Positions 1 through 64,000 of a DNA stretch of 64,000 bases are shown piece after piece (within the stretch, counting starts at the first letter, position 1; each line of letters opens with the position of its first letter). A program made the translations under genes and the position numbers. The stretch lies in NCBI RefSeq assembly GCF_006345805.1, contig NC_042999.1, positions 12,896,001 through 12,960,000 of the forward strand, read 5' to 3'. Under the pieces are notes generated by a model, which worked only from the letters and a program-made list of their open reading frames with translations, was not told the origin of the DNA and did no database searches. This DNA comes from Octopus sinensis. Lineage: Eukaryota.

Positions 1-619
1 TATTAGGATTAAGACAACATAATTCAATATTAACAAATTTGTTTCAGGTAAGACAAAAATAAATAATTAAGTAGAACTAATCTGTTAGAGAGGAGAAAAT
101 CGTTTTTTATTTAACAAACGAATCTTAATTATAAAATAATGCGTTTCTAATTTAAGCTGAAGGGCAGCAATTTTTAGAAGAGAGGGTTAGATGATAACAT
201 TGATCCCAGTACTTGATTGGTACTTTAATTTTATCAACCCTCAAAGGACGAAAGGCAAAGTTGACCTCAGCTGTGTGATTAAAGGGCTTGCTTTGCAACC
301 ATGTGGTTTCTGCTTCAATCTCACTGCATGCCACCTTGGGCAAGCATCTATTAAAGCCTCAGGCCAACCAATGCCTTGTGGGAGAATTTAATACACAGAA
401 GCTGTGTGTAAACTATGTGTATGTGTGAGTGCGTTTTTGTGTATTTGTCCCCACCCCTACCACATTACATAATTCCCATAATTTAACAGTTTAGCAAAGG
501 AAACAGGTAGGATAAAAACCTGGCTTAAGGAAAGTACTGATCTGTAAGATTAGAACTCTTCAAGGTGGTGCTCCAGCTTGGCCTCAGTACAATGACTCAA
601 ACAAGTAAAAGATAAAAGC

Positions 620-833
620 TTCTTTTCTACTCTAGACACAAGGCCTGAAATTTTGGGGGAAGGGGCCAGTCAATCAGATTGATCCCCTCATATGCAACTG
701 GTACTTAATTTATTGACCCCAAAATGATGATAGGCAAAGTTGACCTTGGTGAAATTTGAACTCAGAACGTAGAAGACAGACAAAATACCACTAAGCATTT
801 CACCTGTCATGCTAACATTTCTGCCAGCTCAGC
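620..833 (-). mobile_element. SINE-like dispersed repeat (family also at 29391-29590 on +; fragments near 205-300 and 43440-43560)
   Basis: Reverse complement reads gctggcagaa...gttctgagttcaaatt...gaggtcaactttgcct...aagtaccagttg...ggccttgtg, matching the + copy at 29391; B-box-like GTTCAAATT. Confidence 0.7.
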
Positions 834-1223
834 TAATCTCATTGAAGTAATTAAAAACAGATCTTTTGAAGCAGAGTATCTCAGTAACATTCATCTTATC
901 ATAGAGAACAAGTTCTACATCACTCTGAACCATTTTGATACCAACTCACTTCAAACTGTCCCTGGTTCTTTGATGCAAACTTTCCTGCTTTAAAGTAATC
1001 TAAATTAAAACCTTCCATTAAAATGTCTTGTTATGTTCTAAACACCATTTAAATATTCCTACAATTCTTGCTAATTTTGGCACAAGATCAACAGTTTTTA
1101 GCAGAGGGCTAAGTCAATCACATCAACCTGACTACTTGACTGTAGCCACTTCAACAATCCTTTAGCATTCAGATTATTGTCAAATGCAAATTTATTCACA
1201 TTGTTTTCAGTTAATCATGCATT

Positions 1224-1812
1224 GGGCAATAAACTGCACCTGCAAACACCTGTTGAGTCAATAGAAGTCATTGTCATGGCCGATGACAGTACCGCCTGAC
1301 TGGTACCCATGCCGATGGCATGTAAAAAGCACCATGCATGTGTGGTTGTGCCAGTACAGTCTGACTGGTCCTGTGCCAGTAGCACATAGAAAGTACCAAT
1401 CAAGCGTGATCATTACCAGTGCTACCTAACGGGCTCCCATGCTGGTGGCATGTAAAAAGCATCATTCGAGCATGGTCAATGCCAGTACTGCCTGACTGGT
1501 CCTGTGCCGGTGACATGTAAAAGTACCATTCAAGCGTGATTGTTACCAGTGCTGCCCGACTGGCTCCCATGCCAGTGGCACATAAAAAGTACCATTCAAG
1601 TGTGGTCGATGCCAGTGCAGCCTGACTGGCCCTCGTGTCGGTGGCACATAAAAAGCACCCACTACACTCTCGGAGTAGTTGGTGTTAGGAAAGGCATCCA
1701 GCTGTAGAAACTTTACCAGATCAGATTGGAGCCTTCTGGCTTGCCAGCCCTCAGTCAAATCATCCAACCGATGCCAGCATGGAAAGCGGATGTTAAACAA
1801 CAACGATGATGA
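1224..1812 (+). mobile_element. RTE LINE 3' UTR/tail copy with six tandem ~65-bp modules, nested in a TTAA-type MITE (MITE parts ~1153-1223 and ~1813-1940)
   Basis: Ends ...aggaaaggcatccagctgtagaa...gccagcatggaaagcggatgttaaa...gatgatgat, like the 3' end of the full-length RTE at 54243. The MITE sequence resumes after the tail. Confidence 0.8.
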
Positions 1813-2419
1813 TACATTATCTTGTAGCTATGAGATTTTGATGATATGATTGTTTATTTTTAGAATGAGACTGTAGGGTAAGAGTAAGAAGTTGGATCTG
1901 ACTGGTTTGGACATAAAACAGGCAGAGTATTGGGGCCAGACACCATTTTCATAATAAAAGGTTATTTTATTGAATTCTTCATTATCTTCAAAACTAATTG
2001 AAACAAAGGCAACATATTTCAATACAAATATGACAACAAAACAATGGTAACAAAAGGGTTAAGTATTTACTTTCTCAAGACTTCAGTGATGGGAGCAGAG
2101 TGGATGTTTTATCTGAATTATCAGATGATAAATCAAATTCCCATCCATAATTAACAATCTGATTCTGCCTATTAACAAGACCTTCTTGTCCACTCAAAGT
2201 TACTTGCAATATAGACTAGCAAGTATTATAATTCAGAGATAGGCTTGTTTCTCATCTCATTTTATTAAATGCTACCAAACCCAGTAATTAAGTCCTCAAG
2301 TGATTTATGAAAGTATTTTAAAAAACATGTTTTCCAAACAACCGGAATCCATGAAAATCAAATTCAGTGTTATACCATCTACATTCTAATGTTTATTTGT
2401 ACTATACTGACATGGGGCT

Positions 2420-3400
2420 TTAAGATACAGTACATCTCCAACAGTCTTGGTGATCTTTCCTCATCTCTTCTGAGAGACCTGGTAGCCTAAGATTGAATCT
2501 CACTACTTTGCCCTCGTCATCCTTTCATATCTTTCACAGCCTTCCACCACCAACAGCATATAACACCCTTCCACCCAGTATTTAGCATCCATTTATATTA
2601 CAGATCCACACTAGTACAGTTAGTTGTCCTTCCTACATACTTTGGCTGATGACTTTAACACATGGAACACTCCACTTAGTTCATTAGTATTCCTTTCGTG
2701 TAAGATTAGGATTTTTCATCCAACTAATTAGGCGTATCTCATTTCACTTCAGCCTCTGCAATCTTCTACATTCAATGTTTGTTTCACTACCATGCTTCAC
2801 TGTCTGCCATTGCCATCAATACAAAGAGAAGTGTCTATCCTCTATCTCCCACTCACTCGCATTACAAGCTATATATCCAATAGAAGCAAATTGCATTACC
2901 TTGGTAACAAATCATAAGCTGTACTGAGAGAGCTGTCAGAGCAGTTCACAGAGTCCACTTGATGAGTACTCCTTTTGTTAACCACTCCTATCTATCAATT
3001 ACAGCTGAAGTTTTAGTTCTCCGTTAACTTATAAAGAAATCTACGGTTCACATAAAATGAAATTTCCTTTCTCTGTTACAAACCATCTCTTTGGTCTTTG
3101 AAATTTTTAAGTTTTGCCCTTTCTACCAAAGACTATCCTTTCAGTCTTCATTAAAACTATAACTCTGATGTTATGCTAAAGGACATCACTGTCAACATAT
3201 AAAACTTCTCATGAACAACCAATCACGAGGAACTGGAAACAACAGCCTGCTAGACTTGAATATTAACTTCTTTCCGAATCTCGCTGCCAATCCTAACCTT
3301 GCCAACCTCATGTTCCAACTTGGCTTCCATGGTTCTCACAACACATTCATTGATACCTAGTTCTCTTAGGCTCAACTACATTTCAGAACAAAGGAACTGG
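2420..3400 (-). mobile_element. Highly degenerate RTE LINE RT/3' fragment
   Basis: Minus strand contains LRELGINECVV...VGKVRIGSEIRKEVNIQV-like and gcatggtagtgaaaca (HGSET) remnants homologous to the RTE ORF at 51761-54001. Confidence 0.6.
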
Positions 3401-3831
3401 TTAAAAGCATCCAGATCATTAAATATAAAAAGATTTTGTTTTTGTTTTTATAGCAAAAACCAGTTGAAATACATCTGTGGTTCAACAATCTGGCAGAAAA
3501 CCAAATGGTCGAGCTAGCTTCTGAAATGGACTGGAATGGTTAGATGAACTAATTAAGGTAGTCAGAATATTTAGTGGAATAATTAAATTAAAACTCAAAT
3601 AGGCAACATGACAGTATTATTGCTGTCTTTGTGTGACCCAACTCATGGTGTTGATGGTTCTGGGAGGTCCTTGTGCAAGCTACCTTGTTAAATGCTATCT
3701 CAGTTGCTGGGTCAAATAGACATTCTCTATATGGTTACCACTACTCATCTCAACAATCCCAGCTATAATTTCCACAATTTTGGCTGCCAAAGGTAGAAGT
3801 ATGCATGTGTACATAGGTGTGTGTGTGTGTG

Positions 3832-4100
3832 TACATGGCCTAGTGGTTAAGGTGTTGCACTCATGATCATGAGCTCATGATTTCAATTCCTGGAGCAGGT
3901 GGTGCATTGTGCTCTTCAGCAAAACATTTCATCTCTCTCTGATCATTTCAATGTTTGACCTGTGATACACCGTGCTCAGGCAATGTTGACTTACAGATGG
4001 AGAGAGTGAACTAATGTACAGCACATACATTTGATCCCTATAAACAAATCATTTTTGCAGGTCATTCAGCAAAAAATGAATGCTCATACATCATCTTCAG
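3832..4100 (+). mobile_element. tRNA-derived SINE copy (degenerate)
   Basis: Head tggcctagtggttaagg (A-box) and atttcaattcc (B-box-like), followed by a non-tRNA body. Confidence 0.55.
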
Positions 4101-5224
4101 CAGGAGATTATAATTGTATGTGCGTGTGTATAAAGTTAAAATCTGTCTCAAGCTTGTAGGCTCATTAAGCTGGAGTTTATCTCAGTTCCCAAGGTATATA
4201 AGCAACTGGGAATACAAGATGCCCCACTGAATGGGGGAAACACTCTCCCTCTCACAGCTGTTAGTGATACTGATTCTCAGGTGAGTAAAGTGAAACAACA
4301 TGAAATGAAGTGTCTTTCCCAAGGATGTAATGTACTGCCTTGCCTAAGAATTAAACCTACAACTTTACAATCATAAGTAACACTAACCACTAGGTTATCA
4401 CCACTGCAAGAGATGAGAGCCTCTATAACTTTAGCACATTTATTTGTTTCAGATGGCTGTGGCCATCTTAACAATAAAAAAAAGATATTTTAAGACTCTT
4501 GTTTGAAAGTTTTTTTTTTTCAAAAAATTAACTTTTATCTGTTATTCTTGAAAAATTTTTAAACACACCCAAGAAATGTGATCATTAGCCAAATCTTTCA
4601 CACTAAGATAGTTTTTTTCCTGAAACTTAATAGAGAAACACTAAGAATAAAGTGAAGGGGAGACTGGTGCATCAGATAAAGGAGAGGCCTTTATAATATA
4701 AGCAAAAGAGTCCCAAAGATCTGTGTATCTGGTAGATAGCTGTTGCAGTGCTATTGGTGATTGAATATCTGCCAATCAATCACATTGTGCATGGTCACTC
4801 ACTCTGAATTAAACTTTTTCACAGATCTAGTCTCTCTCTTGTATTTCCAGATTTTTCCATTTTCCAACATTCCCCAATCCCTATTTTCAAATCTTAACTC
4901 TACAACTACAGCTGAACAACACGGTTATCACAGCAACCAAATACACTGAAGCTAGGTCTACAATTCAAACTCTGACAAACCCAAGTTTATCAACGGCTCA
5001 TGTCTCTATTTGATAATTTAAATTTGAAGAAAGATTACTTCCAGAAAATTCAACTCTGGTAACAAATTTACCCAATGGAATTGCATTAATCTTCTAGTTA
5101 CCATATTTCTGTCAAAATACACTGTCTTAATTTCAGTTTTGAAAATAATGAAGAATTTAAGGACATAAATTAAGACAGAATATTTATGTTAGAGTTTAAC
5201 TGAAATCATTTTTTAAAAATTGTG

Positions 5225-5740
5225 TCAAAGGACCAGGGCAGCTTCAGACATGTTTCTAGCAAAATGGCTAAAACGGTCAAAAGCACCACAATAGTTGGAT
5301 ATTGATATGGTGACTGTTATCAGTTCTCTCATTCCTTTACCTTGAAATAATTTACTGCAAAATACAACATTAGCATATGCACAAAATTTAGGACTTTCAA
5401 GTTTCTTAGCAATGTCCATAAAAATTGCACAGCCCATTTGTGGTACTGTGTCAACCAAAAACATTCTCCCCATTCAGCCATTTTCTTCAAAATCCTTTGA
5501 TTAATTTCTTGGGCAGTCATGTTTTCTTTTCTAACCTGTTTTCCCTCATTCTGGTTTGTACAAAATATTCTTGCCTATCGCCATTATTCATATTTTGCCT
5601 TCTTTCTTGATTAACAAGTCTCATTCTTTCCCTATCAGCTTCATCATTTTTGTCATATGACTCTCTAACACACACTTCTCCCTTTCCCATGGCATGACAG
5701 ATTCTTTTTACAACACAGGAATCTATCATTAGCACTTTGA
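5225..5740 (-). pseudogene. Frameshifted coding-like fragment, possibly a decayed SGNH/GDSL esterase-type LINE ORF1
   Basis: Three overlapping minus-strand ORFs (5517-5735, 5329-5520, 5225-5473) can be chained. VLMIDSCVVKRI resembles the SGNH block I GDS motif; the other blocks match only weakly. Confidence 0.3.
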
Positions 5741-5950
5741 CAATTTAGTGTTCATATTTTACCAACGGATGTAATGCTTATTTATTCATATTACTTTCAA
5801 TTAATTATACATTATCTTGTAACTTCAAAATTTCAGTGATGTGATTATCTATTTTTGGAATAACATTGTAGTGTAGTTGTGTGAGGTCAGATCTGGCTGG
5901 TTTCAACATTAAATAGGTAGAATATTTGGGCCAGCTTAAATGCTAAAGGG
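5740..5950. mobile_element. TTAA-flanked MITE, family A (piggyBac-like)
   Basis: Ends aatgctaaaggg|ttaa; body homologous to 11711-11932 and 45100-45312. Confidence 0.65.
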
Positions 5951-7249
5951 TTAATATAATAATTGCTGATTGACACCTAATTTGAGACTTAATACTTTGA
6001 CCTATTAAAAGAAACATTAAAAAAAAAAGATAAATCAATTATAGACTGCTTTTACACAATATTCTCATGGATTAAAGAAGCTACATAGATAATTATTACG
6101 ATTTGAGCAGAGTGAAGAAACAGCTGTAAGCCAGGGGTTTCTAATAGACGAGATATAAATTGACCAATCAAGATTTAGAATAAGTTAAATCTATTTTCTG
6201 GAGGGTTTGGTCTCACAAGAAATTGTTATTAGTTGAAAAGATAACTGGATATAACCAGTTTTATCATTTTTCTACTTGTACTGCTGTTAATAATACAGAT
6301 AAAATTTTTCTAATAAATAAAATAACAATAATTTTATATATTTTATCAGTTTACTGTAGAATGGGAGAAAAAGAATAGTTCTTTTGTATCTTTATGTGAC
6401 ATAATTTCCTAATCCAGTAAATTAGAAAAAAAGAGTACATATTATACAAGAATTAGAAAAAGAGTACATATACAAGAAATAGTTTCTCATAAGGGTTAAT
6501 CATGAAGTTACAGCTTCGAACCACTTTCTTTAACCTTCATACACATACACCCAATATATTATCATCGTCATTTAATACCAGTTTTCTATGTTGGCATGGG
6601 TTGGACAGTTTGATAGGATCTGGTGAACTGCAGGGACAGATCATGCATCCACGTCCACTTTGGCTTGGTTTCTACAACTGGATAATCTTCCAACCAATTT
6701 ACAGTGTGTAGTTGGTACTTTTTAATGATCTTGCACTAATGATGGTTGTCAAGCAACTTCCAAGACAGGAAAAGAACAAGGGAAGTGGACCCCACCCTTC
6801 CTCAACTAAAATGGCGGAGGGGGTCCTTTATGCCAGGGACAACCACAGGTGTGTTGCTATGGAGAAAATATCTGACTATCGGTGCATTATATGAGGGTGG
6901 GTGGGAGTAGCTGAGGGAAAAGATAAGACAGTAGTGATGGAGTGCCACAGTAAATCTTCAAAGACAATGGATCAGGAAGGGTGGGGGCTATAAGAGTGTG
7001 AAGGGAGAATAACAGATGGTCAGAGATGGGGGTAGAGGTGAATAATAAACAGGAATGGAGGTGCAGCTTGATGGGAAATACAAGGTATGATAATTATTAA
7101 AAGAAAAAGCATTGCTAAAAGTTTGTAAAATATGTTGGTACAGTTTATATTGTTTCAACTTTTAGAAGAGAGAAAGGAAACCCATCCAGCTTGAGAAATC
7201 TAATATGTAGTGAAGCTAACACAAGTATAGAAAGCTAGTTCATCAGATT

Positions 7250-8655
7250 TATAGAATATCATGGTTACATCCATTCTTCAACTCCAATACACAAATACAA
7301 AATGTATGGAGAGACAACTTTGAAGAGCTGCTTAATCAAGGCACCACTTTTGACAGTGACATCCTAGATTTCATCCCAAAACAATTCATAAACGATTCCT
7401 TAAGCAAGTTACCAATTCTTGCTGAAATGAAAGAAACCATTGTCATCCTAAAGAACAAGGCTGCTGGGCTGGACAGGATCCCTGCTGAGATTTACAAAAT
7501 TAGCAGCAGCCTACTCCATGACCAAATATACCAACACCCCATCAAGATTTGGACCAATGAAGAGATACCATCTAACTTCAGAGATTCAGCCATCGTGAAG
7601 AGGAAGAGAGAACAATCTGAATGTGGAGATTACAGAGGAATCTCCTTGCTGGCAAGGTACTTGCTTGGATTATGAACAACTGCTTAAAATCATTAGCTGA
7701 GGAAATTCTTCTGGAGACTCAAGCGGGTTTTAGACCATCCCAGAGAACCATTGATATGATCTTCACCTCGTATTAACTCAGAAAAGTGCCATGAATAGTA
7801 CCAACCACTGTAGATGGCCTGCAATGATCTGACCAAGGCATTCGATTCTGTAAAATAACTTCTGTGGGACATTCTCTTCATCTATGGATGCCCTCCTAAG
7901 TACATCCGCATTCTAAGATTCCTCCATCATGATATATTTGCGACTGTCCTGGTCAAAAAAGGAACATCTGATCACTTCCAAGTGAAAAAGGGGGTAAAAC
8001 AGGGATGTGTTTGTCATCCTCATTGCTACCATCCTGCACATCATTAAAGAAGATCTTTCATCAGGTATCAAAATCATTTATTGAACCTAAAGGAAACTGT
8101 TCAACGTTGTCAGTCTCAAGTCCAAAACCAAAATATCAGCATCTTGAAAGCAGCCAAAACAACAAGTATTGAGGCTCACATCATCAAAAGTCAGCTGAAG
8201 TGAAGCGGGCATGTTGTTGGAATATCTGATGACCGATCCCCGAAACAGATTTTTTCTCAGCTGAAAGGAAGAAAGGAGACCAGAAGAAGAGAGCTACAGG
8301 GATCTGTTGAAGGCCAACATGAAAAAAATGTAACTGACTTCAACAACTGGGAAGAAAATGCAAATGATGCAAACCTCTGGAGATCCCTCATCCGTGAAGG
8401 AACAACTACATTCGAGACAAACGTGAAGAACTAGAAGAATAAGCAAAGAAAGAGCAGTAAGGTGCAACTGCCACCCAGACCAGATCTCCACCCCACCGAG
8501 GAAGAACAACTTGCCCAACAATGCAGAAAATGCTTCAAAGCCCAAATTGGACTCATCAACCATCTTAGAGTGATTCAACAACCCAACATGGACTAGAAAG
8601 AAGACTATCATCCCTGAAGAAAGACAGAGAGCCATGACAACAACAACAACAACAG
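7250..8655 (+). mobile_element. Degenerate 5'-truncated RTE LINE (BovB-like) with (CAA)n tail
   Basis: KAAGLDRIPAEIYK, GDYRGISLL, GFRPSQRTIDMIF, DLTKAFDS and GVKQGC remnants across frames; tail caacaacaacaac at ~8638-8654. Confidence 0.8.
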
Positions 8656-8949
8656 TCATTTTTGAAATATTATTGATTGGGTTTACTGGATTTCAACTGC
8701 ATAGGGGGACTAGACATTACACCATCCCAGGGGATCCATTGATATGACTATACATTACACCCCTGTGAGTATCACAAAATTATCCCAAAAACTGTTACTC
8801 AGAGTTTCATGCTCCCATTTGTCAGTTGTGATAAAAACTGAATTAAAGTTGTGATGGTACATATAATATAGTGTGATGGAGTTCATGTACATGAATAAGC
8901 TGAGATATTCAACCACCCAATCAAATTTAAATAAAAGTATATATATACA

Positions 8950-9356
8950 GGCGCAGGAGTGGCTGTGTGGTAACTACCTTGCATACCAACCACATGGTTC
9001 TGGGTTCAGTCCCACTGTGTGGCACCTTGGGCAAGTGTCTTCTACTATAGCCTCAGGCTGACCAAAGCCTTGTGAGTGGATTTGATAGACGGAAACTGAA
9101 AGAAGCCCATCGTATATATGTACATGTATATATATATATGTGTGTGTGTGTGTTTGTGTTTGTCCCCTCAACATCGCTTGACAACCGATGCCGGTGTGTT
9201 TACATCCCCGTAACTTAGCGGTTCGGCATAAGAGACCGGTAGAATAAGTACTAGGTTAACAAAGAATAAGTCCTGGGATCGATTTGTTCAACTAAAGGTG
9301 ATGCTCCAGCATGGCCGCAGTCAAATGACTGAAACAAATAAAAGAGTAAAGAGAGT
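8950..9356 (+). mobile_element. Full-length tRNA-derived SINE with central (TA)/(TG)n and (AAAGAGT)-type tail
   Basis: A-box TGGCTGTGTGG (8960-8970), B-box GGTTCAGTCCC (9003-9013); related copy at ~40753-41135. Confidence 0.85.
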
Positions 9357-10080
9357 ATAGAGAGAGGTAGGCATAATGAATGAAAGTGGACTGCTGGCTA
9401 TGGAGATAGGAAATATTTACAATGTAGCAAGCTTTAACATTTTGCCAGGTAAAACAGCCAGAAACAATTTAATAAGAATCAATCAATCTGACATATTTTC
9501 CAATGGACACTTTTAAGGAAATCTAAGCATTTTGCTGTAAATTAAATTGTGCAATTATTAGCCATATCAAGTTCAATTACTTTTCTTATGTAATTCTATT
9601 AGCTTTTTTTTTTATTTTTCCTATCAAAACTGACATAATTTTGTGCTGATAGGTATTTTTAAAACCCTTTTAGGTAAATAATATTAAGAATTAAAAATAT
9701 TAGCGCCAAATACCCATTAAAATCTTATCAAGTAAATAATGGTCAATCTGAAGCAGTTTATAGAATTGGTTGAAAAGATACATCTAGAATGACAAAAGAA
9801 GTGACTTAAAACAAGTCTACATTAGATACAAGAATTTTATCCATTGTATCATTTGTACTAACTCAACCATGGTGATATGATAATAATTCTTAAGAATTTC
9901 ACTCATATCATACAACATAAAGAAGTCTTATCATATTGGAACATCAGCCCACTCACTCTCACTTACTGTGAAAGCTGTTTTAATAGTTTTGTTACCATAA
10001 TTTCTGTTAAAATTCACTTCTGTTGTCTCAATGAAGTCAGAAAATAATGAAGAATTTACTAAAATAACATTTTACAGTCA

Positions 10081-10510
10081 CAGGCATGGCTGTGTAGTAA
10101 GAAATTTACTTCCCAATTGCATGGCTTGAGGTTCAGTCCCATTGTATGGTACACTGGGGAAGTGCCATCTGTTATAGCCCTGGGCCAACCAAAGTCTTGT
10201 GAGTGGATTTGTCACATAGAAACTGAAAGAAGCCTATTGTGTGTGTGTGTGTGTGTGTATGCGTATGTGTGTGTGTATGCGTGTATGCATGTGTGTGTCA
10301 GTCAGTCTCCTTACCTTCATTTCACATGACATTTGTAAACAAGTGCCACCACCATGCAAAGAATGCCCATTTCCAATCTTTTGTAAAAACCGTTGCTTTG
10401 AAATGGAAGAAGGTTGATGAGAGGAAGGGCATCTGGCCAGAAATAAGTAAACTTGAACAAATTCCATCCGACCCATAAGAACATTAGATGAAACTTCCTT
10501 TTTGATGATG
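10081..10510 (+). mobile_element. tRNA-derived SINE with the same head but an RTE-like (GAT)n tail
   Basis: Head as at 8950; the 3' part carries gaggaagggcatc...gatgatg. Related copies at ~15262-15690 (-), 27630-28010 (+), 42280-42630 (+), 49600-49945 (-). Confidence 0.7.
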
Positions 10511-10927
10511 AAGCTAGTCTTTGGAATATAACAAGAACTTTTGATGGCAGGTTTTAATTTTGATCACTTTAAACAAGGAGTTGCAATCATAGGACTAGGG
10601 ATAGTCTGAAGTGGTTGGTATCAAAAGAGTAAAGACTAATACAACACCCCTAGGAATAGTATCTGGTCCTGCCTCTGAACAACACTTGCCTCAGCTTATT
10701 GATAAATACGAGCAATAAAAAAAAAACGTTTTCCATTTATGAGATGACTAACAGATAAATTTTATTTTTTTTAATTATGCTCGATGGAAATAACTGGGTT
10801 CTTATTAATATTAGATTCCTTGGGTTGTCACAAGGATAGGGGGAAAGATTATTGCACTGCTTCAGTGTATTACAAATACATGTCCAGGATGAAGAGGAAA
10901 ATTAATCCAGAAGGATCTGGACAGAAT

Positions 10928-11640
10928 ATCATCATCATTTAACCATCCATGTTGGCATGGATGAGATGAGTTGACAGAATCTAACGTTTCCCAAAGAGTG
11001 CCTCATGCTCCTCTGACTGCTTTCACCTGGTTTCTACAGCTGGATATTCTTCCTAACACCAATCACTTTATACAGTATGGTGGGTGCTTTTTTTCATGCC
11101 ACCAGCACCAGTGAAGTCAGTTAGCAAATGAGGGGATAAAGTATGAGAGAAGGGGCCTGAGCAGGTCAGATTTTTTTGCTGTAGAGGAGCCACATAACTA
11201 CTTACAATTAAGAAGAGTGTGGAGCTGATTGAGCAGGGCAGGGAAGAGATAAAAGTTGTGGTAAGGAAGTATCTGTGATGACCCTCAAGAGTAGAAATGA
11301 GCGGGGTGGGGGGATGAAGGAAGTAGGAATGTGGGGAATGGGTGAGAGAAGGAGTGGTAAGAGATGCCTGTAAAGATATGGTAAGGTTGAAGGGTGGATA
11401 TAGTGAAAGGGGTGGGGATAGCCATTGATGCAGAAGTTGGAGGAGATAGGATGAGTAAAAGATGGCTGACAGTGTAGAGGGAGAAAAAAGAGGCTAATAG
11501 CAGAAAAGTAATGATGATATAGTAGATAGTGGGTGAAGAAAGGAGAAATAGGATGCAGTTGAGTGAGAGAGAGAAAAAGAGGCAGGCACAGTGAGTGAGA
11601 GTAATGTGGTGACGGAGGGTGAGAGGGAGGATATGCATCT
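10928..11640 (-). mobile_element. Non-autonomous RTE-tailed element with pyrimidine-rich 5' body
   Basis: RTE-type tail (catcatcattt...ggtttctacagctggat) joined to a long plus-strand purine-rich tract. Same layout at ~6565-7090, 15998-16430, 29935-30360 and 61335-62255. Confidence 0.6.
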
Positions 11641-11710
11641 ATAAAACTAAACACTGTAAGATATTTAATCTGGTGCTTAATGGTTTTTGCCAAATCTCTC
11701 TTAACCTTAA

Positions 11711-11932
11711 CCTATTAGAATTCAGATTATCCTGTCAAATTTAATCCTTATTTATTCACATTGTTTTGAATTAATCACGTATTATCTTGTAGCTTTCAGA
11801 TTTTGATAATGTGGTTGTTTATTTTTAGAATAACATTGGAGAGTAGGTTTGAGAGGTTTGATCTGGTCAGTTTCAACATAAAACAGGTAGAATAAATTTT
11901 GGTTGGATATGGTTGGTTTGAATACTAAAGGG
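11711..11932. mobile_element. TTAA-type MITE, family A
   Basis: ttaa|cctattagaattcag...aatactaaaggg; homologous to 45100-45312. Confidence 0.65.
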
Positions 11933-12777
11933 TCATCTTGTGTTAATATCAACAAAATAAAATAAAAACTCTGAGTACGAGTCAATGTCAGAGCATCAGA
12001 ATATTTAATTCTATGTAGTGATTTCAAATCTCACTAGTGTTGACAAAAATTCCCCACAGTACAACATGAGAGCGTAAAGTATAACTTTCCCGAATGAAAA
12101 TCCGGCTTTGAAAGAAATCAATGAAATGAATAGATGGACAGCTACACTGACTTCTTATCTAAGCCATAAATAAAGTGATGACAGCAAATCAACAAGCAAC
12201 TATTTTTTGCTTATTATCTCAGCTCCAGATGGTTTTGTTTCCACAGATGAATCATAATGACAGTAGTTGTAGACATGATTTTACAAAAGATAAAATAAAC
12301 TTTAATGGTTTTCATCAAAGGCTTAGATAATTGAAAGGAGGTATACTAAGTATTAGAGGGGACCCTCTAGTCTCGTTGAAAACAACTTCCCTAATAGGAG
12401 AGGGGAGTGATAAAATGCCACACAGTTCATCAGTGGATTTATATGTAAGCCTAGGGTCTCAAACTTCAAAGGGCCTCTAGCCAAGGTGTAGATTATTTTT
12501 GACACTGTCATAGACCTTTTGGGAAGGGCTTCACAAGGGGAACAGCGTAGGGCCTTTGTCAAAGTTCATCACTGCAGTTGGTACTGTAAAGTGGTTGGAG
12601 ATACAAAGGGTATTCACCTGTAAAACCAATGTCTCATGGTAAGGTGTCACTTAAATTTACCAGCTATTTCTAGCAGGTAAACTAACGACATAGCTATGTC
12701 CTTACTGGATTTTCTTGATGGCATTAACAAGTTTCTCTTCTCATGACTGTCAGATAGATGGTAAGAGCTTAGAGATA

Positions 12778-12788
12778 AGATATATATA

Positions 12789-12846
<58 letters not shown>
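12778..12846. repeat. (TA)n microsatellite
   Basis: Directly visible. Confidence 0.95.
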
Positions 12847-12847
<1 letters not shown>

Positions 12848-12957
12848 TTTTTTAAAGAGTGAGAGAGAGCAGCTTTCACCAAATTATAATAATTTTCTGC
12901 TTGTCTCTGTCTGTCTTTCCTGTGTGATATGCTTATGTCATCGAGTAAAGTTATAAG

Positions 12958-13228
12958 TTAAATGCTGGGTGATAGTGGCCACCCTAGTTGTGAATTCGCA
13001 CCACTTCTTCTCCATTTGGAGGTCTGGACTGAACCAGACTCTGAGCAATTTAACCGGTCTGTCAGTCCAGTGTCCCACGATGGAGATGCTGTCAGACAGC
13101 ATGGGCTTGCTTCTCCAGGTGCCGAGCCGCAAGCCCACTGACTTTTCCCAGTTAATTTTTGCTCCCGTTACTGTTTCGTATTCTTTTAGTATCTTGCCGA
13201 CCAGGTTGATGTGCCTATGGCTCAGACA
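12958..13228 (-). mobile_element. L1/Tx1-clade LINE RT C-terminal fragment
   Basis: GKILKEYETVTGAKINWEKSVGLRLGTW...VKLLRVWF matches the L1/Tx1 pattern Y..ASGAKIN..KS...LG.W...KYLG. Confidence 0.7.
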
Positions 13229-13494
13229 GACAGATAGACAGGCAGAAAGACAGACAGATAGACAGGCAGAAAGACAGACAGGTAGATTGATTGATACTCA
13301 CTTCAGTAATGAGTATGTAGATTTTCCCATTTTCTCAAGAATAAAATGTTTCAGAGAAATATACAATTTCATCATAGAATTTTCTTAATGACCATAGAAT
13401 TTCCATGGGCACTACTAGTTAATAATAATGACCAACAAAAGAAGCAACTAATTTTATAATTCAATTCTCTCTTTACAAATGTATCAAAATCTGT

Positions 13495-13549
<55 letters not shown>

Positions 13550-13596
13550 TATGCACACATATATATATATATACAAGCATGTGCACACACACACAC

Positions 13597-14520
13597 CATC
13601 ATCCTCATCATCATCATTGTTTAAATGTCCGTTTTCCATGCTAGTATGGGCTGGATGGTTTGACTGAGAACTGGCAAGCTAGTGGGCTGCACCAGGCTCC
13701 AATCTGATCTGGCAAAGTTTTCGCAGCTGGATGCCCTTCCTAATGCCAACCACTCAGAGTGTAGTGGGTGCTTTTTACTTACCATTAGCACAGGAGCCAG
13801 TCAGGGGGCACTGGCATAGAACACATTTCACATGGTACTTTTTACGTGCCACCAGCATTGACCTACGTTTAAATGGTGCTCATTATGTTCCCCCAGCATG
13901 GATGCCAGTCATGCAGCACTGGTCACGACTACGATTTCGGTTTCACTTGACTCAACAGGCTTTCTCAAACACATCACATTGCCCGATGAATCAAGGGTAC
14001 TTTTAAATGGGCCAGTTATGCAACACAGGCATCGGCCACGGCTGCGATCTCACTTTACCAAAGGTTTCAGTCTCTAGTGATTGCCTCTGTGAGACACAAT
14101 GTTTGAAGGTTTTGCTTCACCACCTCATCCCATGTCTTACTGGGTCTGCCTCTTCCACAGGTTCCTTCCACTGTTAGTGTGTGACACTTTTTCACACAGC
14201 TGTCCTCATCCATATACAACACATGACCATACATCTCTTTTGCATACCACAGTTGATGCATCTTAAGTTCAACTTTTCTCTCAGGGTGCTTACACTCTGT
14301 TGTGTATGCACGCAGGCATTACATATCCAGCAGGGCATACTAGCTTTATTTCTTTGAAGCCAATGCATGTCCCCAGCAGTCACAGCCCATGTTTCACTGC
14401 CGTGTAGCATAGCAGTTCATACACATGCATCATATAGTCAACCTTTCACTCTGAGCGAGAGGCCCTTTGTTGTCAACAGATGTAGGAGCTTTCTGAACTT
14501 TGCCCAAGCTATTCTTATTA
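13597..14520 (-). mobile_element. 5'-truncated RTE LINE (RT C-terminus plus 3' UTR)
   Basis: MLHGSETWAVTA...CVKKCHTLTVEGTCGRGRPSKTWDEVVK; (GAT)n tail at ~13597. Confidence 0.85.
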
Positions 14521-14540
14521 GCCTGGGCAAAGTTATATAT

Positions 14541-14762
14541 CATCATCATCGTTTAGCGTCCGCTTTCCATGCTAGCATGGGTTGGACGGTTCAACTGGGG
14601 TCTGGGAAGCCAGAAGGCTGCGCCAGGCCCAGTCTGATCTGGCAATGTTTCTATGGCTGGATGCCCTTCCTAACGCCAACCACTCCATGAGTGTAGTAGG
14701 TGCTTTTTACGTGCCAGATGAGGCTGGCAAACGGCCACGATCGGATGGTGCTTTTTACGTGC

Positions 14763-14765
<3 letters not shown>
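14541..14765 (-). mobile_element. Young RTE 3'-tail copy abutting (TA)n at 14766-14826
   Basis: catcatcatcgtttagcgtccgctttccatgctagcatgggttggacgg... is close to the reverse complement of 54050-54243. Confidence 0.85.
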
Positions 14766-14829
<64 letters not shown>

Positions 14830-16778
14830 CACATCATCATTTGTTTTTCATGCTGTGCCTGGTTCCATAGTCTGCTTGGGCACGGTTTCTACAGCAGGAC
14901 GCCCTCCTAACACCAACCACTTACCACTTTACAGAGTGTATCAGGTGCTGTTTACATGGCACCACACACACACTCGGACAGATATACACATACATCAATA
15001 GCCATGTAAACTAGTACACATGAATTGATTGCTACACTGATCACTATCCAAAGTCAAACAAAAACAAAAATCAATAAATCAGTTACAAACCACAATGGAG
15101 TATTATTATTCATTATAATATTTCTCATTATTGAGCCAAAAAAGATGAAGGGGAGACAAAGATGGGAATATATTACTTATTTCTAATAGTTTCCATTCTA
15201 TTTGCTTTAATGGACCGACTTGTCAATCATTCAATTTCTTATATATTGATCTCTACTTCAATTCATCATCATTCAATGTCTACTTTTCCATGTTTGCATG
15301 GCTCAGATGGAAAATGTTGAAGCAGATATTCTGCAGCCAGATGCCCTTCTTGTCACCAATCCTTACCCGTTTCCAAGCAAGGCAACATTTCTCCATGGCT
15401 GGACATGTTTTTCGTGGAAAACTAGAAAAGAACAACACTGCTTGTGTGACAGTGACACACATTTACAACTGTCACAGGATATCAAAACATGGATACACAC
15501 AAACACACACATATATGTATAAACATACACACATAATGGGCTTCTTCCAGTTTCCATCTACCAAATCCACTTGCATGGCTTTGGTTAACCTAAGCTTATA
15601 GTAAGATGCCATGCAGTGGGACTGAACCTGAGACCACATGGTTCAGGAAATGAGCTTCTCAACCACACAGCCATGCCTGTGCCGAGCTGTGTAAAAAAAT
15701 GTTCTTTGGTAAAAAGAATAAAAACAAGATTGTTAAAAAATAAGGAACAAATCTACAATGTCCATAACAAGTAACAGAATAAATGAGATATTCCAAGCTG
15801 ATCTTCTTCGCAAAATACCAAACCAAAAGGTGGGGGAGGTTTGAGTAAAATTATTTATTGCTAATATTTTACCCCCTTCTTAACATTAGGGTTTATTTGG
15901 TTGAGGAATAATGTTTTAGAACACTTCTATACTCTCATTTATAGATTTTAAATATAAATATGGATTTAGAAAGTAAATACTTAGAAGAAAAATAAATACA
16001 TCATCGTCATTCAATGTCTGCCTTCCATGCTGGAAGTGCTTGAACAGTACAACCAAATCCAACAAGCCAGAGGACTGCACATGGTTCCAATGTCTGCTTT
16101 GGCACAGTTACCTTAGCTGGTGCCTTTCCTGATGCCAGTTACTTTACAGAGTGTTCTGGGTGCTTTTTTTCCATGGCACCAACAGCAGTGTGATTGCCAA
16201 CTTCCATAACAACATAATGGGGGTATAATATTGAGGGAGGTGGGCTACCCCAGCAGGAAAGGTAGAAGAGATGGAGATGAGTATCAGGGAATACCCTCAA
16301 GATACAGGACGATAAAGAATAGGGATAGGGAATTGAGGATCAATAGATGGGTAGATTTACAAGAGTGTGAAAAAGGAGTGACAGATGATTAGAGATGAGG
16401 ACAGAAGGGGATGCAGTGAATAGAAATCATTGTTTAACATCAACTAACGGAAAATAAGAGTGGAGAAGTGCAACATTATAATAAAACCACAAATGAGAAA
16501 TAGGGAGATGAAAAATATAAATACAAGAAGATTAAAAAAGAATAGAAAAGAAAAAGAGCAATATCTATTTGAGAAAAATCAAGTACCCATATTTCACAGA
16601 TCAATAATCCTTCATGTACAAAAACACCCTGAAAGAAAGTCACCTATAGTATAATACAGTCTCATAAAAAAAAAGTGGGGTGAGAAGCACAACATACAAT
16701 GAGAGAATGTAACTGATACACACCAACATATAACTAACCACTAGATTTTAACTATTGTACCAGTTTAGCAATAGTTCT

Positions 16779-16805
16779 TACTACTACTACTACTACTACT
16801 ACTAC

Positions 16806-16845
<40 letters not shown>
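16779..16845. repeat. Compound (TAC)n(TAA)n microsatellite
   Basis: Directly visible. Confidence 0.95.
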
Positions 16846-16846
<1 letters not shown>

Positions 16847-17130
16847 GATGCAGCTGTTTCTGCTGATATGAACAGTTAAAGAACAGTAAAAAATAGGAAA
16901 ATACCAAGACTTAGTAAGGAGAATCCAAAAACTGTGGAAGGTTTCTGCAAAAGTAATGCTAGTAGTTATAGCTACCCTCAGTACCAATACCAACAGAATT
17001 GGTAGTTTTCTTATTCAGATAGCAATAATAAGAATTGCATTAATGCATATATCTTTTTCTATTTGGAAATGCAAAGATTGTTCGAATGGTCCTGGATATC
17101 TAAGGAAATTAGTTGAGACCTGGTATCAAG
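16840..17130 (+). mobile_element. Decayed C-terminus of an RLE-type (R4/Dong-like) non-LTR retrotransposon
   Basis: IIDAAVSAD...KYQDLVRRIQKLWKVSAKVMLVVIATLST resembles the restriction-like endonuclease tail IIDVAIP.D...KYQDL..EI..LW......PVVIGALGT. Confidence 0.55.
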
Positions 17131-17638
17131 CACATCAATTCCATCTGCTAATTCCATCTGCTAATTACAAGTGACTACAGTTTTGTAGAATGTTAACTAC
17201 ATACTAGAACAGTAAAATATATTTTATGTCAAGATTTACCACCATCTGCTGTCTACCAATGTGGTTTTAGAGGTATTTGTTTAAGCCAATGATAAAAATT
17301 GATTTAATCACAGATCTTAAACTTCACCATGTACCATATTTTATAACTGTCTAGTTAAATATGCACTTTTGTAATTTAAAATTTTGTCCTTAAAACTGAA
17401 AAACAAAAAATATTGCATAGCAGAAAAGGTAGAAGCCAGAAATTGACAAGAATTTCATATATTGCTACGTAAGTTAATGTAGTTCTCTTAACATTGTTAA
17501 AAGTTGGTGTAAATTCATGAATTCCTTAAGACAAATTATCAGGAAAAATAAAATTATTTGCATACAAAACAGATACATAAAATTTTGTGCTTACAACACT
17601 GAAAAATAAATCACATGCTTACAATTCAGATAACTTAC

Positions 17639-18440
17639 CAGAACTTTGAATAGTCTCACAAGGATAATAGGTGGGTGTATGTGCTTCACCAGATTTCTCT
17701 TTAAATACTTTCACACGATTGTCAAAAACCTTCAAATAAGGATCTGGACTTTCCCATTGGGAAAGAATTTTATTATCAATAAGTGTTGTGAACATTTGAG
17801 TTTCTATAAATGGTGAAAGAAATGGTAAATAAGCTTCTGGCTGATCACTCAAGAATGCAGCTTTGTCAAAGTTTTGCATCATTTCACGGTTGCTCAGCCA
17901 TTGTTCCATGTTTTGTGAAGATGGAATGACAAATGATTCATAAGAACAGAACATATGTACAAAACGGTTCAGAAAGACTTCACGCACGGCATTGTTAAAT
18001 TTGTGCTCAATCAATTCTTTTGAAGGCATAACAGACACATCTTTAGTTAATGTTTGACTCATAGAGTCTTTGTTTCGGTTGTTGTCAGATGGATCATCGA
18101 AAGAATCCCAAACTCCTGCCTTTTTGGCTAAGGTTGATATCTTAACCCATGCTTCGTTGTTTTGCAGCATTTCCCATTTCTTTTCAGGAGATGTGTTCCA
18201 ACTGTGTTGGTCACTGAACAATGATGAGGCACTCTGTTTACGTTGCCCTCCCTTCCGTGAACCATACAAAAGCTTCCGATCAAGGCTCTGGCTCGTGTAA
18301 TTGTCCTTACTAAATTCACTACGGTACCGAGACAATATCGATGATAATTCCAATATCATATCCTTTTGGTGTGGAAATAATGGTAAATCCTCAGGAATGT
18401 CCACATTATTCTCATCAATATCCACAAAACACATACTAGC
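17639..18440 (-). CDS. DENND5: DENND5 internal coding exon (end of DENN plus dDENN), 802 nt, phase 0 to 1
   Basis: ASMCFVDIDENNVDIPEDLPLFP...REVFLNRFVHMF...NREMMQNFDKAAFLSDQPEAYLPFLSPFIETQMF matches DENND5 dDENN ([34 protein letters not shown]). Acceptor tattttcag|GCT, donor TCTG|gtaagt. Confidence 0.97.
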
Positions 18441-19843
18441 CTGAAAATATAGGAAAACATCATAATTATTCAATTATCAATCTATCGATTGATTAAATGA
18501 AATACAACTAAAATGAACAAGATATTATTTGCCTTCACAAACAGACAGTTTTTAAAGTTTGTTAAGTTAAAGTAATAGAATTCTTTTAGCATTCTATTCA
18601 GTATGAACTGCGAATGATTAGCTTCTGTGACCATATTTCTACTGAAATACTCTGTTTCAATTTATTGTGAAAATAAAGAATTTAGTAAAATAATTCTCAT
18701 CTTAAAATGTTGATTTGAACACACATTAACATGGAATTTTGATGGAAGGTTCCAATCGAGATCACTTTGAAGCGGGACATCTGTATCATAAAACCAAAGA
18801 CAGTCTCAGGTTGGTATCAAACAGTTAAATCCTTATGTCACCATATTCTATTCAAATATGCAACCTTTGTTTTCATTAATTTTGAAAATAATGGAGAATT
18901 TAGTAAAATAGCTCAGTCTTTTAAAACTGGTCCCTGGAACATCATCTAACATGAAATATTGATGAGAAGTTTCATTCAGATCACTTTAGAACAGGAAGTT
19001 TGTATCATACAACTTCAGAATGCTTAAACCACACTTCAAGAATGTTAAGATCTAAAACTTTATAGCTTGGAATCAATCCCATATGTCTGCCTATAACCTA
19101 CAGTCCTACATTACAGAGAAAAATAAAGAGAAGGGGGAAACTCAAGTTTTATGCTAAATAACAACAACAACTCCAGTACAGTTGTTGTTTAGTACCAAAA
19201 CAACCTTGAATAAACATATTTAAGACAAAAAGTATTCCATCCTTGATCATCCCTCGTTACTCAGGCATTGCTTACCCTAATCTAATGTATCCCTTTTTAT
19301 TAAAAAAAGACTTTATATAATGTAATTTGAGGGTGGTGTAACTGCAATTTCTAGCAAGTCATGCAACCACAGAGAAGCTCCTGAATGGCTTGAATTTAAG
19401 TACCATAGGGAAAATATGGCGTTTTGATACTTCAAGTTTGAGCATATTAAAGTATTATATTTATTTTTTATGTGTTGATAATAATTTCTACTTGTTTAAT
19501 GTATGTAGTATTACATCAGTGTACACACCCATTTGTGTACCACACATTATTACACCAACCAACTACTAAATTTTTTGAAACAGTTGTAAAGATTTTTGCA
19601 CCAAATATGTTTTTGTAACATCTTTCATAAATGATATAATGTCATGTCTAATTACCTGTCCATTTTTATCTCTGTTCATAAAATGAGTGAATGAAATGAA
19701 GAAACCTCTTGAGCTATTTATTCTAGTCAAAATGTTTGCTCAATAAAAAATATTATAGCACAAATCTTATGGAACATATTTAATGTATGGATGTTTAAAC
19801 AAGAGAGGAGAATTAGTATTTATTTGAAATGGCATTGTCTTAC

Positions 19844-20028
19844 CTCACTAGGAAGTTTCAATTCTGACCGATCCTCTTGCCCATGATGAAGGCCCATGAT
19901 GAAAGGGACTGGTGCATCAAGAAAATGAGACAGAGATGCCGGTAAGATTGGAACATAAACATGCTGCCATGTAAAGGGGAAAATAAGGGTGCACAGGGCT
20001 TCAGCCACCAACATGAGTCTCTGGTAAT
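19844..20028 (-). CDS. DENND5: DENND5 internal coding exon (DENN core), 185 nt, phase 1 to 0
   Basis: [47 protein letters not shown]...KLPSE contains the DENN signature [10 protein letters not shown]...LDAPVP. Acceptor gtatttcag|AT, donor GAG|gtaaga. Confidence 0.97.
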
Positions 20029-22144
20029 CTGAAATACAGAAATATCATCATCATAACAATTACTATAATATTATTAAGGTCTCTTATGATTTAGAACATT
20101 GGAAATAAAAGTTTTATGTTCATTTTCCCAGGCTCGCATGGGTAAGTTGAATATATTGAGGCATTGTTTTACAGCTGGATGCCCTTTTTGTTGCCAACTC
20201 TTAGTGGGTTTTGGAATAAGGTTGCTCTTATTTCACACATCATCAAAAGGCTGAAGTGAGATGATGATTTGCCAACAGATGTAACAATGAGCATGAAGAC
20301 TCTTGTCAAGCTCAAATGGAAACAAACAAATACATACATGCAAAATATTTCCAGTGATTGGAAAGAAATGAAATTAACCCCATTAGATACAGAGTTAATT
20401 TAAATGTGAATTTGAGCACAAATGAGTTGAGAACCCAACTGGACATCAAAATTGATTCTTTCAAGAGAAATGGCTGGAGAAGTAGTGATAAGTTGCCATA
20501 CACCCACGGCTCTTTTCCCCTGCAGCTTCCATCATTTGCAATGCAAATCAATGATGCAAGCTAAAGGGGGGAAAGTACCTTACATGAATGGCAGAAGATT
20601 GTTCAAGGGCTAAATTAAGAAAGCTAGAGTAAGTAATGGAAAATAAATGGATATCAGATTGTAAACCCTTTCAATGAAATCAAATAGGTTAGTGAGGTAT
20701 GTTTGCTATACATAAGGGTGCATAGGGCTTCAACCCCCAACATGAGTCTCTGGTAATCTGAAAATGTAGTGAGGTATAAAGAAATGTTCAGCTTGTCTAG
20801 TAGTATAGAGAAAGCTGCATTAAGCGGGTGTCTGTATTCATAACGATGACAGTTACAATGGTGATGACCGTGACGACAAAGACAAATTCAAATAAGACAC
20901 ATTGATTAATACTTTCTAAATAGAAATAGTCAAGTCAAAGTAATGGCAGTGATTTCCTTAGTTAGCAAAGAGTAGAAAAACACCCAAAACAATATCTATA
21001 ACCCTTTTTATTTGGTTCGATTTTGTATCTTTGTTCTTTGACATCATCATCCTTTAATACCCTCCTCATTCCATAATGGCATGGGTTAGTTGATTTGACA
21101 GGATCCAATGGCTTCTTTGGTATGCTTTCTACAGCTGAATGCTCTTTCCAACGCCAACCACTTTATAGTATATACTGGTTGTATTTTTTGTGTTACCAAC
21201 ACAAGTGAGGTCACCAGGCAACTGGCAAGACCATAAACCCCACGAGAGATAACTTTATGCTAGGAGATGAGGGGTTAAAACATGAGAGAAGGAGCCAGAG
21301 AAGTGCAATTTGACTCAAAAGTCCTCCATACTAACCATTTCTTTGGTCACTATTCCACTACCAATTATAACCAACTCTAATATAAAACATGTCATACCAA
21401 ATTCCCTGACTCATACCGTTAAGTTAAAATATGAATCTAAACCAGGCTGATAGCATTATTAGTTTAGAAAATAAACTATTTTATTTCCTCGTTATGTTTA
21501 TAGTTGTCTTCACTATAAACATACATTTGCAGATGTATGAAGTCAGACTGGCTCTCAAGATGTCGTTGCTGATCCATGCCTATGAAACTTTGAATAATGT
21601 AGAGCTAAGTCAGCCTGTTATTAAATAGTTACAACTCGAATAGGTGTTGAGTGCTACTTTCTTTTGTTTGTTCACATACCTGTGTGTGTGTGTGTGTGTG
21701 TGTAATAAACACAGCTATAAAAAAAAAACACACACACACACACACATACAGAGTAAACATTGCTGTACACATACACACACATACAATTTGAGAATATATA
21801 AACGTATACCTTTATTACAGTTCATAACTGAAATTCATATATAAGTATTACAATTAGTTATGATATTATATATACTCTGCACTAGCTGCTTACTTATCTG
21901 AAGATACGTTGCATAAAATCATTCTGAAATGTGGTATGTCACTGGCTACAAACCTACAATTTCAAAATGGTTACAAACATTTCATTAAAAAAACCCAAAG
22001 CATATCATTAATGTTACATTATAATTATGTTAAATGAAAACACTAGCTTTGCCCGATTGCAGAAGGAAAGTACCTGCTAGTGTGCTGATGAAATCTGTAG
22101 ACACATCATGATAAAAGTGCTCCAACAGATTACGGTTAACCATT

Positions 22145-23748
22145 AACGAGTACAGTGAAGAATTCCGGGTAGAGGTAGGGGTCCACCAAGGCTCAGTCCT
22201 CAGCCCCCTCCTATTTATCATAGTCCTCCAGGCAATAACGGAGGAATTCAAGACAGGATGCCCCTGGGAGCTCCTCTATGCTGATGACCTTGCTCTAATT
22301 GCTGAGTCACTATCAGAACTGGAGGAGAAGTTTCAGGTGTGGAAGCAAGGATTAGAATCGAAGGGCCTTAGAGTCAATCTAGCTAAAACCAAAGTCGTAA
22401 TAAGTAGGAAGGTAGACAAATCACAAACGCCTTCAGGTAGATGGCCCTGCTCGATCTGTAGAAAAGGTGTAGGTAGAAACTCTATAAGATGCACCAAGTG
22501 TAAGCTATGGACACATAAGAGGTGCAGCAATGTCAAAGGAAGGCTAACTAGGAAGATGGTTTTTGTATGTGGCAGATGCTCGGGAGCATTAACCTCTGAA
22601 AATCTGCAGAAAACAACTTCCGTCAATTTCCAGGGGGAAAAACTAGAAGTAGTTGATAGCTTCCGTTATCTTGGTGACCAAGTCAGTAGTGGGGGTGGGT
22701 GTGCTGAAAGTGTAACTGCTAGAGTAAGAATAGCCTGGGCAAACTTTAGGGAGCTCTTACCTCTGCTGGTGACTAAAGGCCTCTCGCTCAGAGTAAAAGG
22801 CAGACTGTATGATGCATGTGTACGAACAGCCATGCTACATGGCAGTGAAACATGGGCCATGACTGCTGAGGACATGCGTAAGCTCATGAGAAATGAAGCC
22901 AGTATGCTCCGATGGATGTGTAATGTCAGTGTGCATGCTCGACAGAGCGTTAGTACCCTGAGAGAAATGTTGGACCTAAGGAGTATCAGTTGTGGTGTGC
23001 AAGAGAGACGATTGCGCTGGTATGGTCATGTGGCGAGAATGGATGAAGATATGTGTGTGAAAAAGTGCCAATCCCTAGCAGTGGAGGGAACCCGTGGAAG
23101 AGGTAGACCCAGGAAAACTTGGGACGAGGTGGTGAAGCACGACCTTCGAACTTTAGGTCTCACTGAGGAAATGACCAGCGACCGAGACCTTTGGAAATAT
23201 GCTGTGCGTGAAAAGACCAGGCAGGACAAGTGAGTCCAGCCCACTTATGCATGCCTTTCCTCCCTTGGACACACAAAGACCTGTTGAGGCAAGCGAAGTC
23301 GATATCGAACCTCATCCGACGACAGGCACCTATGCCAACCCCCTTTTGCTTGTGAAGACCTGTTGGGGCAAGTGAAATCGAAATCGGAATTGAACCAATC
23401 CTATGACTGGCACCCGGCAGATGCCAGGACCCCTGGACTGGAGATACGTAAAAAGCACTATCCGAATCGTGGCCGAAGCCAGTGCTGCCTCGACTGGCTT
23501 CCGTGCAGGTGGCACATAAAATGCACCAATCCGACTGTGGCTGATGCCAGTGCCGGTGGCACGTAAAAAGCACCCATTACACTCACGGAGTGGTTGGCGT
23601 TAGGAAGGGCATCCAGCTGTAGAAACATTGCCAGATAAGACCGGAGCCTGGTGCAGCCTTCTGGCTTCCCAGATCCCCGGTCGAACCGTCCAACCCATGC
23701 TGGCATGGAGAACGGACGTTAAACGATGATGATGATGATGATGATGAT
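22145..23748 (+). mobile_element. 5'-truncated young RTE LINE; uninterrupted reading frame through YADD, PHD finger and C-terminus (stop at 23233), then 3' UTR and (GAT)8
   Basis: GVHQGSVLSPLLF...LLYADDLAL...WPCSICRKGVGRNSIRCTKCKLWTHKRC...FRYLG...RLRWYGHV. Confidence 0.95.
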
Positions 23749-24477
23749 CAAGACAACAAACTTAAATTGGGAAAAATATAATTTCAGAATCTACTTGAAG
23801 AAGAAAAAAATGAAATAGCAGAAAAAACTTGTTGGTTACAAAAGCTTCATATGCCACAAAATTATTAATTTCACCAACAGAAAGAAACAACGTAAAAAGA
23901 AAAGAAAAGAGAAAGTGAAATCAAGAATTGACTAAATAAGACAAATATTAAATTCCTAAAAAAATCTGCTCAGAATTCAGGACAAAAGATTTCAAATGAC
24001 TTCAAGGGTAAAATTTTATTTTACAATTAAAAAAAAAAAAAAGAAATCGTTATTCAATCTAATTTTAATTTAAAAATCGATATTTAAGATGAAAGAAAAA
24101 TACATTTAAGAAGAAAAAAAATCTATGGATAAAATATTGAAAAATTATAAACCAACTTCAGAGATTTTCATGATTTTTTATTGTTTAAACTTTTAGTATT
24201 TCTATAATACCTGTTCTGCCTCCTTCCTTCATATCCTAACCTTCCATTACCTGCAATAAATCTACCTGCATCTACTGCAGCCTCACTTGGCCATTTTGTG
24301 ACTTGCAAAATGACTATGAAAAATAGCACCAATACAGTTTGTAAAGTGGTTGGCATTAAAAAGGGCCTACATTCACAGAAACCATGCCAAAGCAGACAGT
24401 AGAGCACAACATAGTTCTGTGACCAGTGGGGTCCAATCATCCAGCCCTTGCCAACATCGAAGACAGACATTAAAATT

Positions 24478-26289
24478 TAGGATGATTATGGTTTGGTTTT
24501 GTGCCAGGGGAGAAGCACCACTGATGTTATATTTCTGGTAAGGCAGCTGCAAGAGAAATACATAGCCAAAGATAAACCTCTGCACTTGGCTTTTGTTGAA
24601 ATGGAGAAAGCTTTTGACAGGGTCCCCTGGTCTCTTATCTGATGGTCAATGTGGAAACTAGGGATAGATGAGTGGTTGGTGAGAGCTGTACAAATCATGT
24701 ACAGGGATGTTACCAGTAAGGTGAGGGTTGGCAATGAGTATAGCAAAGAATTTAGGGTACAAGTAGGGGTTAACCAAGGATCAGTCCTCAGCCCTATCTT
24801 GTTCATCATAGTCCTCCAGGCGATAACAGAGGAATTTAAGACAGGCTGACCCTGAGAGCTTTTCTATGCTGATGATCTTGCTCATATAGCTGAATAACTA
24901 CCAGAACTAGAGAAGTTCCAGGTACGGAAGCAAGGTCTAGAATTGAAGAGTTAATCTAACAAAAATCAAAGTCTTAGTAAGTAGAAAGACAGACAAATCA
25001 CAAATCCCTTCAGGTAGATGGCCTTGCTCAATCTGTAGAAAAGGCATAGGCAGAAACTCCATAAGATGCACCCGGTGTAAGCTTTGGACACATAAAAGGT
25101 GCAAGAATATCAGAGGAAGATTAACAGAGAAAATAGCTTCTGTATGTGGAAGATGTACAGGTACAATAAACACTGAAAATGTACAGAAAAATAAGCTCCA
25201 TCAACTGCCAGGGGTGGGGTAAACCAGAGGAAGTAGATAGATTCCATTATCTAAGTGACGATGTTAGTAGCGGAGGTGGATGCTCTGAGAAGTGTAGCTG
25301 TGAGAATAAGATTAGGCTAGGCAAAGTTCAGAGAGCTCCTACCTCTGCTGACAACAAAGGGCCACTCTCTCAGAGTCAAAGGCAGATTATATGATGCCTG
25401 AGTGTGAATAGCTATGCTACATGGCAGTGAAACATGGGCTGTGACAGCCGAGAATATGTGTAGGCTTGAAAGAAATGTAGCTAGTATGCTTCATTGGATG
25501 TGTAATGTCAACATTCATGTTCAACAGAGTGTAAGCATTTTGAGAGAAAAGTTAAGCATAAGAGGCATCAGATGTGGTGTGCAAGAGAGACAATTGAACT
25601 GCTTTGATCATGTGGCATGTAATGAATGAGGGAAGCTGCATAAAGAAGTGCAGATCTCTAACTGTGTAGGGAACCTGTGGTAGAGGAAGACATGGGATAA
25701 GGTGGTGAAGCATGATCTTCGAACACTGGGCCTTACAGAGGCAATGACTAGTGATTGAGACCTTTGGCGATATGCTGTGCTTGAGAAAACCTGTCAAATG
25801 AAGTGAAATCATAGTCATGGTTGATGCTGGTGTCACATAACTGGCACCCATGTCGCTGGCACGTAAAAAGCACCTTTCAAATGTTGGGCCTCACAGAGGC
25901 AAAGTGGCTGAACTTCTTTTGAATGTTGGGCCATACAGAGACAATGACCAAGACCATTGGCATTGAGTGTCACAGAGGCAAAGTAGCTAAGTTCCTTTCA
26001 AGTGTTGGGTCTCACAGAGGCAATGACCAAGACCTTTGGTATTATGTTGTGCTTGAGAAGAAGACCCATCATGCTGAGCACAATCACAGTTGTGGCAGAT
26101 ACCAGTCTCATGCATGTAAAAGAACCGATTACACTCTCAGAGTGGTTGGCATTAGGAAGGGCATCCAGCTATAGAAACTATGCCAAATCAGATTGGAGTC
26201 TGGTGCAGCCTTCCAGCTTGCCAGCCCTGGTCAAACTGTCCAACCCATGCCAGCATGGACAATGGATGTTAAATGATGATGATGATGAT
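24478..26289 (+). mobile_element. 5'-truncated, frameshifted RTE LINE with reiterated 3' end
   Basis: STTDVIFLVRQLQEKY, MEKAFDRVP, GVNQGSVLSP, YADD and HGSETW remnants; (GAT)n tail. Confidence 0.9.
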
Positions 26290-29200
26290 AATTATATGTA
26301 ATTTACCTGAATTGAATTCCATGTCTTGCAACTGAAGTTTCAAGCCAACAGTCATTTATGGAATGAAACTCGAGTCATGAGAAAATAAATTCCATTTGAA
26401 TAAACCCGACAGTCAACCTTATGTAATGTTCTCTTCATCATTTGTCAACAAACTAATTTTTTAACACTTTTATAAATAAGACTTGAAAACTAATATTTAA
26501 ATAATGATTAGGAACAAACTTAGAAAATTTCTAATTTATCAAAATCCTTTCAAAGCAAGTTACCTAAATATTTTTGTCTAAGCCTAAACAGGTATGAAGA
26601 CAACTGTATATATTACTTCCACTATATATTCATAAAAGCTGAAATGCCATAAATATTGGAATAGAAGTTGTGCTTATATCTGTTTTAAATGCCTTGTAGT
26701 ATGCTCTCCAAGCTGGGAAAATAGTACGCAAAGGAATTTTTGATTATACACATACATAAGTATTTTGGAAATTACAAAAATTAAAACAACAGGTGTTTAC
26801 TGTACCTAAATATTACCTTGCAGTCATGCTCTCAGCTATTCTAGTCAGATCAGGTAATAATAATACAGGTAACAACACATTACATTCTCTGATATTTGAT
26901 TTGATAATTTTGGACTAGAACAAGCAAACAGGAAGGAAGGAGTTGAAAATGAGTGATTGAAAACATCACAGTTAACCATCTTCATCATTCTTCCTTTAAT
27001 TGTATGGTACAAATTCCTTGTTTTAAAATGCTTGAAATTAAAACCGCCCATCAACATTTCAGGTTAATATATATATTCTAAACACCAGGTTTATGACAAA
27101 GTCATTTTACTAAATTCTTTATTATTTTCAGAATTAATTGAAACACAGATAATGTATTTCAACACCAACTAATCCTTGTGAGTGGAACTGAAAGACAGAA
27201 GCTGTAATGGAAGCTTGTCATACGTGTGTGCATGTGTGTGTGCACACATATGCATATATATCATCATTTAATGATGATGTATACGCACGCATGCACACAC
27301 ATATGCTACAAATGGCCCTGGATGCAAAATGACAACAGTCCATGACCAATAAGCATTTCTATGAAGCCTTTCAAAAGTGATTGGCAAGACCACAGAATAA
27401 TGTCTCAGCATATCAAATGATTGCATGTGACACCAGGAAGAAGCATCAAAACTCGTGCCCTGGGCCCCTCACACTTCCAGCAAGTGTGGGAGACTTTGAT
27501 ATTCATTGACAACCTGACACAAGATTGGATTTTAACCATGAACTGAAGGTGACAAGGATGGATCGAGATGCTTAGTGGAGGGGTTTTGTTTTAGAGGAAC
27601 AGATGAAAGCCCAGCCAAAGTGTTTAGGTGCAGGCGTGGCTGTGCAATTAAGAAGGTTGTTTCTAAACCATATTGTCTTGAGTTCAGTCCTATTGTGTGA
27701 CAACTTTGGCAAGTCTGCCATACCACTGGGCTGACCAAAGCTCTGTGAGTGGATTTGGTAGAAGAAACTAAAAGAAGCCCATCAGATATCTATGTACAGA
27801 TGTCTGGGCATGTGTGTGAGGGTGGTTGTATCCTTGTCTTTACATCATGTGATGATTGTGTATGAGCATCATCATGTTGTTTGTTTCCAGTCATGTAAAA
27901 CATGTGAGAGTCGGTGACAAGAAGGGCATCCAGCCATCGAAAATCTGCTTCAAACAAATTCCATCTGATCCATGCAAGTTCAGAAAAGGGGATGTTTAAA
28001 TGATGATGATATGTTTACATTCTGCATCTTCACGTGAAATTGTTTGAGTGAAACGATAATGTTTACAGGCCCTACTAACAAACTGCCTCACACCTCCAGG
28101 CTTTTGAAAAGAAATAAAATAAAAATATTCCCTTATTTGAAGAACAGTTAAGGGTTTGTGGCAGGGAGGGCATCTAGCTGTAAAATAAATTATTTCCTTG
28201 AAGCTATCAAATGATAAAATTAGAACCCTAAAGGAGAAAAAAAATTATGGATTATATCAAAACAAATTTCCCAAGTAAAGATTTTAAATTGATGCCAATT
28301 GGTGCCAAAGGTGTAAAAGGTGTAAAAAAATGTTCTTATTCCTCTAAAACACAATCGTACCCAAGAGAAAAATTAGTCAAGAAAGAAGTTTCATTATGAC
28401 ATTAATACATCAAGTTTAATGTTCCAAATGAAATAACTTGAGCTCAGTGAAATACATCCTGAAATATTTAACCATAAATGGTGATTATTGAATATAGATG
28501 GCATCATTATCATCATCAACCCTTCAACATTACTGTCTCAAATCCTAGAACTCATAGAGCTGGTTACCCAATTTTCATGATATATAAGTGACTGAGATCA
28601 TAATATACCCTTTGAATGGGATTCCAATTTGTCACAAGGTTTACAGCTCAGTGGACTGGGGCAATGAAACTATGATCTAGTGATTTTGAGGGCAACACCC
28701 TAACCACTAGGCTGCACACCTCTCACCAGTAAATATATTTTTATATTATGTAATATAGCAATAACAAAAATAGGAACCATTATTTACAGTTGCACTCATA
28801 TGTGCACTTGTAGTCAATGAAGCAGATCTTGATTGGAGATCATAATTAACAAATTAATTTTCAAAGAGGGAAAAGAAAGACAGTTTTATTACAAGTCAGG
28901 CAAAAAGTTTGCACAAGACCAAGACATGCAAGAAATTTCTATTTTTATAGACACTAAAGAGCATTGTTTTGGAATTAGACAAGTCACAGAAGTTGAATGG
29001 TGGAAAACTGGAAGTGAAGGACATCTAGCTAAAAGAAAACTACCATAAAAGAGGAGAGGTTTGGTACAATGTTCAGGTTATCAGGTTTGAAGGGGAGGGG
29101 GTGAATCAACTGTGGCAGTGACTGTGATGGAGATCAATAATTGACTGGATAGAAAGTTGAACAATCAATACAAGTGTCTGGCTTTGTTTTGATTTCCTTT

Positions 29201-29390
29201 TATTTGGTTTTTTTAGACTGCTCAAGAAACAGGAGAGAAAAATCTGAGAATAAATGTGCATTGTCAACTTTGCAATGTTTTACCGTTGTTAAGTCTGAGA
29301 GGTAAAGAGAGTAGAGGAGAACTTCTACTGTTAGAAATAAGATGGTTGGGCAATAAGAACTTCATTAACTGATAACTGACTGACTTTCAA

Positions 29391-29590
29391 GGCAGTGGGC
29401 TGGCAGAAACAGAAGCACATCGGGCAAAATACTTAGCGGTATTTTATCTGTCTTTATGTTCTGAGTTCAAATTCCGCTGAGGCCAACTTTGCCTTTCATG
29501 CTTTCGGGGTAAATAAATTAAGTACCAGTTGCATTCTGGGGTCGATCTAATCAAGTGGCCTCTGCCCCCAAAATTTCAGGCCTTGTACCT
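29391..29590 (+). mobile_element. SINE-like repeat (family of 620-833)
   Basis: ggcagtgggctggcagaa...gttctgagttcaaattccgctgagg...aagtaccagttg. Confidence 0.7.
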
Positions 29591-31264
29591 TTACAGTGAT
29601 GGCTGTGAGGGGTTCAGATTCAGATACACTGTCCGACACTGTGGCCAAGTGAATTTAGGAGTAAGTGACTGTCCCCTTGCCTTGGTATTGCATGGTGGTT
29701 GTAAATGAATGTCACTGTTGAACAAACAGTTGTCATTAATTTGTAATATTCTGCAAAACTATGTCTGGCCATGTGGAACTATTTCTTGCTAGGAAACAGG
29801 TAAGGGTTGACAACTGCAGAAAATTTACCTCAATAAACTATCTGATGCATGCAAGAATCGAAAAATGGATGTCAGAAATGATGAGAATTCAATCATGCAG
29901 AGAAGAACAGCGACAATGTTCTTGAAAATTAATCATCATCATCACTTAATGTCCATCTTCCATGACGGCATGAGTGGATGGTTTGACAGGAGCAAAGCAA
30001 GCCAGAGTGCTGCACCAGGCTCCAAATGTCCAAATTTTGGCATGGTTTCTATGGCTGAATGCCCTTCCTACTGCCAATCACAGAGGGTGCTGGGTGCTTT
30101 TTAAGTGGCTCCAACACCAGTGTGGTTGCCAAGTAACCTGCAAGACGAAAACCTCTCATATGGGGGAGGGAGTGGAACTGAGGGTGTGGCTTTGTGTCAG
30201 TTGAGAGGTTAAAATACAATAGAGGAATAGAGATAGTATAGAGGAGGAAAAGTAGGAAAGGAGAAGGAAAAGAGAGAGAGTTAGAAAAAGAGAAAGTGAG
30301 ATAGAGAAACAGATGGTGGAACAGTGGTGGGGAATATGTGGTATGGAGGGGACAAAAGGGGATGTTCCATAGGAGTATGAGACGTGTGTATGAACCTTTT
30401 TTGTGCGCGCGCGTGTGCGAGCATGTATGGGTGAGCATATGTGTGCTTCAAATGAGGGTGGATAAGTATATACATATAGGTACATGTACATGGGTGTGCA
30501 GGCGCGCATGTGTATGTATGGACATGTGCACTTATGCGATTACTATTAACATTTTTACTCCCTCCCCTCACTTAGTGGTCATTCTCATAGCTCTTTTGTC
30601 TTAATAACGGTCAATCACACAGAAATTTCCCTTTGTTTTAACGGTCATTTTCATAGCATTTTCTTTGAAGACTCGATAACTGAAGAGATGCCGGCGTGGG
30701 TTTCTGCCCTAACATCTGAAACTCGGAGTTTCATCATGGCTACCAAATGATTGTCACAGATGATATTTACAGATAAATTCCTCTATTTACATAATATTGA
30801 GGTCTCTTTTTTTTGTTGTCTTGCCATTTCTATCAATATATATATAGTAGAATAATAAAGAGAAAGTTCTTGATATATATATTTGAAAGAATGAGTAGAG
30901 ATGGCTTTTTTGAGGGGATAATTCTTATTTTAATCTTAATAATAGTGTTTACAGTGAGTTACTCTGATATGAGTTTCAAGCTTTCAAGTAGCCGTTTCCA
31001 AACTGAAGACTGTATATTTCACTGGCTGCTTAAATGGCAAAAGATTTTTTTATTACAGGTATACATACTAAAAAAATATACACAGAAAAGAGAAAATAAA
31101 ATAAAAATTTTTTAAAAAATAAATAAAATAAAAAAGACGAAGAAGAAGCTGAAGCACCACAACAACAAAATCAAGGAAGGAAGAAGGGAAAAAAGTAAAT
31201 GAAATCAAGACAAAATATAAATATATCAAAATAATAAAATAAACAGAAAATAAGATTAATAGTA

Positions 31265-33652
31265 CAGTGATCCCTCGTTTATCGCGATAGATTGGTTCCA
31301 AGACCGGCCGCGATAACTGAATTTCCACAAAGTAGGGACACCATATTTACAGTATTTATTTAACGCGTATTCGGACTTTTTAAACCCTCCTTGTACTGTT
31401 AACAACCCATCCATTACAGTAGTCTATTAATAACAAGGACAACTGTTAAGCAATAACACTTTAGATTTTAAAAAAATAAAGACTGTTACTGTACTCAACA
31501 CGAAAGAAGTTGAAGTAAAATTTGAATGATGATGAATTTGTTGTGCAGTAGAAATGATGATGATGAAGCTGACGGCGGTGTCCTTTCCTGGGACACGTCT
31601 TCCAAAGGTGCAACCATAGTAGTAGTAGTAGCAGGAACTGGCTCTTTTTTGCGAGGCTGCAAAAACATTGTGATAGGAAGTTGCTGCTGCTGCTTCTTTT
31701 TCCATTCAAAGATATCTTGTAGGGATTCATTACTTCGTCGACCTTGCTGCAAAATTGCACAAAACGAACCATATCGTTGTCCCATTCCTGCGACCCCTCT
31801 TTCAATTCTTTAGCCAGGTTGCAGAGCTTGGCCAGCCGTTCCAAAGTCAAGACAGTTTGGTCAACAACTTCTTCCATTTCTTGTTGCGTTTCTTCTTCTC
31901 TGGCCAACTTCGTCAAGTCTTCGAGGTCTGCGTCAGTTAGCAGCTGAGAGTGGCAGTCTAATAACGTGTCGATGTCTCCTGTGGTCATGTCTGCAAAGCC
32001 ACACCTCCAATTATCGCAGCCAATTGCAAAGCTTTCTGTACTGCAGAGTGTTGGATTTCGGAACGTGTAAATCCCTTGTCGTCGTAATTAATGTCGGGCC
32101 ACAAATTTTTCCAGCTCGCGTTAATGGTGGCAGGCTTCATTTCTTGCAATGCCTTATGGATATTTTGGAGGCACGTAGCAATTGTGTACTGCCACCAGTA
32201 TGCCTTCAAGATAAAATTTTCATCTTCATCTTCTTGGGTGGCATCCACAGAAGCAACCAGTTTCACCAGAAGATTCCTCGTGTATAGGGCCTTAAACGCC
32301 CTGATAACCCCCTGGTCCATTGGTTGAATAAGTGACATAGTGTTGGGCGGCAGGAACTCAATCTGAATGCCCTCATGGAACAGATCAGTAGCGTGGCCAC
32401 CAGCGTTATCCATAAGGAGAAGAATTTCGAATGGCAAGCCCTTCTCTAATAGATACACCTTAACTTGCAGGATAAAACACTGGTGGAACCAGTCGAAGGT
32501 CAGCATCTTCATTATCCGCGCCTTTGGATTGTGCATCCAATGTACGGGTAGTAGATTCTTGTTTTTGGTTTTTAAAGCCCTTGGGTTTTTAGACTTGTAA
32601 ATAAGTCCTGGCTTTAACAAAAATCCCACAGCATTGCTACACATCACGAGGGTCACACAATCCTTGTATACTTTAAAGCCAGAGGCTTTTGCTTCCTTGT
32701 TGAACAGGAAAGTTTGCGACAGCATTCTTTTCCAAAACAAGCCAGTCTCGTCCATATAAAAAAACTTGTTCGGGCTTATATCCATCTTCAGAGATAATCT
32801 TCTTGAAAGTTTCATTCGCGTATGTTTCAGCAGCACTTGTGTCAGCAGAAGCAGCCTCACCATGCAGGGAAACACTTTTTAGGCCGAAGCGTTTCTGAAA
32901 CTTAACAAACCACCCTTTGCTAGCAGAAGAAGGACGTTTTTTAGGTTGTAAATCACTGGACGTCCCCAGTTGTGGATCTTCTACGTCGTCTTACTCTTCT
33001 TCGTGGTTGTCACTGTCATCCTCAGGTTCCTTAGTGGCGAAAGTCTCGTACAGGCTCCTAGCCTTTGTTTGGATGATGTTCGTATCCAAGGCGATGGTCT
33101 TCTTTCGGCAGTCAGCTATCCATATGGCCGAAGCAGCTTCCATACAGATGATAGTTTTATTATGAGCCGTAACCACTCTCTTTGCCGATTTATTAAAGGT
33201 GATGGCAGCCGTCTTCCTAATGTTAGCCTCATCCTTCTTGATGTAGCAAACGGTGGATTCGTTCACACTAAAATGGTGGGCTATGGCAGCAAAAGTTCCC
33301 CTTTCCTTCAACATATCCAGAAGTTTCACCTTCTCAGCGATCATGATCATTCTTCGTTTGTGTTTAGGCTCAGTACCAGCCTTGGAAGAAGCAGCACGCT
33401 TGGGAGCCATTGCAGGGGATGAAAACACAAAGTTCAATGCAAATGAAAACACAAAGAAACAAAAAAACAAATCACACACAGCACAGCGTAAAGTAGTACA
33501 GAAAACCACGCGATAGAAATAATATCATAATATTTATTATTAATATTAATGGATTTAATGAAAAATCTTAGGTGTTCATATATATATATTTTTAAAATCT
33601 GCAAAGTCGTGAATCTGTGATAGTTAAACCACGAAGTAGCAAGGGAACACTG
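31265..33652 (-). mobile_element. Complete Tigger/pogo-family DNA transposon (~2.39 kb), TA target duplication
   Basis: TA|CAGTGATCCCTCG...CAAGGGAACACTG|TA termini, with an internal CENP-B-type transposase. Confidence 0.92.
31495..33410 (-). pseudogene. Tigger/pogo transposase pseudogene (HTH_psq/CENP-B DNA-binding region plus DDE_1, DD30D spacing)
   Basis: MAPKR...EKVKLLDML...NESTV..IKKDE; MDETGLFWKRM; LMDNAGGH; IQPMDQGVIRAFKALY. Split over several ORFs by frameshifts and stops. Confidence 0.9.
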
Positions 33653-34280
33653 TAACTGAGAACAGTGAGGGGAAGAAACGAAATAGAAAATTTAGGAATG
33701 GTCGCTATTCTTGTGTTAAGAATAGTGACCATTCCTAAATTTTCCATTTGATAGACTTAAATCTCCCCCCCTACTGTTCTCAATTATTATTAATCTTTTT
33801 TGATATATTTATATTTTCTCTTAATTTCATTTTATTTTTTCTCTTCTTCTCCTCCCCCTTAATTGATGTGGTGCTGCTTCTTTTTCACACATGCTTTTGT
33901 ATTCTTTTTATATAGATATTTATAAAAAAAATTGTTTTAATATTCTTTTCTCTTTTCTGTGTATATATATATATATTTTTTTGTATGTATATTTGTAAGA
34001 AAAAAATCTTTTGCTATTTAAGCAACCAGTAAAACATACATTCTTCAGTTTGGAAACAGCTACTTGAAAGCTTGAAATTCATGTCTGAGTAACTCACTGT
34101 AAACACTATTGAGATTAAAATAAGAATTATCCCCTCAAAAAAACAAACAAACCCATCTCTACTCATTCTTTCAAATAAATAAATGAATAAATATATATAT
34201 ATATACACACACTCACACACATATGTAAACAGAAAGAAAGCAAAAACTGAAGATTTTCAGATGATAAATATTTAAGTATA

Positions 34281-34605
34281 ATCATCATCATCGTTTAACG
34301 TCTGTTTTCCATGCTAGCATGGGTTGGACGGTTCGACCGGGGTCTGGGGAGCCAAAAGGCTGCACCAGGCTCCAGTCTGATCTGGCAGTGTTTCTACAGC
34401 TGGATGCCCTTCCTCACGCCAACCACTCCATGAGTGAAGTGGGTGCTTTTCATGTGCCACCGGCACAGGGGCCTGAGGAAGCTGGCAATGCCCATGATCG
34501 GTTGGTGCTTTTTATGTGCCACCGGCACGGAAGCCCGTCAAGTCAGCACTGGCATCGACCACATTCAGATGGTGCTTTATATGTGCCACTGGCATGGGTA
34601 TCACA
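34281..34605 (-). mobile_element. RTE 3'-tail copy
   Basis: catcatcatcgtttaacgtc...ggtgcttttcatgtgccacc modules. Confidence 0.85.
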
Positions 34606-34722
34606 TATAAATATCTAGATATTTATTTATTAATGGATCAAACTTACACTGAGTACAAACGACAGAGAAAATTAAAGTGGCGGAGGTAAGGTGTTACAAG
34701 TCTAACAGCTGTTTCTGAGGGC

Positions 34723-35110
34723 TCATCATCATCATCATCATTGTTCGACCGTGGTCGAGACAATGGAATTTACTATGTTACGCCAGACTTCACGGTCCAT
34801 CATAGCATTACGGAGGTCCTGTTGCTGGATGCCTGTATCCCTGGAGATTACATCAGGGTAGGAGAGTGTGCGCCCTCTGGTATTGCGAGTAGGTGGCTTC
34901 CAGAGGAGAAGAGTAGAAATTACTTCTTTTTCATCTCTACAACAATGTCCAGCAAACTGGACTCTCCTACCTTTCACAAGAGACGACACAGGTGGTAGTT
35001 TCCCAGATATTTGCATTTTGGTTGGATGGCGCCTCCACGAGAGATTTTGAGCTCTTATAAGGAGGCGAGTGTAGGTTCCATCCAACCGCCTCTCAAGCTT
35101 CTTTGATAAC
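34723..35110 (-). mobile_element. 5'-truncated RTE-superfamily LINE of a different family, (TGA)n tail
   Basis: RRLDGTYTRLL...RRVQFAGHC...MMDREVWRNIV* followed by tgatgatga; inserted in the left arm of the second fold-back. Confidence 0.8.
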
Positions 35111-36410
35111 GTTCAGTGATCCATCATAATGTTGGTAGATGTAGTTTACCAAAATATGCAGCTAGTAATGGAAGCAAATAAACATTGGATAAATCGAGCG
35201 TCTGTTATCAAGGTAGAAAAAGATCTTACATTTCAGATCTTAATGTTGAGAAGTTTAAAGGTGGAATGTTAGAATGTGGAGAGCAAGCAGTATCGGAGTG
35301 TGGGGAGTGTTGAGGCAGGGAAGGGTGAAACGAAATAAAAGGGTTAGTTCAAGAAGATGGATGGCAGGGTTAACTATCAGGGTATTGGGAAAGGTAGTAA
35401 TAGAGGTGGAGAGTTTTGGGAGATGAGTGGGAAATGCGACTGAGTTGGACTTTAGGTGGCACTGGCAACTTAGCCCTTCCACTAATATATCATCCTTTCT
35501 ACTAAATTATTCCTTCTTATGGTTACCTTTGCACATTCCTCTTCAACCAAAACCACTAACAACTACCTGACTGCCTTAGCTACCACCCTATCCACCCCGC
35601 CATCCCTCTCCCCCCCTAATTACTCACATACATTTCTACATACCTCAGTACCCACCGCCTGATGCTAACCAACCTTCATTATTTGATTCCTCTAACCTTA
35701 ACCATCAAGCACTTATTGCTGCCTTCACCACCAACTTACCACCCACCTTTATCTTCTCTCATACTTTTCTACATACCTTAGTAATCCTCCACCAACCTAA
35801 CATCTTTCTTCAAATTTCTCCTTAGTCATCCTATAAGCATCTATGAATTGGACCCTTTCTCTCCCTCTAATAATTGCTCTCCCCTTTCTTACTGCCTCAA
35901 CTTCCCATAGTTCTATAGCTCTGATCCCTAAATTTTGACATCTATTCACAAACCTAACAACTGACCACCCTTCAATTACTACCCATCACACTTCTCCCAA
36001 CCATCTTCCAACTCTCCACCTCTACTACTACCTCTCTCAATACCCCCTTCATCTTCCTGAACTGACTCTCTTACTTCCTTTCACCCTTGACTGCCTCAAT
36101 ACTCCCCATACCCCCCCCCCCAGAGCCCCCTACTTCATCTTTCCAATATTTCTTGCTCTCCACATTCAAACATTCCACCTTTAAACTTCTTTGCACCATG
36201 ATATGAAATGTAAGATACATCTTTTTTTTTTCAACTCTGATGACAGAAACTCAATTTATCCAATATTTATTTGCTTCCATTACTGGCTGCATATTTTTGT
36301 GAACTACATCTGCCAACATTATAAAGGATCTCTGAACCCCCAGAAAAAACTCCCCTTTAATTTTTTCAGCTGTTTGTACAGTGTGTAAATTTCATCTAGT
36401 GATATATATG

Positions 36411-37378
36411 ATCATCATCATCATCTTCATCGTTTAACGTCCATTTTCCATGCTGGCATGGGTTGGACAGTTTGACTGGGGTCTGGGAAGCCAGGAGGCT
36501 GCACCATGCTCCAGTCTGATCTGGCACTGTTTCTACAGATGAATGCCCTTTCTAACACCAACCACTTCAAGAGTGTAGTGGGTGATTTTTACGTGCCACC
36601 GGCATAGGGGCCAGAGGGGGCTGGCAATGACCACGATCGGTTGGTGCTTTTTACATGCCACCGGCACGGAAGCCAGTCAAGGTGGCACTGGCATCAGCCA
36701 TGTTCGGATGGTACTATGTATGTGCCACTGGCATGGGGATCACAACTACAATTTCCATTTGATTTTGATGTACTTGACTCAGTAGGTCTCCTCAAGCAAG
36801 GCATGACACCCTACGATCCAAGGTACTTTTGAGTGGATTGGTTATGCGACACTGGTGTAGGTTACATCTGTGGACTCACTTTATTTGCTGCATCTTTTCA
36901 GTCACAGTATATCTCCAGAGTTCTCGGTCTTTCGTCATTGCCTCTGTGAGGCCCAGCATTCACCACCACATCCCATGTCTTTGTAGATCTCGCTCTACCC
37001 TGGATTTCTTCCACTGTTTGGGAGTGGCACTTCTTCACACAGCTGTCCTCATCCATCCATAGTACATGATCATACCAATGCAAACGTCTCTCTTGCATGC
37101 CACATCCTATGCTTCTTATATCCAACATTTCTCTCGGGGCGCTTACACCCTGTCATGTGTGTACACTGACATTACACATCCAGTGGATCACACTAGCTTC
37201 ATTTCTTTCGAGCCTAAGCATGTCTTCAGCAGTCACTGCTGTGAAGCATGGCAGTTCGCACACATCCATTGTACAATCTACCTTTCACTCTGAGTGAGAG
37301 GCCCTTTGTCACCAGTAGGGGTAGAAGCTTTCTGAACTTTGCCCAGGTTATTCTTATTCTAGTGGTAACACTCTCTGA
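36411..37378 (-). mobile_element. 5'-truncated RTE LINE (RT C-terminus plus 3' UTR)
   Basis: MLDIRSIGCGMQERRLHWYDHVLWMDEDSCVKKC; (GAT)n tail at 36411. Confidence 0.85.
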
Positions 37379-37400
37379 TATCTATATACTTATACTTAAA

Positions 37401-37537
37401 CATTAGTGTAGTGAGAGTGTGTGCCACCCAGGGCAGCCCTTCTGGATCCCACTAAAACACACATATTGCTTACAGTAATAGCCTCCAACATGATGAAAAG
37501 TGCCACCCAAAGCAGACTTCCACTAGCTATGCTACTG
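37401..37537. mobile_element. Small insertion with 8-bp TSD TACTTAAA (hAT-like MITE remnant)
   Basis: TACTTAAA at 37393-37400 and 37538-37545; imperfect terminal inverted repeats (TIRs): CATTAGTGTAG versus reverse-complement end CAGTAGCATAG. Confidence 0.5.
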
Positions 37538-37827
37538 TACTTAAATATTCATCATCTGAAAATCCACAGTCTTTGCTTTCTTTCTGTTTGCATGTATACA
37601 CGTTTGTATATATATTTTGTATATCAAACCCAAGCTTTATGTATAATTTATTAATCCACATAATTGCCTCCGTATCTGCTCACCTGGATTCCTTTTATGA
37701 TCATTCTTTATTCCATGGAAGTGGTCCCTTGTAAAGACTCCAGAGTCTAACTTTGAATCATTTGTGTGGTACTAAGTGTTTTCTATAACGAAAATCTCTG
37801 GATCTCATCTGGTGGCTAAATACAAGC

Positions 37828-38805
37828 ACAGTTAACACTAAGAATGTACAGAAAATAGACTCCATCAAATGCCAGTGAGGAAAACATAGAAGTAGTTGAT
37901 AGCTTCCATTACCTAGGTGACCAAAGCAGTAGCAGAAGTGGATGCTACTAGAATAAGAATAGGTTGGGCAAAGTTCAGAGAGCTCCTACCTGTGTTGGTA
38001 ACAAAGGTCTCTTCCTCAGAGTGAAAGGCAAATTGTAGGATGCCTGTGTGCAAACAGTCATGACACACAGCAGTGAAACATGGGCCTTGACTGCCGAGGA
38101 CATGCGTAGGCTTGAAAGAAATAAAACCAGTATGCTTCACTGGATGTTCAATGTCAGTGTAGTCATGTCAGTGTCTTGAGAGAAAAGTTGGGCATAAGAG
38201 GCATCAAATGTGGTGTGGAAGAGAGATGGCTGCACTGGTATGGTCACGTGATATGTATGGATAAGAACAGCTGTATGATGAAGTGCTGATCTCTAATAGC
38301 GAAGGGAACCTGTGGAAGTGGTAGACCCAGGAAATCATGGGATGAGGTAGTGAAGCATGTCTTCAAAAGTTGGGCCTCACAGAAGCAATGTCTAGTGACC
38401 GAGACCTTTGGCAATATGCCATGCTTGAGAAGACACATCAAGCCAAGTGAGATTGTAGTTGTGGCTGATGCTAGTGTCACATAGCTAGCATCTGTGCTGG
38501 TGGCATGCAAAATACACCCTACAAATGTTGGGTGATATGCTGTGCATATGAAGACCCATGAAGCCAAGTGAAATCATAGTTGTGGCCAATCTCAGTGTTG
38601 TGTAACTGGCATGTAAAAAGCACCTTTTGAACGTTGGGCCTCATGGAGGCAGTGACAAGTGACCGAGACCTTTGGTGGTATACCATGCTTGAGAAGACTT
38701 GTCCATCCAAGTGAAACTGTAGTCATGGCCGATGCTGGTGTTACAGAACTGGCATGTAAAAAGTACCCACTACACTCTTAGAGTGGTTGGTGTTAGCAAG
38801 GGCAT
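37828..38805 (+). mobile_element. 5'-truncated degenerate RTE LINE with reiterated 3' end
   Basis: VVDSFHYLG, WAKFRELLP and WYGHV remnants; the ORF-end unit occurs three times. Confidence 0.8.
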
Positions 38806-38807
38806 CG

Positions 38808-40189
38808 AATAATGCAGTGAATGGAACTCATCTTTGTGCCTTCTGTTTGTTGATTTTGAAGAAGCTTTCGATAGCTTTCACTGAGATACACTTTGAAAGA
38901 TTCTGAGACACTATGGTTTCCCATCAAATTAGTCAACATGGCACCTGTGCAGGTGGCACGTAAAAAGCACCCACTACACTAACGGAGTGGTTGGCGTTAG
39001 GAAGGGCATCCAGCTGTAGAAACACTGCCAGATCAGACTGGAGCCTGGTGCAGCCTTCTGGCTTCCCAGATCCCCGGTCGAACCGTCCAACTCATGCTAG
39101 CATGGAGAACGGACGTTAAACGATGATGATGATGATGACTCATTTATTGTATGAAAACTTTGAATGTCAAGTTATACACTACAACAAACTAACAGATATA
39201 TTCAAAATCAAAACCAGAGTCAAACAAGGATGCACATTATCACTAATCTTATTTTCATTGGCAGTGAATTGGTTTAATGCAAAGAATGGTAGAAGAATAT
39301 AAACAAGGTATAGAATGAAACACAACACAAGTAGAAGATTTAGATTATGGAGATGACATTTGGTTGTTCTCATACAAGCCTCAAGTAGAAGATTTAGATT
39401 ATGGAGATGACATTTGGTTGTTCTCATACAAGCCTCAAAATTTACAAGACAAATCTAAAAGACTTTGTCAAATAGCCAAAAGCATAGGTCTCAAAATCAG
39501 AGAGAAGAAAATGTACTCTCTTTGTAAAAATATAACAGATGCTGACCATGTGACTTTGAACAAGAAACCAATCACAAATGTTGATGAATTTAACTATCTA
39601 GGCACCAAAATAACAATGGATGGAGACTGCCTTCATGAAATAAATACAAGAATCCAAAGCCAACCAATCATTTGGTATTTTAAACTCAAAATAGAAATCA
39701 TCAATACTCAGCAAGAGCACCAAAATACGATTTTACAAAAGTAACATACTTCACATCCTCCTCTATGGATGTGGATGCTGGAAAACAATGAAAAGTATTG
39801 AAAAGAAATTGGAAGTGTTTCAAAATAGATGTTTACAAAAAATGTTGACGGTCTACTGGCCGAATATGATCTTGAATGGCCAACTACACACCAAGGCTAA
39901 TGTGAAACCAATAAGAAAAAATATTGAAGCAAGATGGAAATAGCTGGGTTGAGTTTGTCGCTATAAACCAAACTCAATTGTCAGGATCGCTTTGCAATGG
40001 GTTCCACAGGGCAAAAGAAGATGGTAGCTGACGAAAGGAAACGTGGTGGAGAGCAATAACAAAAGATCTTCAAAGCAGATGGTTAACAATGAAACAAGCT
40101 GTCAAGGATGCTTTCAGTGTTAGAAAGTGGAATGATCTTGCTGTCACCTCAAGTGCCATAAGGCACAACGAGAACCAAATGAATGAATG
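38808..40189 (+). mobile_element. Degenerate RTE-clade LINE of another family, (AATG)n tail, interrupted by a young RTE tail at 38940-39138
   Basis: DFE(E)AFDS, LRHYGFP, GVKQGC, DLDYGDDI, VDEFNYLG and KLEVFQNRCL remnants. Confidence 0.8.
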
Positions 40190-40277
40190 ACACACACGCA
40201 CATACCAATTATTTATATTAGTATTAAGTTCAATGAAACTATCAGGATTTTTTGGAATAATAAATAAATATACATAC

Positions 40278-40403
40278 CTGAAGAATAAAAGAGGACTTGA
40301 TGTTCAAGTAAGATACTGCGGAATATCCTCAAAATATTTCGAGAATCCAATAATTGAAAGATTTCCCAGAGAGAAAAGTCAAATAATGGTAATTCATTCA
40401 TGC
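40278..40403 (-). CDS. DENND5: DENND5 internal coding exon (DENN), 126 nt, phase 1 to 1
   Basis: (G)MNELPLFDFSLWEIFQLLDSRNILRIFRSILLEHQVLFYSS resembles DENND5 NELPLFDFPVKEVFELLG...LLEFQILLYS. Acceptor ttgtttcag|GC, donor TCAG|gtatgt; frame continuous with neighbouring exons. Confidence 0.95.
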
Positions 40404-40752
40404 CTGAAACAATGGAAGAGTCACAGTATTAAGATCTTCAACATCAATTTGTAAAACACGGTCATAAAAAGAAAATCCCATGCAACCCATGCCAGCATGG
40501 AAAAGTAGACATAAAACAATAATAAACACACATGCACATTTTGATTAACAAACAAGGAAATAGTACTCAATATAATAGAGTTTATTTATTCATTCAAAGG
40601 GAAGCCACAGTTTCAAATAAACGAGTGTGTATGTATACACATATACATGTGTATACATATATATATGTATACATATATATATGGATGTGGTGCTGATGAA
40701 ACAGTAATAATTCTTGAAATATGCATATACACTCATTACCTACTTTTTCATA

Positions 40753-41135
40753 GGTGCAGGAGTAGGTGTGTGATAAGTTTTCTTCCCCACCACATGGTTC
40801 TCAGTTCAGTCCTACTGTATAACACCTTGGGCAAATGTCTTCTACTATAACTTTGGGTTAACCAAAGCATTGTGAACAGATTTGGTATATGGAAACTGAA
40901 AGAAGCCTGTCATGTGTGTGTGTTTCTGTTTCTGTCCCCCACCACTGCTAGACAACTTGTGCTGGTATATTTACATCTCTGTAACCTAGTAATTTGACAA
41001 AAGAAACTGATAGAATATGTAGTAGGCTTTAAAAAATATAAGTACTGGTGTCGATTGACCCAACTAAGATTCCTCAAGGCAGTGCACCAGCATGGCCATA
41101 GTCTAATGATTGAAACAAGTAAAAGATGAAAAATA
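40753..41135 (+). mobile_element. tRNA-derived SINE (family of 8950-9356)
   Basis: Head ...cacatggttctcagttcagtcc...ttgggcaa..., tail ggcagtgcaccagcatggcc...gaaacaagtaaaaga. Confidence 0.75.
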
Positions 41136-41140
41136 AAAGT

Positions 41141-41172
<32 letters not shown>

Positions 41173-41262
41173 CACATACAAGCATACATTACACGCATAT
41201 ATACATATATGTGTGTGTATATGTATGCACACGTGAAACAAAAGCAATATCTAATAACTTAC

Positions 41263-41797
41263 CAGGTCTTTGACAAAAGATTGGTAATGAGGTGCCAAAA
41301 AATTTCATACTCCGGCCAGGTGGTGGTAATGGTACTTCATACAGAACATTATAGACATAACATTCCAGAGGTAGTTTCCTTTCCTTTTGGTTACTCACAG
41401 CATCATGTAGTTGTTTGAGAAATTGGCGGGTGGCTGAGACAAATGGAAGCTGTGATATTAATGCAATTCCTTTAGTGACATAAAGTTTGTCATTGTTTAT
41501 ATCATAGATGGTGTGTGGTCGAGGCCGAGACTTTCGCATTGTCATGGGACTTTGATCAAAAGCAGATTCCAGTTCAGGATAAAGTGTACGTGACTGGTCG
41601 TTACTCAACTCGGCATGATGCATTGCCTGCAATGTTTGCATTGCAGCACATATCTGTTCATTCTCAACCTCTTCGTAAAACACATACACAGCTCCATATG
41701 TTCGTGAACCATCCTCTTTAGTGATCATAAAAGAATGAAAGTGAGGAGATTTCAGTTGACTTTGAGTCCGGAATGATAAACCCTTGGGAAGGCAAAG
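41263..41797 (-). CDS. DENND5: DENN domain-containing protein 5 (Rab6IP1 orthologue), internal coding exon (uDENN into DENN), 535 nt, phase 0 to 1
   Basis: Translation LCLPKGLSFRTQSQLKSPHFHSFMITKEDGSRTYG...YNVLYEVPLPPPGRSMKF...CQRP matches the remembered DENND5A/B sequence (LCMPKGL...FIITREDGSRT...LYEVPLPPPGRSLKF...CQRP). Acceptor tttctttcag|CTT and donor CCTG|gtaagt. Confidence 0.96.
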
Positions 41798-43967
41798 CTG
41801 AAAGAAATGAAATATCTTATAAGCAGAGCTAAAAAAAAACACAAATTCACAAAAATGCCATCAAATCATCATCATTAAACACCCATTGTCCATGCATGGT
41901 GTGACCAAAGCTGGCAAACTGGAAAGCTGCACCAGACTCCAGTTTGATTTAACATGGTTTCTATGGCTGGATGCCCTTCTTAACACCAACCACTTTATAG
42001 CATGTACTGGGTGTTTTATGTGACATTGCACAGATGCTTTTAAGTTATGTTGCATGGATGCTTTTACATGGAGTCACATGGGTGCTTTTACCTGGCACTG
42101 TATGGGTGCTGTTACATGGCACCACCACAAGCGCTTTTTATGTTGCACTGGCACAGGACTCTTGCAGGTACCAAAGTAAATTATAATTACAAGAACAAAA
42201 ACCAATTATATCATTTTAAGAAAATGTTTATAACATGTATAGAGAGAAGAAGAGAGAGATAAGTGAAAGAATGGAAGAATGGTTAAGAAACTTGCTTCCC
42301 AACCACTCAGTTCCAGGTTCAGTCCCAATGTGTTGTACCTTGGGCAAGTGTCTTCAACTAAAGCCCCAGTCCTTGTGAGTGGATTTAGTCAACAGAACCT
42401 GAAAGAAACTTTGTGTGTGTGAGTGTGAGAGCGAGAGAGAGAGAGTTGGTGTCTCCTTGTGTCACTGTCATACAACATGTATCTTTTGTTTCCAACCTTC
42501 CATGAAGCTATGTCCAGCCATGTGGAAATATAACCTTACTTGGATACAGGTGAGGGTTAGTGACAGAAACGGTATCTAGCCACAGAAAGTCTGCCTCAAA
42601 CTTCATCTAAAGAGTGGATATTAAAATAATGATGTTGAAGGCTTGTTTCAAATCAATTTCCTTTTGAAGAAAGAGCAATAAACATCAAGATTACTTTATT
42701 CTTAAATCTCATTTATTAATTAACGTCCTCGTTATCAGATTTCTATTGAAATACTCTACCTCTGTCTCACTGTTTAAAATAATGAAGAATTTACTAAAAT
42801 AACATTGTCAGTATTAAGCCGGAACATGAGAAATTTTGATTGAACATTTGTATTTAGGTCACTTTAAAAACAAGAAATTTGTATCTTAGAACCAGGGGAG
42901 ATCTTGAGTAGGGAGATATTTAAAACATAAATTTATCAATTATTTATGCTTAGGAAACATTAAACAGGAGAAAGAAAAAAATTTTTTATATTTTCTTCAA
43001 TTTTAGGTGGAATAACTAAAAAGTTTAGTTGCAGACCAGAAAAAAATAAGGTTGATACAAATATATTTTGTGTGTGTGTATATATATAACCATGTATAAT
43101 TTTCTTACCTTTTTTCAAAGCTAGAAGCAAAAACTAAAATCTTTTATATCATTCATATTATTATTTTTGCAAATCACAAATAAGCTTTTCTTTGTATTTT
43201 ATGCATCATCATCTAATATGTTGGCAAACTCCATATTAATGTTCATACAAAAAATGTAGATATTTACTATTAAAATTTGAAATATGCTAAGATTCAACTG
43301 GGAATTTCACAAGCTGGCAAATGAAAACTGCATTGAAATATTTTAGATTTTTATCATCACTTAATGCAAAAAAAGAGTGCAGAATTTGAAATAGAAAATT
43401 TTTATTAAGAGATGAAGCTAATTAATATTAAGAATGTGGCTATGGCAGTGAGCAGGCAGAATCATTAGCATGCAATAGAAAATACTTAGTGACATTCAGG
43501 GTCGATAAAATAAGTAACAGTTGACCATTGGGGTCGGTGTAATTGACTTCCTCCCTTGAAATTAATGTATCTGATGGAAAATACCTCAGGGAAGAGTGTT
43601 TGGCATACTAAATATACATGTAGTTAGGTCTCACTTACATACTTTAGGGAGTTGAGCAACTCAGCTGAGATGAGCCAAGAGACTATCTCAGCACAAGTAC
43701 AAAAATCCCTCTAGAGAGTGTTTAAAGACTTAAAAAAAAAAAAAAAGCAAGCAGATACTCTAATACGATCAGTCACTAGAAATTTCTGGGCAATAATCCA
43801 AAGTACACATTTACATACATATACTTACAGGATTTACCCTTAATTCTTTATTTGAAAAGGAAATATTCCTTCTATCACATCACCAAATAGTCTGCTATCT
43901 TCCAAGTCACTAAGAAACAAGGTCATTGCAAATAAAATAGACACAAGAGTGCCATGTACACATCAGT

Positions 43968-44250
43968 AAAGGGTAAAGACCCCGTTCAGTCATGAATGAC
44001 CATGGGATTGCATCTAGAAAGTTACCCTCCGAGGCACGAGTCCAAGTAAGGTTGTTTATAGAAGACCTGCAGTCGCCCATGCATACCAGCCTCCCCTCCC
44101 CATGCCACCAATGTTATCCAAGGGAAAGGCAAAGGGGCCGATACAGCTTGGCACCACTGACATTGCAACTCATTTCTACAGATGAGTGAACTGGAGCAAT
44201 GTGAACTAAAGTGTCTTGCTCAAGAAAACAACACACATCCCAGTTGGGGA
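43968..44250 (-). mobile_element. SINE of a further family
   Basis: Minus strand ...ttgagcaagacacttta...gctccagttcactca...ggtgccaagctgtatcggcccc...; CpG-richer than its surroundings. Confidence 0.6.
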
Positions 44251-45099
44251 ACGAAAAAAATAAAAACCACTAACCAACTCATGCTAGCATGGAAAGCAGA
44301 CGTTAAACGATGATGATGATGATTCTCAATAAGGTTATTTCCAGAGTTCTTTCTAATGTTAATAATCTGAAAATAATCTAGTTAGACACACTACTGTAAT
44401 ACAAATCATTTCATAACATGTGTTACTCCTTTTATGTATTTTAGTAATCATTCCCCACTTATTTCTTTTCCTTCAGCAAAAATGTAATTTTTGCTTTGTT
44501 GGTATCCTATTCACATCACACCCACCAGATTTCTAGTTACAAGATTATATCATATGTGAAAGATACTGCTCATATTAATTTAATCTTTTCATCACAATTT
44601 CCATTGAATTAGCATTTTGAACCTTCTTTCCTGGATTAAACCAGAAAAGAGGCAGCATCCTGAATTTGCAAACTGGTGAGACTTGTCTAATATGTTTACA
44701 TTCTGCTTGCAGGGATAGAATTCCAGGGTGTGGTCTTAGTGCATGAGTCAAAAGGTTGACACAAACAGGAGAGATGGGTGTACTGTCAAATGGGCCTGGA
44801 ATGGGTTCGTACACAAGATACAGCATTCTTCAATTTCTACCACTGAATTCTTTCTCAACATGAAGGAAACAGAATATTCTAATTATATTATTTTATCAAA
44901 ACCTAATATCCTAAGTCTAGACTTCTATGCTCTCAAATCATTACTTTTATCTCTTTTCAACAGAAAGCATTTTAAGGTTATAAATCTTCCAAATTCCTTA
45001 ACTCTTCGGCATTTAAACCAGCCATAACTGGACTGAATATTCTACCCTTTTTATGTTCAAACTGACACTTCTCACACCTACCCTACAATATCATTTTAA

Positions 45100-45312
45100 C
45101 CCTTTAGTGTTCTGATTATTGTATCAAACATAATGCTTACTGATTCACATTGATTTGAATTAATCATGCATTATCTCATATCTTCAAGATCTTGATGGTG
45201 TAATTACCTAATGTAGAATAACATTGTAGGGTAGGTGTGAGAGCCTGGATCTGGTCAGTATGAACATAAAATAGATTAAATATTTTGGCCGGATATACTA
45301 AATACTAAAGGG
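45100..45312. mobile_element. TTAA-flanked MITE, family A (piggyBac-like), both ends intact
   Basis: TTAA|CCCTTTAG...CTAAAGGG|TTAA (TTAA at 45096-45099 and 45313-45316). Confidence 0.8.
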
Positions 45313-47313
45313 TTAAGGACAAACAGTGACATCCTCCAAATCTCTATGAAATACTGCAGGATTAATTCAAAACAATGTGAATATATAAACATTACATTTG
45401 ACAGAGTAATCTAAATGCTAAAGGGTTTTTAGATTTCCCCTGATTGCTGTGTTCTCCCATTGCCTTAATTTCCTCTTCCACTAACTTTAATCATGTCTTC
45501 TGAATCTTCCTCTACTTCCTTCTACGTTCATATCCCAAACTCCTTTCATCCAGTTACCTTCATCCGGTTTCAAGCACATGAACCAGTGATTTCATCACAT
45601 TTCTCTTCATATCATTCATCACTAGCTCGACTTCTACTACATAAGCTTGGAAATTTGACAGAAGTTAAAGTTGAAAGTTTTGCTGTTAGAATGGTGTGTG
45701 TAGGAAGATTCTTGTTAAGTCATCATGTACATTATCTGTATTAGGTCTGTGAGCAGTGGGCTGGTTTAATGCAGTGGTTTGAATCTGTGATATGATTTAG
45801 AAAGAGGGATGGATGGATTAATAATGTCAAGGATTAGCCTTCCAAGAATTTTTGAGGATGTGTATAGGAGAATGATGGATATGAATAATATTACTTCACT
45901 TTAGAATTGTTATAATTTTGTTCAGTTCCCAGTGTATGGAAATTCAACAGTAGTATTGGTATTAGCTGTAGATGTTGGTGATTGAAGTGTTCCCTCAGGC
46001 CTTAGGTGTTGGTGATTCTATTTGGCACCAAGTCCTTTGAATTTTTATATATCCCAGACGATTCTGAGATATTTCTAGGTTCTTATTTTTCACTTTGTTC
46101 CCTTGTTTTCTTTGTACAGTTTCCAATAGTTGATTTTAGAAAAATATCTCATAGAGCATTTGTTTGATGTTGCTGTATGAAGATGGTGCTACTACTACTA
46201 CTACTACTACTACTGTTAATTAGCCTATGAATTGTGTTGTACCCTATTTGTGTCAGATTTCTGGGTGGTTGGAGTGTGTGTTTATTTTTGTTGTTTCTTC
46301 CTTTAGTTGGCTAATGCTGAATTATATTTCAGCTGTGTGTTATTTTGGTGCATAGAGTTTTGAGATCATCTCTGGTTTTTACAAGATTGGTTATTTCTAG
46401 TACATGATTGTTTCTTCTTATATTTTTACATTACCTTATGGTTTTTGTCTTTTTGCACAGCAATATTTATGTCAGTAATTGCAGGAGTGTCAAATTCTGG
46501 AAACCTCAACATCACTACATGAGGAACTTGTTTTAGTGCTTTATTTTCTTCTGTAGTTTGTGAGGAAAGAGTCACAGTTATATAGCCAAATTGTCTGAGA
46601 CGATGGGAAAAAATGCTCAGACTGTTAACTCCATCTTTTTCCTCTTTGGTTTGTTTGTTTGTTGGTTTTTGCACCAAATATTTGGAACAGTTTTAGTCTG
46701 TCCATTGTCAGGGATTCATTTATCATGTATCTGTATAACATTCAAAAGTCTGATCCCAGCCCTAAAATATGCACAAACTTATATGGCACCAGAGGCTAAA
46801 CAAAGCACAACATTGTGGTTACAGGAAAAAAAATACATCTCTATCTTTTACTGATTTCAGTCACTGGACTGTGGCCACATTGGGACATTGACTTGAATGG
46901 TTTAGGCAAACAGATTGACCCCACTGCTAACATATTACGTCTGGTATATACCCTGTTTCTTTTGCTGAACTGTTATGTTACAGGGACATAAACAAACCAA
47001 CACTAGTCAAGCAATGGTAAGAGAGCAACAACACACACACAATGGACTTCCACAGTTTCTGTCAACCAAATTCACTCACAAGGCATTGGTGCCATGCAAT
47101 GAGAATGAGCCCAAAAGCATGTAGTTGCAAAGCAAACTTCTTAGCCACGCAGCCATGCCTACAACTATCACCTATGTACATAAGTATATGTATGTACACA
47201 CACACACAACAAAAAAGATAAAGTTAACAACACAAAATAAATTTTTCCATCAATATTAGAATTACATTGCAGACATTGAGAGCAGAAATTACATTAAATT
47301 CAAAGTAGTGTCA

Positions 47314-47730
47314 CATCATCATCATTTAACAAGTGCTTTCCATGCTGGCATGGGTTGGATGGTTTGACTGAGGACTGGCAAGCCAGGAGGCTGCACCAGG
47401 CTCCAATCAGATCTGGCAAAGTTTCTACTGCTCGATGCCCTTCCTAACACCAACCACTCTGAGAGTGTAGTGGGTGCTCTTTACATACCACTGACACAGG
47501 GGCTAGTCAGGTGGCACTGGCATCAACCTTGCTTGAATAGTGCTCTTTATGTGCCACCAGCATGGGAACCAGACAAGCAGCACCGGCACTGACCCTGCTT
47601 GAATGGTGCTTTTTATGTGTCACCGGCAGAGGTGCCAGTCAGACGGCACTGACATCGGCCACAACTACAATTTCGCTTGACTCAACAAGCCTTCTCAAGC
47701 ACAGCATATTGCCTGACGATTGAAGGCTAC
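47314..47730 (-). mobile_element. RTE 3' UTR/tail copy with four tandem modules
   Basis: catcatcatcattt...ggtgc..tttatgtg repeated modules. Confidence 0.8.
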
Positions 47731-50297
47731 TTTTATTATAATGTCACATTTACTATAATGATGAATAAAATTATTTATAGAGAGAGAATAACATTGTTCT
47801 CCTCTTGAATAGTTGTTTCAATAGGAAAGTAAAAGAGATAATCATTGGGAATGCTTATCTTGAATTGAGGCCATTATGAATCTATTTCCTATTGTTCTGA
47901 CAATACTCTCAATTATAAAACCATTAAAACAACAATTGATATAAAACTGGCACAGAAAGAATATTACACAGGGAATTCAAAGAGAGATGCTAAATACAAT
48001 AACTAATACATTTTATATTGCAAAGTTTGTTATAAAAGATGCTCTGCACTCACAGAAAAGTTCCTTCTGGACGGAATATATAAACACAAGAGGAAGAAAT
48101 GAAAATAATCAAGATTCTTTGGAACAAATGGAACTACCTTATTAGGGTAGATCTTTTTTTTCTAAACAGTATTTTATATGTTAATTTGTTTCTTAAATAG
48201 GATTTAATAAATTATATTTCAAGGAACCCTTGTACTTTTTGCTGCTTTTTAAAGAATTCCTCCAAAACTAAAGGTAATAAAAATCAAACCAGAAATTCTA
48301 TCAAGACATCAAATTCTGAGACGTATACTTCTCTTCCTTTATGAAAAGATACTTAAAAGACTAATTCATATTACTCTTTTCCTCTACTGAATTCCACCTC
48401 ACACCTGTTTGTGTGTGTCTGTCACACTCTGACACAAGATCACCTCCTCCAATGACCCCCTCCCTTCACAAAGATTCTTTGCCATTGTTGGTGTCACATA
48501 AAAAGTATTCAGTCAACACTGTAAAGTGCTTGGCATTTGGATGGGCATCCATCTGTAAAAACCATGCTAAAACTGACCTCACCTGCGCTGGTGCTACACA
48601 AAAAGCACTCAGTCCACTCTACGAGGTGGTTGATGTTAAGAAAGGCAACCGCAAAAACTGTGCCAAAACTAACACAATAGTCTGGTATAGTCTTTTGCCT
48701 GGCCAACTCCTGTCAAACAGTCCAACCCATGCCAGCATGGGAGGCAGACGTTTTATGATAATGATGATATTTTCTGAATTCTAAGCTAATCATTTTACTT
48801 CTCTACAATAAATATTAGATGACTTTGACATGCAAACACACACACACACACACACACACAAAATCAAACATTACTCCAATCACAAGTGACACCTGTAAAA
48901 GTATTATACCATTTCCTGCAAGCTACTTACCAAATGAACATTTTTGAAATCCAGGAATCAATGCACTGACAAGTCAGCTGTAATGTAAAACTCCAAATAA
49001 TTTCCCTTTCCAAACAGAAACCCACAAGCATCTGTCTTGCTGTTCACCCTTCACACACACACTACAGCAGGTTAACACTGATCATATCATAATCACATTA
49101 TCTTATAACACAATAAATACATCTATACTTCACATACACTAGTCTCCAACAAAACAGCTTAATCTTACCACTTTACTTCACATAAGCAGAACTAAATAAC
49201 ACTATATCTAAAATCAAATTCTTGGTATTACATAAGTAATATTTAGACACAAGCCAGAGAGTAATCTTATCACATACATGAACAAAACAACTTCAAACAT
49301 ACACTGGAATAATAATTTAACCAAAATAATTTTTTTTTAAATATGGTATCAATTTAGAAGAAAAAAACTAAGTCAATCATCACAAAGCTAGTTTTACTTA
49401 GGTTCCTAATCCCCATCACAAATGATAGATTTGTCAAAACAAAGCTCTTTATATCATAACCTCATGATTTTTGTACTACAAACCCAAAAACTTGATTTCA
49501 AAGACCAAGAGGTGACATTTCACATCCATACGACTTTATGATTAAGAACTAGGATGAGATAAATATAGATTTGGTGGAGATGTAATTGTTCAGATGAATG
49601 CTTCCTATATTCTCCTGGTTATTTAATGTCAACTTTTCCGGGCATGCATGGCTTAGACAGAACTGAAGTTCATTTTCTACAGCCAGATACTCATCCTGTT
49701 GCCAACCTGTCTTCAAGAAAAGTAATGTTTCCTCATGGCCAAACAGGCTTTTCATGGAAGACTGAAAATAAATGTTGCTTGTATAACAGTGATGCTCATT
49801 TACAATCATCACACGATGTCAAGACAAGGGTGCATGCAAACACACAGAAAAATTTTAGTCTCCATTTACCAAATTCACTCACAAGGCTGCACAGTGGGAC
49901 TGAACCTGAGATCACATCATTAGGGAGTAAGTTTCTCAATCACTGAAGTTCTACACATTCCTAAGATCTGTGTACTACTGATGGCAAAGTATCATTAACC
50001 CTAAACCCCTATACTGGGATACAAACCATCAATGACAACTACAGAGAAATAACAGCAACTGTACTACTGTGGTTCAGTCCATTTTGCCTGCCTCCTTCAC
50101 TGCAGCTGACACCAGAATCTACAGACATACACAAAACAGAATGAACTTTATAAAACATGTCTAGACTGCAAAGTCTACACCATGTATAACTAACGAATGA
50201 ATATTGCATTATGCAGTATGGTCAACAGCTAGGTATATATATATATATACCTTCAACAATAGATTTATGGGTCTCACCTCGACTACCTGTCAATTGC

Positions 50298-50354
<57 letters not shown>

Positions 50355-50736
50355 TCCTCCCCCCACTACCCCTTCTCCTCATATGCTTTCACTGTGAAAA
50401 GACAAGCTGCTAGCGCCATAGCTCATCAACTGCCCACCGATCTTACGTTTCCTCCTGACACTGCCTCAATCCGACCATCCCCTTTTAGTACCCTCCCGCC
50501 TCGTAATATCCTACGTTTTTATTTCTTACGAACCTACACCAACCCTTCCTGCCATCGTTCCTCCTTACCCCAACCTTCCCCACTGGTTGCTCCCCTATAT
50601 TACCCCGCCTCAACTGACCCACCCCCCCCCCTCCCCAACTCAACTCTAGAATATCTGTATTTCTTTCCTCTACCTAATTACGTTACTCAGTGACGATAAC
50701 GAATGTCCACTGCTAACACCAGCTCCTGCCCACGGC

Positions 50737-51519
50737 GTGGTCAGGTTGGAAGAGAGATCAAAAGAAAATACCACGAAAACTATCACCACCACAACAACCC
50801 TCCTCTCTCAGGCGCCGAATCCCCCCCGTCCCCCCCACATCTCCTTCCCAGTTTTCAGAGTTGGCACTATCAATGTTGGTACATTGACAGGCAAGTCTAG
50901 TGAGATTGTAGAGATGCTAGAGAGAAGACAGGTTGATGTATGCTGCATACAAGAGGTAAGATGGAGAGATGCTTCGGCTAGGGTCCTCACGGGCAAGGCA
51001 CTTAGGTACAAACTCTACTGGCAAGGTAACGTGGAAAGTGTAGGGGGTGTAGGCATTCTCCTTGCGGAGGAATGGGTGGATAAGGTCATAGAGGTTGTCA
51101 GGGTTTGTGATAGAGTGCTTAAGCTCAGGTTGGTCCTACAGAGTGGCACAGCTATGATTATCTCAGCCTATGCCCCACAAGCGGGACTACCAAATGATCA
51201 GAAGGACAACTTTTATGATACCCTTCTGCAGGCTACTTCAAAGACTAGTAACAAGGACCTCATCTTTGTAGGTGGAGATTTTAATGGGCATGTTGGGCGG
51301 GAATCGGGTATCTTCACTGGGGTACATGGTGGCTATGGTATTGGCACCAGAAATGATGAGGGAACTAGACTGCTGGAATTCTGTGATGCATGCAACCTTT
51401 CAATCTGCAACACTAACTTCAAGAAGCCAGTCTGCCACCTTATAACTTATCAGTCAGGAGACTCCGCTAGCCAAATAGACTTCATCCTCACCAGACAACG
51501 GGATGCAGGGTGCTCTTGA
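50737..51519 (+). CDS. RTE apurinic-like endonuclease domain (ends at a frameshift)
   Basis: Conserved APE motifs; homologous reading continues in another frame (LLNTKTLPGEEC). Confidence 0.85.
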   Translation: MVRLEERSKENTTKTITTTTTLLSQAPNPPRPPHISFPVFRVGTINVGTLTGKSSEIVEMLERRQVDVCCIQEVRWRDASARVLTGKALRYKLYWQGNVESVGGVGILLAEEWVDKVIEVVRVCDRVLKLRLVLQSGTAMIISAYAPQAGLPNDQKDNFYDTLLQATSKTSNKDLIFVGGDFNGHVGRESGIFTGVHGGYGIGTRNDEGTRLLEFCDACNLSICNTNFKKPVCHLITYQSGDSASQIDFILTRQRDAGCS

Positions 51520-51760
51520 ATACAAAGACCCTCCCGGGTGAAGAATGTATCCCTCAGAATAGACTAATCATCAGTGACTTTAAGCTTGAGGCCAGAAGGA
51601 CTCCAAGAAACAACCAATCCAGAAAAGAAGGATTTGGAGGCTAAAGAACCCTTCGCATGGTCAGAAATTTAGGGACATACTCATCAAGAAATTTGATGAG
51701 AGGGAGGAGGAGCTTCAGACGTCAGACATAGAAGGTAGCTGGGAATTCCTACGGGACAGC

Positions 51761-54001
51761 TTGTTGAGTGCCACAGACCAAGTCTGTGGATGGTGCAAAG
51801 TCCCTTCCAGACCTAGAATTACGTGGTGGTGGAATAGTGCAGTAGATAAAGCCATCTGTGAAAAGAGACGGGCCTGGAAAGCCTGGAAGGATGGGGGCAG
51901 CAGGGAACTGTACCAGATAGCCAAAAGGGAGGCTGGGCGGCAGGTATACATTGCCAAAGATGTAGCAGAAAAGAAGAAGTTTGCCAATGTCCAGCGTCGC
52001 GAGGATCAAAGAGCTGAAGTATTTTGGATTGCCAGACAGTGTGTCAGAGAAAATAGCGATGTTATAGGAGAGAAATGTGTCCGCATGGATGATGGGGCAC
52101 TTGCTTTTACTACTAGTGAAAAGAAAGAGGCTTGGAGAAGCCATTATGAAAGACTGCTGAATGAGGAGAATGAATGGGAGGAGGAGAGCCTGCCAAATGT
52201 TGACCCAGTAGAGGGACCAGCTACCCGAATAGACAGCTCCCTTGTAGATAAGGCAATTAAGGATATGAAACCAGGCAAAGTCCCTGGCCTATCAGGAATC
52301 ACTGCTGAGATGCTTAAAACAGCTGGCTATGTGGGCTATGCCATAGTCACCCGCATTGTAAACCAGGTAGTTCACAATGGAGTCATACCCAATGACTGGT
52401 GCAGCAGCACCATAGTCAACTGCTACAAGGGTAAGGGTGATGCTCTAGATAGAAATAACTACAGAGGTATCAAACTGTTGGACCAGGTGATGAAGGTCTC
52501 AGAGAAGGTCATAACCAATCTCATTAGGGAGAGAATTTGTTTAGATGAAATGCAGTTCGGTTTTGTACCAGGTAGAAGCACCACTGATGCTATATTCCTG
52601 GTCCGACAACTGCAGGAGAAGTACCTAGCTAAAGATAAACCCCTCTACATAGCTTTTGTAGACTTGGAGAAAGCCTTTGACAGGGTTCCCCGTTCCCTTA
52701 TCTGGTGGTCGATGCGGAAACTGGAGATTGAAGAATGGCTAATAAGGGCTGTACAGGCTCTATACAGAGAGGCTGTCAGCAAGGTTAGGATTGGCAACGA
52801 ATATAGTGAAGAATTCCGGGTAGAAGTAGGTGTGCACCAGGGCTCAGCCCTCAGTCCCCTTTTATTCATCATAGTCCTTCGGGCAATAACAGAGGAATTC
52901 AAAACGGGATGCCCCTGGGAGCTCCTCTATGCCGATGACCTAGCTCTCATAGCAGAATCACTACCGGAACTAGAAGAGAAATTTCGGGTGTGGAAGCAAG
53001 GGTTGGAATCAAAGGGCCTTAGAATAAATGTAGCAAAGACCAAAGTATTAGTAAGCAGCAAGAGGTACTCAGCACACATCCCCTCGGGTAGGTGGCCCTG
53101 CTCAACCTGTAGGAAAGGTACAGGTAGAAACTCCATAAGATGCACCCAATGTAAGTTATGGACACATAAGAGGTGCAGCAACATTAAAGGGAAATTAACA
53201 GATAAGATAGCTTTCATGTGCGGCAGATGCACAGGGACAATAGACACAACAGACACTCAGAAAACAGATTCCATCACACTCCAGGGAGAGAAACTAGAAG
53301 TAGTTGATAGTTTCCGCTACCTGGGAGACCAAGTTAGTAGCGGAGGTGGATGCACAGAGAGTATCACCACTAGAATACGAATAGCCTGGGCAAAGTTCAG
53401 AAAGCTCCTACCCCTACTGGCAACAAAAGGTCTCTCCCTCAGAGCAAAAGGTAGATTGTATGATGCATGTGTGCGAACTGCCATGCTTCACGGTAATGAA
53501 ACATGGGCTGTGACTGCAGAAGACATGCGTAGACTTGAAAGAAATGAAGCTAGCATGATCCGCTGGATGTGTAGTGTCAGTGTGCACGCAAAACAGAGTG
53601 TAAGTATCCTGAGAGAAATGCTGGATATAAGAAGCATCAGATGTGGTGTGCAAGAGCGACGCTTGCGATGGTATGGTCATGTGCTGCGGATGGATGAAGA
53701 GAGATGTGTGAAGAAGTGCCACTCCCAAACAGTTGAAGGTATCAGGGGGAGAGGTAGACCCAGGAAGACATGGGATGAGGTGGTCAAGCATGACCTCAGA
53801 GCATTGGGCCTCACTGAGGCAATGGCGAAGGACCGAGATCTCTGGAGATATGCTGTGACTACAAAGACCCGGGCTGCTTTCTGCAGCAATTCCACATACC
53901 CCCTACCCATTCTAAGTACCCCGGATCCCCAAAGTACCCTGGATCCCCAAAGTACCCCGATCCCCAAAGTACCCCGGACCTCGTTGCCCCTGTGCCGCTG
54001 A
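51761..54001 (+). CDS. RTE reverse transcriptase, 746-codon open frame
   Basis: Complete RT motifs with YADD; no stop over 2.2 kb. Confidence 0.93.
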   Translation: MLSATDQVCGWCKVPSRPRITWWWNSAVDKAICEKRRAWKAWKDGGSRELYQIAKREAGRQVYIAKDVAEKKKFANVQRREDQRAEVFWIARQCVRENSDVIGEKCVRMDDGALAFTTSEKKEAWRSHYERLLNEENEWEEESLPNVDPVEGPATRIDSSLVDKAIKDMKPGKVPGLSGITAEMLKTAGYVGYAIVTRIVNQVVHNGVIPNDWCSSTIVNCYKGKGDALDRNNYRGIKLLDQVMKVSEKVITNLIRERICLDEMQFGFVPGRSTTDAIFLVRQLQEKYLAKDKPLYIAFVDLEKAFDRVPRSLIWWSMRKLEIEEWLIRAVQALYREAVSKVRIGNEYSEEFRVEVGVHQGSALSPLLFIIVLRAITEEFKTGCPWELLYADDLALIAESLPELEEKFRVWKQGLESKGLRINVAKTKVLVSSKRYSAHIPSGRWPCSTCRKGTGRNSIRCTQCKLWTHKRCSNIKGKLTDKIAFMCGRCTGTIDTTDTQKTDSITLQGEKLEVVDSFRYLGDQVSSGGGCTESITTRIRIAWAKFRKLLPLLATKGLSLRAKGRLYDACVRTAMLHGNETWAVTAEDMRRLERNEASMIRWMCSVSVHAKQSVSILREMLDIRSIRCGVQERRLRWYGHVLRMDEERCVKKCHSQTVEGIRGRGRPRKTWDEVVKHDLRALGLTEAMAKDRDLWRYAVTTKTRAAFCSNSTYPLPILSTPDPQSTLDPQSTPIPKVPRTSLPLCR

Positions 54002-54257
54002 CACGTTAAAATGCTCGAACCGATCGAGACGATGCCGGACCCTCCGGCCCCTGTGCAGGTGGCACGTAAAAATCACCCAATCCACTCACGGAGTGGTTGG
54101 CGTTAGGAAGGGCATCCAGCCGTAGAAACTCTGCCAGATTCAGACTGGAGCCTGGTGCGGCCCCTGGCTTCCCAGACCCGGTCAAACCGTCCAACCCGTG
54201 CTAGCGCGGAAAGCGGACGTTAAACGATGATGATGATGATGATATATATATATATAT

Positions 54258-57200
54258 GCAGGCATTCGTCATGACAAGACACTTTTCATAGCTCCGGTCA
54301 GTAGCCAAAGAAGCATATTTCAACTCAAGCCAGCAGAAACTATCCTTGTTTTTAGTCCCAGAACTTTTGAATTCTACAATTCTACTATTCTACTCTTTTA
54401 CTACCATCGGAGGATAAATTTATACAAATCTATATACAACCTGGAGAAAGAAATATAAACCAAAACTAAACCCAACACTAGTTCTAAAACTAGTCCCGTG
54501 AGTACAATTCTTTTTTCTTGATCTGTATTAAACACACCGCTCATCCTGATTTGTACTAAATACACTGAACTCTCCCGCACACAAGCCACGCATTTCCGAA
54601 TATATCGACACAAACTTTTCAACGGTGTATTCACTATTATACATCAAGCCATCAATATACACGTACAGTGTATAATACTGTCCCACTGAATATGGCCAAT
54701 AATATTCAAAAACGCCACTGGGTTGAAAATGAAATCACTGCACTGATAAATGCTTGGTACACCCACCACAACGAAGCTAATGTTTACAGTAAAATAGCTG
54801 AAAAATCAGCAAAACAATCCTTTCACAGATCGAAAATAAAATAAAAGAGATTATAAGAATATTTCCTATTTTCCACACGCACATGGCAACACTAGAAGCC
54901 ATCCTTGTCAATGAATGTAGTGCACCAAATGACCCAACTCCAACAGGTCAGGGGTCACTTCAACGACCCCATAGCCAGCAACAAACATCTGACCTAATTC
55001 CACCCAACACTACTCTGGCAAGCCAGAACTCACTATCACAAAAACAACAACAGCCTGCTTCTGCTACTACATTGGAACCAGTACCTGACCCGATTCCACA
55101 CAACCCTACTGTTGCAAGTCACGTTTCACTGCTGCTACAACAACAACAACACTGCTACTGCTACTACAATAGGACCACTGACCAACGAACGAGCCTGCCA
55201 ATATAGAAAAACCACTACTACACCCACATAAAACACCCTGCCATTACTATTCTTAAGGCAACTGTAGATTTGGCCCCAGCAGCACCAACAACAATGGACG
55301 CTGTGCTTTTTTCCATCCTACCTTATGTCGTAGACTTGTTAAGGGCACCTGTCCATATGGTATAACGAGAAAAAACTGCCCTCACCTCCACCCCAAATAC
55401 TGTCCTAAATACAGAGTCTATGGTCCTGATCCCAAATATGGATGCACAAAAGGCAATGGATGCACCTTCTTCCATCCTAAACTGTGCCAAACTTCTGAGT
55501 CACTAAGGATGTGCCTGAACCCAGAATGCAACCACCACCATCTGAAGGGCACAAAACGATTGCAAAATAAATATAAACAGCAACAGAAGAGATCTACGAC
55601 AACAACAAAAACAAAACACAACCACGTTTCCCCTCCTACAATCAAACAACATAGACAGAACCATGAAAAAACCATAACACCAAATAACACCAACATGAAA
55701 TATGTATCCTCTGACCAAGTGGCAAACCAAAGAGGTAACTCTTTTTTACTGACTTACCTAGAAAATATGAAGGCCGACCTAAGCCAGGAGATCCAACGAG
55801 CTATCAGCAACCACCTATGCAAATCACACCCACTACTAACAAGAAAATCATACACACACAGCTCCATACAAGAACTACCCACATTGTTACCACTGAACAA
55901 CATAAAACAAAACTTAGAGCAAGGCAAACATCAAACTCCCCTTACCTCGACATTCCTGTTAAATGTACGTGGCATCAACCCATCAATTATTGCCCAAAAA
56001 TGGAAGATCCCATAGATAGAGAGTTGGCTTGCCGAAACGGCACATTGCTTCCCTTTCTTTATCCTTACTGAGACTCACCTGAACAACACCCATATGGACG
56101 CCGAGGTGAAAATAAAAGATTTCACCATTGTTCGTGTGGATCGCACAGACCGAAATAAGGGAGGGACAGCCATCTTTATCCATCTATGACTCCTTTTCAC
56201 TTGATGCCAAGAATATATTTTCCAATGGCTATTGTGAATCTGTATCACTATTCAGCAAGGCCAAGGACATAATCATTGTTGGTCTTTACAGGCCTCCCCA
56301 AGCACCTCTAAAGTGCTTTGAAGAGTGCCTTAGCAAAGTCAAGTCTTTCCTTCAGAAGTACCACTCCGGAAACATACTAGTGATGGGTGATTTTAACCTC
56401 CCTCATGTGAACTGGCCCACAAATACTCTGAAGTTAGGCAAATGCTCTACATCAGATAGAGCAGCAGCAGAACTGCTCTTTAATCTAATGGATGAATATT
56501 TCCTGACACAGCTAGTGCTCGAACCAACGAGACAGAATAAAACGATCTTGGATCTGGTATTGACCAATCACTCTTGCTTCGTTCACAGTATTTCAGTTGA
56601 AAAACTCTCCTCTCAGACCACGACATGGTACTCTGCAATTTTAATTCCCGACATATAAAAACCAAACCAGCCAATCCCACTCCATGGCACTCATTTGACA
56701 ACATAAACTTCCACAAAGCAGACTGGGGAGCAATCAGAAAGGATCTGTCTTTCATCGACTGGTTCTTTACTCTCAATTCCACCCATATTGAGACTGTATG
56801 GCAGCACTTTGAAAACATTGTCACCAACACATGCTCTAAACACGCTCCCACGAAATCTACTAACACAAACAGAAACCGGCTCCCTAAAAAGAAAAAAAAC
56901 ACTCATCAGGCGCATCAAAAGACTCAACAAAAAAATCAACCAATTAAAATATTCCCTCACACAACATCCACATTGAACAACAATGAAAAGGCTAGAACTG
57001 GAAAAACTTCATCTGCAGACTGACATGAAAACCTTCATTGAAAATCAAAGAGCTGTGGAGGAACAGTGGGTAATCAAAAACATCAAACAGAACCCAAAAG
57101 TGTTATATTCTTATGCAAATAAGCATAGAACCACTGTCTCACCCATTGGGCCATTGATTGATGATAACGGCATTCCCCAACACGATGCTGAAGAAATGGC

Positions 57201-58981
57201 AGAAATACAGCAAAAACAATACTGCTCTGTCTTTAGTGTTCCCACTAATATTGACGTAAGAGAAGCGAACGAAGTTGACTCCCAACATAAAATCTCAGGC
57301 ATAACCTTCACTGCCACTGACATCATAGCAGCAATAAATGAGGTCAAATACTACTCTGCTGTAGGCCCTGATAGATTCCCCGCTAGTCTCCTGAAGGAAT
57401 GTAGACACCAACTTGTAGTCCCTCTGACCAACCTCTGGAGAAATTCGTTAGACGCAGGTTATATACCGAAACAGTTTCTATCCCAGTCAGTCATCCTGGT
57501 TTTCAAACAGGGAAACAGATCCCCCGCACTCAACTATCGCCCAATCTCACTCACCTTCCACATCATTAAAGTGTTTGAAAGAGTGTTAAGATCAAGGATA
57601 GCTGACTTCCTGGAGACCCACAAACTCCTAAATGCAAATCAGCATGGCTTTTGCTGTGGCAGGGACTGTCTAACACAGCTCTTACACCACATTGAAGATG
57701 TACTCAAAGCCTTAGGAACAGGTTCGAACTCTGATGTCATATATCTTGACTTCAGTAAAGCGTTCGACAGGGTAGACCATAATATCCTACTCTCAAAATT
57801 GGCAAATGTTGGAATCCGTGGAAAAGTTCTACACTGGATTAAGTATTTCCTGGCAAATAGAACACAACATGTTGTAGTTGATGGAGTCCTCTCAAGCCCA
57901 GCAAAAGTCACCAGCGGTGTCTCCCAGGGGACTGTCTTGGGTCTGCTACTCTACATAATTTACATAAATGACCTTTCCAGTGTCGTACATTACTGCAAAG
58001 TGAAAATATTTGCTGATGACACTAAGCTCCAGCAAATCGTCAATGAAGAAGCAGACCGAACTCAACTCCAGTCTGATCTGTATGCTGTGAGTCAATGGGC
58101 AGAGAGAAACAAAATGCAACTGAACGAGGGAAAATTTGAGCTGATGCATTTTGGAAGAAATTCCTCACTAAAACAGCCATACTCTCTTCCTTCAGGGGAA
58201 CTGCTCACAGCCTCTAACAATATCAGATACCTGGGTGTAATTGTTGATGACGATCTCAGTTGGAGTGCACACATGAAAAAGAAGGTCGATATAGCTCGTA
58301 AGATGAGTTCCTGGATCTTAAGAACTTTCCGGTCCAGAGAACAAGGTGTCATCATACCACTTTTCTCCTCTTTTGTATGGCCACACCTCGAATACTGCTG
58401 CCCACTGTGGTCTCCCCATACAAGACAAAACATCTCGAGGATTGAATCACCCCAGAGGGCACTCACTAAATGAATTGAAGGCATGGCTGCTCTCGATTAT
58501 TGGGATCGCCTTAAAGCCTTGAAACTCTACTCTCTCCAGCGTTGCCATGAGCGGTACATCATTTGTACCATGTGGAGAATATACCACCAACTTTGCCCAA
58601 ACGACCTGAACATTAGCTTCAAGGTTCATCAAAGACTGGGACCACGGGCCATACGTCCCCTGCCCAATTCAAGATCACAGCATACATGTACACTGCAACA
58701 TAATTTCTTTTCCTCAACAGGCCCTGCCCTATTTAACATTGTCCTGAAAGAGATCAAAGAGGAAAAGGATCCCATCAACTTTAAACGGAGTCTGGATAGA
58801 TTCCTTCAAAGAATACCAGATAAGCCACCCATAATTGGATACAACTCACCCAACAAAAACTTACTACTTGAATGGACCATAAACAAAACTTGACTTAAAC
58901 AGGATTTGAATAATCCTATCAGGTGGTGCTATTAAGTTAGACATGGCCTGGACCAATCTTTGGTCGAAACATATCTAAGTT
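54258..58981 (+). mobile_element. Full-length but decayed CR1/L2-group LINE (CCCH fingers, APE, RT, 3' UTR)
   Basis: LLNVRGI, LTETHL, R.DR..R.KGG, MGDFNLP, ILDLVLTN; RT NYRPISL, NQHGF, YLDFSKAFDRVDH, GVSQGTVLG, FADDTK, RYLGV; YWDRLKALKLYSLQR. Confidence 0.9.
56983..58473 (+). pseudogene. CR1/L2-group reverse transcriptase segment (496-codon open stretch, interrupted on both sides)
   Basis: RT motifs as listed above; flanked by stops and frameshifts. Confidence 0.85.
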
Positions 58982-59020
58982 TATATATATATATATATAT
59001 ATATATAGATAGATATATAT
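58982..59020. repeat. (TA)n tract at the LINE 3' end
   Basis: Directly visible. Confidence 0.9.
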
Positions 59021-59234
59021 GATGGTTCTGAATCAGGGGTGAACTGCAGGGATACAACAAATTAGGAGATTGTAAACATTCCCAATAAGCAGCCAACAGA
59101 GTTTGCAATGATTTTCATCAGAAGTAGTTTCTCAACTGATTTTGATTTTGAACATACACAGGGAAAGAGTTCAACAACAACCAGCTAGATATATAGCATT
59201 AACTAAAACTTGTACACTGCACCTACTAAACACA

Positions 59235-59290
<56 letters not shown>

Positions 59291-61334
59291 AAGTGTACAG
59301 TAAACCCCTGATGGTAGAGCCTGAAAAGTGTAAAGTTTCAATGGTAATCCGGGTGGAGTAATGATAAGGTGAATAAGGAGAGTTACTGAAGGTCTGATAA
59401 GGGAGGGAGAGATGAGGGTCCAAGAGAGGAGGAAATACACTCAGGCAGGATCAAACTGGGGTGAGTGTATGTTACATATGGTTCAAATGTACAGAAGACA
59501 AAAGACGAAGACAGGAGAGAGAACAACAAGTAAGTGTATTTGTTTGATGCTCAAAAACAATGGAAATATCAAACACATATACAAAAGTAATGTGTTTTGC
59601 TAGTTCATGGGTAGGCTGCACATGCAGGCATAAGAGATAATATTCTATTCAATGCACCTGGTATTAAAATACCTGGAAGTCATAGACAAGTGACATAACT
59701 CACATCAGATCCCATGCAGGAGTCATAGACATCGATGTTTCATATTTGTGACTTGTCAATACCGTGTACCCAATGCACATACACAAACAATGTGCTTCTT
59801 TCAATTTCTACCAAATGCACTTGCAAGGTTTTGGTCAGCCCAGGGCTACAGTTGAAGACACTTGTTCAAGGTGCCATGCAATGGGACTGAACCCAAGTCT
59901 ACATTGTTGGGAAGTTTCTTAACCACACAGCCATGCTTGCACCTTCTATTTTTATAAACTTCAATAATATTTTCAACAAAGACTACATTGAACTTCTGTT
60001 GATAAATGTATTCGATAAATACACAGGTGAGGAAAGATACCTATAATATAACTAACTAACTAGCTGGCGGCCCTGTGCCATCAAAAATGACAGCCAATTG
60101 TAGTGTTTTATATATATGGATGGTCAATCAAATCAATACACTTGTCAATGTTCACATACATTCACATATTCCCTTGTACAACACACACACAGTTGAAATT
60201 CTGTTTGACTTTTCACCGTTTAATGTTCATCATCCCCACCAGTTTCCCATCACCCCTTCCTTTCTCATTCATATGCTGTGACGGAGAAAAATACAAGAGT
60301 GTTATTATAATAAATACACACACACACACACAATTACAGATTTAATGAGGAAGGGGAAATAGGTAGTAGAGATTTGAATATAAACTTTCAGTGCAAGTTT
60401 GTTTTTTTGTTCAACTACTGAACATAATTATGGCTAAAATTGGATTTATCTAATAATTTCCACAACATATTCAGTTTACTTTGGGAAAAATCTATTCAGA
60501 TTATAAAAACTAGGTTTGAATAGATTTAAACAAATATAAATATATAGACTCACTTATAATTTCTTTTCATTGAACAAGATATAAAAATAATCCAATAATT
60601 TCCTGATGTTTTCAATAGGTTCCCTCCCCAATCATCACCTTTTTATTTATATGGATGGATACACACATACACACATACACATCCCTGTAAATCTTAATAG
60701 TCATTCTTATACATACATAAATATACCAATTAACTACATTTTACATGTTGGAAAATGGATGAAAATTGCACGATACGCAGAATACAGATGAACCAACATG
60801 AAATAACCCATTCTATTGGATGATTAAGTCAGTACAAAAATAATTGCCTTATTGTTACTTCACAGACATAATCCAAAAGCAAAATCAATTAATGGACTTA
60901 TAAAAATATAATTAGTAAATGTAATCAAAAGATAAAATGTAGCAGTGACTACAGAGCAAGGCAAAATTTAAGATTATAAGCTTCAAAAAGAGAAAAAAAC
61001 AGCCATACTCTTTCACATAATTAATATAAAAGTACAAAATAAATTCTGTCTTTCTTCAAGTTTGAACCTGCTTCACTCATAATTAGGCAGACTAACATCG
61101 ATATCCCAACAAACACTAATTTTCTCACAGATTTTCAACTTGTTTATAAATCTCTGAACTCTTAAAATATGCTAATCACTGTTGTATCTTGTCTTTGGAG
61201 AACATCTTTTCCTTTCAAACAATTTTTATTCACAACACAATTAATTGAGATAAGTGGGCTTTGAGACTTGGTTGTGAATCTTCAGTCAAATCTATGGATC
61301 AATGAATCTAAACAAGGATTGTAGTTGTTTGTTT

Positions 61335-62255
61335 GTTGTATTCAAATGCCTTTCCTAACACCAACTGCTTTACAGAGCATACTAGGGGCGCCTTTTTTAG
61401 GCTACCAGAACTCGTGAGGTGAGCAGGCGGCTCAACAAGATGAAACTCTTCAACTGTGAGATGACTTTATGATCAGAGGTTAAAGCATTATAGAACAGGA
61501 AAGAGAGAAAGTATGGTGGAAATGAGGCACCATCAGGAAATACACTCAGGGCATAAGAAAGCAGTGAGAAAAAGAAGAGGGAATTAGGAAGGATGAATGG
61601 GTAGGTTTGCAAGAGTGTGAAGACAGAATGGTAGATGGTTAGAGATGGGGATAGAGGGGAATGCAGTGAATGGAAAACATGTAGGGGGTGGATGTGTGGG
61701 TAATGGCGAGTTTCAGTTTGGCAGGTAAGGTGAAGGAAAATAAGAATTGATCAGAGAGGAGGTTGACAAATAGCAACAATAAGCCCCACCCCCGTACATA
61801 GATGAAGAATAGGGAAACGATGTGGGAAGAGTAGGGAGGTGAGAGGGATGCAGACTGACAGAAACAGAGTTATGACAGTAGGATATAAGATGGAGATGAG
61901 TGAATAATGGCAGATATGAGAGGGTGTTCAAGGGAAGATGGTATCCAGTGGAAAATAGAAGAGTAAGAGATGAACTGAGAATGTGCGACAGATGACAAAG
62001 AGAGAGAACTGGTAGGAGAGAAGAGGGATGAATGCATGTAGTTCTGCTTTCATAATTACAGCAGTTAAGTAAAAGTACCAAAGAACAGTGACGGAATGAT
62101 GAGTATTAAGAAGATGAGGTGTGGGGAAGGTTTGAACTGGGGCAGATTAGGGATTAAAGGTGGATACACTGAGTGACAAAGGTGGATATGAGTGAGCGAA
62201 GGCAGATATGAAAGGTGTGTTTTTAGGACCTCAGTTTTACTGAAATGGAAGGATC
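61335..62255 (-). mobile_element. Non-autonomous RTE-tailed element with long pyrimidine-rich body
   Basis: atgcctttcctaacaccaac...tttacagagc followed by a plus-strand purine-rich tract homologous to 11100-11640. Confidence 0.6.
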
Positions 62256-64000
62256 TTCTCAATCATAGTAAGTTACAAATCATCTTCATCTTCTCTTCCA
62301 TAAGGTTTAACATCTTGCTTAATCCCCAAATACATTTTTTTTTTTTTGCTTTTTGCATGCTTATTCAAGAGTTAGTGTCATGAGTCACAAGTTGTAACTA
62401 TTCAATTGACTCCACAACTCTGTTTCATTTATGTTAATGCAATCTATTTTATATCAAAGTGAAACTCTGTAAAAATACTTGCTTGCATACATCCACCCAT
62501 GCCAGCATGGAAAGCGGATGTTAAACGATGATGATGAGGAAATGAACAGACTAGAATTAAGAAGCAACTAACGAGATCAATATTTGAGCAGAGTAGGTAA
62601 GGTGTTTGTTCCATGGAAATAAGAGTCCAAGGAGGAGTGAGGAGGAGAGAGAATTAAGTGACAATAACCATGGAGAGTGTTTGCCAACAAAGTCAGAGAA
62701 AATGGCTACATTCTCCTCTATTAGAGGGTACGAGTTAATAGAAGAATAGGGTTAGATGTATGAAATTACACAAACAACTTCAGGTAATGCTCTAAATCAC
62801 AAGCTGGCACACTCCAAGAAGATTGTTAGATCTCTTATATCACACTGAGAACATATATAAAAATGATCCGACAGGATAACTTCAACATGCACCTTCTTTT
62901 TTACAGGCACAGGCTTGGCTGTATGGTTAAGAAGTTTACTTCACAACCACACAACTTTGGGTTCAGTTTCACCACATGGCACATTGAGCAAGTGTCTATT
63001 TGTTCTACATTTATTCCTTGCTGTTACATGCTTTCTAGTTACTAACATAAATGTAAAGATAATTTTCTTAGGTCCTATGAATTTATTAAGTCACTATAAG
63101 ATTATTCTGCTTATTTCAAGGTCTTTTCCACACTTCAGTCATCAAGGAAGCTAATAACTCAAATGGAAAATATATATCGAGATAGGTTGGTAGGTAAGTA
63201 GCTATAGATAGATTTGCTACAGTAATACAAGTTCAAATGTTCAGTTTTGTCTTTTTCTTAACACCATCGATAAATGTATATTGTAAAAACTGTCATTCAT
63301 AATAAGCCTTGCATCAATGTGTTTTGTTTTAAAATAATTCTTCCTTTCACAACAAAAAGCTTGTTCCAGTCCCTTCTTTCACATTTTAACCTCTTCTATC
63401 CTCGTACAAAGTTGCCTCCTTCTCTACTGTAGTCCCACACAGTCGATGAGGAACTTAGTCTTGTGAGCTATAGGGCAGCATCAATAGAGCAGGTGCCACA
63501 TAAAAAGCAGCCAGTACACTCTCTAAAGTGATTTGTGTTAGGTAGAACATCCAACCATCGAAATCATACCAAAAAAGACACTGGAGCATAATAGTTTTCC
63601 AACTTGTCATATCTTGTTGAACCATCTAACTGACGTCAGCCTGGAAGACACATAAAACAATGAAGAAGATGATGATGGTGGCGAGGAGTCTGCAGCCATG
63701 TTATTGGAATTAGTTGATTTAAAGTAAAATAAAAGGGATTGATTTAGTTAAACTAAGATTAAAAAGAAACCTGCTCCCTTTTTATAACGATATCAAGAAA
63801 GTGTCAAAAAGTTATATTTTATTCATAAAGTAATTCTTTAGCAAAGTCTAGATCAAGTGTGACATATTTTTAACAAAAGAATTCCACTCTCCCATAATTA
63901 ATTAAAATTGTTCATCATTGTTTCTTTGGTGTTTCTCAAACTTAGCTTGCCCCAGAACCCTCAGGAGTTTTCAAAAACAGCAGAAACCATGCTTATATTT

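Follow-up and report, generated by a model that had tools for sequence, protein, structure and literature searches.

A partial copy of an intron–exon junction in an octopus DENND5 gene as a candidate cryptic 3' splice site

The window (the whole 64-kb stretch of Octopus sinensis DNA that was analysed) carries on its minus strand part of a DENND5 orthologue. Four exons of this gene lie in the window, and their joined translation gives a stretch of 549 amino acids in which Pfam recognised the uDENN (E=1e-9), DENN (E=1e-58) and dDENN (E=2e-13) domains. The domain order uDENN-DENN-dDENN and the best database matches, DENND5B and DENND5A, place the gene in the DENND5 class of DENN-domain Rab GEFs; the closest DENND5 in the protein database is that of the bivalve Solemya velum, with 55% identity. 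The exon that follows the ~20-kb intron is 78% identical to its counterpart in S. velum DENND5 (tblastn), and the bivalve protein aligns without a gap over the junction ...LLYSS|DYQKLML..., which verifies the exon boundary. Downstream of this exon, the next intron contains a diverged tandem duplication (78-90% identity) at 18650-19013, with a period of ~215-219 nt. The coordinates of the features discussed here are collected in Table 1.

A scan of metagenome contigs yielded 76 loci of host origin in which the same DENND5 exon is encoded. The majority have an intron that ends at the same position and in the same phase, just before the motif D/E-Y/F-x-x-L-M, which indicates that this intron position is ancient in animals. 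The boundary of the octopus exon is also backed by 46 distinct orthologous acceptors, which form the ag-anchored subset of the orthologous loci. A few of the metagenome loci have no intron here and read straight through.

Table 1. Positions of the DENND5 exons, the two repeat copies and the features between them, numbered from the first nucleotide of the window
Feature	Position	Strand	Description
Copy A, downstream	19983..20034	-	Acceptor in use: tttcag 20034-20029 and the first 46 nt of the real exon
Copy B, upstream	20712..20763	-	tttcag 20763-20758 and copied exon start 20757-20712; potential cryptic 3' splice site
Real DENND5 exon	19844..20028	-	185 nt, phase 1 to 0, within the DENN domain, donor GAG|GTAAGA
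Upstream DENND5 exon	40278..40403	-	Donor CAG|GTATGT, able to pair with either acceptor
Long DENND5 intron	40277-20029	-	~20 kb, ends at the acceptor in use
Downstream DENND5 exon	18440-17639	-	Follows the real exon
Another DENND5 exon	starts 41797	-	Own acceptor in the window
Spacer	20035..20711	-	677 nt, non-coding, single occurrence in the window
SINE-like remnant	20100..20270	-	Old, degenerate; gene-sense orientation; aligned to five related copies
(GAT)3 run	20044..20052	-	Motif typical of the tails of the resident LINE/SINE family; 9 nt between its end and copy A
Hairpin	20494..20593	-	100 nt, imperfect, on the transcript strand, in the 5' part of the spacer
Candidate donor CAT|GTAAGG	20578..20586	-	G at 20583; best donor-like site 3' of copy B
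In-frame TGA	20654..20656	-	Reached if copy B acts as acceptor

The long intron contains a second copy of the start of the real exon, 729 bases upstream of the first. The match between copy B and copy A given in the initial annotation was reproduced by a repeat finder and by blastn (E=6e-17) as a direct repeat of 52 nt with 49 identical positions. The three mismatches (copy A/copy B) are at 19994/20723 (C/T), 20004/20733 (G/A) and 20007/20736 (A/C). The orthologue alignment, which fixes the exon limits, bears out that the repeat spans the tttcag acceptor and the first 46 nt of the exon. By chance, ~1.7e-15 repeat pairs of this quality are expected in the window. Its ends are sharp, identity dropping to background at once on both sides of the 52 nt, and the layout is repeat, 677-nt spacer, repeat. 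Dispersed SINE/LINE copies aside, no other direct repeat with at least 88% identity within 5 kb was found across the 64 kb, which argues for a one-off event and not for a repeat family. We regard an assembly artefact as very improbable, as the three mismatches and the unique 677-nt spacer with its old SINE are unlike collapsed or duplicated haplotigs.

Copy B carries intron bases, so it must have arisen at the DNA level or from unspliced RNA; an origin from mRNA is excluded, as the initial annotation had argued. A decayed tandem duplication of the whole exon, the relic of a former mutually exclusive exon pair, would agree with the fact that the upstream copy begins at the same acceptor. Tandem exons would be expected to share the whole exon and its flanks and to have a frame-preserving length, and none of this was found: no similarity remains past exon position 46, none was seen between the spacer and the stretch preceding copy B, and identity falls from 94% to background in a single step. 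Local alignment scores stayed within the shuffled range, both for the spacer compared with the stretch preceding copy B and for the two stretches that follow copies B and A compared with each other. A whole-exon duplication was therefore rejected and is scarcely credible.

Since the sequence from -6 to +46 is shared, copy B is predicted to present the core signal of the real acceptor together with the same exonic enhancer content in the first 46 nt. If the donor at 40278 were joined to copy B, translation would run into a TGA after 34 codons. Our translation gave exactly the read-through peptide reported before, DYQRLMLGVEALCTLMYSKHTSLTYLISLKGFTI*, with its stop codon, and translation and Pfam together support the earlier view that use of copy B would truncate the protein inside the DENN domain. 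Copy B could be used in two ways, as a 914-nt extension of the real exon or as a 174-nt pseudo-exon (20757-20584) closed at 20583, which contains the TGA; a cassette of 46 nt would shift the frame, and one of 174 nt would introduce a stop. The TGA lies upstream of later junctions, with at least two exons following it (20028-19844 and 18440-17639), and the resulting transcript would be expected to be removed by nonsense-mediated decay (NMD).

The donor that would close the pseudo-exon matches the 5' splice site consensus at 7 of 9 positions. With a rough 5' splice site matrix, it scored 4.0 against 5.6-6.5 for the real donors that were scored, and it was the sole candidate above threshold within 700 nt downstream of copy B when scored with the same rough matrix. 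It is covered by the 5' arm of the hairpin, whose predicted fold pairs seven of the nine donor positions. Neither AATAAA nor ATTAAA occurs between copy B and the real exon, so that an alternative terminal exon is unlikely. A search of the protein database with the chimeric peptide (upstream exon plus decoy) returned no candidate, in a database where DENND5 relatives are no closer than 55%.

The contexts of the two acceptors were compared in three ways. The lead-in of copy B had been described as pyrimidine-rich, and the count agrees: 17 of the 24 nt upstream are pyrimidines, which is in the top 11% of intron windows, whereas copy A has 13 of 24, a background level. Motifs resembling a branch point (yTnAy) are present inside the AG-exclusion zone for copy B and absent from that of copy A, in a motif scan that carries weak information. 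A cross-species matrix made from the 46 orthologous acceptors ranked copy A above copy B, but it did not separate the real acceptors of the window from background and was set aside as a discriminator. As the matrix disagrees with the pyrimidine count, any argument from context depends on the metric.

The initial annotation also offered a recursive-splicing-like reading. As a recursive splice site, copy B would help to remove the 20-kb intron stepwise. Like known recursive splice sites (PMC8605326, PMC6110457), copy B is a good acceptor in a long intron; it differs from them in having no juxtaposed donor and in lying near the intron end, 729 nt away, where a further step would bring little gain. 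Ratchet points need an acceptor and a donor side by side, AG|GTRAGT (PMC8605326). Copy B reads tttcag|ATTACC, by which no 5' splice site would be regenerated, and a regular-expression scan found no ratchet motif anywhere in 40277-20029. The recursive reading is thus refuted at the sequence level, and we give it practically no credence.

The differences between the two copies are informative about constraint. Residues 8-9 encoded by this exon are Val-Ala in nearly all animal orthologous exons, and also in the octopus exon in use, whereas copy B encodes Gly-Val, the result of two non-synonymous changes. Given that Val-Ala is nearly invariant in the orthologues, copy B has the derived state at two or more of the three differing positions; changes at such residues indicate that copy B does not evolve as coding sequence and is free of coding constraint. 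A second partial copy of the exon start was found in none of the 73 testable animal orthologous loci (median upstream sequence 1.8 kb), from which the duplication appears to be specific to this lineage. The copies have diverged by 5.8%, about as much as the two members of the youngest LINE/SINE pair of the window (95.4% identity) and far less than the SINE-like remnant of the spacer, with its ~62% identity to the family consensus. With only three substitutions in total, the survival of the AG and of the tract is uninformative about selection, either way. The derived changes in copy B and its absence from the 73 orthologous loci point to a young neutral scar and away from a conserved regulatory device.

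These observations bear directly on the reading in which copy B and the donor at 20583 form a poison or decoy exon under selection, with DENND5 output tuned via NMD or intron retention. The 3' splice site is intact, the 5' splice site is plausible (7 of 9 consensus positions), 174 nt is a typical exon length, the in-frame stop lies well upstream of later junctions, and the hairpin over the donor could serve as a regulatory switch. Copy B shares with poison and decoy exons (PMC6097662, PMC7373989) the stop-containing cassette of normal exon size in a long intron, which could engage the flanking sites unproductively, and decoy exons are known to act in large introns (PMC6097662, PMC7373989). Regulated exons of this class, however, are conserved and documented with RNA data, whereas copy B is a young and unconstrained candidate that is not conserved across animals: it is absent at the 73 orthologous loci, two of its three substitutions are non-synonymous at invariant residues, and its splicing motifs are present merely through copying. 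We therefore hold a selected poison exon to be improbable.

The reading that we prefer, and consider probable, is that copy B is the young, unconstrained scar of one DNA rearrangement and at most a cryptic, transcript-killing 3' splice site. A single event at the DNA level would have copied 52 bp of the DENND5 intron–exon junction, namely 6 intron bases including the AG and 46 exon bases, and the two copies would now bracket the 677 bp of non-coding spacer with its transposon remnants. Most likely copy B is rarely used, as a largely silent cryptic site that occasionally gives rise to NMD-target transcripts. In genes with very long introns exon definition is established, and the real acceptor, 185 nt from a strong donor, would be favoured by it; the pseudo-exon has only one donor, a weaker one that is predicted to be part of a stable hairpin. 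Both considerations suggest a low use of copy B. Appreciable use may occur, in that the lead-in of copy B is at least as acceptor-like by pyrimidine count and is transcribed first. The duplication itself is probably neutral.

The spacer offers some information about how the scar arose. Its ORFs have no Pfam match and show no transposon protein, and no copies of it occur elsewhere in the window besides the SINE core. For two ORFs covering the exon and the spacer, look-ups of the exact product found neither on record, and scans with exact 24-mers gave no match in metagenome contigs or in prokaryote genome contigs. The SINE-like remnant is ~62% identical to a leave-one-out consensus, with an nhmmer core match at 20160-20199, and its body lies 55 nt further upstream than the (GAT)3 run; runs of the (GAT)3 type number 24 on both strands of the window, mostly as LINE/SINE tails. 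The 5' ~420 nt of the spacer have no match in the window and no Pfam signal. This part contains the hairpin, which has a minimum free energy of -46.6 kcal/mol (z=-3.2), a value that none of 200 shuffled sequences attained. The hairpin has the shape of a pre-miRNA, and its sole Rfam match is MIR477 with 21.7 bits, far below threshold. In an Rfam search of 19000-22000 nothing reached the curated threshold, and the sub-threshold matches were all miRNA-like; those to mir-297 and mir-466 fall on a (TG)n/(CA)n palindrome at 21676-21762 and reflect the simple repeat, not a gene.

One retroelement family fills the window, with more than 30 matches to an nhmmer model made from ten copies. All copies of the family end in ...GGACGTTAAAC(GAT)n, and some reach further upstream into ORFs in which endonuclease, reverse-transcriptase and PHD-like domains occur. 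RTE-clade LINEs have been described in octopus (PMC9115989). A nearly complete non-LTR retrotransposon lies at ~50650-54260 on the plus strand, with an endonuclease ORF (50650-51516), a reverse transcriptase with a PHD-like finger (51590-53998) and the 3' end ...GGACGTTAAAC(GAT)n; its best protein relatives are 50-57% identical, and the same ~280-nt 3' end occurs more than 30 times, in SINE-like or 5'-truncated form. A sense SINE at 41865-42038 (minus strand) ends with (GAT)3 68 nt upstream of the DENND5 acceptor at 41797. Together with the tail next to copy A, two of the four acceptors in the window thus have a retroelement tail just upstream.

The initial annotation took the downstream copy to be the original. 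The layout of repeat, spacer and repeat agrees equally well with an insertion into the exon that is flanked by a target-site duplication, and we consider, within the preferred reading, two models of origin that have roughly equal odds. In the first, a fragment of ~677 bp entered the exon at its position 46 and duplicated 52 bp of target site. The ancestral acceptor would then be copy B, with the original intron still in front of it, and the duplicated target, as it included the AG, would have allowed the downstream copy to regenerate a complete exon with a minimal acceptor. In the second, copy A is ancestral together with the spacer; the intron broke 677 bp upstream, and repair inserted a 52-nt patch templated from the junction. 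Polymerase-theta end joining or a replicative template switch could have provided the patch, and either would have left an intronic pseudo-acceptor. Each model is tenable, and each falls a little short of an even chance.

For the insertion, the repeat-insert-repeat layout is exact and the insert is unique; it ends in a sense (GAT)3 of the kind that closes the resident LINE/SINE copies, 9 nt short of copy A. The context of copy B is richer in pyrimidines and has branch-point-like motifs, whereas that of copy A is at background and has none in its AG-exclusion zone, although this argument suffers from the metric dependence described above, the cross-species matrix placing A over B. Non-LTR elements make target-site duplications of tens of base pairs, and copies of the RTE clade have been searched for duplications of 10-49 bp (PMC13295347); the typical L1 duplication is 7-20 bp (PMC3219598). 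Several observations stand against an insertion. The age of the SINE-like piece greatly exceeds that of the repeat with its 5.8% divergence; the insert must therefore have been already aged on arrival, unlike in a standard SINE insertion, and no match exists for its 5' 420 nt. No other LINE/SINE copy of the window has a target-site duplication of at least 12 nt: the other (GAT)n-tailed copies lack a convincing flanking repeat, and the few exact matches of 10-14 nt are simple-repeat or distant chance matches. The sense SINE tail upstream of the exon at 41797 indicates, moreover, that such tails close to acceptors are common in this gene.

In favour of the templated patch, an old SINE remnant beside the acceptor in use agrees with a long-resident intron end, long target-site duplications are absent from the resident LINE family, and an insertion into an intron would be tolerated without rescue. 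Microhomology of 1-4 bases is possible at each junction (a T-run at the 5' side; T, AT or TAT at the 3' side). On the other hand, templated patches in end-joining products are usually shorter and their templates nearer, and 52 nt from 677 nt away is both long and distant. The patch would also have to have landed behind a pyrimidine-rich stretch by chance, at the ~11% level, and the 5' limit of the template would have to lie 9 nt from the (GAT)3 tail by chance; no other such patch occurs in the 64 kb.

If the insertion took place, the acceptor now in use would itself be the copy: a 677-bp fragment would have entered a conserved exon of an essential trafficking gene and been rescued by a 52-bp duplication that included the 3' splice site, with the original acceptor left behind as a latent poison site. 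We put this forward tentatively, at somewhat less than an even chance.

Compared with known systems, copy B is a real and one-off structural feature whose kind is known, and it would function like a cryptic acceptor or pseudo-exon. Cryptic 3' splice sites and pseudo-exons, as covered in a review of pathogenic cases (PMC8819188), likewise consist of intronic acceptor and donor motifs outside the normal mRNA, whose inclusion leads to a premature stop; here, unlike in the known pseudo-exons, the acceptor and 46 nt literally repeat the start of the neighbouring exon and are neither a chance match nor transposon-derived. With non-LTR target-site duplications (PMC3219598, PMC13295347) the locus shares direct repeats that flank a segment (52 nt, 94% identical) and a family-type microsatellite tail near the 3' junction, but 52 bp exceeds the usual 7-20 bp and the insert is not a clean, young element. 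The geometry is that of a target-site duplication, without the usual length or a clean element. Templated insertions at repaired breaks are known as short tracts in direct orientation taken from nearby cis sequence. Copy B is such a cis copy, in direct orientation and from 677 nt away, although it is longer and its template more distant than is typical.

The consequences differ with the reading. If copy B is used, part of the DENND5 transcripts would be lost to a truncating isoform, which could be a lineage-specific cost or a control point. If the insertion model is true, the locus would be a clean natural example of an exon insertion neutralised by its own target-site duplication, and a transposon tail would have come to serve a constitutive exon as its polypyrimidine tract. 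Otherwise, the duplication would be a neutral scar, mainly useful as a dated marker for comparing related species.

Two further mobile elements were noted in the window. A second, distinct LINE-like element occupies 55257-58890 on the plus strand, with an endonuclease fragment at 56116-56655 and a reverse transcriptase at 56977-58470. The long DENND5 intron harbours the remnant of a pogo/Tigger-like DNA transposon at 31464-33524 (minus strand), whose ORF at 32878-31988 matches DDE_1 with an E-value of 1e-31.
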